From NCBI GenBank assembly GCA_905178155.1, contig CAJINV010000003.1, positions 2,893,715-2,957,714 on the forward strand: DNA of 64,000 nt. Reading direction: 5' to 3'. Position numbers and translations under genes: made by a program. Source of the stretch: Amoebophrya sp. A120. Lineage: Eukaryota > Protista > Dinoflagellata. Positions within the stretch are counted from its first letter, which is position 1. Each line of letters opens with the position of its first letter. This document shows positions 1-64,000 of the stretch, piece by piece. The notes beneath the pieces were generated by a model that was given only the letters and a program-made list of their open reading frames with translations, had not been told where the DNA came from and made no database searches.

Positions 1-1330
1 AGCGGTTGTTGTACAGCCTCTGCGATGCGGCCCGACCACGGTGTTGGTGCCGGTGCGGCGCGAAAAGCCATAAGCTTCTCAAAAGACGAACTTGCAGCAG
101 CATCAACTTCCGAGGAGACGGAACTTTTTTTCTCGGCCTTGCGGGTTTTCCGGGCCGCCGCGTTAGGCTTACTCATTGCGGAAGATGAACCTCCAGGGTT
201 TCGGCCTCCACCACGATGAAGCTGTTGTTGATCGTCCGCACTTAATATTTCTACATCTGGATCCTCGATCGGGGTGCTGCTGTGGCGCGACGCACGTGGA
301 CCGTTCCTTTTGCCCGGACGATAGGTGAAGATTTTTCCTTCGGCCGAATCTCGCAGTTTTTGTGACGTGTGGCGAAGGACAAAGGGGTCAACATCCGCCG
401 ACGCAAGCGGAAAATAAATACCGCCTTCCTTTCGTCCTTCCCAAGTTCTTCCGGCTTTCGCTTTTCCACTCGGGCCTTCTTGGCGACGGAGGTTCCGCGA
501 CTCGCGGAAAGAAGTAGCAGTAACAGGCTCGAAAACAGAAATCAGTGGAGGCACAGGCGGGCCGGCTGAAGTGCGACTGTCACGAGCCGCTGTGCTGGGA
601 AAAGATGGCAAAGCTGCTGGCTCAGCTTCATCCCCCGATTTCACAGAAGAACGAGAAGCACAACACGAGGACCAGCAAGAGAGGTCGCTGCCCAAAATGG
701 AGGGGTGCGGCAGCTTAACATCATCTTGCGCCTCGGCGGCAGTTCGTCCCCTGCTGAGGATCATTGTTGCCAGATTCGCACACGCCCGGACTCTCGGCAA
801 CCTCGGTGTCATCATTGGTTCTGAGCTCGAGATGAATTCTGTGAGGCTGGTGTCGCTTTCTTCGGTCGTGTTTCCGGAGCCAGTAGTTGTTCCTGCTTGT
901 CCGGCCGCCTTACGAGGCGGGACGTCGCCTTCTTGTTGCATCTCTTCATCATCATGTTGCAGTGCGGCACGCTGTTGTAGTCCGAAGGAAGAGCAGCTTG
1001 TTCCGAAGTTCATCTTCCCGTCACGCAGTAATCTCACAGAATGGCCCCGAGGCAAGCGAAAGGCGGGGTGGCAGTCGGAGACGGAGTCCGAGTCGTTTCT
1101 ACCGGTATAATTCAAGCCGAGGTTGTTCATCTTGCCTTCCACGAAGAATTCTGCATCGCGCGTCCCCAAAAACCCGTTAAGAAATGCGCGACAAATTATC
1201 ACGACACCAAATCCCACAAGGCGAACCTCTCCGCGCCAACCACGTCCCCGGGCTGCCGCAGCACGGAAACCACTCCGGTTCGACAGATAACTGCACATCC
1301 TCTTCGCTCCGCGCGTTTCTGTCCGCTGGT
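1..1330 (-). CDS. Hypothetical protein, partial (frame open to window edge)
   Basis: Minus frame read by hand is stop-free from about 1330 to position 1 (…EFFVEGKMNNLGLNYTGRNDSDSVSDCHP…GSGNTTEESDTSLTEF…). It is low-complexity Ser/Ala/Pro-rich; the upstream exon structure is unresolved. Confidence 0.45.
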
Positions 1331-1903
1331 CCTAGTCGTTGACTTCTCGTCCACAACTATTAACTTTATTCCTGCTGCAAGAACTACCCGAACTTTTGAC
1401 TCGAAGTTCTTTAGGTCACCTTCTTCTTTTCGTATATTATGCCGGCAGAAAAGAAGACTTGGACTTCTAGTCTGAAGCCTCACAATATACATTCCGGAAG
1501 TAGAAGAACTTGTGTCCTTTATTTCCGCTGCTGCTCCTGTTCCTCGTACGCTTTTTCGTTATTCTGCATTCCTCCTGTGGCCCTCTTTTGCTAATGCTCG
1601 GCTTTTTTCGAAGTCCCGGCCGGAAGTTGTACAGTACTTTGCTGGAGTTCACCTTCACCGCTTAGGGCGATGCTTGCATATCTACTTCTTGTCAATGGAA
1701 AACATAAGTCACTCTCAACAAATATTACCGACATTTTTTCTATCTGTAATACGGGTACAGGTAGAGCAATCAAAACGCCACACTTCTCTAATATCTTGGT
1801 CAAGGAATACTCGTACGAGATCGAAGAGATTATCTTCATGGGCCAGAAAAACATCTGCAGCCGCCCCTGCCGACGCACGCGAGTACGAATTCGGCAGCAG
1901 ACA

Positions 1904-2500
1904 CTACAATCGCGCTCGCGCCACGCCACCAAGTAGCACTTGATAAACAACATGACAGAACGCGAGGCCAACGATGCGGGCGAAGGAAACCATCCACCCG
2001 ACGAGGCGAGGGCCGGTCCTCTCCTGGGAGAATGATACGCCCAACACCCATCCGGCCGCGCGCGCGGCCGTAATAAATGCCGCCACTCGTGTGGCCAGCG
2101 CGCGCCTGCCGCACGAAGGCACGCACTGAGGCAGCCGGGGAAGGGCCGGGCGCCGGCCAAGGGCGGGGCCGCGGCGCCCGAGCCGTGTGGCCGCTGGCCG
2201 CAACACTCGAAGCGCCGAATGGTGAGCCTGATACTCCGGCGGCCGCAAACTTGGCTTTGCTAGCCGAATTCTCCGCAAATGGAACGCCAAGTAGTCATCG
2301 CCGAAGTTCTCCCTTGCCCACGCTGCAATATCGGCTACGTCCCGGCACAACAAGGGGGTCGGGGAAATACATTGGCCGAAATCTATGCAAACCAAGTCCG
2401 GACTCAGGTTGTCCTGCTCCTCATCCTTGTAAAAGCTCACGCACGGATCGTCTGGGAAAAGCGATACTCTTGGCTGCAAAGAGATAGCGTCGTCCCGCAT
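1904..2500 (-). CDS. Possible coding exon of unknown protein (contains LVCIDFGQC)
   Basis: 198-aa ORF. The DFG-like motif is not accompanied by other kinase motifs, and it could not be spliced cleanly to its neighbours. Confidence 0.25.
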   Translation of the reverse strand: MRDDAISLQPRVSLFPDDPCVSFYKDEEQDNLSPDLVCIDFGQCISPTPLLCRDVADIAAWARENFGDDYLAFHLRRIRLAKPSLRPPEYQAHHSALRVLRPAATRLGRRGPALGRRPALPRLPQCVPSCGRRALATRVAAFITAARAAGWVLGVSFSQERTGPRLVGWMVSFARIVGLAFCHVVYQVLLGGVARARL

Positions 2501-3755
2501 CTGGAACCGGCAACAGACGCAAACGCAAGTCGGTAAGACCCCGGCAGCAGACGCAATCGTGTTGCGCCGACGTCAGCATACGTTCAAATGATGACCTAAT
2601 GACTGAAGATAATTATGCAAGAACGCAAGGCTTGTCTGTCATGTCTCATCTCTCTGTTCATAATTCTTGTTCGCTGCTCTACCATTCACAACTACGCGAG
2701 CTGCTCTCTGACTCGTCTCCTGCTTGACTTCATCATAAGAAAAGGAAAACCCAATCGACTCATGAACTCGTGTGAATTCACGACTGAATCATCTCCTCGA
2801 CGACACTGGTGCGTCTCGCTCTCGTGCACTCCAAGTCAAGAGACCATACTGGCAGCGAAAAACAAACCAACCCACTGGACCCTCGCCTGACATTCCTGTA
2901 GTGCGTGATCGATTAGGGCTTTCATTTTTGTTATGCTTTTGTAGAGTATATTCGCGGAGGACTTCATCATGTAGTTCGTGTTCCTGTCCAAACGTACTCG
3001 CGCTGTTTCATTTTGCGATTTCATTGTGGCAAGGACATCAAATCTAAAGCTCTACATCTACAAGTGCATTTCCTCAGTTGTAAATATACAGCATTTTATG
3101 GAGAGACGTAGGTACTTCTGTTAAGTAGCCTGAAGCAGGCAGAGGAAAGAATCGCTTCTGAACGGTGTTGAGGGCACAAGCTCTACATTTACGGTACGTC
3201 AACAGCCGAAGCGAGTCATCTCTTGTTGTACAGCTCCTCTCCCGACCACAAGGTCAAGCCTGCAAGCAGGCCTGCTGAATAGTATAAATTTAAATTCTGA
3301 ATTCTGGTATCAAATGCAAATAGTGAAAATAAAGAACCGTGACGAGGGTTGAAGGTTTTCTCAAGAACTTTCTTCTGCATCGGTATCACTTTCCGTGCCC
3401 CCTCACAGTGCATGAGAAAATGAAGTCTCATGCACTTGTTGCATAGTAAACCATAGTAAACCAAATCATCTTCATTTTTTGCGATATAGTGTTAAACATA
3501 AAACTAGGCGTTTTTTCTGTATTCTTAAGCAATAAACCACTGACATTTACACGATGCAAATAACTGTATTCTCGGCGAGAATCGCCGCGAGGAGGATGGT
3601 TGGGACTACAAAACCGATGACAAGTTCTTCTCCTCCAGAAATGAAAACTGTATTATGAAAACTGTATTCTTAGGTTCTCAAGAACATACTCTAGAGCGGA
3701 TCATTTGTACTTTTTGAGTGAAGGAGGGGCAAGTAACATTCTCTGCCTTCGACTT

Positions 3756-6700
3756 CTATTTCCCGGTGTCGGTGGGGAACATTTCGCTGCCCCAACTACC
3801 AGCCCACCCGCAGCTGACACCGCCGCCGATGCCGTCCTCCAGAGGTTCGTTCAGAAGAGCGAGCGGCAGGTCGCGCCTTCTCTCGTCAGTCTGCACGTTG
3901 TAGTACACCCGGATGTCACTCTCGTCGTCGAACGCAATCCACGGTGACAGCGCCCGGGCCAGGTTGTGCGCTGCGCCCCCTCCCAATGTCACTGCCGCGG
4001 CGGAAATGTTTCCGAAATCGAACGTGCTGATAGCCGGTACCTGTACGCGTTGACATGAAAAATTCAAGTACATGCGGAAGTGGAGATGGACGTGGAGGTG
4101 GACAACGAATGACAATGAGAAAAAAAATGCGGCACAAGCACAACTATTAGCTGCTGCGAAAATAAAGTTTCAGAACAAGAAAGTTCAAACAAGTTGTACC
4201 TTATGCGTTTGTGTTGAAAAGGAACGGAGGATAATCGGAACGTGATTTCTCCTCCCACCGCGTTGATGCCACTCCTGGAAGCATTCTCCGCAATACGCGT
4301 CTGTTTTTTGCATTTTCGTTTGTATCCCATGTCTACTGCCAGCGTTGCTGTGTGTGCCCGGCAACTCGTGACTAAAAAAAGTAAGAACGGGAAAAACCAC
4401 TATCATGAAAAACAAAAAATGGAAATACCTTGGCATTGCACGCAGTGGTAAACAGCAAGTGCCTCTTCGCACTCCGCACAGGTACCCAGCTCGACCCAAG
4501 TTCTACGATGGTGTTTTCTCCTGCCCTTGCTGTGCAATCGGTCAAAGCACTGCTGGCAAAACAAATCTCGGCAGTGATCGCAATACCTTAGTTTTGTTTG
4601 TTTTGATTATGTTCTTGTAAGAACGATTACTCTCTAAGTTGATTCTTTCTCGACATTGAGCAGCACGGCTTCAACATACTGACTCATGTATCAAAACAGA
4701 ATTTCAAATGTCTTCTATAGCGCTCTTACTTCCACAACACAAAAAGATTATCAAATACAGGACGGCATCTCGCGGGTTCGCGCTTGGGGCGCACTCTACG
4801 CACTGCATGACGGCTCGGGTTTGCTGTTCCTGAGCGGCCTTTGCGCGCTCGTAGTTGCCCACGATGTCTCGATACCTCTGCATCAAGTTTCGAAAGTCCT
4901 CCACGTCCTGCACGGCGCGCTTCTCTTTGACCACCACCGCATAGTGCCGCAATGCCCGCTTCAGCACGTGCACGAGGTAGGGCTCGTTTTTGATGTCGAT
5001 TTTGAAAATTCGTGCCATCTCGAGGACGTTCTCGACGGTCTCCTCTTTCGGGTACCTGAGATGAAAGCAAGTAATTTCCTGCGGTTGTTACGCTTGACTG
5101 CATGCAAGTGAATATTGAAATTCAGATTGATTGTGGGTTTGCGTCTGCCTCTGCGCAGGAAAAAGAATGCATGACGAAGTTCTACGCCTTGATCATAGGG
5201 ATACATACCGAAACCGATGCGCACAATCAATATGCATGAAAAATCACAATACACTCCGCTGACTTCTGCCTCCCACGTAAAAAGGGTCGAGAAGAGAAAC
5301 TCGATTTGAAACGCCATGATCGCCTTCCAGTGCGGCAGGGTCTTCTGCTTCCGGCACACTTGCAGCATTTGCTTGTACCTGTTTTGTGTTGAATTTTTTG
5401 CAGTCTCTGGGAGCGCAAATTGACTCGCCTATGCAGAAAAACCGGTATTGAAGTGGTGCTGGAAGCTGTCCTCGTTATTTCTCGCCTAAGATAAAGATGA
5501 ATGTCCACGACCTACTGCATATAAACTTCTTCATTCTAGGAAAAAACCAGTTGTACTTGTCGTAGTGTGGGTGTTTCCAGGTCGACTCCTGCGTTCTCCC
5601 GTCGACCCAGTAGAACATTCCGTTACTGCAGTACTGGTAGTAATCCGAAGGCAGCGGCTCGTTCATAAATTCGTGTACCACCCAACTGTAGGGTTCGTCA
5701 GTGTCGTAGTTAAAACCGAGGTATCGCTCGCATTCCTCAAGTGTTGGCTGGGTTCCGTTGGCGCAATACAAAATACCTGTGGTTTCGCGCAAAAAAATTT
5801 TTTGGCCCCTCTCCCTTTGGCGGGTTGATAAATATTTTCGTCAGAGCCTGGTGGGTCGGTGCATGTGCAACAAAAAGACGCATGAAATTGTTACCGTCGA
5901 CTACGGTTTTCTGATCCACGTTCTGCGCAACTGCAATTTGCACGGTATCCTCTGTCACACCGAAAGTCTGCCACGGCCCCGCTGCAAACATACCCATGTC
6001 CTTGTCTTGGGTTTCCAAAACCTGATTTATTTCATCAAAGATGGGGAGACAACGGGGATTGGTGTCATGAGAACTTTGTTTATGTACATCTCATGATTTG
6101 GTTTTGCACGCAAGGATGTATGACACAACGCCACTACACGACAACAATTGCACCAGTACCGTGAGGAGCTGATCCCAAATTTCTGCGATGTTTGGATTCC
6201 ACTCGAAGAGCGTAAAATCTTCGGCCACGGCGGATTTTGGAAGGTAAATTATCTGAAATTCCGGGCCGAATGATCCTGCGTATGTTGTTTCGAAAAAGAT
6301 GCGAAGGACTACCCGAGTTAAACTGACAGATCGCAATCGTTGTCATTCATGCCTTTTCCAGCAAATAAAATGCTGCCTACCTTCCCTCGTCATAAAGACG
6401 ATTTCGTCCTCGTCCCATTTTATTATTGCTTTGTAGCCCACTGGTATGTGGTACTTGCCTTCGATTTTGTACTTGCTTCCGTGTACCTTGTGTGTCAACA
6501 TTTTTCCTCATTTTTTTGCTCACCGTTCTACAGCCTGTCTCGGAAAAACGAACTACATAACAATATCATTGCGCCCTTTTGTACTTCTCCAGTCCTTGTC
6601 CTACACAACTCTGTATCATGTCGAGAATTCAAACCACAAGATATTTCGCAGTACCCCTTGGTATTTCATCCCGAAAGACATGACCAGAAAGGGCTGATCG

Positions 6701-6822
6701 TCGCGAATCATGAGGTGCCCCTCCCGCTCGCGACGGAAGTCCTGGAGGTTCTCCGTCTGCTCGACGGCCCTCATTTGGTCGAGGTGCGACCCCATGTGCA
6801 CGTCCGGTTGCTGGTCCCCCAT
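3756..6822 (-). CDS. WW-domain and B-box zinc-finger protein (CEP164-N-like WW module), 10 exons
   Basis: Nine GT-AG introns give one frame: 6487-6654, 6276-6380, 6022-6159, 5777-5894, 5379-5556, 5056-5252, 4587-4758, 4301-4428, 4041-4199. Motifs: YLGFNYDTDEPYSWVVHEFMNEPLP..FYWVDGRTQESTWKHP (WW); CVEC..YCDHCRDLFCQQCFDRLH and CAEC..HCVQCQDAYCGECFQEWH (B-boxes); a second WW-like SPWIAFDDESDIRVYYNVQT. Confidence 0.8.
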
Positions 6823-8421
6823 CTTGCTAGGGTGTTTCCTTGATCAAGATGACAAGGAGGAAAAGCGCGGTCGTTTGGACGCTAATCACGACACTTCTTT
6901 CAGACAAAGCAGCTTCCTTGTGCTACTTGAATGAAAGCGTCACTGTTTCGTGGACTGAAACGGAAATTCCAGTGCTATTCTGGAATTCGATAGTGTCGAC
7001 GGCTTCGGCGATGATACTGCTCGCGAAACGACGAGCGGCTGCGTAGATCGCCAAAAAGAGCCGGAGAAAATGATCTGCAGTCGTACGTCAAGCGGTACAA
7101 CTCCGGCTGGTTGCGTATATTCGACCACTTCTAGGGAGCGCGTCACACGTCGCGACTGCTTTTCGACTAGGTATTAGATGACCCACGGCGCGCTTTAGCC
7201 CAGCGATGATCGTGGGCACGCGGTGCGATCTTCTTCTTCTTCGCTGTCTCGTCACGTAAGCAGCTACGTCGGATGAAGTCCCTTTTTACTGCTCAATTGG
7301 CTGGCTGAAGCTAGCAAGTTCTGCGAAACGACCGCTCGATCAGCTAGTACAAACTGGCCAGAGAAGAGATGACTCCTTCTATTTCCTCGCGTAATAGCTG
7401 GAAGATCACAGATTCTCGTCCGTCTCTGTTGCGACGTCACAGCAGCAATGCCGTAGGCTAGTCCGTGGGGTCGTCGGAGCTGCAGCGCAGCTAATCACGG
7501 AGGAAGCCCCGTGTGGTGCGAGTCGTCTGTGCGAAGCAGAAGTGAGGGACTCGCACTCAGTGCCTCAACCGGCATCGAGGCGGAACCGATCGCACGGTGT
7601 CCCCATATATCTTCTCCTGATTAACCAAGAGCAAAAAGGAATTCTCTTCGCAGCAATCTGTACTTCGCCCCTAGCGTAGCTAGCCTCTTGGTGATTTCTA
7701 TTTTTGTCTGAGAGTAAATACAGGTGGTGGGTGATGATCGTATTGATGACATGTAGGTAGTTTGTTGTGTGGAATTCCCTGTCGAAGATGTCGAAATTCA
7801 AATTTTCGTAAAGTGCAAGACTATCATGAGAAACCCTGGTTTAGGTTTACCCCCACTTCAGACAACGACGAGCACCCTTAACGACTTTGACGTACAAACA
7901 TGCAAATGCATTTCCGCTTGATATAGAACTTCTATACTTATTCTACTCAAGCCCATTGCTACGACCTACGAAGTCCTTCCCAATAGTGCGATCACTCATC
8001 GCTCAATTCGCTCTTCATTTCCAGTGCGCGCCTGGGCCGGCTCTGATAAGATAAGTACTCTCAATTTCAACTCATTCTCGTCAGACACATGTAAAGAACG
8101 ATGCGAGTAAATCAATTCAAGACCACGCTCCTGCTGTTCTTAGCACGCATGGTCGTGCTTGTGCTAGGAGTTGAACACCTTGAAACATCTGCAACTTTCA
8201 GTAGTTCTGTGGTCGGAGATGGAGCGATTAAAACTGTGCTCTGCTATACTGTTTTTGCGAGTTGTTTCTCGTCGTTTATTTGAATTTCTATTACAACACG
8301 CGTGGCAAATTCCGATGCAAAAAATCGATTTATGCTCAATATGTCGATGTTGCAAATGAATGTCGCGGTCTGCTCTTGCAGATAAAGAGGGAATGATCCT
8401 ATTCCTGCACAGTTTTTCCCC

Positions 8422-10315
8422 TCAATCGCGGGCGGACGTAGATGCCATGCTTATCGGCGACTCGTTCTCGCATTTTGACAGAGAACTGCCCGGTGTCGTA
8501 TCTGCGTCGAACAGTAACCGCGATGCAAGATTTGATGCGGCGCTGGCCTGGTCGTCTTTGATGTCCGGGGAGCAAGAATCTGCTGCAGACCCGGTCGTCT
8601 TCCGCGCACTTGATGGTGCACACGGGGTGGTTTGTTCTACGGAAGCAGATGAGCGCTGCTCCTTCTCTACAACTTCCGCCCCCTCCTTCTGCGGCTCCTC
8701 CTCGGCGACGGAGGGGAGCGCGGCCCCGGAGGAAACGGATGACAGGTAGGAAAATTCCCGGTCGAACTCTTCTGCGTCCGTGCTTGTCGGTCGGGAAGTA
8801 GAACTCGCGTGCCCGAGAGTAAGGCTTCCCCGCGGCAGCTCGTGCACTCGCGAGTTCGCGTAACAAGTCCCCATCACGGTCGCGGCCTTGGTCAGAACCC
8901 GGCGCGTTGTCGTGCTTGAGGACTTCAAGGCGAGCGGCTCTCGAACCTGCTCGTCGCCGTCTGTAGTTGATATCACGGAGGAACAGGGAGAGGACGCAGC
9001 TCCTACGGAGGGGTCGTTATTTCTAGTTAGTTGTACCCCTCGCGCCGTAGTAGTTTCAGCGACGCTGTCGCTGTCTTCCGCAGCAGCGCTAGTAGTACCT
9101 CCGGCGGTGTCGCTTCTTTGCACGTCTGGCTTGGACGTTGCACCCTGTATTTCCGCCGTTGGGCTAGCGTTCGTTGGCACGGTCCGCGCGCGCTCCATCA
9201 GGGAAAGTTTGCTTCTGCCCGAGGTGGCCGCGCCGGACGTGGTGTGGGACCGCTTGATGGTTCGACGCAAGGAGCCAGAGTGGGACTTGTAGGTGATTTC
9301 CACGTCCATATCCGTGTTGTTCTCGAGATCGAGCAAACTCCGGATTTTGTAATCCACCTTGACCAGATTGTCCTTGTTGGCCTTGCGGTTCCAAAGCTCC
9401 ACCTTCTGTCGCCCCTTCGCCAGCGACAACACCGCGCCAGAGATGGCGTCCTGCGAATCCTCCTTCTCGAGAAACGAAAAGTGACCGCCAATCACACCAA
9501 GGACCAGGTCAGTAAACATGTCGATCCTGCGTGAATTTCGAAATTGGGTTCGTGGAGGTTTTAATAACGAGGCTCTTGACAAAAATGAGGCATGGAAAGA
9601 CACAGAAAAAAAAAGCCTTTTTCTAGTACGATCTGTGAGTGATACTACTATCCAAAGTAACAAGTAGTACCTTTTCTTGTTCACTGCCGCCAGCGTGTCT
9701 CGGCTCATAGTCGTGAGAATCCAGCGACCACCCTCCTTATTCTCCGGATCCTCCCATTCGGGACGAATGCCTTCACGAAAGACGCCCAAGCTACCCTGCG
9801 CGAAGCCAAAGTTGATGTTGTTCCAACATCTCCAAAACTCCTGCACAGTGGCGACGTTGCAAACCTGGTTTTATTGATTGTCGATGCTCGTTCTCCGCAA
9901 TGAATCACATCAGCAAAACGGTCGGAGCGTGAGAAGATTTAAAGCGTAAGCTGAAAGTGAAATGACCTGATAGTCGAATTAGATTGTGAAGCAAATAATC
10001 AAGTACTCTTGATATTCCGCTGGCGTAGTCCTTTTTTCGCTGGGCGTCGAACCAGATCGTGTAGACCTGGGGGAGTTTGAACACTAGTGTCGCCGGCACC
10101 ATCTTGAGGCCACTGGGGTTTACCACCAGCAGATCCGCATTCGAGATCATCGGCGCGACCTCGTCTTCACTGAGCCACTCGGCATCGCTGCCTAGGTCGT
10201 CGGCAACAGGAACCACGTCCTCGTCCTCGGGTAAATCGCCCCAATTCAGAATCTGCCGCGTCGGAGACATGCACAGCCTCTCCTGTTCAGGACTCATGGC
10301 TGATAAGTAGACCAT
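8422..10315 (-). CDS. eIF4E: eIF4E-family cap-binding protein with long Ser/Thr-rich C-terminal extension
   Basis: Motifs LPQVYTIW, TVQEFW, FREGIRPEWEDPENKEGGRW, ISGAVLS and KVELWNR. GT-AG introns at 9865-10006 and 9527-9670. Confidence 0.85.
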
Positions 10316-11046
10316 CACGCCGAGGCCGAGCGCATGGGGAGATTCGCTATCGCAATTCTGTTCTTGTTTCTCTTGTTTCTGTTTCTACTCGTACTCGGTA
10401 CAAAGGGAGGTGCACTATGTTCATTTACTTTTGAATGTCGCTTCTTTCTTCAACCTGCTTCCACTAAGACATTCACATTGTTCACATAGATCAAACTATA
10501 TCACTGACGGGGTTTTTGTGGAAGGTGGAGTTGAAGAAGTCATCATGATCGCTTTTTCATTCTTTTTTGATGAATTTATTTTGTCGGCCGCAACAACCTG
10601 ATCGCTGTGTGAATTTTCGCTGGATTTTCTGAGGAGGCATGATCGATCATGTTTCCACGAGGAGCATAGATTTGTACACTACGATTGCGACAGAGTGAAG
10701 GGAACCAGAAAGTAGAGCTCAGGCGATGGTAAAAGTTGCGAGCCACGACGCACGAAGCACGCACGACAAATTTTTTTGGATCGCGGCAAAACTAGAGAAC
10801 AGAGCTCTGATGTGTGATCTTCATTTCCGCTTTCAATTTCTTTCAATGATCATCATCGGCACGGCCTATATGCTCTCTTTCTGTGCAGCCTGCTTTGTTT
10901 TCTGCGCAGCTATGACTATGAACCATCTTTTCATCTGTAAAAACTTTTGATGTAGTGGTAGCCACTCAATTTGATATGTTCAACAAGAATAGGCGCGCCA
11001 TTGGGAAAAACCTCACCATCATCGGGAAAAACTCACTTTTTGCCGT

Positions 11047-14000
11047 CTAGAATTCCCCTGTTGATTCCTCGGGGCTCTTCGGGGAAAAGGGTATGTACAG
11101 ATACGAATGGGATCCCGGCAGTGCAGTTTTCTTGCCGGTCGCTGTGCTTTCCCCCTGCTCTAGCTCGGAGGACATCACGGTCCAGATTTTCGAGAATTGT
11201 CGTTTTGCCCAGGGGTCGCTGGAGTCTGGCGCTGCGGCCGCGGAAAACGCGGTGCCGTTCTTCAACGGGCCCTGTTTGCGCGTGTAGAACGTGAGGCAGT
11301 GCCCGTACTCGAGATCTTGGTTCAGCCAGTCTTTTTGGTCGTAGGCAAGCTGCACGATCGCGGGCCGGTCGTCCGGGTCTTCCGCCAGCAGGCTCTGCAA
11401 GAGGTTGCGCACCTCCGGCGAGGTCTCCTGCTGGGCGGATCGCTCCTGTTCGCGGAGGTCAAATGACACAGCACTGCTCGCGGCCCCTGGCGGGAGGTCC
11501 TCGTCGAGGACGCTGGCCCACTCGGGCAACCGCCCGCGCCGGAGAAACCAGTACGTCACGCCCAGTGCCCACGCGTCCGACTTCACCGAGGGAGCGGTGC
11601 GCCGTTGCCGTAGCTCCGGTGCCATGTACGCTCCGGTGCCTTCAAACTTTAGCTCGTCCTCAACATCTTCCGGCTGACTTGGTGTTGTTCCTCGTTCTTC
11701 CGTTCTTGCGGACCCAGCAAGCAGTGTTTGGTCTTGTTCAATAGCTCCTGCAGCTCCACCTTCTGCGTTGCTCAACATACTTCGTTGGTCCAAGATGTAG
11801 TCGTCTTCCCCGCTGCGCAAGTTGGCCAGCAACTCCACGTTGAGCTTTTGTTTTGCCGCGTCGGTTAGGGGTCGTGCGCCACCAAAGTCGGTCAGTTTAC
11901 AGTGGCCGCTCGAGGTGATGACGACGTTCTCCGGCTTCATGTCTGCAAACGCAAATCCCTGCTCGTGCACGACAGTCAGCCCCGCCAGAATTTCGCCGGC
12001 GACAAACCGGAAGGTGCTCAGGTCGTCCAACGTGCCTTGGTTGGTCACGTAGGAGTGCAAGTCACCCTGGCTGCAGAACTCCAGGACCAGGTAGGCGCCG
12101 TCGCGCCACCGAAACGCGGAGACGAGGCGGCAGATATTGGGGTGCGACAGGTGTTTCAGCACCGCGATTTCCTGGTTCACCTGTCGGACGTAGTTGTGCT
12201 TCTTGATGGTCTCGATGGACACCACCTTAACCGCGTACTCCGGCCACTCGGACTGCGTTTTGCTTTTTAGCACGGTGCGCCCGTACTTGACCACGGAAAA
12301 AGCGCCGCGGCCCAGGTCTTGGTTTCCGTAAACGACATCGTGGAACTTCAGAGAGGGCAGCCACGTGGGGGTGAGCGACAGGAGCTGATCGTCCCAGTCG
12401 CGGACGATGTCGCTGCGGGGGTTCAGTTTCTTCAAGTACTCGCCCATGGCTTTTAGTGCCGGGTCCTGATCGCTGTCCGCGGAAGGTTTCATTTGCGAGA
12501 TGAGTTGTTCACTCTCTGCTGACGCGCCGCTTGTTTCTTCCAGGGGACCGAGTAGTCCGAGGCGAGACCCGACGCCTCCGGGAATCACCGGACCTCGGCC
12601 GCCCCGCATGCTGGTACTGCCCGCATGACCAGCGGCGCCTCCCATGGCCCAAGGAGCCACCCCCGTGATCGTCGCGGGGGGCTGTCTGCTGGTCCCAGTT
12701 CCGCCGCCGGCTGGTCCGCGAGCCCAGGGTGCGACACCTGTTATGGTCGAGGGCGGAGCCGCGCCACCGCTGCCCTGTTCCCGCCATTCGCGCATTTGCT
12801 GCGCGACGGACCCGGTTGCTGCCCCAGGTCCTCCACGCGAGAGCGAGCCAAGCCCGAGAGTTTTCGCCGGCGCACCGATCGCACCCCCCGCTGCCAGGTC
12901 GGTCGAAAATCCCGGGTCGCCGCGCCTGGGGTTCTCACGACGGGCGTGCGACAGCAACTGGTAATTGTTGAATTGTTGATGTTTTCTTGTTCTTACTCGT
13001 GGCACTTAAACGTAAACCCCAGGTCACAGATCATGCTATTTCAAATGAGATAAACTTAGACTTGTACTTGTTACCTGCCTACTTTCCCATATCTGTCGCA
13101 CAGTTTCCTCGAAGAGTTGGCGGTGCTGCGCCCGGAACTTCTCGAGTACCAAAGCCGTCATCTTGTTTACGGTCGGATTCCAGAAAAGTTCCTCGCGCCA
13201 CAGCAGGGGCAGCAACATGGCCAGCCATTTTGCAACGGATTTCCGGCTCGTGGCAAACAGCATCGCGGTGAATGATTCATCCTTCCAGAACAGCAACGCG
13301 CTCTCTATCACTTGTGCGTTGAGACTTTTCAAACAAGCACAAAGTTTTGGCAGCAAGATCGGTGAAAGCCGCTCTTCAAATGTTTGGCTTACGGAAGGAG
13401 CATTCGGCGCCGCGCCCGATGGCGCTACGACCGCGGTGCCCCACACCCGGAGCAGACTCCGCATCTCCTGAAGAAGCAAGACCTCCTTCGCCGTGTTGGC
13501 CTCCGTGGGTGGCGGCCACTTCTTTACGCAGGCTTGTTGCAGTGCGTCTTCCAAAAAGGTGGACGGGGAAATAATTGCGCAAGAACTGGTTGTCCCGGTC
13601 GTGTTGCTGTGATGCAGTTGTGCAGCTCCCTCGTTTCCTTCGTCTACCTCCATGGGGTCGTCCCCCACTGGTTGTCCCGCCAGGTCGTTGGGCACCACCT
13701 GCGAAAGCCGCACCGACGCCGTGATCAAGGTCTCCAGTGCGCGCACGAGCGGCGTGTGAAACAGCTTGATCAGCGGAATCTGTCGGTCCCACAAGTACCA
13801 CTTGTTCGTTGCGTGGAGCGGAAACAGCACTTCCCGCGCGAGCTTTTGCAGGTTCGGAAAGGCGGCGCGCAGGTGCGCGGCTCCCCGCTCCACGGCGACT
13901 TCCCCTTCGATGACGAACGCGAGGACGCGCAGGAAGGGGGCGACGCAGAAATTCCTGTGCGAGAACCGCACAAATTCGCGGCAAACCTTACCCAGAGACT

Positions 14001-14451
14001 CTCGCCGAATGCGCATGCGTGCGAACGCACTGGCATCGCGGTAAGCCGTGTACAGGATGAGAAACAAAATCTCCTCATCTTCTTCGCAGTTGTGGGAGGA
14101 TTGGGCCAGCGACTGCAGGTCAAACAAAAGATTTGCGTCGGGCTCCTCGCCCCAGTTCCACTCTGGGTACTGCAACAGAGAGGTGACGATGCTGAGGACG
14201 TGCACTCGCTTCTTATTCAAGGCCCGCTCCTCCGCGGTTTTTTTCCCCCGCCACCGCCAGGATACCTGTAGCGATCGCAGCACGCCCTGGTACACTTCCC
14301 GGGAAAAGGGTGCTGCATCGCGCAAAATCCCGGCGGATGCGGCCTTTTCGAGCTGCTCGAGTGTTCCGGCCTCGCCTCGCAATCCGGCGTCCAGAGCCTG
14401 CAGGATTTGATCCGAAGTATCAAAAGCGGTGGCAAGATCCTCCTCGGTCAT
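11047..14451 (-). CDS. PP2A B56-like domain fused to PDK1-like (AGC) Ser/Thr kinase
   Basis: ORF 13036-14475 has B56 C-terminal signatures (CLKSLNAQVIESALLFW; FWNPTVNKMTALVLEKF). ORF 11047-13005 has kinase motifs LGRGAFSVV, YAVK, DMKPEN, DFG, GTGAYMAPE and DAWALG. GT-AG intron 12958-13074 joins them in frame (ESRQ|LLSHAR). Confidence 0.8.
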
Positions 14452-15696
14452 CCTCGATGCCCGTGTTCTCGTCAACTATAGTACTCGATACGCCGTCTCC
14501 CTCTTCTAGAGGCCATTTTAATAGCTGAAGGGTCGTTTTATTGTCCAAAAGTTGAAGAAATACGCCAGGAAGAGGTACTATACTTTGATCCCAAGACGCA
14601 GTAATGTAAATTGCTGAGAAATAGAAGAACTCACTACATGATCGCTATATATAAGCATACGCATCGCTGCGTACGGTGTACAGGGGTGCATTGATGAATG
14701 TAGAAGTTCTTGTTCTCCACAATCCATCGCCTTGCGTCCGTGACCGAGGCTAGAAAAAAACAGAGCAGCACGGTCACCACGGATCAAGATTTGTGATTTC
14801 GGCAGACCTCACGATTTTCCATGAAAGTGCGAAGTTGCGTAAGGCTGCAATATGCAATTTCCATCAGTTACGTCGATCTAGAACCAAGTCAATCCTGATA
14901 GGGGATTTGCTTCTGACCGTTCAAGTGTGACGAGGTTCGCTAGAAGAAGTGCCTGCTGGCCAGAGGGTTTTCTTCTTTTGCGGTTGCGAAGACCAGAAGA
15001 CTTCTTGTTCCCAAAAAAAAGTTAGTCCACACCGGTAAGACTGTGCTTGTTGCAGTGCGGCTGCTAGAAGAAGCACCTATCCACATCAAAAAGCTCTCTG
15101 CCGAACGCGACGCAGAGGAACACAAAGAGCAGTTTCTCCAGTTGCTTTTCCGGAGACCGCGAACCCTATCCGTGTGGTGACGGTGTGCCAAATTCATTCT
15201 TTGTAAACACGGTCGTTCTTCATATGATATCGATGACCACCAATCCAAAATTAACTAAAACCTCCGGATCATATTTTGATCCTCAAAAATCCACACGTTG
15301 AATGACGCACTGCCACGGCTTCAACACTTTTGTACCTACCCTTTAGGACGTCGTCAGTGTGGTACTCATCTCTACATCTACCATCCAGTTTCGCCTCGGA
15401 TGATCGTCCCTATCATTTCAACTTCTCCGCCAGAGTTGTAGTACTTCAGTTTTCTTCTGCGACCAAAAATACGGATAAAGTTATGACTCCCTACAGCTTT
15501 GCTGTTTTCCAAATACAGATCCTACTCAACCAAAACGAAAAGATGCATGGTTTAGGCAATAGAATTCCAAACTTTTAATACTGTAAATCATCAACGCCGT
15601 TGACATGCAGCACATTTACAACTGAAGCCTCCTATGTATGTACTTACTTAAGTTAGTAGTTTTTCCGATACGGCAAAAATCTCCACCGACGCTGAC

Positions 15697-15999
15697 CTAG
15701 TAGAAGATCCATCCCGTCTTCGGGCACTTAGTCCCCTTCATGTGCATTTTCTGACAGTTTTCGCAGAATTTCTTGTTTCCGCCGTATTTGTTCGGGTCGG
15801 CACCTTTCGCCACCAGCACCGGACAGACCGTTCCTCGGAAGTGCGTCCCTCCGCAGTGCTTGCAAGTGTAGCGAAAGCTATCACGGTGCTTGTTGAACTG
15901 CTTGTTGTTCGCATTCTTCGGGGCCGATTTCGCACCCATCTTCTTCGCGCCCCCGGTGGCCTTCCCGGCGTCCGCGCGCTTGCTGCAGAACCCGAACAT
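15697..15999 (-). CDS. Small basic protein with two CX2CX3HX5C zinc knuckles
   Basis: 100-aa ATG-started ORF with a Lys-rich N-terminus and the motifs CKHCGGTHFRGTVC and CENCQKMHMKGTKC. Confidence 0.65.
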   Translation of the reverse strand: MFGFCSKRADAGKATGGAKKMGAKSAPKNANNKQFNKHRDSFRYTCKHCGGTHFRGTVCPVLVAKGADPNKYGGNKKFCENCQKMHMKGTKCPKTGWIFY

Positions 16000-16490
16000 G
16001 TCAAACTATTATATGCGAGAAAGACTGTGTCTTTCGAGTTCAAGTGAACGCTGTACTATTTCAACACAAATCAAGATGAAGATCTGAACTCTAGCAATAA
16101 TTTTCAAAAAGGTCACTCTCGTCGAAGGTATCCTAACCAATCTTACCTGATGCTCACAACAATCTGAAACTGCGCATGCGCGCGGCGCAAGCAGCCGAGT
16201 CGGGGGTCCGAAAATTCCCTGACCCTGCGCTGTGGCGTATCCAATTCGGCAGCAAGCAACTTTAACGCGATGTCATCGGTGGCACAGCAGTTCTTCGCTT
16301 CGGGCAGCGGCAGGGCGCGGCAGCAGCGGGGCGCGGCATCGCGATTCAACAGATCCAAAGCACGCGATGAAGGCGGCAGTGCAAACCCGCCTGGCGGCAG
16401 CAACGGGGCAATTGCTTGTGCGTGTGAGCGTTCATCTCGGCAAGCGACAGGGCCAAAAGGCATGACAGCCTTCGGCTTCGCGCCCGACTG

Positions 16491-16652
16491 TCATGCCTTT
16501 TCCTGCTCAGACGGGCGCGAAGGGGCGGCAGGGGCTTCCAGCGCGTCTTTCTGGCAATGCGTTTTCGCGTCATGGTACCCAAAAACGGCAAGATACGATT
16601 GGTCTTCAGAGGCATCGACGGCAGTGCTCGCAATTCCGTTGTAATTGATCGC
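16491..16652 (-). CDS. Probable terminal exon of an unresolved gene (upstream exons possibly within 17000-18250)
   Basis: Acceptor TTTACTTGCAG is followed by a 53-codon frame AINYNGIASTAVDASEDQSYLAVFGYHDAK… ending in TGA. Confidence 0.3.
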   Translation of the reverse strand, partial: AINYNGIASTAVDASEDQSYLAVFGYHDAKTHCQKDALEAPAAPSRPSEQEKA

Positions 16653-18597
16653 CTGCAAGTAAAATTGGTTCTCTACTAGTGTGAGTGGGTGTCACCTTCT
16701 GTTTGATTTAAGAATAACGATGTGGTCCCTTAACTAATGTGCGGTGAAAGTCGAAACTCTATTCGTTCGCCAGACGGGAATAGCTTTTCCCTTTCTAGCA
16801 ACTGTGATTTTTCGTTGGAATTGAGTATGAGCAAAGCGTTTCACGTACCGAGCACAAAAATGACTGGCGATTTTCCGACACGCCGGCCTGTCGTCATCAC
16901 TTTACTGTCGAGGTCGACATTCCATGACTTCCGATAATGCAGACAACCGAAAACTACGGTGCACTTTCTTCGCATCAAACGAAGTGTCGTCTCCTGGACC
17001 GATCGGAGTTTTAGTATTTTTGGACAGAAAACATTTCAAGTTTTCGTTCAAAAATAGTTAACCGAAGCTGTTGAAAATTGAAATTTGGCATTGGCAACGA
17101 GATCGATTCGATTGCGAGATAAGATATCGCAAAACTGCAATAGCAGTAAACACAATTGCTTTTCTGCAGATGACAGTTGCAGCAAAGTTCATAACTGAGT
17201 CTACGAGTACTCTGAAACTGAATAAGTCGTATCCCTTTGGCGTTAATCTTGTAGATACAACTTGTCACGATGACTACACGCGAGCGCCACCAAAAGGCGC
17301 AGCTCGAGAGGCCAACTGGAACACAACAAGCCAGCTGGTCTGACAAGCTCTGCGGTTTGCCTTTACAACTTCCGTTCTTTTCTATGAATCTTCTCGCCGT
17401 GATATATGTTCCGAACGATTTGCTCGGTGCGCATTTCATGGGAGCGTAGGTTTTTTCGGGGTGGCCGTTTTTGTAAGTACTTAGTTACGGGGATATTGTT
17501 CATGCATTGCTAGCAGTATGTTCTATACTTGGTTTTACTATTCGGTTTTCTACTCCTACTGCTAGCACACAAGGACGACACTTCTAAGGTAGGGCTCCCT
17601 CGCGCCAACATCTTCCTCCCCGCCGACTTTCGTTCACTGGTACAACCTTTATTTCTGCGAGGGGATCAAATTGTGAGCTCGTTGTAGCGCACAGTAGTAT
17701 AATTTTCACTTGTGCAAATCGAGAGGAGTCAAACAGCATGAAAAGAGGCTGGGATCACAATCAATACACATTTTCTTGAATTGTTCTCAATCATAGTTTC
17801 TTTAAACCAAAACTCGCTGAGCGCTTCTACTCTTCTTCTTTACAAGAAGACCAAAATTGTGCGCACGGAAAAGATGGGTAGTATTAGGCTCAGGTCTTTA
17901 GTTGTACTCACGTTACTAATATGCAGCTCGCATGTGCAGAAAAATCTACGCAGGCATTCTACTAGTTGTGTTTCCCCTTTGGTGCGGAAATAAAGTCGAA
18001 AGACTTACGTCAAATTCGTGGAGGTACTGGCAAAAATAAACAGGTCGTGGCATGTAGCGAGCGACCAATGGTCGCTGCTCGTAAGTCTAAGAAATTGATC
18101 GTTTTTGTGGTCGAAATTGCCAGTCGGGGGGAGCTCGGCGTATTGGGAGACTTCGTTGTATGAACTTAGTACAGAGGCATCGGTACCCGTCGAAACAGCT
18201 GGAGAACGGCGCACGTGGGCGCGGCGCCATTGATGTTCTTCTACAAATATTCCAGTGGAGTATACTCTACACGTACTGACCTTACCGGGAACGAGCGCTG
18301 TTGCGATTTACTCAACAGTAATGCGAAGTTCCAGTAACGGTGTCCGAGGTTATGATTTACTTTTTGGTTCTTTCGTTTTTTTATTTTTCACTTTTTTGTT
18401 TACAATTTCAAGAAGGAGGAAGTAGACACACTGTGTCCCATGCCTTCCCTCTTCCTCACATCTGTCCTAGCGATTCTAGGACGATAAGGAGACTCTTGCG
18501 TCTCTGCGATGATGAGCGTACAACCACGTGTTGCGCCGTCCGGGCCCCAAGTACTTTTTTACTTCCCCGCCCTGATGAAACGGCCCCACCAGCGTTT

Positions 18598-21500
18598 CTA
18601 GTTCCAGAACGGAATCTCCTGCGCGGTATCGTTGCCGTTGATCCAGATAATGATGAACATGGTGACTGCAATCCCGTGGAGCAGCTGCAATCCCCATCCT
18701 GCCTTGACAAAGTCCGTGAAAGAGTAATTTGCCGCCATTGTGGCGAACTGGTTGTGGGAGCACCCGATTGGTGACATGAAGTTGGCGACGGCCGCGTTCA
18801 CCAGCAGTGTCATCAAGGGGATGACGGGCATCCGCATTTCGAGCCCCACTGCCATAACCGGCAGCATCAGCATGGTCACCAGTGTACGATTATCCACAAA
18901 CTGCGTCAGAAGGGCCACCATCACGTAGATCAGCGCCACCGCCCACGCCTGGCTCCCGCCGCTCATTTTCAATATCATGTCGGCAATCAGATCGCTCACG
19001 CCCGTCAGCGTCATCGCAGCCGCAACCGGGCCTGCGAACGCAAAAAGCATCAGCGTACCGCCGTTCTGCGATGCCAGCGCCTGCTTGAAGGTGACAGCCC
19101 GGATGAAGATCGCGATCTGTTTTTTCCGAAGGATGAGTGTTACGTAGTACGTGAGTTGTCACGACTTGTGGCCTGATAGATACAGAGTGCGTGCTCTCGA
19201 AACGATATTGAAAACACGCTTCTTCAGCAACGCAAACAAAAGTACTTTATAAACAAAAAGCAGATGAAAATATCGCAACAAAATTTCATACCAGTGCGAC
19301 CAGCCAGAGGTACATGTTGAAATCGTCTTTGAATGTCTTCAGCGGCTTTACGAGGCTCCCGATCACATTCAAGACCACAACGAGGAGAAACAGGAAGAGA
19401 ATGGTGTATCCGCGTAGATTGTCCAAGGTGCCCGTGCTGCGAGGAGGTGTGCTATTAGGGACCGGTGTCACCAGCTGGAAGTCCATCGTGTTTTTGCCCA
19501 GTTCGGGGAAACCTTCGACGAGCACCATCTGCGTCATGGGGTCCCGGCCCAGCACGACGGCGTCAAACTCAGTAAAGAACCGCTGATCGTCGATCTCGTC
19601 GTAGGACACTTCGTCCAACGAAATCTGGTAAAGCAACCTGTATTTTAATTTTTACGCATCATGATGAAAAAAAATTCGATGCTGTTGGTTTTCTTCTCCT
19701 ACCTACCGGTACATCAAAATGAAAGTTTCTATAACTCATTCACATTCTTGAAACAAACCATAAGTGCAGTATTTAATACCTGCTTTTCCTCGATCTGCCT
19801 AGCAAGTCGTACAACTTGGAACTGGGGACGAGGCCGGGCATCTGGCGGCGCAAGCGCGCGATTCCGTCTGCCCGTGCGCGCACCCGGATCACGTCGTCGA
19901 CGGTGATGATGGTTTTCCTTCTGCTGAAATTTCTGTGTCCGTTGTAGCCTATAATCTTGACGCCCTTAAAAAACCTCAGCGCGGACTGCGAGAACGGTTC
20001 GTTCGTGATCATGTCTTTCGTGATCCGGAGTTCCACCTCGTATTCCGCTCCTGCGCCGATCCGCAGCTGCGTCTCCGGGTCTTCCTCCGGCGTGCTCCGC
20101 TCCCGATTTATTCTGCTCCCGTCGACGTCGCGCTCCTCGTTAATATTTTCATCTTGTAGTAGTTGGCGATCTCCCTGAGAACCTTGAAGATCCTTTTTGA
20201 CGTCGGACATCTCGATTTCGCTTCCGGACTGCAGATCTTCGTCCTCGTCTTCATACGAAGAACTGATCATGTTGGCCTCGCCCGCCTCGGGTTCCTTTGG
20301 GTACATCTTGCTCAAAGCCCACATGGTGAACAGCAGCCCTCCCGTACCAAAGGCCGCGGCAAAGAGTCCGGTGAACAAAAACACCGGCTGCACGACTTGA
20401 AAGTCGCAATTGCTCTTGATACTCGCCAGCAGGGCCTCGCCGGGTTGGCCCTGCGCCAAGAGCCCCTCCTCGAGCCGCTCCCACGCGTTCTTGGTGTCGG
20501 CCTTCGACCACTGCTTTATGCGCACGACCGGCTTACCGTCGTCCCCGTACCGGAACAGCTTCGAGTAGGCCAGCATGCCAAATGCCGTCGCGGTGTCCAG
20601 TTTCGCCTCGGGAAGCTGGTGCTCCTGGTCCGATTGTCGGTCGTAGGTGATGATGTTCTCGATGTCCGACAAATTTTCCACTTTGCACAGCGTCGCGGGC
20701 CCCCCCGCGATCTGCCCGGCGGGTGCCGGCTGGCTCGGGTCGGGCAGGTAGAACCCGATGCAGAGCTCCAGCTGGTAGCACAGCTTCATTGCTTTCTCGA
20801 CCGGTAGGGGTAGGTCGGTCCGGATGGGCAGCTTCTGCTTTTTCGTGGTGGGGATCAGCTCGGAGCCCGTCATGACGTTGCAATTCGAATACTGCGCGTT
20901 TTCGTGCTTCTGGAAGGCGTCAACCAGCGTGGTGGCCAGGCCGAGGGGGTAGGACGGGTGCTCCGCCATCGCGAGCGCGGTGAAGGTGGGCTGCAACTTC
21001 TCCGGGACCTTGTCCCAATACAGCACCGTTTTTCCGTTGCCCGGGTCCTCGCGCGTTGTTTCGCGCCCGCGGAACGCAATCAGGCTTTCAACGGCAAGGC
21101 ACTTCCAGTACCCGCCGGAGTCGACGCGCCGGTCGTTCACGAATTCTTGCGCGGCGAAGTTCGGGCTACTCCCGATCGTGGTAATGCTCCCACCCAGCGT
21201 TGCCGCAAAGGGCACCGCCATGATGAACACCGAAGGCAGGTAGACGCCGACCCGATCCGCGACGGAGATGGCGATCGGGATCCCGATGGCGGTGCACGGC
21301 CCGTTGTTCAACACCGCCGAGAGCACCATTATCGGGGCCAGCAACCGCAGCATTCCCACGATACTCAGGGGTCGCCCCACGAGCCTCCCTATCGCCTGTG
21401 TATATAGAAGGTATGAAAGTAAGTGTAAGAACAAGGGTGGGCAATAAAATGGTAAAAATCATAAAGCGCGCCAGCTGCTGCTGGCCCTGAACAGCATATC

Positions 21501-22461
21501 CATATTTCATGTTTAGTACGTGTAACAGTTGTACAAAGAAGCAAAGACGACATTATTGCACCTTTTCCAGGACTTGTGTCTCGGCGAAAGCGCAGGCAAT
21601 GACGAAGAGCGCAGCGTAGAGGATGACGGCGGACGAAGTCATTCCGGCCCAAAACGCCGAACAGGAGGGGACGCAGCCGAACATGTAAAGTTTAAAAGCG
21701 ACGAGAAACATGGCGAGCCCTACGTTCATGTCCTCGAGCATAAGGAGGATCAGAAGAATGATGCTGCTCATCACCAGCCATTTGTAGAGCGGGTTGTGGG
21801 CCAAATTCGGCTTCCAGATTAAGTCTCCGTCGGAACTGCATTTTTTTTTTTTCGTCACACTTTGAATCACGAAATTAATAAGTAAGTAATTGATGACATT
21901 CTTTGATACTTGCGGTCTGGTGACAGACTGCAGAAGAAGCTTCCTTGTTGCATATTTCGTGTCCTACCATGCTACTACACCCATCGATTTTTCATGTCGC
22001 ATACGTATTGAAATGAAAAACTGAAAAGCAACTGTGAAGTACTCTTTCTCCCCGGTGTTGATGTACAAATCGAGGGGCCGGGATCCATCTTCGTACGGGG
22101 TGTTGTCTTGCATGCAGTAAAAGATGATGTACCCCAGGACTGCGAAAAGCAGCCACAGAAGTCTGGGAACCGTGGCATTGCGCAGAAAAATCTCCACGCA
22201 GCCAAACTTCTGACGGCGCACGGTAAGCGGCGGCTCACCTGGAATTAAGGATTCTTTTTCGTCTTCTTCTACTACTTCTGCCGCCCCATGAGGTGTCGCA
22301 CGCAGGGCTGCCCGTCGCTCTGACGAGCCCCCCGACGGAGATAGCAACTGCTCACGCGCAGAGCTATCTTCATCGATTTCGTCATTGAAATTTTGGTTCC
22401 TAATTCCCCCATCGTCCCTTGGCCGTTGTATACCACCCCTGGCTTCCTCTGAGTTGGACAT
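18598..22461 (-). CDS. SLC13/DASS-family Na+/anion (sulfate/carboxylate) symporter, SLT-like with TrkA-C region
   Basis: Motifs LSAVLNNGP..PFAATLGGSITTIGSSPN and FMSPIGCSHN..NYSFTDFVKAG, with many TM segments. GT-AG introns at 21836-22042, 21396-21561, 19638-19779 and 19117-19291. Confidence 0.85.
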
Positions 22462-24396
22462 GGGGAAATTCAGCTAGGCGGAAAACTGACAGCAGAATAT
22501 TACTCAAACAACTGGGATGACTTGTCGCGGCCAACTAATAGGCACTGTTATTAAGGCACAAGGGCTATTACTATTTGTTGAAAAACTAAAGTACGACTAC
22601 GCGTGGAATTGTACACAAATATTCAAAACTGAAAATAGCCTCGCACAAGCGAGAAAAACTTGGTAGAGCGTACTTCTAAATTACTGCAGGGCCTACGAGG
22701 TAAAACTCTACTCAGATGAATCTTCGAAAAAGGTAACTTATAGACATGGTTGTTGGTGAGACAAATGAGTCCAGAGGACAAAACAAATGTATATGCGTCT
22801 GCGAGTAAATGAAATTCACATTCACATTTCTTTGGAGGCAACTAGGAGAAGATTCATTTTGCCAGAAAGGTCACAATTCTTCTTCGACCCCAATTTGTGT
22901 ATTTTCGGAAGGTTAATTCATTTGATTTGCAAGATAGGGATCCGCGCACTGCTGCCGCTAGCCGAAGTGCTGTCGGCTACTTTTCTCTATTATTTCAGGC
23001 GCAGCTACTAAAATCTTGCTCCTGGTGGCGACTTCGTCTTTTACTTTTTTGAGTGCAAACCGATAGCTCGTCCGTTAGATCTTGTCTGATCATGGCGTAC
23101 CGAAGTAGATGAACTACCATCAATAGTATTCGTCCACATGATACCGAGTTCATCTAATGTGATCATGCCTTTTCTTTCAGCTCTTGCTTGCGATACTCGG
23201 AGGATACTACCTGCAACATCGCTTGGTGATTGCAGCTGCGTCGATCTCGATCATCATAAAAATCCGGCAAACCGATACGCACCGATCTTTTTCTACAAAT
23301 CGATATCTTTCTAGTGTGCTGTGAGTTCGATCAACGAGAACCCAACTGTCATAATCAGTAACTCTATCATCATTTGCGCAGCGTACTACAACGAACGTTA
23401 CTATTGCATCGAGCAATAGATTGTCGCGCTTTTTCCACAAATTCAGGTGCTCGCTCTACACAGCAAAAGTAAAAAATTAGACAATACTTCGCTGCAATTT
23501 CCTGCCACTTGCTGTCAACTCTGGCGTCCTGGTTTCGTATTTAGCAGAAGGGGAGCCATCCTCTCGTTGGTCTGCCAGCGGCTGCTTCAGTTCAAAGATC
23601 ATGTTCGGAAATAAATGCTTCAAGGGAGTGGCGATGACGCGGCGCGACGCGAAAAAACTCACTGTTCTGCGAGTGCGGCTCGGAAAATGGAAATGCAAAA
23701 ATTCAAGCGGAAGACTGGTCGTTACATTCTACCGCCGAGGGTGGAGAAAGCGGACACATGTATGTTTGTGTTGCAGAAGTTGATGCAGAAACACGCACTA
23801 AACAACTGTGAAGAAACGGTAACGAACAACATGATACGGTAGACATTTTTTTTACAGAAACTAAGTACATTCATCGAGTGCACAGGCAGCCCTACCTTTT
23901 GTCTTTCTCTGTACAACTATATGCATTTACATTCCAGTATCTAACTACTATATTTATGACATTGCAATGGATCAGACGAAGCTCAACCACACAAGTGAAA
24001 GAAAGCGGAAGCGCAAGCTGCGACTACACTGGCGCAGTGCAACGGGGATCTTCACACATAGAGTCTTTTTTTGTGAAACATGCAAATGGAATTTTGCATG
24101 AAAACAGAGACTGGGGATCTTCACACATAAAAACTGCAGAAAAATGCGGAGACGAGCATGCAGAACACGCAGTTAAAGAAGTAGAGCTGCAATCCCGGCC
24201 AACCGAGTGAAGGTGTCGATCGTGTACCTTGGAGGTGAAGCACAACTACGTTGTTACATACAACATGAGGCTTTGCAAACCCCAATCACGAGTGCAATGC
24301 AGATGCAGCGTAAAAAAGTAGTAAGTACTATAATATGTGGATGATTCTAAATGATTTCTGTTGCGTCCTCTCGAGAAGCTCCTTCAAAACAAGCAC

Positions 24397-27300
24397 TCAC
24401 TTTTTGCCTGCTACTTCTGCGTGGCTGTTTGATTGGCTCACTCTTCGCACCCAAAAGTGCGCGCGGCGCATTGTTAGAGACCTATCAGTGGCAGACAGCG
24501 AAGGGAGGACCTCAGGCAAACCCCTTGCCTGCGCAGCCGGACTTGCAGCACGGAGGGCAAACCATGCCTCTTTCTCGGTCGAGCCCTTTGCAACTTGTGC
24601 GTTTCCACGACGATTCTGGAGATTCACGGCGTTGCGCACGTCTGTGTCCTCATCCGCTTCAAAGGGTTGCAGTACCTCCACGGATTTACTGGGCCAAACG
24701 GCCTGAAAAAGCGCACAGGCGGCGATCTTTACCATTTTGGGCTGTCTCCGATTGTGCACCTTCGTTTTGATTTTGTTTTTTTTCTTTTGATTTAGTGTTA
24801 GACTTGCAATCATGTCCGGAAAGGAACTAAATCGGGTAGCTGGTTGTCAACAGCTGCTGCCCCGAGGCTACAGAGACCAACTTGAACTTTTCGTCAAGTA
24901 TCACGACGATTTTGCTTGTTCGATCTCCGGTAATATCGGCAGATACGCAAATTCGTGAGAATAAAAAAGGCATTTATCGTTCATTAATGATCTGCTCCGT
25001 AGATGTTGAATGGATGTCAACCGAAAAGGTCAAGGAAAAAGTTATATTTCAAGAAGATAATATACCATGCTCGCGACAAGAGCTTCAAAGTCCAGGGTCG
25101 CGCAACAGGAACTGCACTCCCGACAGGTGCGAACGAGTGCAAGAGCGGCAGCGACTACGGTTTCGGGCTCTCCCTTCGCCGTTTGCCAGAACGCCTGGCC
25201 GCCCGTCAAAAAGCTCGAAAGCAAAGCCGCATCCTGTTCCGTCGTTCCGTGCAGTGCCTTCCCAACGGCTTGCCTGCCCCAGCGGCGTACCCAAGGATCC
25301 GCGTGGCCAAACGAAAAGTCGACGATGGGCCTCAGAAATCTCTCCGGTTGCGCAACTCCTCTTTCGAAAGCTCGCAGGCTGCTGCGCACGGTCTGGAGGC
25401 GGACCGTTTTCATCTTTGGGTCGAGGTTGAGTAACAACGCCCTTGCGAGTGGCTCGGGCAGGGGACTCGGCAAAGACACTGCGCAGGCGTAGGAGACGCT
25501 CTCGTTGTCCGTCGTGGCAAGCACCTCAGTCGCCCACTTGCCGCCCAACCGCCAACGCGCCATGATCCGACACGCCATGACTCTTAGATTTTCGGGCTCC
25601 GAGGCACTTTTTGCAATCCGTTCGAGGATCGGCAGAAACTGGAGCTGGAGATTCTCGGAGACTTTCGCTGGCGGCGCCCGCGCAAGAATTCGCAGCCCGC
25701 GGGTCTTCACTTTCAGCGCAGATGTGAGAAGACGGTACAGGACGAGTTCTTTCAGCACCTGCTCTTCCAGATCGCCCGCGTTAATTTCCGGCACCGCATC
25801 AAGAAACGCGGCGAACCGTGTCTCCTCGGTGAGCTCCGCGCCGTCGTCGGGCGAGACCGCCTCGTCGACCGCTCGTCCAACGAGCAATTGTGCGACTTCC
25901 CTCACGTGAGAGCCGGTCCGGAGGAGTGCTCCGGCGACAAAGAGCCCCAGGTCGCCGTGCAAGCGGTGGAGGTCGTGATTGGGAGAGTCCACCAGCACGC
26001 GGAAGAGGTACTCGTATATGTCGCTCGGTTTGCATTCCCCCGAGACCTCGATGCCGACACTGGTCACGGTGGTTCGGGTCGTAGATGCCGAAGGAGCCTG
26101 CTGATGTCCCGCCGCTACTTCTCGGGACGGAAGAATCGTTGCAGCAAAGCCGACCAGCTGCTGCACCTCCTCCACGCACGAATCACGATCGCCGCAGGGC
26201 GGATTAGGATCGTCCTTATCTATCTGCTGAAAGGTAAAATTGATGAAACTCGCGCGAATCGACTTTTGGAGCACCTCGCAACGAAAGAATTCCTGCACCA
26301 CTTTTCGCGTTTCATCGTCAAACCCTGCCTCCGCGGACGCTGTGACTTTGCGCAGTATCGCGGACCGAACCCGTGGCCGGCCGCGTTTCCCCGGTCGCTC
26401 TTCGCGCAAGCGTTCGTAAACTGCAACGAGCGCCGCGGGTCGAAACACGCCCAAAAACTCAACTATCTGAATCGCGACGAAGTCCACGACATCGTCCCAC
26501 CATCGGCTGTTCAACTTCGTAATAAGACTCTCCGCCAGAGCCTCCGTGTCCTCTGTTGCATCAGCAGTTCTCGCGAGAACCGCCAAAGCAGCTCCCAAAT
26601 GTTGCGCTATGTCGGCTTGTGCGACCACAAGATCGTGGCTACCAGCGTCGCTGTCTGCAGCAGGAGCAGCTCCGGTAGTTGCAACACCACGTACTTGCTT
26701 GTCAACATCAATTCTCTGGAGAAGCGACTGCGCATGCTGCTGCACCAAGTCAACTATCGCGGAATGCCGCCCTGCGTAGATGAAGAGGTCGACCGTTCTC
26801 GGCAATTGCGGAAGGAATCGGGACTGAAAAATGCTCAGCCCGAAGTGGCTCCACGCACTCTCGGCCGCGCGGCGCCGAACAGAGGCAGCCTGCTTCGGCA
26901 CCTGTTCTACCACCTCCACCAAAACTTTGCCATCCAGTACCTGCAGGAGTGACTCAGCGGCGCACTGGGGCCGTCGGGCTACGCTGTCTTCGGCTTTTGC
27001 AAGTTCGCCCGGAGCGAGCACATACAATTCGCGGTCCTCATGATACTTCGAATTTTCAGCGCAGGCAGTAGATCGTAGTTGCAGAGGATTCCCCGAAAAA
27101 GAGGTCGACGGCTCCTCTGTGGTCGTGGTGCGCCAAATTTGGCGGAGTACGTGATCCTCCTGTGTCAAATCCAGTTGTTGGTACTCCAACGCGATTGTTT
27201 CCGGCACTTCGTCCGAACCAAGCGCTTCTGTTTCTGGAAAGAGCGTGCCCAAATAGTAGGAGAGCAAGGTTGATGTACTGGTTTCCTGTTGGGCCGCGAA

Positions 27301-30300
27301 GTCGTCCGCAGCGAGCACTTTGGCGAGGAGCCGCTGTTGATGCGACAAGGAGAACGAGCTAACCACCGGCTTGCGGCGGTCGTTTCTTGGAAACGCATGC
27401 AGCTCGAATGCATCGGCCAGGATGCGTCGGATAGCCTGCAGCGTGTGTTTGTCCTGCTGCAAGGCCCCGCGAGGCGAGCTGCTTTGGAAAGAAGCCACAA
27501 CGCCGGCGAGGTTCGGGTTTCTGCGCAAAACACCGGTGAGCGAAGCCTGATAAACCGGATTCCAATCGGTGCGCTCCGCGAGAGAAGCGAAGCACTTCTG
27601 GCTGATCTGCGCTTTGTTTGCGCCAGCTACGTGCGCTGCTCCCTGGTACGCGCTTGTTGTTGCGCTCTGCTCTACACAATTCCAGAACACCAACTCAAAC
27701 GCGTTTGCGTCTTCCAGCGACACTCCCTCGGTTGGCAACCATGACGGGACAGTTCTGGCCCCAGCGCCTTGTTCACTGGATCTCTTGTGCTGTTGGTCAA
27801 CACTAGTACTACTCCCGCGCAAATACTGGTACACCGCGACAGCAGCGGAGGTAGGCGGGTTGTCGCGAGCGTGCATTTGCTGACGCTGTTCCTGTTTTGC
27901 ATCTTCATCTTTTCGCACAAGCTCGCGCAAAGCGAGAGCGGACTGTGTCCAGGTCGCGCTAACATCGCCTTCGGTTGCGCCACTTCGCCGCACGAGTGCG
28001 CCAACTCGGTCAGCTTCCCCCCGGGCCACGACAGCCAGGTTTGCCGATTGCACGGCGTCAAGCCAAACTTTTAGGTACTCCTGGGCACTCTTTCGAGCGC
28101 TCGGTGCCCACACTGTTTCCAAATCATCATCCGGTGTGCGCTTCACCAGCGCCGCGGCGGGATCGGCACTTACCAAAACGTCATGCACTTCGAGTGGCAA
28201 CTCAACGACAGGACCAGTAGCCTTGCTTTCTAGTACTACTGAGATTCCTGTTGTACTAGGCCTGCCGCCGACAGTGCCGTGGCTGGGTGCCGCGGGAGAT
28301 GTTGTTGTTGGTCCCCACAACAACTCCGCCTTGGTCTGTTCATCCAAGAGCGTGCAGGCCGCTCGGCGGATAACTCTTCCGTACGTCTCGCAGCGAGACT
28401 CCGGGCAGATGTTCTGCGCAAACGGCCCCTCGGCGGGCTGCGGAGAGGCCGCACAGACCTTGCGAAGTGTACGAAACATCTCCCGACTGTCTTCTCGGCT
28501 CGCCAGGTCAGGGCAGCGGCCACGAATCGTCTCCATCAATACTAACAAAAGGTCGAGGAGTCGCAGAGACTCCTTCAACGCCGGCAGGCGCAACTCCACT
28601 GCGCGCGCGGGCATCAACAACTCTTGCTCCTCTTCGGTCTGCGTCGCAGGCGACAACACCAGTAGGGGCGAAGTGGTTCCGATGCGTTCCACGATATTCG
28701 CAAGCACCACGCGCTTGATCTTCGTAATTTCGTGTTCATATCCTGGCCTTTTCTGCGGTCGTCCGTAATTCGGCACGATTTTCCCGAACGCCGCCATGAA
28801 CATAGCGACGTAGTTCCGCGCAGCAGCGTGACTCGCAGCCGGTACCAGCGCAGCAGGTTCCTGCGCGAACAAGTCATAATTGTCCGCCTTCGCCAGGCCT
28901 TGCAGTGCCTTTACGACGCCAATCTCATCGTGCATCGCGCGGCCCATGTAGCCGAGACACTTGTCCACTTCCAGCGCAATTTTTCCATGGTGTATGATCT
29001 CAGCGGCGTTGGGAAGAAAGAAACTGCCCGGATGCTTCTTCCACACCTCTGTCAGTTGCACCGGAGACACGCGGCTGCGGGCCACGGCTTGCGTGGCCAA
29101 GCCGCGGATCTGCGGCTCCTCAAGCATGGCGAATACCGCCTGCCCTAACGGTGCTGCGGTGGAGGAAAGGGGCTCCTCGAGAAACGGAAGGTGCTCCAGC
29201 ATCAGCACAATCTTCAAATACCCCGCTTTGTTCATACCCTTTGTTGCTGCCGGCGTGGCGAAATGCTCCACGTTGCCCAGTGCCGCAGCACACCGCGCCA
29301 TCGTGCGGCGGAACAACAACCGTCGCGCGGCGTGGGGTTTATCTACCCGCGTGATTTCCTCCCGCAACCGGTCAAACAACTTGATCTCGTTGAACAGAAT
29401 GTGGCGCACCTTTTCGTCGTGCCGCATCCACAGGCCAAACAGCCTGCAGACCCCGTTCTTCAGCCCGAGGCTCATGTCCTCTCCGATGACGCTGGTGATG
29501 ACGGAGGTCACCAGACGCAAAAGGACGCTGCTCAACCCACCGACCGCAGCGGTATCTGCCTCGAGATCGAAGTGGGGAGTGACCACGTGCACCCGCGCGA
29601 GGGTCTCGATCAACGCGAGGAGCGGAAGCGTGCTAGCTGCGTCGCGCGGCCGCATGAGGTTGCTCAGCGGCTCCGAGGAAATGCGATCCACGAGCAGTTG
29701 CAGGAGGCTCTGAAAATGCCGCTTCTGCATCTGCGAGGCCCGAGACAGACACTGTGTCCACTGCAACGCAAGCGACGCTTTCTCGCTGGCTGGATCGAAC
29801 AAATGGTGCGCGTAGGTGACGGCGGTATTTCCGGAGCCCCCGAAGGAAAGCTTCCTCGGGGCGGCTGCGTCACAGCGCGGCTGCACTTTGTGAATGTTGC
29901 CAGAGGACGCTGTTGAACTAGTAACAGACTGCAACTCGCCACTGTGGTCCCTCTTTTTGCTCTCGCTGGCGACCGTTGTCTGCTGAAAGGAAGAATGTAA
30001 TCCGGCTGTTTCCGACGTTCCGGCACCAGAGTGCTCGTGGTGATCCGCCTGCGCGGCGCTCGAAATTATAAACGTCAGACCCTTCAACGCGGCTGCCCGC
30101 ACCATGGGGCTCGGGTCCTTTTCGTACAGGGGTAAGAGTAGCCGCTTCCGACGAGCGCCCTGTGCCACCAGCATGAGCCGAATGAGCTCACAGCCTGCTG
30201 CACGAAGATTTGGATTCCTCTCCTGCAAAAGATCGATCGCCAGTGTTAGATCGGCCAGGTCTAGAATCCTCCTCATTGCCAGCGCCTCCAAACGAAACTC

Positions 30301-31293
30301 GCGATCCTGCAAAAGCAGCTTCAGACCCTGGCGGTCTTTCAAACCGTGCAGCACTACGTCTTCCGCCACTTTTATTTCCTCCTGTTGCTCACCCGGGTTG
30401 CTGTGCTCGTACGAAAAACGCAACAGATTCTTCCTGCCCTCGAGAAAAATTGGCAGGTATTTCGCTACCAACGTAGGATCCCGCAAGGCCTGCAGCACGC
30501 GCATTGCCGCCAGGCGGTCCTGCCGCTCCGACGATCGAAGCCACGGAGTGAGATCAAATGAAGGCGTCACGACTGTGGAGTCCGGTTCTTGACCAGAATC
30601 ATTGGCCGAATCCCCAGCATCTTTGTCTTTCACGTCCGAAGGAAATAGCTGCTCCATGCGTCTTTGCACGTCTGCCGGTATTTGCTGCCGCAGCTCTGAT
30701 ATTATGGATCGCTGGCTGCTCGACGTGGGAGTCGTCGAACTGCTTTTTTCCTCAGAAACAGTTTCCGCAGGAGCGGTCGCATGCTCTACTGGGATAGCAG
30801 TTTCCTCCGAGGCCTTCTCTTCCTGCGCCACAGTCGGTGCCCCGCGGTCGTGAAGACCAGTCGTCACACCACCGCCCAGCAACTTAGCATTGGATGCTTC
30901 AGCCTCAGAAGTTTCAACACCCGCGGGCTGCTCTTTCTGGTTGATAAGTGAAAGAGCTGCAGGGGCGCTGTCTCTGGCAGAAGCATCTACATGATCTTGC
31001 GCATCCTCCTCCTCTGCACTTCTGCTACCCGGCGAGCCGCCGACGGGCTCCGGGTTTCGGTGCACAAAATTCAAGTGCACAAAGTAGGACTCAATGTCAC
31101 TGTAGGTCGGGAGATGCTCCATCTGCATGTGGTATGTCGAGATCGTTGCGTACAGTGCCACAACGGAAAACAAAAACACAAGTGCCACAGCGATCCATCT
31201 TTTAGCACCACCCGAACGTGGCTCGCGCTCCTTTTGCAAACACGGGAAAACAAACTTAGCGCACAGCGCCAAGTTGGACGTCGGCCGCATCAT
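24397..31293 (-). CDS. Giant (~2200 aa) HEAT/ARM-repeat protein with N-terminal membrane anchor
   Basis: 2083-aa ORF plus last exon 24397-24759 via GT-AG intron 24760-25065. TM segment WIAVALVFLFSVVALYATI; HEAT-like units ERNPNLRAAGCELI, KDPSPMVRAAALKGL, HADPWVRRWGRQAVG and DEDTDVRNAV. Confidence 0.75.
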
Positions 31294-31476
31294 GCTGTGC
31301 CAGTCGGAGGTGCGTTCCTGCGTATAATCCGGACGATCCGGAACTCGAACTTCACTGATTCCACGATCTATGTTTCACTTTCCTGCCTCCTGCGCCTGTC
31401 CTCCGTGTCTGGCTTCAACTTCAACAAAGTGAGCAGAATTGCGTTGTGTTTATTCGAAGCAGGGCGACACCGTCTT

Positions 31477-31773
31477 CTACGGGGGAAGCGCCCAGCGCTC
31501 TCGGCTGAATTCCGGGTCAACATCGGGGAATGCGTCACAGACAGACTGCAGCTGCCCGCAGGCCTGAGGAACTTCGACTTTGGATACTACGCCTGCTTTC
31601 TTGCTCTTCTTCGCAGTCACGTCAAGCAGCAGCTCCTCTTTGTCCATCATCAGGCTCTCTATCACTTCGCGCTGCTGGTCCCAGGGAAACATTGCGTAGT
31701 ACACAACACCCCACAAGGAGCACAGAAAGATAAACCCCCCTAGGAGAAACCGAAAATTACGTCCGGACGCCAT
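31477..31773 (-). CDS. Small single-TM hypothetical protein
   Basis: ATG-started 98-aa frame MASGRNFRFLLGGFIFLCSLWGVVYYAMF…; may be only the first exon of a larger gene. Confidence 0.4.
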   Translation of the reverse strand: MASGRNFRFLLGGFIFLCSLWGVVYYAMFPWDQQREVIESLMMDKEELLLDVTAKKSKKAGVVSKVEVPQACGQLQSVCDAFPDVDPEFSRERWALPP

Positions 31774-32216
31774 TATAATCGTGCAGCTTTTTTCTTGAAA
31801 TCCAGCAAAAGCGGACTCGAATCCATTCGAAGGAATGTGAAAGACGGAAACAATGCACGCAAGATAAACCAAATCCAAAAGGAAAAGAGTTCAATTTTCA
31901 ATTTCAAAAAATAAAAAAATCCTGATAAAGATACAGGCAAAGCACGAAAACGACCCTGAGAAGAACGATTTTCTGCACTCCGGCACGGGCTTGGAACACG
32001 CCAATCATGTTATGGCACACTGCTGGTCGTGTTGTCCTTGCACTGCCTATACGCCTGTGCATCATTTTCGCATTTGTCATCTTGTCGGACTGGCGGTCCT
32101 CCCTAGATTTCCTTGGTGTTCGTTTCGACATCGACGCAGCAGTAGTTCTTGAGTAAGTAGCGCCCTTAATAGGAAGCAACTTATTTTTCAAATCAACACA
32201 AAAGCTTCCAGGCGGC

Positions 32217-33881
32217 CTAACGAGGATCTCCCACCTGTCCAGGCTGATGATCATGATGCGCCGCCTTCTTTTTTACGACTTTCACAACTTTCTTCTCGTG
32301 CTGTGCTTTCAGGCGCGCTTCTCGGTAGGCAGCCTTGACGCCCCAGGTAAGCTCATTCCAGACGAACGAGAAAGAGTCGTTGCGCGGCCCCCACAGCCGC
32401 AGTCCCTTGTGGATGAAGTACATGTCTTCCAAATTCTGTCGCACGTGGCGCGGCTCTTCGTCGTACATGATCTCGCGAAAGACCTCCTTGCGGACCGACA
32501 CGTGGCCGTAGACGCAGATCGCCCCCTTGCCGATGAACCACCCGGTCCGGAGCATGCGGTAGTACATCCACTCCGAGAACGTGGCGTTGTAGACGCCCTG
32601 CAGCTGCAGCAGCAGTTCCATGTCCTCCGACCGCGGGCCCTCGCTGCGGCGGTGGCCCACCATCTTCAGACTGGGGTAGTTCCAAAACTGCCGCAGCAAA
32701 ATTTCCGTCCGGATCGGATGCAGGCCGTCATCGGCGTCCACGTAGGAGAGAATGGTGCCCCGGGCCATCTCGGCCAACCGGTTGCGCGCCCAGCCCTGGT
32801 TGAAAACCGCCGAGTGGCACTGCAGCTTCAACTCTACCTTCTGTGGCGCGCTCTCGTCCTCGTCATGATGTTGTAAAACTGGGTTCAACAGACTGGGCAC
32901 CACTGGCAATTCCGGCGGTGGACGGCGGAACCGAGGACGCAGGCGTCGCGAGTTGTGCACGCGCTGGTCGAACTCCTGCAGTCGCTCCAACATGGCAGTG
33001 GCCCCAGAAGTTTTATCGATGGCCTGCGCTTTTACCCAGTCGGCGACCTGCTTACCCTTGTCGAACAGCGGCTCACGGCGTGCGCGCCGTACTGGAATGT
33101 TCAGTTTGGGCTCCACGTACGCAGAGGGGTCCGTTGCGGTGTCTGGGCCGGTAAGCACCCAGGCCGTTTTGTTGGTTTCCAAATCTTCCAAAATGGTGGC
33201 GCGGTTGGCCACTGTTCTCACCCGGGACACATACTCCTCTTTCGTCATGGGAGGCACGGCGAGGCGAGTGGTCAGAATTTCGTTCAATTTCTGTTCCATC
33301 TGCTGACACGTGTTTTCCGTCACGCCAGACAGAAAAATCAGCCACTCCAGCGGTAAAATGGTTTGCTGGGCCACGGTCTTCGCCAACAGCTCCAGCCATC
33401 CCCCGTCCACGTCGCGCTGTGTGGCTGGGGTGCACAGAGAAACCTCGTCTCGGGTGTGGAATCCCGACCCGTCAACGCTCGGATACTTGTCTGTCGTGTG
33501 GGCGTCAGTATCCTCGGGAAGTGGACTACTTGAAGCAGAAGGTCGCGCCGCCGGCGCTGCACGCGTTGTTGTGTCGTGGTCCTCCGGATGCACTTCGCTC
33601 CTCTCGGCTTTTTCTCCACGTACGCTATGGTCACTATCGTGTCTCTGCCCGCCGGGGTCTGCGTTTTCGTCCCCCCTCGCTGGCGGGCTACCATGGTCGA
33701 CAGACACGCCACTAGTCCTCCCTAGTCGCTGTGTTTCCCGATTCTCCTTGCGCTTTTCCGATCGCCTCGAGACGAAGAGTTGTGGAAACGCTAGCAAAGA
33801 GGACGCACGCTCGCGAAAGCAGAAAAGATCGGGATACACTGCGACATAACCGACTACAATCAAGACGAAGACGGTGCGCAT
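32217..33881 (-). CDS. GT-A fold (GT2-like) glycosyltransferase, type II membrane protein
   Basis: N-terminal TM segment, a stem region, NQGWARNRLAEMARGTILSYVDADD (DxD motif) and NLEDMYF. Intronless. Confidence 0.75.
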   Translation of the reverse strand: MRTVFVLIVVGYVAVYPDLFCFRERASSLLAFPQLFVSRRSEKRKENRETQRLGRTSGVSVDHGSPPARGDENADPGGQRHDSDHSVRGEKAERSEVHPEDHDTTTRAAPAARPSASSSPLPEDTDAHTTDKYPSVDGSGFHTRDEVSLCTPATQRDVDGGWLELLAKTVAQQTILPLEWLIFLSGVTENTCQQMEQKLNEILTTRLAVPPMTKEEYVSRVRTVANRATILEDLETNKTAWVLTGPDTATDPSAYVEPKLNIPVRRARREPLFDKGKQVADWVKAQAIDKTSGATAMLERLQEFDQRVHNSRRLRPRFRRPPPELPVVPSLLNPVLQHHDEDESAPQKVELKLQCHSAVFNQGWARNRLAEMARGTILSYVDADDGLHPIRTEILLRQFWNYPSLKMVGHRRSEGPRSEDMELLLQLQGVYNATFSEWMYYRMLRTGWFIGKGAICVYGHVSVRKEVFREIMYDEEPRHVRQNLEDMYFIHKGLRLWGPRNDSFSFVWNELTWGVKAAYREARLKAQHEKKVVKVVKKKAAHHDHQPGQVGDPR

Positions 33882-34546
33882 ACTTTGCCATAAAGTTGGA
33901 AACAACGACTACCATAACATCGATCAAAAATATCGGTTTCGGATGTTTTTGTTCTTTAGGATTTTGGTTGTGTCAGTCGCCAAACAAGCAAAAAAAAATC
34001 TTTTTCCCGTGTCGCGACTGAGTAAACTTTTGTACTCGAGGATTCTACAGCTCAGCACGGAGCAGAAGAGGTGTGCTCTGGTGCACAAGGCAGGCACAGA
34101 ATAAACCTTGCGCCATTTCTGCATCTGTTTCCATTTTCTTCGTGTTTATGTTCTCCATCTGCTTTTTCAACATTTTTATCCTACATGTTTGGCCTCATGT
34201 CTGTACACGGTATTACCCGGTTGCAACATATTCTAGAAGCAGTTCCCATCGAGTATGGAAGTATTTTTCTCGACGGCCAGTGGAGTTCCATCTGTGTATC
34301 TGTATGCATGCTTCCATATTCTTGTTCCAAAAGCTAAAATTGTTCGTACAAGTTGTGTATTGCTGGTCAATTTACGTTGAGTACAAAAGCCGTACCACAA
34401 GTATGAAGTGCAGGAGAAATAAGCATCAACACCAACACCTGGCCCTGGATTAGAAGAAATCTTAATCTATGTTCCTGGTCGACATGCTGTGAAAATCATT
34501 TTACATCAAGCTAGACCGGCTCGCGCCCGCAATCGAATCGGTTTTG

Positions 34547-35647
34547 TCATTTTTTTCGCGCCTCCACAATTTGGTCCATGCTTCGCAGGAAGCGAGCGAA
34601 AAAGGTGGGGAGGAGATACTCTGCCGAAACGAACTTTGCAACTGCCCGCTCACACCGCATATCAACAGCTTCGTTATCCTCGTATGCTCCATTTCCAAGC
34701 GACGCCGAGGCAGCGGTTGCAAAAATCTGGTTGGCGTTGACCAGGCGCGGCACTTACTTGGGTAAGGCCCGCAGCTTCCGTGAAACATTTAATCGCGCAG
34801 CACATTCTTTGTTTTAAGCCTTCAAATGCTTAATCTAGGAAATCGCGTTCATAAGGTTTAAGAGAGAGAGAGAGAGAACTGACATAATAAATTAGGCCAG
34901 ACAATATACGACGAACATCACACAGAAGAACGCTGGCCTTGCTCCCGTCCAACTGCTAGCGTGATGCCTCTCCGCCCAACTCGCAGCGCCTTCAGAAATG
35001 GCCCGGCTGACTACTCTCGGGTCGGATGCTGCGTGCGGATGCTGCTTGGTGTTATCTTGTTGCCCTAGCCGAAGTTCTCCTTTCAGGTAGTACAAGCCTG
35101 GTAGAGGACGACGAACTAGACCGAAGACTAGAACGCCCCCCAGCTACCGCGAGGTTTTTAGTAGTCAGTTTGCGTCAAGGCCGGCCGGAAGACACTGGGA
35201 TAGTTTACCTGTGGCCTTGTAGCCCGAGTCTGGTTCGAACCGTTCTACGCGCTGATGTCATCCCCCATGTCCGTGAAGAGTAAGGCGGCAAGTTAAGGGG
35301 GATTTGAGATGACGGGGAACTTAAAAAATAAAAGGCAATCGAAAGCAAACTAGTTCCCCGGCTCGACATGCGGCGGCGCTGCTCTTCCACGCAGCGCCCC
35401 GGCGAGCAGTTGACGGGGCACTCACTCACCGGACAGGCCGTCTCCCGCTCAGCGGCGTGGCGCGGCTGTTCTACCAGGAAAGCACTACAGATAGCTTTGC
35501 CGCTAATATTTCTATGCTTTTCTTTTTCCTTATGTTAATATTTAAGCTACTGCAGCGACGGACCTCGGCGGCGCATCCATCCGGTGAGCGAGTCAGGGCA
35601 GTTTGTGCAGGACGCATTTTATTTTTGTTTTTTGACCGACGTGTTTT

Positions 35648-35678
<31 letters not shown>

Positions 35679-38600
35679 TTCTTCGTCAACGTCCTTATGT
35701 GTGCACCCATGTGAGACTAGCGCTACCGGGGGGCTCTTCCTGTCCCCCCGGGTCCTAATGTGTTTTGATTTGGAAAGGGGTAGTATCCGTTCTCAAAAAC
35801 AAACGCAGGATCAAACGCAGGATCAAAGGTTTAGAATTTATGGAAAGCGTTTAAGCATTCGCGTTCATAAGGTTTAAGCATTAAAATGCCTAAACTAAGA
35901 AGTCGCAATTTAAGCATTCGAGTGCTTAAATTCACGGAAACGCAGATTGCAATTTGCTTTAGCAAATTTCAAATTTGCTCACACAGCTTCAAAGATAACC
36001 AGTCAATTAGCCATTCGAATGCTTAAAATGATTGTTTATTTTCAAGCAGTTAAGCACTCGAATGGCTAAACTGATTGCTTGTCTGTGCAGCTGCGTGAGC
36101 AAATTTGAATTTGCCCAGAGCAAATTTCAAATTTGCTCACGCAGATTGCAGTCTGCGTTTCCGTGAATTTAAGCACTCGAATGCCTAAACGCTATATCTA
36201 CCGCGACCGAGCGCGAGTGTTGTTGGTGTTGCTCGAGAGACAAAGAGCTTTCGCACCATGGGAAACAAAAGCTCCGCCGGTGCAAGAGCACAGAGCCAAA
36301 GCGTCCCGCGGCGCTTTTGTTAAGTGCCCACCCCGCGCAAAACCGCCGTGGGCGTCGTGATCCCTCCAGATCGCGACGCCTGGGGCAATTTGCCCCATTG
36401 GGCCCCCTGCGGGCTTCGGTGCACAAGGTTGCAGCGCGGCGCGGGCGCCTGGCGCGCGAGGGCGAGAAGGCGAATTCAAGAGCAAGGCGTGGCGCGCACG
36501 CTTCTCGCTGGGCCAACTGACGCGCGGGTGGGGTGGAGGGGCGTGGCCGCCGGAGCGGCGCCGCGCGGGCGGCACTTTTGTGTATCGGGGGCGAGGAAGC
36601 AAAGGGCAACGAGAGCACGACAGACAGAGCCAGGGCGCCCCGGGGCGCTTTTGTATGTTAAGTGCCTGCGGGCCCGGCGCAAAACTGTCGCTAGCGTCGT
36701 GATTTCACCAGACCGCGACGCCATTGGCGATGTATGGCGCAGGCACATACGACGCCACTTGCCCCGCGCGCGAGCCCCTTGGGGCGAGTTGCGAATGGCG
36801 TCGCGATCTGCTGAGATCGCGACGCTAGCGACAGTTGTGCGCGGGGCCGGCAGGCACTTGGCAAAAGTGTATGTTAAGTGCCTGCGAGCCCGGCGTCGCG
36901 ATCTGCTGAGATCACGACGCTAGCGACAGTTTTACGCGGAGCTTGCAGGCACTTAACAAAAGCGCCCCGGAGCGTCTTGGCTCTGTCTGTGCTCTTTCCC
37001 TTTGCTTCGTCGCCCCCGATAAAGCATTCGAATGACTCAAAGCAGCATCACAAAGTTGGCAAATAACGGCTCGCAGGGTCAAAATAAGGAAGCAGCAGAT
37101 TGAAATTTGCGCGAGCAAATTGGAATTTGCTCTGCCATTTTTGAAATTTGCTCGGGCGGTTGCAAAAATTCTCTTCATTTAAGCATCCGAATGTCTAAAC
37201 GACTACTCTTTTTTCGGTGACTTTAAGCGTTCGAGTCGCTATTTCTAGACTTCTTGCAGAAGCTCCGGAGCAAATTTCAAAAACCTGCGAGCAAATTCAA
37301 ATTTGCTCGCGCAAATTTCAATCTGCTGTTTTCTTATTTTAAGCACTCGAACGCTTAAACTGAAAAATGTCCGAGTTCTTAAATTAAGCACTCGAATGCT
37401 TAAACGCTAAAATCTCAAAGCATTCGATTTCTCAAATTAAGCCTAAAGACGCTTAAACCTCTAAGCTCTGCTCTTCGATTAAAAGTTTCACGGAAGCTAC
37501 TTTGACGGACCACATATGCAAAAACCTGGTTGGCGTTGACCAGGCGCGGCGCGGCTGGAGACGGATATCGAACAAAAAAGTGTTAACGTTACGGTTTGGC
37601 ATTTTTGGCATTAAAAATTTTTTGTGGGTTCCCTGCCGGCATCACATGAATGCGTAAAGGGCCCCGCTCACTTTTTTCACTATTGTGGGACTCTGAGTGA
37701 CTAACTTTGTTTGAGTTAGCTGGTGCACAAGGCCTGACGGCGCCGAACTTCGCCCACCGGGGCCGCTCCATGGCGAACCTTCCGCGCCACTTGGGCTCCT
37801 GGACCCGGTCGCAGCGCCTCCGCACCAGGTCGGTGTCATCGGAGCCTGCTTTTCAAGTGTTTGGGGACGCTTCGTGGACGGCAGCTACTGCAAGCCACCT
37901 CATTGAGAGATGGTCTCGAGTTGCCACCATCCTCGCCCCCGCTATCGACACTGAGGATGGACCTGCTTTTGGCAGGCAAAATCGATCATAGCGTGCTGTC
38001 TAAAAAGTGTTAACGGTTTTTTCGGGTCATAGGGAATTCCGCCGAAAAAATCCATGATTTGCTATCAATTTGAGGCCAAATTTCGCAGTCACCCAGAAAA
38101 ACCGTTAACACTTTTCAGACAGCATGCTATGATCGACTTACCCTGTCCAAAATCCTGCAGGCCAAGAAGCGCGGGCTCTGGGGAGGATAAATCGACCATA
38201 GCGTGCTGTCTAAAAAGTGTTAACGGTCATTTTTTGGCATTTTCATACAAAAATGCCTGCTTTTGGCAGGCTGGGGCGATCATACCGCCCATTCTAAAAA
38301 GTGCTAACGGTTTTATGGGTGACTGCAAAACTTGGGCACTTTGGTGCCCTAAATTTGCCAACTTTCCTCATCCTCGAAGTCACAGCTTTTCTGCTTCATG
38401 GAGAGAACTTCGTGAGATGGCTCAAAAGCTGCAGCGCAATGACTAGAAACGCAGCGAGCCTATACTGTTCTAAGGTGGCGATATGGTAAAGAGTTGCGCG
38501 GACCTTTCGGGGGGTTGTCGCATAGGCTCATATGCCGACACATGGCGCACGCCTTGCATGACAGACTTCATGGCGAAAGGTCGCCAACATCACCGCCATA

Positions 38601-41215
38601 TCATGCCAAAACAGTCAGAGCCGCGGCGCCCGTGGTATTCCTCCGGAGGTTGCGCTAGACCCGGGCGCGGAGTGGAATGCTTTGTGTACTAGCTAGCTCA
38701 AACCGATGACGCTACAACAGAGTCCCGCGGATGCAAAAACCTGGTTGGCGTTGACCAGGCGCGGCGCGGCTGGAGACGGAGCAGGAATCTCCATCGTTGC
38801 TGCCACGACAACGTCCATAGCTCCCTCTGCCGGCGTTCGCGGTAGTTTCGTAGGGAGTCCTAGCATCCGCGCCGGCACTGAAAGCCACCGACGGGCGACG
38901 CCTCGGTCACTCCTTTTGATACAACTGGAGGGCTCGGATTCTTCACTCTTGGAAGGAGGTGCTGTTGCCGCGTGTTGACTCGCGAACGGACAAAGGAATG
39001 ACTCTGCGGAGGTGTCGGAAGCTTGATCTCGCTTGCTACCCCGGTTGCTCGGGCCGCTCATGCACCAGCCTGGGCATACGAAAAGACTGTCGACGGCATG
39101 GGAAAACAATGCAGCATACGCTCGCGCTTGGTATCAAATGCAAAAGTGTCTGGGTCTGGAAGTATGGAGACTTGTCATGCATATTTCTCATGACCCGCGA
39201 TGCCTGTGATGCTTGACCTAGCATCGCAGACTTTTAGAGGGCTTCCTGATGCACCTTCCGCATGAGAAATGCCCTGTCCGTGTAGCAAAAACTGGGCCGC
39301 TCTTGCTGGTCATGCAATACAAATTTTTTTAGAGTCCAAAAACAGCATGACAAGTTGCAATCTTCCAGACCCAGACATTTTTGCAGTTGATACTTGGAGT
39401 GCGTTAACCAGTTTCGAATCCATGTACGACTTCGAGGAAACCGCCGACGCCTGTTTGGGATTGTCTCTGCTTTGTGGAGTAGTAGATGTAGTGCAACTAC
39501 AGCTGCATATATATGTATCATGCAGTCAATGCACTCATGCAATATCTTTCCAGATAAGTGATGCACTGTAAGCACCACGTTAGACCGACGGCGCTGCTGC
39601 CTTCCAGAGAATTTTCTTTGCACACGGGCAGGCAAAAATGTAGTTCTGTTAGAACTCAAAACTTCACAATTACCTGTTCGTCGTCGCGAAAAAACGCCAT
39701 TTCTTCCGCCCTTCCCGTAATTTGCGTGCTCGTCTCCCCACCTTCTCTATCGGCAAGGCCCAGCCGCCGTGAAAGGTTGCTCGGCAAATCTCCGAACTGC
39801 AGCAAACGCGAGGTGACGAAGACGACGCGCGGTCTCACCTGGCTGCTCTCGGCCGCGGCTTGATCCTCCTCGTCCGGTTGCGCAGGAGGTTCGAACGCGG
39901 GCGCCACGGAAAAGTGGCTCGCTTTCAAGGAACTACCAAACACCGAGTAGCTGTGCCCGTCTTCGCCCTTCGAAAGCTTATTGATCAAGTGGTGGTGGCC
40001 CAGGCAGTTGACTGCAAAAGGGGTTTCCCCAGGACTCCATGCGGCGGCGTTACAGATGAGCGCGTGGAAGCGCTCTTGCACCTCTTCCTGCAAAAGCCTT
40101 ACGTTTTCTACATCCAGGTCGGTCGTCCCATCAGGGAGTAGGCTATGGTCCCCGCGAGATGTGGAGGCCTGTAAATTGAACAGATTTCTTGAAGACCACG
40201 CAAAAAACCGTTTATACCAACGACTACGAGGGGAGAAGTACTTCAGGTTAAATAAGCGAAAATTTTCTATCTTATTCGGTGTTCCAGCAGGGCTCAAATA
40301 AAGCAATGGAGTCCAACTACATACCTCGTCGTCCCTGCCGATGTCAAAATTGGTCTGCGCCCACACCTGCTTTTCCGCGTTCACGTAGTCGACCATGGCC
40401 TTCTTTGTTTCCTTGCCAAAGCGCTTCACGGAGCGGAAATCAGCCAGGTCTAGCGGCACGACAATGATCCTTCGCGCTATTCGCTCCACCAGGGAACGCC
40501 GCACGTCGGCTTCAAGGTCCCGCGCAACCTCAATCCGCTTCTCCACGTCGCCGCGAATAATTTGCAGCTCCAGGTCGGAAGGGGATATATTCCGCCCTAC
40601 TGCTTTGTTTCTGGTTTTCGAAAGCGCAAATTTCAGCTCCTCTTCCAGAAGGGCACGCATCAGGTTTCCACGACCGTAGTCGCCTCCCCATCCGGAACCG
40701 AGTAAGACGGAACGTACTACAAAATCCAACACAGGTATGGATGCGCGCTCGCGCTGCTGCATCTGCTGGTAGTCATTGTCGTGAGTGAAACAGTTCGTTT
40801 CAGCCCGTCGCTCTCCTGCTTCGCTAGTACTTCTTCCATACCTATCGAAGCACACATCCGAGGCCACCTGGCGCGCCAAACGCAGTTTTAATGCCGACGA
40901 AAAAGCGAGTCTTCGCGCTGCGTCACATGCGTTGCCCACGGGAACAAAGCTCGAAGACGAATTCGGCGGAGGACCACGGACTCCAACCACGACAATTGCT
41001 CCTTCCCGTAGCAGTCCCCGCGCGGTTTCGTAGCCGATGCCACGGTTGCCTCCAGTGACAATGCAGAACCGGTTTCGAACCGAAACGCGAGGCAACGAAG
41101 AAGCTTCGTGCTCTGGCCGCGGCTTCAAGGCGGCAAGAGCACCTACCGCTGCTTCAATCAATCCCGACGCTCCATGTTGCCCAAAAAATCCTGTATGTGA
41201 AAACGGAAAACCCAT
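34547..41215 (-). CDS. Short-chain dehydrogenase/reductase (RDH/WWOX-like), 4 exons
   Basis: Exons 39674-41215 (TGGNRGIG, LDLADFRSV, LICNAA, RVVFVTS), 39398-39450 (YMDSK catalytic motif), 38741-39131 (VCPGW, RTPAEGA) and 34547-34726 (GNGAYEDNE…ARFLRSMDQIV). Introns: 39451-39673 GT-AG, 39132-39397 non-canonical, 34727-38740 GT-AG. Confidence 0.75.
34718..34751. repeat. Copy C of triplicated SDR coding segment
   Basis: TGCAAAAATCTGGTTGGCGTTGACCAGGCGCGGC, 33/34 identical to copies A and B. Confidence 0.95.
34861..34877. repeat. (AG)n microsatellite
   Basis: agagagagagagagaga. Confidence 0.9.
35651..35678. repeat. (GT)n microsatellite
   Basis: Perfect GT run. Confidence 0.95.
35850..37460. mobile_element. 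Foldback-like, palindrome-built non-coding element
   Basis: Three long inverted-repeat units (35909-36189, 36583-37021, 37081-37340), about 13 copies of TTTAAGCA-N6-TGCTTAAA and several GAGCAAATTT(C/G)AAATTTGCTC palindromes. No transposase ORF seen. Confidence 0.55.
37516..37565. repeat. Copy B of triplicated SDR coding segment
   Basis: 50/50 identical to 38731-38780. Confidence 0.95.
37967..38340. repeat. Direct/inverted repeat cluster of ~37-bp unit ATCGATCATAGCGTGCTGTCTAAAAAGTGTTAACGGT
   Basis: Forward copies at 37981 and 38191, a degenerate copy at ~38277, and an inverted copy at 38101-38136. Confidence 0.85.
38731..38780. repeat. Copy A of triplicated SDR coding segment (exon 3 end)
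   Basis: ATGCAAAAACCTGGTTGGCGTTGACCAGGCGCGGCGCGGCTGGAGACGGA. Confidence 0.95.
39132..39392. mobile_element. Introner-like inverted-repeat element (non-canonical intron) in SDR gene
   Basis: 31-bp TIRs, 29/31 match (TATCAAATGCAAAAGTGTCTGGGTCTGGAAG), flanked by 5-bp direct repeat CTTGG. Removing the element plus one repeat restores VNALQ|ARAY. Confidence 0.85.
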
Positions 41216-41680
41216 CTCGATCGATATCAATGCTCATGGGCTAAAAATCGTGAGTTTTACTTATGTATCTTGAAGAGGCACAAAATCGAAACAGAACGGC
41301 ACGCCCTGAGGCCCAGAAAAATCCATCGTAGCACCCTGATTGAGAAAAATGCAACAAAGCTCGACTTTGAGTCTATCTACATCACGCACATGATCTTGAC
41401 AGAGCGATGTAAAGACGCACGACGCACGGTTGAGAGTAGTAAGTCGCATTTGCTAATTTTCTCTTCAAGAGGAAGCGATTTTTTCTGTGTCGTCACGACA
41501 CGTGCGTGCGTGCAAACTCAAGTTGCCTACATTGATTTTTTGTGCGTCTTCTCAGCAGCACAACCACTGGCTGCTTCTTGCCTGTCATGAACTCCCTCAG
41601 AGTCAAACTCGAACCCTCAGAGAACGCAACAAATTAGTACTAAACGAAAAAGCTTCACCGCGTCAATCTGGGCTTTGTGC

Positions 41681-42973
41681 TCAAAGAAAGACTTGAAACA
41701 AAAGCATCATGGCGCACGCGAAGAGCACGGACAGCCACCAATTGCAGGTTGGCAAGGGCATTTTTGCGTCAGAAGATGCTGCCGCGGGGGAGGGTGAAGG
41801 CGTGGGCGACGGCGATGGGGCAGGAGTCGGTGTCGGACTGGGCGACGACACGACTGCCGTCAGTAAAGCGGGGTGCAAATAGGTTGTACTGACGACGGAG
41901 GTTGTTCTGCCGCTGACCTGCCCGGCATAGTCAGCACCCCAGCAATTCGGCACCTTATCCGCTTGCAGGGCACAGAAATGCGCGTACACTCCTGCACTGC
42001 CGCTCGCAAGCTGGCTCCACGACACGCCGTCGGGGTACTGAGCCATGTCCACGCTGCCACCGCCCCCCACGGAGTAGGAGTAGCTCTTCCCCCAGGCGTG
42101 GAGTGTCCCGTCGGCCTTTAACGCGTACACAGCAAAATTCATAGTGGACACCTGAGTGTAGACCTGGCCCGCGACCACAGAGCCCATGCTCAGAGACCCG
42201 ATGCCGCTCGCAGGCTTGGAGTTCGTCAGCCCATTCCCAATTTCCTGCGTGCCGCCGTAGACGCCCAGCTGCCCGCTCGCGCCGAGTACTGCTACGAAAT
42301 CAACTCCGCCGGAGACCTGCTGCACCGGGAAGTTTAAATTTGCGAGTTGTGTCGCGGTCGGCGTGTAGGAGCCGCGACTGTCCCCGAAGCACGTCAGACC
42401 GGCCACGCCCGATTGGAACGCGCAGCACCAGTGCCCCCCGCGTTTGCCGGCGCAGCTGAGGCCAGTAAACGTCGTGGCGGTCGCTGGCACATTTGCGAGT
42501 GCGAAGTTCACTGCAGTCGTGCTGGAACCCGTGGCGGCCGGCTGGCAGCTTATGGACGTCGCGCTTCCGCAATACACCGTATTGGGTCCCCAGGCCGTGA
42601 TCGTTCCGTCCGTGCGAATGAGTGCGCCGCCCCAAAAGCTTAGATCGGCATCCTTTACCTCAACACCAATCAGGCTCGCGGCATCCGTGTGGTCGGGTCC
42701 GTACCCGTTTGAGCCAACGTAGAAACTCACGCGCATGTTGGCATCCACGCCCATAACGGCTTTCCCGCCACACGTCAAGGCCTTTGCGGTGGTGCAGGGA
42801 AGCTTCGAATCCATGGAGTTCCCGCCCCAACAAGACGGCTTTCCGGTACTTTCGATGATTGCGCAGCAGAAATTGTCCCCACAACAGAGCGGGGAAAGCG
42901 CTCCGCTGACGCCGTGGTCATAGATGATAAGTGTGATGACGCAAGCCAGAAAAGCGATGGGAAATCGCCACAT
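41681..42973 (-). CDS. Secreted/GPI-like RCC1/BLIP-II beta-propeller surface protein
   Basis: Signal peptide; repeats CCGDNFCCAI..SCWG, GGVDFVAVL..GVYG, AVYALKADGTLHAWG and HFCAL..NCWG; an (SP/TP)n stalk; a hydrophobic C-terminus. Intronless. Confidence 0.8.
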   Translation of the reverse strand: MWRFPIAFLACVITLIIYDHGVSGALSPLCCGDNFCCAIIESTGKPSCWGGNSMDSKLPCTTAKALTCGGKAVMGVDANMRVSFYVGSNGYGPDHTDAASLIGVEVKDADLSFWGGALIRTDGTITAWGPNTVYCGSATSISCQPAATGSSTTAVNFALANVPATATTFTGLSCAGKRGGHWCCAFQSGVAGLTCFGDSRGSYTPTATQLANLNFPVQQVSGGVDFVAVLGASGQLGVYGGTQEIGNGLTNSKPASGIGSLSMGSVVAGQVYTQVSTMNFAVYALKADGTLHAWGKSYSYSVGGGGSVDMAQYPDGVSWSQLASGSAGVYAHFCALQADKVPNCWGADYAGQVSGRTTSVVSTTYLHPALLTAVVSSPSPTPTPAPSPSPTPSPSPAAASSDAKMPLPTCNWWLSVLFACAMMLLFQVFL

Positions 42974-43846
42974 TTTTTGCCTTTCGCTCCGCGACTCAAA
43001 AAATCGATCCGCAGGTCCTCCGGTTCTATCTACTTATTGTCGTCTCTCTTTGTTTCCGCCAGAGTGGGCAACTGTGAACCCAATCAGGGGAGTCACCATG
43101 GAAAAGCAAAAACATCGCTCCGGGGAACGACAGATGTATGGGGGCACGACCAACAGGAGGCTACAGTCGTCTCCTTCACTCCATGTTTGCGCGAATGTGG
43201 GCGAGGCGCTGCGTCATAAGTCGCGGAGATAGGGCCGGCACCTGCGGGTGGAGTACTGAAAATACACAAACTAACTACAGCTGCACAGAACAAGAACTGG
43301 TCGTGGAACATGACACGAATGTCTTGTTAATGATGCGCGACGACGCAAACCTTCAGCTTCAGGCCGTCAGTTGCATTCTATCGCCACAGAATGATGCCTT
43401 TCTTTTTCATATCCTTGTCACGCTTTTTTTGTTCAGTATCCATATTGACAACAAATCAACTCGAGCTACAAGCACAACAGCTCTACGCCATTGCCTCATT
43501 TCTCGACCAACATGCCCCCATCGGTATGTAGTGTCTGCACATGCTACACTTGAGGAAGAAAAGGCCATGACTTCTTCCTAAAAACGTCGGTGCACAAAAA
43601 AAATAGATGCAGTCGTCTCGACATTCGTAAACAAAACGGTAAGTAGCCACACGCTTGAAAGCTCGACAAGCTAGCGAAAACCTACGAGCCTCCATAGGCG
43701 GTGACCAAATCATTGAGCGTGTATATGGCTATCATGACTACACGCAAACTACAATAAACAAATGAAAAGGGAACATAAGAACCGCAAATACGGCATGACG
43801 CTCTTCTAACTAGAAATCTATTAAAAAAAAAATGGTACTTAATTCA

Positions 43847-46800
43847 TCAATTATCCGCAACGCGAACGTGGCTCCGCACGTAATCCGCGATTTCCTGCCG
43901 TCGTGGTAGAAGTGGTGCAAGCACGAACTCCTCCACGAGGTCTGAAATGTTTTCCTTTGCAGAGCTATCACACTGCTTAAATAAAGCACGCAGGGATTCT
44001 GACATGACGGCAAGCTGGGGGTTTTCGAAGGTGGAAGAGGACATCGAAGAGATGGATCGCAAAGGAGCGTCCGCACAATTCGGAGCGGGGTAGTAGATGT
44101 CTTTTTCGTTCAAGGTCGCGGGTGAGTTCCTGGCAAGAACATCCCGCTCTTTCTGGCCCCCGCCCAACATGGCTTCGTAGTAGGCCATGGCCTCCGCTTC
44201 GTACTCGGTAATGACGTCCGCTTGTATCCAACGAAAAAACTGTTTCACTGTGGTGATTTTGCAAGATCTGCAACACAAGTTTGTTACACATGACAAAGAA
44301 AACTTGGCATGCGTGCTTCCTAAGGGAAAACACAGCTAGAAATCCAATGTGTTGCATGCGTAGCAAGACAAACACATTTGCGTTCCGTATCCGTTCTATG
44401 CATCACAAGTTTACAGTGAAACAGTTTTTTCTTGAGATAGCTTCGTCAGCGGTGATAATGCCCGGGCCAGAGGACTGCTCCGGGACGGGCGGGAGGTCGC
44501 CACGACTAACGCTGCGCTTTCTCACGTTGACGGCCACGTTGCTGGTAGATGTACTCTGCAGGGGGCTGCTACTACTACCGCGCTCTAGCAAAAGCAACGT
44601 CATGGCAAACGCCAAACACACAACGACAGATCTGTGGGCCTCACTGGTTTGTTCTGGTCCATTGTCATCTTGGAACGAGCTGGAGACCACGCTCGCCGTC
44701 GTTGGATTTGAGACGGCGGACTGCCGGTCAAACTCCGCTATATGCCGGTGCAGCAAGCGAACCACGTTTCCCGCGCGGAAGGGCTCCGGGCAGGACAACC
44801 CATCAGTTGCCGTCAAATCCGATGTGAAGTGGTACGAATCGCGTGCGATAAGCGCGGCGGCAAAGAGCAAAACGCGAGGAAGCAAATCGATACACTCGCC
44901 CCTGCGCACGAGAATTGGCCCGCTCAGCGGCCGCACTTCCTTGTTGTCGGCGCCCGCCGGATTCTGTCGCGCACAAGCTGCGAGAGCACAATTCAGGTCG
45001 GGAACCTTTTCGAGCCGAAATCGCAGATAATCCGCGCACCGCTCCGCTAACACTTCAGCGCCCAGCGTGCGAGTGTTCAGCACACCTGCAGTCTCGTCTA
45101 CTGCAGACAACGCAGCTGCTCTACTCCGTGGTTGTTCCCGTTGTCCTCGGTTGCCGTTACTGTCTGAGCTTGTTCCAGAAGATCGCACAGGAGACACTGT
45201 TGCTGTCCCGGAAGATTGATGCACTCCGACCCCCCGCTGCAACGACTCGGATTGTTGTACCAACCCCAAAGCACTTTCGAGAATCCCTTTGCGCCACTCG
45301 CGCTGCGGGTCACTAGAGGACCAGCCGCCCCACTCGCAGGTGAGCAGGTGCTCCACGTCGACCAGAGACAGGTGATCCTCGACGGCGCTGCCACTGTAGG
45401 TTCGCATCCGGGCCAGCCGCGCGAACTCCGGGGACACGAACTGCGACAGCCCCTTTTCCGCGTCGGACGCCGACCAGGAGCCGCGCCCGTTGGAGGTTCG
45501 CTCCTGCTGGTCGATGCGGTTAATGTCGCGCTTGACGACGGCGAACAGCGCGTTCCGCAGTTCGTCCGTGAGCGCAACACGATCGCCACTTCCGAACAGT
45601 TGCCTTAAAACCCGAATCGCGTTCGCGCCGTCGTCGTCCTGGTAGCTGCGCCCCCGCAGCAGGGACGAGAGGACCTCCGCGAAGCAGTTCTGCTCGGCGG
45701 CGAGGCCCAACTCGCACAGTTTCTGCGCAACCGCGACGTCTTGCACCACCGCGGGGTGCCCCGCCTGCGCCAGCTGCACCGGGTCGAACCGGTACCCGAC
45801 CTTCAAGTTCCCCTCGCTGTCGCGCACCTCCACCTCGTCCCCGAAAAACTTCGTTCGCGCCTCCTCCTGCTCCGCGGTCTGCGCGAGCAAGCGCAAAATG
45901 TCCTCGTTGATGTGCGCGTCGACCGACAAATGCAAGGCTCCCCCGCCGGCTGCACCTCCCGCCATGCTCATCATCCCCGCGGACGGCTGGAGCTGGTGCA
46001 CGGGCGGCAGCGGCGACGCCCGGGTGTCGTCTCGCGGGTCATCGAAGGGAAAGTTGATGCGGTCCCTCGCAGTAGAAGTGAACTTCTCCACAGCACTATT
46101 TGCCGCCGTGGTCGGTGGCAACAACCGACACAACCGCGCAGCGACCAGCCGGCATCCCTCGCGCTGGTTCTCGCGCACCTGCATCAGCCGCCGCGGGCTG
46201 GTGAAGTCGTTGATGAAGTAGTCCGCTTGTTCGTTGAGGTGGGGATGTTGACCAGAAGTCGCAGCTGCACCTCCCGCCCACTGGTGGTTGTTAATACTGT
46301 GGAAATTATCCCCAACATCGTCCGAAGATCCGTGCCAGGCATTGGGCAGCAACTTGTAAAAGGACAGAGGAGTGAGCTCTCCGTACACCTGCCGAAGCCG
46401 CATGTGGGTGAGCTCGATGAGGCCGCGCAGGTTTCGGAACCTCGGGTGGTTGATGCGCGCGAAGTCACAGAGAAACTTGGAAAAGCGGCGTGTGCGCTTT
46501 TCGAACACCGGGAAGTGGCGGGACTTGACCAGCGCCCAAGCGAAATCCAGAAAGTGCACCATCCCCCGACTGAAGAAGTTCTGGTCGGTCAACACCTTCT
46601 GCAGTTCATCCAAAACCTGGTGGACGCGCCGCCGCAGCATATACTGCTCGGCGGCACGGTCGAGAAACTTCTGCTTTTCCTCCGTATTTTTACCGTCAAA
46701 CACCGCGGTTGATATTTTCGGGTCAGAGGTCGACAGCGCCTCGAAATCACGGTCCTCCGTCTGGTACAACGACAGCGCCCACTCCTCGCGCGCGTACGTC

Positions 46801-48105
46801 TTGCGTTCCCCGCCAAACTCGAAGTCGTTGTCAAATAAGGCCGTGTGCGCGACCTCGTACTGGCCGTCCAGCATCTCCTGCAGCATATGCAAGAAAAAAA
46901 CTGTGTAAGTGTAACTCTGTAATGCAGAACATGCAACAGAGTTACGCCTGTCATGCCAGACAGCCATGAGCTCCTCTCTTCATGTGTGTTTTCCCTTATG
47001 GTCCACGCATGACAGGTTTTCTCTGTCATGTAGAGCAAATTTGTGACGCTGTCAGCCAAAGATAGTTACACTAACACAGTTTTTTTCTTGGATACAGCAT
47101 GGGGCTCAAGCAGTAGCCCTCAATGTGGCGCGACACGAGCTGCATTTCTTGCACCTTTTTGAAGGGCCCACTGTCCCGCGAGTACGCGCGCGAAACTTCG
47201 CGTGTGACAAACCCACCACTGTCGCGGGAGTAGGCACGGGACACCTGTCGGGAGATGGATACTGAATGTTGTCGCGACAGGGTATTAAAGTCGTCCGACC
47301 ACTGCCGCGGAATGTCGCTGTGGTTGTCCTCACCCTGTTCGCTCGCCGGAACAACTCCAACATCAGGTGGCTCTTCGAGTATTGACGAGGTCTCGCGGAT
47401 CAACTCCAGATTGAAGTCCACATCCTCGTCGTCGTCGATGAAGCGATGCTCCTCGGTGTCCATGAGCATGATGCACCGCAGCGGCACATTGTCCCCGTTC
47501 ACTTCATCGAGCATGCACTTGCACGCCTGCCCCAAAGACGAACCGGCAAGCAACCAGGACCCATCATCCTGGGAGATGCCTACTTCCGTGGTAGCCTCTG
47601 TAGTCGCTTTCGTTCCTGATGGTGGACGACCCGCAATATTCCTCCGGTCCGGACTGCGCGAACTCGATTTCCGCTTGGTTCCCGCTAGCTTGTCTGCCGC
47701 ACCGCTTAAGACCGCGCTCGGTGACAGTGCGTTGGAACCACCTGCTGTGCCATTGCTACCAGCAGCTCCGAGCAGAGCTGCATCGTCGTCCGAATTGCGC
47801 CGACTGCCGGTTCGGGAGGCAGAGCGCGAAACCTGCGAGGGCAAGACGTTCACTTGCTTGAGCAGCTTTCGCCGGGCCAAGTCGTTGTGGACGATCTGGC
47901 CGACATCCTCCGCGATGTTTCGCCGACCAGAAGCTGGCTGCTCCGCTACCGCCCCAAAAGTTGTTGCGTCTTTCCAGTCAAACAAATCCCCCTCAAACAG
48001 GGTGTCGCCGTTCAGACGCAGAATTCGAAGCCGCCGTCTGCGAGGAGAACCACTCAGGAAACTGAGAGACGACGATGGTGGGGGCTGCTGAATACTTGCC
48101 ATCAT
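43847..48105 (-). CDS. Large hypothetical protein interrupted by two non-canonical IR introns
   Basis: ORFs 47071-48135, 44403-46967 and 43847-44296 join in frame (LSPML|QEMLD; TADEA|DVITE) after removing 46886-47099 and 44224-44443. Confidence 0.7.
44224..44439. mobile_element. Introner-like IR element, family X copy 1
   Basis: 27-bp TIRs, 24/27 match (TATCCAACGAAAAAACTGTTTCACTGT), with 4-bp direct repeat GCTT. Confidence 0.85.
46886..47094. mobile_element. Introner-like IR element, family X copy 2 (opposite orientation)
   Basis: 31-bp TIRs, 29/31 match (TATGCAAGAAAAAAACTGTGTAAGTGTAACT), with 5-bp direct repeat CAGCA. Confidence 0.88.
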
Positions 48106-49282
48106 CAAGAAAAAGCTCGAGCAGTGAACTTTCAAGTAAATCTGACTACGAGTGCTACGAGTACAACAGCCGTGCGTCTCTTGATGTTTTTACATTTCTG
48201 ATTACTAACATGCTCCACCGCCGTCACAATACATCACGTCGTGAAGCTAGTAGGGGCAGATGAGACTTTGTAAAAAGAACTAACCAAGGGTGCACAGAAT
48301 GATTAAAACTCTTTGTGACTAAGTCGTCAGGCCTATACGGTCTGGATGTCTCGCGGGTGTGTCTTTCTTTTCGTTGCTAGTAACAATAACAAATGCCAGT
48401 CACAAGCAGCATGAGGAGGGGGGATTGCGAACTCGTTTGATCACGAACGAACTGTAGGAATGGCAACATGGTGGATACACTTGTGGCGAGGTATGAGATC
48501 TTTTCTATTTTAGTGGCGCGCTCTGTTGCATTGCTACCAAATCACCTCCTCCGGCGGAGCAAACTGTTGGCTATCACAACCAACAACTTAAGCAGAAATC
48601 GTTTTCAACTGAAAAAACTGTCTTGTCTCATTCTTGCATCCATGATGGCGGGTGTCTTCCATCGTAAGTATGCACGTCCAAGAAAAAAACCGAAAACCAG
48701 CATTCGCCTTGTTTACAACTCAAGATCTTTACCGAAATCCCGCCTTTCACTCGTTGGCAAAAACTCTGTGTGTCTCGCTGACCCGAGTTTTGCAAGATGA
48801 ATCTGTCAGAAAACACTCCGGAAAAACTTTTTGAGCCGCAAAAAATATCCGCGGCAGTTCGAAGGCGCATTGACTTCCTTTTCAAATTTTATTTCTTATT
48901 TCATATACCTGCTGTAGCTGTTCTTTCCAAAAATAAATTACATTCAGATTGATCGCATGTTGTCGCGGTACATTCAGGCACAGAGAGTTCTTGGAAAATT
49001 TATCGTGGACTAAAACTTATACTGAGGCAAATATTGGTCGGCTGCTCGCATCTGTATCCGATGGCGTGCGTGTTGTACTTAACGCTAACTATCAAACAAA
49101 CATCGAGTTCGTTGGGTACCCAAAGAGTAATAGATAACATGTGGTAGGCTAATACCTCGTGCCAAACGAAAGAACAAACTTACTGCAGAAAACTGTCCAA
49201 ACTTTTTTGTACAGGTACTTGTAAATAAAACAAAAGGCAAAAAAGACATGTCTAATGTCGCGGTCGCTCTTTTCGGGAAATT

Positions 49283-49335
49283 AGATCACGAGTGGGTAGA
49301 TCAGAAGTTGTGGGTAGATCACAAGTGGGTAGATC
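49283..49335. repeat. Short tandem repeat (GTGGGTAGATC x3)
   Basis: Three copies just downstream of the stop codon at 49378. Confidence 0.8.
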
Positions 49336-49377
49336 CTGCAGGTACTTCTAGATTGGGTACTTTGAATTTGATCTTCT

Positions 49378-52300
49378 TCAAGCTGCGGACTCGGGTGGGG
49401 GTGCAGCTGGAGCCACCTCGTCCACTTCCATCGCAGTCTCGCCCGCGGGAGCTTCTTTCGATGGCGGCTTAGCTGCAACTGCCTCCGGGGCAGCAACCGT
49501 TTCCGCAGCCGCGTCTGTGGCCACCTTCTGCTGTTCCGCTGCGGCTTTTTCTTCCTCCAACTTCTGCTGCTCGGCGAGTTCCTTGGCGGCCTTTTCCTCT
49601 TCCATTTTTTGCTTCCGCGCTAGTGCCAGAGCCTCACGCTCGAGCTGCGCCTGTCGCTGCTTTTCGCGAGCCGCCTCCTTCACGGCTCTCCGGCTGTCTT
49701 GATCTTGGATTTGCTTCTGCGTCGGGTAATGGACGAACGTTCCGTTGCACACTGCAACCTTGTCTGCATTAAACAGCAGGGTCACATGCCCCTCAAGGCT
49801 CGATCCGTCGCAATCTGGAGGAGGTGAGGATGAGACATGAGTAAAGAAAGCATGCATGATAGAGAAAGATTTGCGTTCGTCCAAATCGCGATCTATTACC
49901 AAAGTACTATAAAAAGCACCAAAATCTACATCAAATTCAAAAAAAACTAGTATGCGATACCAAGTCGCCTGAATGGAGCCCGAAGTCTGTTGCCCGTATC
50001 CTTCTTCGGAAAATCCGTGAGGAGGATGTAATCTCCAGCATCCAAGGATCCGCTCGTCGTTTTTTTGTCCTGTGCCTCCGCGTCGCTCTCGAAGTCAACC
50101 GTGATCGGGCAGTCGGCCTTGATTTGAAACACGGGCGTGGAATACGATTCGAAGAATGGCTTCCCCGAGGACGTGCGCAGGGTGATCCAGCCCTCCATCT
50201 GGTCCTCCGCACAAAGGACGCGTGCCCGCATCATGCCACCCTCGTCGAGACCCGTTTCCAGGACGCGAACCCGTTCGTTGAACTCGAATTGGCGGACTTT
50301 CTTCATCTTTGCCAGGGACTTCTCCTCGGTCATCACGGTTCTGTTCACGCACCGATAGAAGCTCTGCGCCATGAAATCCCGGAACTCCCGAGTGCTGAGA
50401 GATTGCTTCTCCCTCCCAGCGAGGCCCCGGACCACCAGCTGCAGCAGCGCCAATACGGATTCTATCTTGTTTTCCTCGCAGTAATTGTGAATCGCCTGCG
50501 CGGTGATCCGACCATCTCGCTCTGCAGCTGCTGCGATGTCAGTCTGCTGTTGTTCCAGCGTCGCATCCTCCACTTTCTCGTCTTCAGCCTTGTCGTCCAC
50601 TTTATTTTCGATGTCTTTCATGGCGACGTCGTCTTTGTTCGACTCCACGGCGGGGTCGGACGGCTTCTCGGCGTTAGCGGCTTCGACGTCGGACGTAGAG
50701 CTGGCTTTCGCGTCGTTCGATTTGGATTTCTTGGCTTCTCGAAAAGCTTCCACGATGCCCTCCGCTTCGGCGTCAATGGTCACTTGCGAGTACTCAGCAA
50801 AATGTTGCATCAGGGTATCCCGCTGGCGCCTGGACAGCAGGGCCTCCGCTTCCCCGGCTCTTTTGCGGGCATCATTTGTGTTCTGGAGTGCGGTGTGTGC
50901 GCGTCGCAGCAGTGCGTGGATGTCCTGCTGGAGCTTCTTGGTTTCTTCGTCCACTTTCAGAACCTCGAACTTGGTCAACTCGCTGCCGTTCGCTTGTGCC
51001 CAGGACTCCGCTTCTCGCGCACACTCCCGCAAAGAATTTGCCAGGACTTCGTACTCTTTGATTTTGTCGTACGCAGTAGTCAAGGACATTGTGGGAAAGC
51101 CTTCGAGCTCTTTGGCACACGCCTCGAACGCGGTTTCGTGTTTCTGCATCTGTGCCTTATTGTCGCCCAAAGCAGCTCCCAACGTCACCGCAAGCTGTAA
51201 TTATAGTCAGTGTTGCATATGTGGAAATGAAGTTCTACCGCAAATGAATATCAAACATCTAGTTCTAGATCTGTTCTCTTTGTTGAACAAAGGGATAAAA
51301 TAAATTGGCATCGTCAATAACAATGACACCCTAGTACTTCCATCGTCAATAAAGCACGAGCTAACACGCACTTAGGTAAGTACCTCGGCTCTGCCTTTCC
51401 TTTCCGCTTGCTCCAGAAGGTAGCGCCGGACCTGCGTCAACGGTCCATGCATTTCGACTTTCTGTTGCATCATCTCACGCAGCGGCCCATCCACCTCCGC
51501 CATTTGGCCTTTGATGTCGATCTCATAAAGCAATCGCATGCGCTGCAGTATCGCCAGCCCGGTGCGCGACGGAGGTTCTGACTGTCCGCTGTTGCTGTTT
51601 TCACCCCCCACCGCTGGGGCAGCGGAAGCTGCCTCCTCCGGTGCTTTCATGACAACGTCCTCGTCTCCGTCTCCAGAAGTTGCGTTTTTGCCTGACCCAG
51701 CTCCGTCGACATTCCCCTGTGAGTTCTTGACCTCGCCCTTTCCGGGTAATTCGAGATACTTTTGTTCCACACGTATCATGGAGTACTCTTTGCTGTCCGT
51801 CGACCACTCTCGACGCACGAAGGTCATCATTTTAGTGATGTCAGACACCGCTGTCTCCGATTTGAGCACTGCGTCTGCGATTTCTTCGCATGTCGGAACG
51901 TTTGTCATATCGCCGAACATCGCTGGGTCGTCCGCAACTCCGGTTTCCGTCTTTTCGTTCAACATAGCAAGGACGGGCTCTGCACGTTCCTTCAGGACTG
52001 TCAAAACGCCAAATGCATCGTTGGCCTGTTATTTTGCGTCGATGTTGTTTTACTGGCAGTATTACCTCTTCGATAACGACGCAAACAAAATTCATCTGAG
52101 AGAAGTAGTGAAATAGATAAGTACGCACCACGTCCGACACATGCGAAGAAGCAGTGACTAAGCATCTTACTGTCGGTACCTTCGGGAGAAGTTCTTTGAC
52201 CTCCGCAATTTTCGTCTCGAAGTGCTTCTTTACATCCTGCAAAGAAGACTCCATGGTAGCTTCGATCTCCGTGGCGCTAATTGGGCGCTCTGCCTCCGGC

Positions 52301-55300
52301 TGCGCTTCGTTTTCGGCAACATCTCCCGACGCACCGCTATCTTTCTCAGCTGCTGTTGCTGCGTTTATTTCGGAGCCGATTGTAGTTGTAACACCTTCTG
52401 GTTGCACTTCTCCAGAGTCACCGATTGTGGTCCTGCTTAGTGGTCGCAGATAATTTTTCTGACTGTCGCGGAATGTCGCCCAACCTGTTTCTTCTGAAGG
52501 TACAGCTTCAACCGTGGCAGACGCAGCATTTTCTGCGCCAGCAGCTGCATCGCCGGTTGCAGCTCCTGTGGAGGACACAGCTGCTGCCTTCTTCGCCTCT
52601 GACGAGTCTCCTGGCAGTACTCGCACCGGCACCCGATACAACACGCGTGTGGAGTTTTCTTCCGGAACTGGAATCTCTAGCGCGAGCAGCTTCTCCTGCA
52701 CCTTCAAACGCCGAAGAGGTTTGACGATACCTGTTGCTACATCGCGAATTTCTTTTCCGGGGGTCAACACCGTCTCGGTAACCACACAGAGCACCGGATC
52801 AAACGGCACACAGAAGCCGGGCTTGAGTTCACGAATGCTCGTCTCGTTGGAACCTCGGACCTGTGTTTGTAGATAACATTCATCACACCAACATCGACTT
52901 CTAATTGATGCAACTTTACACTTTGCGAAACACCATCATGATGACGATTAGGTGCTGCTAACTCACACAGCATACACTATTATTCAAAGGAACTAACAGA
53001 AAAGAAAAGCGGGCGCGAGGGCGTCCTCCTATTTATCAATACCATCAATGGCTTTGTCACCACTTTGGACCATTTCGTCGATTTTTTCTTGGCATTCAGC
53101 TTCGTCAGAACCCCGGCAGCTGGGTCGACACTCTCGCCAAAAGCCAGGAGCTGATCAGCATCACTTGTGTCAAAGGCAACAAGCTCCAATAAAACGTCAG
53201 ACGCCGCATTTTTGCTACCGTCGGTCGACCCTGCGTTTTGGTTTCTGTTTCCTTTTCGGTTTCTCCCCCGGTTTTTCTCCGCAGGTTCTCTCTCCGGCGT
53301 CAGAGTAACGATGCAGCGTGCGATACACAGGCACCATTGAGATTTGACGATTTTCCCCGCCGGCTCTGCTTCAGCATTGGTCTTGGTGGCTCGCGAGTGC
53401 ATAGTCGGAAGCCCAAAAGCTACGCGGGAGGCATCGCAGTGCACGACATCGATTAACCAGGTTTGAAATGCTTTGTAGTCCATGCTGCCAATGTTCGCCT
53501 GTTTTTTCATCAGATCCCAGATGATTTCTCTGTCACATGTATCCACGTACCGGTCTGTAGTGTAGTCTTCCGCGCATCAGGACGCAAATCACGATTCGTT
53601 TCGGTTTTTCAAAATGTATTTTGTACGTCGTGCTGCGCCATTCATTGATTGTATCGATCAGAGCCTAAGTAAAAGTGATCGAAGCAACAAGCACTAGATG
53701 CAACTGCAAGAGAGAAGTTGTACGTACCTGGTCATACAGCTCCCCTGCATCGAGAACTGGAGTACCGCCAACAACAAGAGCCTCGGTATACTCGCGAATT
53801 TTCTCGACGATGTGCAGGTGACCCTCGAGAGCGAGAAGCTCTTTTCTTTGTTCACGTTCCAACAGAAGCGCAGAAGCTTTGTCGCAGATACCGCCAAGTC
53901 GGTTCTTACTGTTCTGGACATGCTGCTGAACCCATGCGTTTTCCTGGCTCGGAGGGGGCTGGCCGCGTTGTTGACGTTTCGCCGGGCGACTTTGCAGATA
54001 CCCGTCAGTCGCCATGATCGCCTCGACTCGCAGCACGCACTTCTGTGCTTTCTTCTTCAGCGCGTGCAGCGCTTCATCCGTGGAGGCTTGCTTGGCGAGC
54101 AGTGCAACGGTATCAGCCTCATCTACCTCCTCGGCCTTCATCTGTTTCTCCAACATACTCCACTCCTTTTGACAAATCGTCGCCATTCCGATGGTTTCAG
54201 TAACCATGTTGACCAGATCCAGCTGCGCTTTGTCCTTCTCTTTTTCCACTTTGCGCTCCTCCAAGAAGGCCCGCCCGCGGTTCGCTTTCAAAGTGATCCG
54301 ACTTTTCAGCTCATACCACACCCGGTCCTCTTGAATTGCTGCCAGTTTGGACTCTTGGATCGCTTTCTTCATGACCTCGTCTGGTTCCTTTTGGCTCTTC
54401 AGTGCTTGCTCCGTCTCGTAGATAGCCTCCTTTAGCTGTTTAATCTGCGCTCCAACGGGATCTGTCAACGCCAGCAGGTCTGCTTCGGACTCTGTAAAAT
54501 AAAAGTTTTGGGTCAACCTTTGGAATCTCTCCAAACTCAAAGTAGACACGGAGGCAGGTAGCGACTCCTGGTCCTACTGCTTGCTACCCTAAGCCTAAGC
54601 GCGGTCAGAAAATTAAGATAACTAGTTTGACATATGTTATGCGTTCCGGCATGAAGAGCCACAACAAGAAAACGCAAAGTTTGTTTCTAGATGGAAATCA
54701 AACACACATCCAATCTTACCAATGCAATTGGTAGCGTCCTCTTCTGTTGCGAAGGCCACACTGCGCGCATTATGTTTGTCTCCCACCTTCTCCGTGATGT
54801 CGTCAGCGAGAGCAGCGACTGCAATCTTGACCGTTTCCAAACTGTCGGTCAGCTGTCCTCCTGCAAACTCCGTCAGCCACCGGTCGCATTCACTTTCCAG
54901 AGCCACATCAAAGGCAGCCTGCATGCCATTGCGGGTCTCATCGGCAGTCATCAGCCGAGTCGTGAGTTCTTCGTACTGGTTCAAAAAAGCAAGGTCGTCA
55001 TCGCTTCCAGGTGCCGCGGCTCCGGATTCCGTCTTTTTCTGTAGATAGTTCTTTTCGCGGTCGACTTTGCTCTTCGCGGCTTCGTACGCACGATCGGCGT
55101 CCGTTTTAGACTTCTGAAACTCTCGCTTGAACTCTAGCGTTTTCCGTCGCTTGGCTTCCAACTCTGGGTCAAGATCCTGAATGAAGCTCGTCAACTTCTC
55201 CAGCATTTCCTCAACCTTTACGACTTCTTCAGTCAGCTTCGTAAGTTTCTCTTGCGGGTCGCGTGGAGAGGGCAAGGCAACAGCTGGTTTGGGTGGCGCC

Positions 55301-57186
55301 CCGTCCTTCGATGGAAGACGCATCTGCGACCTGAGATGAAAGTGATAAGTACATATTGCCGTCGCAGACTTGAACTTCATACACCTCAACCTCTCCTCTA
55401 GCTCGAGACTGACTGTAACTTAGCAGGTTGTAGTACTTGAGGATCACAACAAGCATGTCTTAAACTTAAAGGAAGCCAAACAAAAGAAAAAAAAATATTC
55501 ATAATACACGGGCCCCAGTGGAGCTCCCCCAGCAGGAACAAACTGCTGCATCGCTCCCATTTGGGAAGGAACTTGTTGGTCAAATCTCTGGGATTTGAAC
55601 TGCGGCCCACCGACGTCATTCCATCCATCTTGTCCTTGCGGCCGCTTCATCGAGTTACCGCCAGCGGCACCTGTAATTTTATTTGAATTCATGTGCTTAT
55701 TTTCACCACGTGTGTACCTAGTGTGCATATCTAAAAGCAGAGGGGGAAGTCGTTACTTCTTGCATTCACACAGAAATCAAGAACCAAAGAAACAACCACA
55801 AGTACCGAAGAGAGACGTCGCTGAGTTTTGCCTGCCGCCTTTCCTGTTATCCTTGTCCTTACCACCTTTGTTGTTACCGCGTCCTCCGCCAAAGTCGTCA
55901 TTTCCTCGACTCCCTCGGCGGTCCTGTCCCTTTTGCTTACCTCCTCTGTCGTCTTTGCCGCCACGATTCTTCCCCTTGGCGCTCGCAAACATCGCATCTT
56001 GCTGCGGCAGGGGACCGCCCATCATGCCGCCGCCGCCCTTGTTCTTTCCTTGGTCGAAGCCCTTACCGCCCGTACTATACGAGAAGCTATTGCCGTTATT
56101 CGAGGACTTGCTGTTATTTGGAAACGTGCTGCTGCCACCTCCATTGTTCATCATGTTCATCTGATTATTTGAGCCGTAGTGATCATAGGGATTCGTGCGC
56201 CCTCCGCCTTTATTGCCATTGTTTTTGTTCTTCCCACCTCCGCGGTTGTTACCATTCATGTTGTTCTTGCCATTGCCGCCCTTTTGAAAGTTGTTCTGGC
56301 CGTTGTCTCCACCCCACTGGTTGTTCATTTTATTGTTTTGCTTCCCGCCTCCTCCACCCATATTGCCGCTCATCATCCCGCCACCGCCCATATTTGCTGG
56401 GGGGCCAAAGTTGCTTGGACTCGCGCGACGCTGATTCCGATTTTGATCGAACCCAGAGGAGCCTTTGTTTCCGCCAGCTTGTTGGTTATTTCCGCCACCC
56501 CACTGGCGGTTCGCGTTGTTGTTGAAGCCACTGCCACCTGCTCCGCCCTGCTGCATGCCGAACTGCCCAGCAACGGAATTATTTCCGGAGGCCTGCGGAT
56601 TGAGGCTCGGGCTTGCCATCATGTTCTGCATGGCCATGGCGTTCATCATCTGCTGCATCATGTTTTGCTGTATCATGCCCTGCATCGTGCCCGCCACGCT
56701 GTTGGGCTGCTGTGCGACTGGGGAAACGGGGGGCTGCGGGGCAGCTTGTTGTGCCCAAGGGTTACTTGGCGCATTGGACGTCACCGAGGGGGCGACCGTG
56801 TTGTTGGTGTTCAACATGTTCATCATACCAGTGTTCGCCGGAGCTGCACTAGGATTGCTCGTCGCGGGGACGAGATTCATCTGCACCTTGGGATCAATCG
56901 TGTCAGCGTGCCAGGGAGCCTTCCAACCGGACTTCGGGGGCATAGAATCGTTGCCGGGAGCGTGGGCCCAAACTTGTTCACCACCAACTTCTGGAGCGAC
57001 CCACCAACCGCTCATGCTCGCCCCATCACGGGCGTCCCAAAAGTAGATGCAGGACTGTTGGCTTTTGTCATCTCTCGTGTTCTGTTGCTTCGAAAACATG
57101 GCCTTGCCATGATTCGAGCCCCGCTGCACGTAAGTCCCATTTAAGGCGAGTAGATGCCCGTCAAACCCGCGCACGTCTAGTTGCAT
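49378..57186 (-). CDS. Very large multi-exon protein: Trp-rich N-terminal domain, N/G/Q/M-rich low-complexity region, coiled coils, repeated SH3-like modules
   Basis: GT-AG introns join successive ORFs in frame: 55671-55805, 55331-55507, 54492-54719, 52861-52997, 52026-52170, 51195-51383 and 49815-49960. The junction near 53550-53727 is unresolved. Recurring module ends EGWITL, TGWATF and EGHVTL. Confidence 0.72.
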
Positions 57187-58345
57187 ATTAATCCGCAGCT
57201 GGAAATGGAATGGTTCGTTTCGTTCTCGTCAAGGACGGCGAAGATAACACAGCTCGAACGAACTTTGTTCTCAGGATGATCTTCCAAGCGAATAGGTTCG
57301 CGTACTGAAGATTTTGTCTGCAGTGGTCGGCCCGTGCACCGGGGCATGCTATTGATACATCTTCTCGCAAGCGAAAGCGAGCATTCCCCAATCAAAAAAA
57401 AACCGTAGCACTCTGATGTTTTGTTCAGAAAAACACAATCGCACGTGGAGCTCCTGCGCAACTTCTATGCGGTCGTTTGTAATTGCAGCTAGTATTCCTA
57501 GGATTGTGTGAAAGGGCGCAGTGATACTACGAAGCGCCACAGAGGCAGCGGCGCAGAACCGGTAAAAAGAGGTTCGCGAGGTCGCAAAACGCAGTGGCTT
57601 GCTCAATAAAAGAGGAAGCCGAGGGTCGTTTCTAGAACTCTGTAGGTTGCTGGAAGGATTTGAGGGGGCAAGAGGCGTTAGTTTTCGCGAAAAACAAAAA
57701 AAAATTTGCATCTAGATCGACCCGGCAAAAATGCACGTCGAGGCAGATCGGACGGTTTTTTTTACTGTGCGGTGCACGGTCGTGAGGCAAGATCTATCAG
57801 TACGAAAACGATTTTTCAATGAAAAACGGATCTTCCTCGTCTGTCAAAATCATTCCTTTTTTCAGCGGCGTTCATTTTCTTCAGAAGGGTGCAGTACATG
57901 CACATAATTTGTGATTTGCATCTAGGTGTTGTATTGTACGAGTACGGATCAGCCTAAATTACGCTTTGTTGAGCGCGTAAAAAAGGCAGATGCACGATGC
58001 AAGTGTTGGACGAACAATGCTTCGCGAGCAGCACTGAGGAACGAAAAACGTAGTTCGCAGCACAACCTTTTTTGGTAGTTTTTCTTGTTACAAGAATGTC
58101 GTGTCATGATATGTACGAATGTGTTCTTGGAAAATAGACAGCACGATCTTAGTACGCGTCTAGGTTTGAGGGAATGTTTGCAAAATTATGTGTCTGATGC
58201 GACACAAAATGCAGCTGCTTTTTCATCGAATATGAATTTGAATGGGCGCCACTGTGCCTCGTCAGCAAAACCTAAATCCGGTCTTTGATTACACAGGGGA
58301 TGGAGGCAGTTCTCATGCGCGGGAGGCACTACCACGGTACATCCG

Positions 58346-59674
58346 TCAGAGCTTGGACGAGGTTGTACTAGCCAAACTCTCCTGTCGAGATGTCCAAAAC
58401 CAACTGTACTGCTCTAGGCGCATAGTCGCGATGAAAGCGCAAGTGGCTTCGTGCGTTCGCCACTCGTACTCCACTGCAGAGACGCGCTTTTCATCCTGGT
58501 CCGATACAACAGACGAGCGTCTGGTCATCATCTCCCGCGTTCGAAGAAGTCCAACCTTCCGGTGGAAGTCAAGTGGCCGCCCGCCCGCCCAGACGTCGAA
58601 TCGCTGGCGGTGCGGAAGGTCCCAATTCCCGTGAATCAGCGCAACGTGCTGGCAGGTCTTCAAACTGTCGATGATTTCGTGGACGAGCATTCGGCGGGAA
58701 CTCGGGCTCCTCTCTTCCAGCCCGTACGTGGGGAACTGCCGTGGCATCGAGAGATGCCCCAACAAATTCGTTACCTGCTCGGACGCACGTCGTTTTATGG
58801 TACTTGGAGAACTCTTGATCTCCGTGCTCGACCTACTACTGCTCTCCGCAGCACGACTCAACGGCCGTGCCGGGCATGATGTAGGAGAATCGGAACTGCC
58901 GCCTATAATTCCGTCTACGGATTTCCGACGCTTAAAGCTGCGGTAGGACATCTCGGTAAGCTTGTGCAGGGGGCGGTAAACCAGGTGATGGGGCAGGCTA
59001 GCCAAGAACCTTGTTTGCTGTTCGCCGTGACTAGTCGAGATCGGTTCTGGATACCCGGGTGTCGCCAGGATAACAAGACGGTCGATAGTGAGGGACGCAG
59101 TGTCGAACCGCTCTGGATCTTCTACCGCTGAGGCAGATGCAGACGCTGCGAGAAACTCTTGGTAATACATTTCCATCGCTACCCGGGCACCCATACTGCA
59201 TCCAGCAATAGTGAGTTTCGGAGGAGCTGCACCCTTGTTTATTTTCCCGACAACGCTAATATTCTTTCGTCTTTCACACGTGGTCGACCCAGTTCCGCTT
59301 GTGCGAGAAAGGTGCCGTTGTCTATACCATCCCAGTTCATCCAGAAGCGCAAAGACGGGCCTAAGCCAGTTCTTGGCCGTGGGCGCAAAGTCTCCTTCGG
59401 CCTCGAACGGTCGGCTCTTGCCATGCCCGGGGAAATCGATGAGGAGGCCCGGTAACCCGTGCAGACTGCAAACTCGACGCGCGGTGGTCCGCCAGCAGCT
59501 CTGGGATTGCGTCCAGCCGTGCAAGTACAGGACGCGGCGCTGGTCTAGTGCCGCGGGAGAACAGCCGAGAAAATCACTGCGCCGTATAATGGTGTAAGCC
59601 AGGCCCCGCGCAGACTGCCCTTCGACCTCAACGAGCCGTGCTGCTGCTTCAGAACCCGAGGATCGAGAAGTCAT
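58346..59674 (-). CDS. Alpha/beta hydrolase
   Basis: LYLHGW, IDFPGHGKS, GCSMG (GxSxG nucleophile elbow), IHGNWD and a C-terminal His. Intronless. Confidence 0.8.
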   Translation of the reverse strand: MTSRSSGSEAAARLVEVEGQSARGLAYTIIRRSDFLGCSPAALDQRRVLYLHGWTQSQSCWRTTARRVCSLHGLPGLLIDFPGHGKSRPFEAEGDFAPTAKNWLRPVFALLDELGWYRQRHLSRTSGTGSTTCERRKNISVVGKINKGAAPPKLTIAGCSMGARVAMEMYYQEFLAASASASAVEDPERFDTASLTIDRLVILATPGYPEPISTSHGEQQTRFLASLPHHLVYRPLHKLTEMSYRSFKRRKSVDGIIGGSSDSPTSCPARPLSRAAESSSRSSTEIKSSPSTIKRRASEQVTNLLGHLSMPRQFPTYGLEERSPSSRRMLVHEIIDSLKTCQHVALIHGNWDLPHRQRFDVWAGGRPLDFHRKVGLLRTREMMTRRSSVVSDQDEKRVSAVEYEWRTHEATCAFIATMRLEQYSWFWTSRQESLASTTSSKL

Positions 59675-60610
59675 CTCATTCGTGTTTCAATGAGTGGTCG
59701 GCAGACGCAAGATAAAATTCTGGCATTTGAACTGACTCTTCTAGGATGAATGGTCGTACTTCTCCGCCCTATGCAAAGCACAAGTCGAAGATGATGACTC
59801 GTTGTTTGGTAGGCACAAAGATGCCGAAATGCTTCCTGTTCCTCGCCTCGACTCAAAAGCATCGATCTCTCGAGACTGCTACTTCCTATACATAGATATC
59901 GTGTTTCTCTCTCGGCGGTGTGCCATTTGCGTTTACCTCAGACCGGGTGACGGCTTCGCCTTTAGTTCGCCTTTGATGACTACATCTACATGGTGGAGAC
60001 GCCTCACCTGAGTTACAGTTGTTCTTGAAACGTTCTTCCACCGAATACAGTATGGTGCACGAACGACGCATCGCGAGCACTTGCACAAGACCTCCGTGAA
60101 AGGCGCACTTTCCGTGCACGAGGTCATGAGTTGCCGCTTCGCTCTTTTCGGCAGCAAACCCATTTGATTCTCCGCATAAGCACGCAGTTTTTCTGCTTCA
60201 TCACCCGGATGTTTCCCATAGATAAACCTATATCAATCTGTTGTTCTTGTTCTCTATTTCAAGTAAATTTCTTCTGTCTTTGGGCTTTTTTTCAGCAAGT
60301 TCATTCTTTATTTCGTGATACAATGGGTACTTCCACTCCGGTTTCACGATTGTCATTTTAGATGAGATCCCCATGATCGTTCCGAGGCATAAAAACTACT
60401 AGCGGATTTGCGTGTTGTCAGAAAAGCTGATGAAGGTGTTTGCTTTTTGCAGCGAGATTCTGGAAAAGCGCGGGGGGTGCATTCATTGTGATAGTTTGTG
60501 AACCGCAGCGAGCTAAGAAAGATTGTGGAAAGTGAGTTGCTCTCGCCGCTCCGAAAACCTTTACAATACTGCGACTGCCAATCGAGCTAGCATGCCGACA
60601 AAAGAAGTCG

Positions 60611-61519
60611 TCAATCGATGTGCGATCCCGCGATGGGGTACCGCAAACGCAACTCTGGCTGCTCTGCTTGATGCATGATGTCGCTTTGGTCTGGGTCTGG
60701 AAACAATTCCAAACCTTCAACATCATTATCCGGTGAACCCGAGGGGGAAGACGACCTAGATGAGATTGCGGAAAAAGCCTGCTCGTCTGGGTCTTCCATC
60801 GTGGTGGACCGGGAGGCTTGACGAACGCAACACGCAACCTGCTTCATCTCATCGTCTTCTGACCGAGCCGGAGAAGGTTCGTGTTTGTCGGGCCCCAGTG
60901 CATCAATCCGGCGCGACGCGGACTGGATTTTTATTCGCGTAGCTGTTCTGGGAGTGAGCAAAGTTGTCACAGCGCGGGCGGCCTTATTGTATGAAATAAG
61001 GCTTGAAGAAGACGATGAACAAACTCCATCCGCATGGACATCCTCTGGCCCTTCTTTCTCGATTTGCAGATGCGGGTGCGAAGTGGTTCTCCCTGCATCC
61101 TCCTCCGCGCGACAGCTGTGGTCGTCCATTCGCTGCTGCATCGGGACCCGGGTCCCAATTGGTAAGGCAGCGAGAGAGTGTAGTCGCGCTCTTGTACTAC
61201 TGGGCGTCGGTTCTGGGAAACGCTTCAGACCGCAGATCAGCTTTCCCCACTGCATACACCCGCCACAGCACTCCAACCCGTCTCGGCAGCAATCGCAGTG
61301 CGGGCAGGCCGTAACCGGTTCGGGTTGCCGATATGTTCCTGTGGCTTCCTCTGACGAGGCTGTGAGTCCCTTTTTATCCGATCGGAATCGTACGGACACG
61401 GCTGTTGCAGGCTCTGGTGCACTCAGAACCGCAGAGCAACACACGAAGCAAAATGCACGGTAGACCCGGGCTACCGGCTTTAGCCAACACGATGGAATCA
61501 TGCTCGCGGTGGGAAACAT
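60611..61519 (-). CDS. Hypothetical protein with Cys cluster (CPHCDCCRDGLECCGGC)
   Basis: Long ORF with a hydrophobic N-terminal stretch and an acidic C-terminus; no family recognised. Confidence 0.4.
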   Translation of the reverse strand: MFPTASMIPSCWLKPVARVYRAFCFVCCSAVLSAPEPATAVSVRFRSDKKGLTASSEEATGTYRQPEPVTACPHCDCCRDGLECCGGCMQWGKLICGLKRFPEPTPSSTRARLHSLAALPIGTRVPMQQRMDDHSCRAEEDAGRTTSHPHLQIEKEGPEDVHADGVCSSSSSSLISYNKAARAVTTLLTPRTATRIKIQSASRRIDALGPDKHEPSPARSEDDEMKQVACCVRQASRSTTMEDPDEQAFSAISSRSSSPSGSPDNDVEGLELFPDPDQSDIMHQAEQPELRLRYPIAGSHID

Positions 61520-61947
61520 AGGTCGAACAAGTAGAATGTTGGTTTCGTATATCAAAAAAGGCACCGAGGAGCAGTTCTTGGGGCTTTCGCGGGACAAAAT
61601 CAAAATCAAAAGATTGAAATTCGTCAAAATCCAGTATCGAACGAAACTCTGAGTCTGCATAATCGCAGAGAAAAAGAGCCCGGCCGTTCAGGGAAGGCGC
61701 GGCCATCCCGGACCCACTGCACAACGAACAAGCACACCCAAACCTTTTACGAGCGGTAGTGGTTTGACTGTGTGCGCCATTCCACTGGGCTTGCAACTTT
61801 GGATGATCAGGCAAGGGTTGTAGGTGAGTAACCGCATCGCGTTTGCGTAAACAGCAGGTCAGTTTGCTGGTTGGAGGACTCTGATGTGTCTGTCGCGCTA
61901 CGTCACCTATGTGTATGTTCAAGTTTCACAGTGTCGCAACATCACAC

Positions 61948-64000
61948 TCAAACAGGCGGCGTATGGAACTTTAGCGAATACGATGCTTGCGTTGGGACTG
62001 GTCCCTTGAACCGTTCGTTCAGCATTTGCAGGTAGCTGACCCCGACATAGTGGGGCATCCCGGGTGTGAAACCACCACGAACCACCACTATCGTCGGCTC
62101 CTCAAACCGGGAAATTGTGCCGCGCCAGAGTCCATTCACGTACACCAAAACCGCGTCGAATTCTTTCGGTGGGGGATCCAACAGTACTTCGAGGATACCG
62201 ACCGGTAATGCCTGCGCGACTGCTCCCTGCGACGGGTCGCTAGAAACGAGATCCATGGTCGTGACGGTGGAGTTTATCGTAGTGTTGGCGAACAACGTCC
62301 CGTTCGTTGTCGCATTGACGACGGTCGACGCATTCGTCCAATTCGTGCTGTTCGTGTCGTCTTCTTCGTCCGAACCGGCGCCCGGGGCGGGGGAGAAAAG
62401 GCTAGCGGGTAGGCTAGGTAGTTGCGGAACAGGAACCGAGTAAGCAAAGCCCAGACGCGCTGGCGGGTCCGGACGGTACTGCAGGGGAGCAAGGCCGCCG
62501 TTGGGCACCAGCCCCCATCTCGCGACCCCGTCAAGAAACAAACCGGTTCCTATCCCCAACCAGATGGCAGAGGTTTTGTGCACGGGCGCTTGCGCAAGGG
62601 GTATCATCACGAGGCCGATGCTGGCGTGGTGCAGATGCGGGGAAAAGTGCTTTCTCACCTCGCTACCGTCGTGCCAGGTCACGATCGGATGCAGAACGCA
62701 CAGCAGAAAGTAAACGACGATGGTTCGTCGCCATTGCGACTTTCGCTTTTGGATCCCTGCGCGGTTTATTGCCTCTGCTCGCCGATTTTGATCAGCCTGC
62801 TCTTCGCCGCTTTTCCCCACTTTTCCAGACACGTCGCCAGTGATGTTATCTTCTGTGACGACGCCTCGGTGACCAAGGTCCGCAACCGCAGTTGATCTTG
62901 GCTGGCCAGCATCTTCTAAAGAGTCCTCAGGACGCGTCAACCCGGCGTCATCGTGGTCTGCCAAGACCACTTCAGACGATGGGTTGTTCGCACCGCGTTC
63001 CTGTGACGGCGCAGGGTCGTCTCTTTGCGCACTCTCCGAAACGATCATCAGGGTTGCTTGCTTTTCGTCCACCCCCTTCGTTTCCCCCACCTCAACCTGG
63101 GGTCGAGTTTCAGCGTCGAACTCTCGACTCTCCTCCTGCTTCTCCCTTTCGTCCGTGCCTGCGTCTCGTCCTTTAAGCGAACTAGAACTCTTCCTCGATC
63201 CAATTGACGCGAACATCATCTGCCACCACTCCGCACACCGCTGGGACACTTTCTCGGCGGATACTGGGAAGAAGAAGCAGCACAAGGCGCGCAAGACTTC
63301 CAAGAGAAGAAGCGCGACAAACACGATGAGAGCCCAAAACCAGACCACCGATTTCCCCTCCGTGTTGTCGGAGTCCGCGGATTCCTCCCAAACGCTCGCC
63401 GACAAGTTCGAGTCGAAGCTGTTCACCGGCACCACGTTATCAATTTCCGGAAAGAAGCCGAACATGATGCAGTGCGGGACGAGAAAGCACGTGCGCAAGC
63501 AACACAGATCTAGCAAGCCCTGCGGTGGGCCTTTGGTACCGCCTTGAGTCGTGCTGATCAACACGCCCTCTCGCTCGACACCGTCGACGTCGTCCTTGTC
63601 GAGGACGACCATCGAACGCGTCTCTACGATTCCACCGGCGGGAAACAGGAACGGAAATTGGAACATGTAAAAGCAAACCCACAACAGCGACAGGCAAATC
63701 AGCATGGTAATGGGCACGGCCACTAGGGACGTTTGCGGGTCCGGAGTCGGCAGTTGGAAGAAAAGGATGTGCACCACGGCCACGCTCCAAGCCGCAACGA
63801 AGAACCAGCTGCTGCCGTGCAGTCGATTGCTGAGCGCCTTGTGCAGTTCTTCGTCACGATTGTCTTTCCGGGTGGACCGGTGGAAGACTTCTTGCAGCCA
63901 AGCAGTGCCAAAAAGGTACAAGGCAGCAAACGTGAACGCGATCGGCTCCACCACACTCAACACCTCTGCGTACGACCAAGCCGTGCTGTCGCACTGGTCA
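61948..64000 (-). CDS. Multi-pass membrane protein, 5' end outside window
   Basis: ORF of 671+ aa with several TM helices, the segment HLHHASIG…GLFLDGVARWG (recalled as similar to fungal LCCL-associated membrane proteins) and clustered N-x-S/T sites. Confidence 0.65.
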   Translation of the reverse strand, partial: DQCDSTAWSYAEVLSVVEPIAFTFAALYLFGTAWLQEVFHRSTRKDNRDEELHKALSNRLHGSSWFFVAAWSVAVVHILFFQLPTPDPQTSLVAVPITMLICLSLLWVCFYMFQFPFLFPAGGIVETRSMVVLDKDDVDGVEREGVLISTTQGGTKGPPQGLLDLCCLRTCFLVPHCIMFGFFPEIDNVVPVNSFDSNLSASVWEESADSDNTEGKSVVWFWALIVFVALLLLEVLRALCCFFFPVSAEKVSQRCAEWWQMMFASIGSRKSSSSLKGRDAGTDEREKQEESREFDAETRPQVEVGETKGVDEKQATLMIVSESAQRDDPAPSQERGANNPSSEVVLADHDDAGLTRPEDSLEDAGQPRSTAVADLGHRGVVTEDNITGDVSGKVGKSGEEQADQNRRAEAINRAGIQKRKSQWRRTIVVYFLLCVLHPIVTWHDGSEVRKHFSPHLHHASIGLVMIPLAQAPVHKTSAIWLGIGTGLFLDGVARWGLVPNGGLAPLQYRPDPPARLGFAYSVPVPQLPSLPASLFSPAPGAGSDEEDDTNSTNWTNASTVVNATTNGTLFANTTINSTVTTMDLVSSDPSQGAVAQALPVGILEVLLDPPPKEFDAVLVYVNGLWRGTISRFEEPTIVVVRGGFTPGMPHYVGVSYLQMLNERFKGPVPTQASYSLKFHTPPV

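Follow-up and report, generated by a model that had tools for sequence, protein, structure and literature searches.

Nested mobile elements, long exon duplications and non-canonical splicing in an SDR-like gene of Amoebophrya sp. A120

How is a gene read when its last exon is interrupted by a 4-kb insert that is bracketed by three copies of a segment of that same exon? This question is raised by a divergent SDR-like gene in the window, a stretch of 64,000 nucleotides of DNA from Amoebophrya sp. A120, the organism that is also the source of the matching annotated protein, P0001. The insertions sit in the last exon of this gene. Non-canonical introns and introner elements of A120 have been described (PMC7789003, PMC12130899), and A120 is listed with TIR-, LTR- and non-LTR-derived introners (Gozashti et al. 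2022/2025, PMC9860276, PMC12130899). Our analysis indicates that the last exon was probably hit twice by introner-type elements, that these are removed by non-canonical splicing anchored on the elements, and that 10 duplicated codons stay in the message. The features on which the argument depends are collected in Table 1.

Table 1. Features of the locus, with positions in the window
Feature	Positions	Strand	Description and source
Neighbouring classical introner	39127..39392	-	266 nt; TATC...GATA ends; 32-nt inverted repeat; 5-nt direct repeat CCAAG
Upstream coding exon	38733..39126	-	ends within copy A (offset 48 of 50); gapless RNA contig X3 record 1
Copy A, 50-bp duplicated exon segment	38731..38780	-	CAG/GT at offsets 38-42; repeat search
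E1, copy of a 1,283-bp TAT..ATA TIR family	37566..38730	-	1,165 bp; 116 nt missing from its start, including the entire 5' TIR
Copy B	37516..37565	-	50/50 identical to A; missing from the RNA contig; annotated as a 44-nt micro-exon, 37518-37561
E2, TIR introner-type element	34754..37516	-	1,747 bp when nested E3 is left out; family copies
E3, SINE-like retroposon	34863..35858	-	996 bp; (CT)n tail; nested in E2; high RNA depth
Copy C, downstream copy of the E2 target duplication	34718..34753	-	34 nt, 33/34 (34718-34751), or 36 nt, 34/36
Last coding exon	34547..34748	-	ARLVNANQIFATAAS...DQIVEARKK then stop; RNA contig, P0001 tail, P0002 alignment
RNA-supported intron (net removal)	34749..38732	-	3,984 nt = 1,328 codons; AT..CC, or CA..GC after a 1-nt shift
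Annotated first intron	38734-37562	-	1,173 nt; GC..CG; with the second, reproduces the P0001 tail
Annotated second intron	37517-34749	-	2,769 nt; AT..CC; with the first, reproduces the P0001 tail

The host gene and its duplicated exon segment

P0001 contains the SDR motifs TGxxxGxG, catalytic Ser and YxxxK as TGGNRGIG, VFVTS and YMDSK, respectively, and all of them are kept in the MMETSP ortholog P0002 over its aligned part. The Pfam adh_short match was confined to the N-terminal 27 residues and scored 22.6-23.5 bits, below the cut-off of 26.6, and a Pfam search with the small ORFs (the copy-A read-through and the C-terminal exon) gave no match. Translation of the upstream coding exon yields the ...EIPAPSPAAPRLVNANQVF part of P0001. 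P0002 carries a single copy of the segment and the same C-terminus as P0001, and this indicates that the last exon is genuine. An earlier, sequence-only reading of this DNA had likened the 59-codon frame after copy C to an RDH-type SDR C-terminus and had named the ortholog's C-terminus as a point at which it could be refuted; the frame is the true C-terminus, being present in P0001 and aligning with the C-terminus of P0002, whose end matches the last exon.

Repeat search and direct reading confirmed the coordinates and identities that had been given for the three copies of the segment (A, B and C), with spacings of 1,215 (A-B) and 2,799 (B-C) in the repeat search. The splice-like sites CAG/GT in copies A and B and CAG/AT in copy C also read as had been described, and the open frame that continues past copy A does terminate at ...VFASAGLCCSVIGLS followed by a stop. 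In the 115.5-Mb genome, a core 24-mer of the segment has exactly three occurrences, all of them at this locus (reversed control, 0). Thus, the segment is host exon sequence and not a repeat family.

Elements of the insert and the product in RNA

The 4-kb insert is nested mobile DNA, made up of E1 and of E2 carrying E3; E1 has at least 6 copies in the genome and E2 at least 9. The 3' terminus of E1, ...GTTCGATA, is complete, and its five other copies show 88-98% identity, the full ones reaching 111-119 nt further upstream. The E2 family (copies L002, L003 and L023-L028) has the termini TTATGTGG...CCAAGTAA, which are defined by L002 and L003 because these two are flanked by 5-bp duplications; the first T is absent from the window copy. 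A target duplication of 20 bp (34843-34862 and 35859-35878) lies on either side of E3, and the E2 copy L002 shows the empty site of E3. Among other copies of E3, the 5' end varies and the duplications measure 14-15 bp, and we rejected the 20-bp duplication as a further case of the unusually long duplications described below, as it is an ordinary retroposon feature. The likeness of VFASAG and IFATAA, which follow copies A and C, was likewise rejected as a longer exon duplication or microhomology, because the CCGCGGG... after copy A is internal E1 sequence found in all other E1 copies.

The RNA support comes from one assembled Logan contig (X3), the RNA label of whose source run is a guess; assembled contigs of this kind can conceal minor isoforms. 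In X3, each of the four introns of its stretch is spliced out, and 38733 is joined to 34748 at a depth of 22, with 255 letters on the shorter side and 1 ambiguous letter, and the joint reads ...GTTTTTGC-GCGCCTGG. Local translation of the joined exons gives an open frame across this joint, ...NANQVFARLVNANQIFATAAS..., in which 30 nt of the duplication are retained in frame as 10 extra codons (...NANQVF-ARLVNANQIF...). Two raw RNA runs with the same species label, X7 and X8, contributed 2 reads each, which fell on a high-copy introner and gave the locus zero coverage. Odd joints in the DNA run X5 (e.g., 37516/39131, with 25 letters on the shorter side) were discarded, as they derive from other repeat copies.

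X3 bears directly on the splicing that had been predicted for this locus, namely a canonical 4,014-nt GT-AG intron from CAG/GT in copy A to CAG/AT in copy C, removed in one step or recursively via copy B and leaving a one-copy mRNA. The removal of the 4-kb insert from mRNA is borne out, since X3 joins the flanking exons. The predicted junction AACCAG-ATTTTTGC is not the one found: a joint of the form CAG/ATTTTT at 38741/34726 is absent from X3, whose product lacks 3,984 nt bounded by non-GT-AG ends. The 2,799-nt second recursive step is unused in this product, which retains the 30-nt duplicate, so that it differs from the outcome of a one-step GT-AG removal and speaks against recursive splicing via copy B to the CAG of copy C. 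The canonical model does have the splice-like sites it needs, its one-copy product would be in frame and would agree with the single copy of the ortholog, and about 40% of A120 introns are canonical (PMC7789003). However, the sole RNA aligned to the locus keeps two copies, the joints 38741/34726 and 37526/34726 are not listed at the 5% threshold in the RNA contig data, and the public annotation likewise retains extra copies. As a description of the main product, this model is already contradicted, and we regard it as extremely improbable.

The joint can be compared with what is known of introners in this organism. Published Amoebophrya introners have 3-5-nt direct repeats, in a survey of introns of 40-1000 nt only (Farhat et al. 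2021, PMC7789003). At our locus, the borders are non-canonical, the removal is backed by RNA and the element belongs to a repeated family, as in introners. An inverted repeat of at least 8-20 nt between the intron ends is present for E2, whose ends are strongly complementary (duplex of the copy-B-side 5' end with the 3' end, z = -6.9 against shuffles). The 5' end that is joined in the mRNA, that of copy A, does not pair, either with the 3' end of E2 (z = +0.9) or with that of E1 (z = -1.4). A 3-5-nt direct repeat is absent from the borders, which have 1 ambiguous letter and flanking repeats of 34-36 and 50 nt.

A reference case of excision of "element + 5 nt" is the neighbouring classical introner, whose RNA joint (39126/39393) has 5 ambiguous letters. 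In the annotated protein P0003, neither copy of the 39-bp duplication that surrounds a full-length E1 copy is lost, and this is reproduced only by a register 1 nt upstream and 4 nt downstream of the element. P0003 has a second peptide repeat, located on either side of another TATC..GATA element, and again the removal equals element + 5 nt. The -1/+4 register is based on a single unambiguous annotated case (L013), together with ambiguous ones that are compatible with it. In the window, the intron ends with CCAAGTAA + gtgcc. Its 3' border lies 4-5 nt beyond the last base of E2, in agreement with the non-canonical excision of "element + 5 nt", anchored on the element, that is known from this organism. 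The splice register of an ordinary Amoebophrya introner is hidden by its 5-nt duplication. Copies whose duplication is long or absent act as natural experiments through which the register can be fixed: the total removed is element + 5 nt, and the duplicated exon is ignored in the choice of register. These register data bear on how sites are chosen by a spliceosome for which U1 snRNA has not been detected (PMC7789003).

The public annotation keeps all three copies of the segment in P0001 and so conflicts with the dominant RNA, which has two. If the annotated model were the main product, two separate non-canonical introns would flank copy B as a 44-nt micro-exon, and the protein would be a three-copy form of 693 aa. 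The coordinates of this model give the P0001 tail exactly. In addition, the 3' border of its first intron lies 4 nt past the true E1 terminus, the same +4 as in L013, which suggests that transcript evidence and not chance placed it there. Against this, X3 passes from copy A to copy C unbroken and without the extra 42 nt, a three-copy form of similar abundance would make a loop in the assembly graph, and the annotation pipeline, Gmove, chooses the longest ORF at each locus, a rule that works in favour of the three-copy form. It is therefore unlikely that the annotated form is the main product, although the annotation implies that at least one other isoform may exist.

The reading that we prefer, two introner-type insertions with element-anchored excision, would have proceeded as follows. 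E2, a TIR element, would have entered the exon first, duplicating 34-36 bp of it, and E3 would later have inserted into E2. A second event would have placed E1, a 5'-truncated piece of another TIR family, precisely at the boundary between exon and E2 and given rise to a perfect duplication of 50 bp. This order is suggested by the perfect match of copies A and B (50/50), compared with two mismatches between B and C (34/36), and by the final T of copy A, which belongs to E2 and not to E1. The repeats adjoin the element ends, which supports the sequence-only reading of two successive insertions with very long target duplications. The cuts lie 4-5 nt after the last base of E2 on the 3' side and, on the 5' side, at the offset of the 50-mer where E2 starts. 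Because excision takes the element as its reference, rather than the duplicated exon, 30 nt of the duplication, or 10 in-frame codons, stay in the message. E1, which has no 5' TIR, cannot form a terminal hairpin and is lost together with exactly one 50-mer. This may happen in one step, with the duplicated 5' junction in copy A used directly. Alternatively, E1 may leave in an intron of its own (1,215 nt), whose only GT-AG register would come from the duplicated CAG/GT. The 1,215-nt half from A to B (CAG/GT...CAG/GT) fits the mRNA, since any register of one period gives the same sequence. Thus, it can be said that a GT-AG intron created by duplication survives as a candidate for E1 only.

A different account would be that copy B and E1 are misassembled, or present in only part of the culture, and that the RNA came from an E2-only template. 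Copies A and B are identical, so that short-read contigs are unable to bridge them, the DNA contigs of X5 break at the repeats, and an allele without E1 would yield the same mRNA as observed. However, the locus lies within a 12-Mb contig of a 401-contig assembly, the annotated intron 38734-37562 requires transcripts holding both A and B, and the architecture of a truncated copy with a long duplication recurs at many other loci. We consider such an artefact or polymorphism very unlikely.

Origin of the long duplications

Flanking repeats of 15-61 bp were found at 12 of the 15 E1/E2 copies, with scores of 12.5-55 (the 95th percentile of mismatched-flank controls was 11), and 5-bp duplications at two copies (L002 and L003). 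The long duplications surround full-length copies too, namely L013, L033 (23 bp) and E2 of the window. All of the deep truncations (7/7) are on the same side, and filler bases occur at junctions of E1/E2 copies. A cut-and-paste TIR transposon should leave a fixed duplication and complete termini, and these copies depart from that pattern in the length of the duplication (15-61 bp vs 5 bp), in one-sided truncation and in filler. Variable duplications and polar 5' truncation, the pattern of target-primed reverse transcription (TPRT), are present, and reverse transcriptase is on hand: there are 106 RVT_1 matches, in open frames of up to about 3,800 aa. No 3' poly(A) or simple-repeat tail is seen on E1 (...GTTCGATA) or E2 (...CCAAGTAA), and E3 has (CT)n. 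Tail-less elements such as E1 and E2 are unusual for TPRT. A constant 5-nt source tag, looked for after the 3' ends of truncated E2 copies with the idea of an excised intron in mind, was not seen.

The duplications could instead be later local rearrangements around 5-bp insertions, through failed excision and repair synthesis or through small tandem duplications. At L034, the 5-bp repeat ATAGT directly flanks the element and a 30-bp repeat lies outside it, and full-length E2 copies have plain 5-bp duplications, as this explanation would have it. At the window locus, L013 and L033, however, there is no 5-bp flanking repeat and the long repeat adjoins the element. Furthermore, the long repeats are accompanied by one-sided truncation and by filler, a combination that points to the act of insertion as their origin. 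Later rearrangement is therefore a minority explanation, to which we give some weight but not much.

We infer that the long duplications are a family trait and reflect a second insertion route that is not cut-and-paste, either TPRT in trans or end-joining at staggered breaks. As a tentative generalization, which we offer with clear reservation, TIR introners might also spread via this second route (reverse transcription/end-joining). Excision measured from the element, 1 nt before and 4 after, might then write a short in-frame peptide repeat with each coding hit, and TIR-less E1 might survive only via a 50-bp duplication that copied a usable junction, perhaps a GT-AG pair that the duplication itself produced. 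The polar truncations and the long duplications of variable length offer a concrete lead on introner spread, a transposase not having been found in the genome (PMC7789003). The locus also illustrates a simple path from transposon insertion to short tandem peptide repeats.

Comparison with known systems

The E1/E2 insertions resemble TPRT insertions (LINE, SINE and processed pseudogenes) in their variable 15-61-bp duplications, one-sided truncation with an intact opposite end, filler and many RT genes, and E3 is a clear TPRT-type case. Unlike TPRT insertions, E1 and E2 are tail-less TIR elements, and some copies have fixed 5-bp duplications as in DNA transposons.

Introners are reportedly intron-generating transposons, a description said to be that of Huff and colleagues in 2016, and our case shares with them that a transposon enters an exon and is then spliced out. 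In the introners of Micromonas and Aureococcus, the element brings one splice site, and a short duplication of fixed length is co-opted for the other, which results in GT-AG ends. Here, in contrast, the borders are non-canonical, and the exon is not restored by means of the duplication.

Introns are also said to arise by tandem duplication of an AGGT-containing exon segment, as Rogers in 1989 and Hellsten and colleagues in 2011 reportedly proposed. Similarly, copies A and B each have CAG/GT, 1,215 nt apart, and removal of the interval gives the observed mRNA. Unlike those introns, the duplication flanks an inserted element and is not a plain tandem repeat; the AG/GT pair is a candidate donor and acceptor only, since any of 49 registers fits the mRNA. 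Recursive splicing at AG/GT ratchet sites occurs in long introns of Drosophila and vertebrates. The locus resembles it in having AG/GT within a long intron and differs in that we do not see the product that a second step, to CAG of copy C, should give; were splicing stepwise at this locus, its second intron would be a non-canonical introner.

The closest comparison is with the introners of the same organism (Farhat 2021), which are multi-copy genic TIR elements with hairpin-forming ends, non-GT-AG borders and excision of the element plus a few nt, as seen here. Unlike them, our locus has flanking repeats of 34-50 nt and a 3,984-nt composite intron of three elements, one component of which has no TIR, and part of its duplication is kept as coding sequence.

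Gene, exon copies and RNA product

The large upstream ORF of the locus matches P0001, the annotated 693-aa protein of the gene in Amoebophrya sp. A120, and P0002, a 519-aa MMETSP transcript product. The alignment of these two proteins runs to the very end (...YL.PTFFARFLR..DQIVEARK.), and the duplicated segment is single in P0002. This comparison shows that the distal 59-codon exon, which had been read as an SDR C-terminus from the sequence, is the genuine C-terminus of the gene and is shared with the ortholog to its end, and that one copy of the segment is the ancestral state. The SDR label itself was borne out by the motifs TGGNRGIG, VFVTS and YMDSK in P0001 but not by the Pfam adh_short score (22.6-23.5 bits against a cut-off of 26.6), and the product is most aptly described as a divergent SDR-like protein. 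Upstream of the gene, a neighbouring 430-aa ORF without introns (41681-42973) gives a weak RCC1-like match; it begins like a signal peptide, contains a stretch rich in Pro, Ser and Thr, and has a hydrophobic tail.

Positions of features and RNA joints in the window
Feature	Position	Description	Evidence
Copy A	38731-38780	minus strand; 50/50 identical to B	repeat search
Copy B	37516-37565	minus strand; 50/50 identical to A	repeat search
Copy C	34718-34751	minus strand; in register with A and B	repeat search
E3	34863-35858	996 bp, nested in E2; (CT)n tail, 20-bp duplication	
Classical introner	39127-39392	266 nt; TATC...GATA ends, 32-nt inverted repeat, 5-nt repeat CCAAG	removal RNA-confirmed
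Joint	39449/39673	GT..AG	X3 contig
Joint	39126/39393	classical introner; 5 ambiguous letters	X3 contig
Joint	34748/38733	3,984 nt removed; AT..CC, or CA..GC after 1-letter ambiguity	X3 contig

The repeat search placed the copies at spacings of 1215 and 2799, and reading of the minus strand by eye extended copy C to 36 nt with two mismatches. The 115.5-Mb genome contains three occurrences of the segment's core 24-mer, all within this locus, and none of the reversed 24-mer. Therefore, the segment is unique exon sequence and not a member of any repeat family, and its threefold presence is real and exact. The read-through ORF from copy A does end early, as had been noticed (...VFASAGLCCSVIGLS, then stop).

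RNA evidence at the locus consists of one 2,359-nt contig from run X3; the RNA label of this run is a guess, but the contig shows splicing at each intron in the stretch. Two raw-read RNA runs had no coverage here. The contig comprises window segments 39673-40170, 38733-39126 and 34400-34748. In this mRNA, offsets 1-48 of copy A are followed by offsets 19-49 of copy C, and translation of the joined exons gives an in-frame junction, ...PSPAAPRLVNANQVF-A-RLVNANQIFATAAS.... The sequence-only reading had predicted the junction AACCAG-ATTTTT, which is absent from the X3 contig. Thus, an intron is removed in RNA, but it is neither the canonical nor the recursive GT-AG intron that had been proposed.

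P0001 represents a third form, which introns 38734-37562 (1,173 nt) and 37517-34749 (2,769 nt) reproduce exactly when copy B is kept as a 44-nt exon (37518-37561); it contains three segment copies, versus two in the RNA contig. Because the pipeline behind the annotation selects the longest ORF at each locus and comparably abundant three-copy RNA would have broken the X3 contig, we take the two-copy RNA as the dominant form; the three-copy RNA is possibly a minor isoform.

Inserted elements and their order

Both E1, which separates copies A and B, and E2, which separates B and C, are mobile DNA, and their ends fall on the borders of the repeat. The E2 family has further genomic copies, and its termini, TTATGTGG...CCAAGTAA, are set by L002 and L003, two full-length copies whose target duplications are 5 bp long (GTCGG and CATCT). 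E2 in the window lacks only the first T of its family terminus, and its ends are strongly complementary to each other (z = -6.9). Its interior (35850-37460) consists of nested palindromes assembled from two short modules, one TTAAGCACTCGAATGCTTAAAC-like and the other GCAAATTTCAAATTTGCTC-like, with 45 inverted-repeat pairs in 8 kb. E3 is a SINE-like retroposon: its empty site is seen in L002, the 5' ends of its other copies (L004-L010) vary, their duplications measure 14-15 bp, and the range including the window copy is 14-20 bp. RNA contig depth over E3 is 3-7x that of the host gene's exons. The E1 family is 1,283 bp long, with termini TATCGAAC...GTTCGATA and TIRs of roughly 60 nt; E1 in the window begins 116 nt inside the family element and therefore lacks the 5' TIR, while its 3' terminus is exact.

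Copies A and B are perfectly identical, whereas B and C differ at 2 of 36 positions. In addition, the final T of copy A matches the first retained base of E2 and not the base adjoining E1, although a single T alone matches by chance at 1 in 4. For these reasons E2 would have been the earlier insertion, followed by E1 at the border between exon and E2, which agrees with the earlier proposal of two successive insertions with long duplications.

Excision register

The 3' border of the 3,984-nt intron is CCAAGTAA plus gtgcc, or plus gtgc in the alternative register, and the 5' border within the 50-mer is the E2 start position. These borders fit a rule of 'element + 5 nt', as does the neighbouring introner, a 261-nt element plus CCAAG. 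This introner adjoins the YMDSK catalytic motif, and DNA contig depth over it is about 180,000-370,000, compared with about 42 for unique sequence, indicating that its family is extremely abundant. P0003, another annotated A120 protein (1,227 aa), has two short tandem peptide repeats (LPIGHSDPVLPAV..IGHSDPVLPAV; NSTTNLRPMA twice), each spanning an introner with a 30-39-bp flanking duplication (L013, C5:1872037-1876203; L034, C5:1867500-1872600). Where it spans the full-length E1 copy of L013, the protein reads ...LPIGHSDPVLPAV-LK-T-IGHSDPVLPAV-PGSG..., which is reproduced only by a register of 1 nt upstream plus 4 nt downstream (AT..GC); the annotated 3' border of the window E1 intron is also +4. 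NSTTNLRPMA spans another TATC..GATA element (1,038 bp), of which element + 5 nt is removed in an ambiguous register with 1+4 among the options. Therefore, excision is measured from the element and not from the duplicated exon, and the long duplications are retained in frame in the mRNA, as repeats of 30, 42, 45 and 30 nt for the window and P0003 cases.

The start of E1 pairs with neither the E2 3' end (z = +0.9) nor its own 3' end (z = -1.4); thus, a hairpin model accounts for removal of E2 but not for the copy-A border. The observed mRNA fits a single excision that starts at the duplicated junction in copy A, and equally fits E2 removal (37517-34749) plus loss of a single 1,215-nt period, in any register, between A and B. 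Of these registers, CAG/GT at offsets 40/41 is the only GT-AG one within the 50-mer. We give the two-step route an even chance; one-step removal is somewhat less probable, and any other route is unlikely.

Long duplications as a family trait

Flanking direct repeats of 15-61 bp were found in 12 of 15 E1/E2 copies, with flank alignment scores of 12.5-55; mismatched flank pairs scored 9 on average (95th percentile 11; one pair 52.5). Two of the other copies have a 5-bp duplication and one is unresolved. All seven deep truncations lie on the same element side (E2 positions 431, 766, 1021, 1074 and 1547; E1 positions 117 and 237), and filler of 4-25 nt is frequent at the junctions. A third family includes a complete 1,288-bp TAT..ATA element (L033, C3:9036892-9038226; termini TATGGATCCAC...GTGGGTCCATA) that is flanked by a perfect 23-bp duplication and lies in a long ORF on the minus strand; by the excision rule, its predicted product is DSSQKMSA-SQKMSATT. 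Long duplications are thus a family trait.

With variable repeat length, one-sided truncation and filler, the long-duplication copies are not accounted for by fixed-length cut-and-paste. One candidate origin of the duplications is target-primed reverse transcription in trans, which is favoured by the truncation polarity but weakened by the missing tail. Another candidate is integration at staggered breaks, either by end-joining or one-ended. The reverse transcriptase domain RVT_1 has 106 matches in the genome; most contain no stop and sit in open frames that range from several hundred to about 3,800 aa.

PMC7789003 already describes introner elements and non-canonical introns in A120. In the term-matched passages of PMC7789003 and PMC12130899, there is no mention of long variable duplications, of peptide repeats formed by retained duplications, or of the splice register. 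Passages of PMC12130899 list A120 introners of TIR, LTR, non-LTR and unknown type. According to passages of PMC7789003, introns of 40-1000 nt were analysed, a transposase was not found and U1 snRNA was undetected. The introner elements described there have inverted repeats of 8-20 nt and direct repeats of 3-5 nt, whereas the window locus carries duplications of 50 nt and up to 36 nt; this locus is useful as a natural test of the introner excision rule in a known Amoebophrya system.
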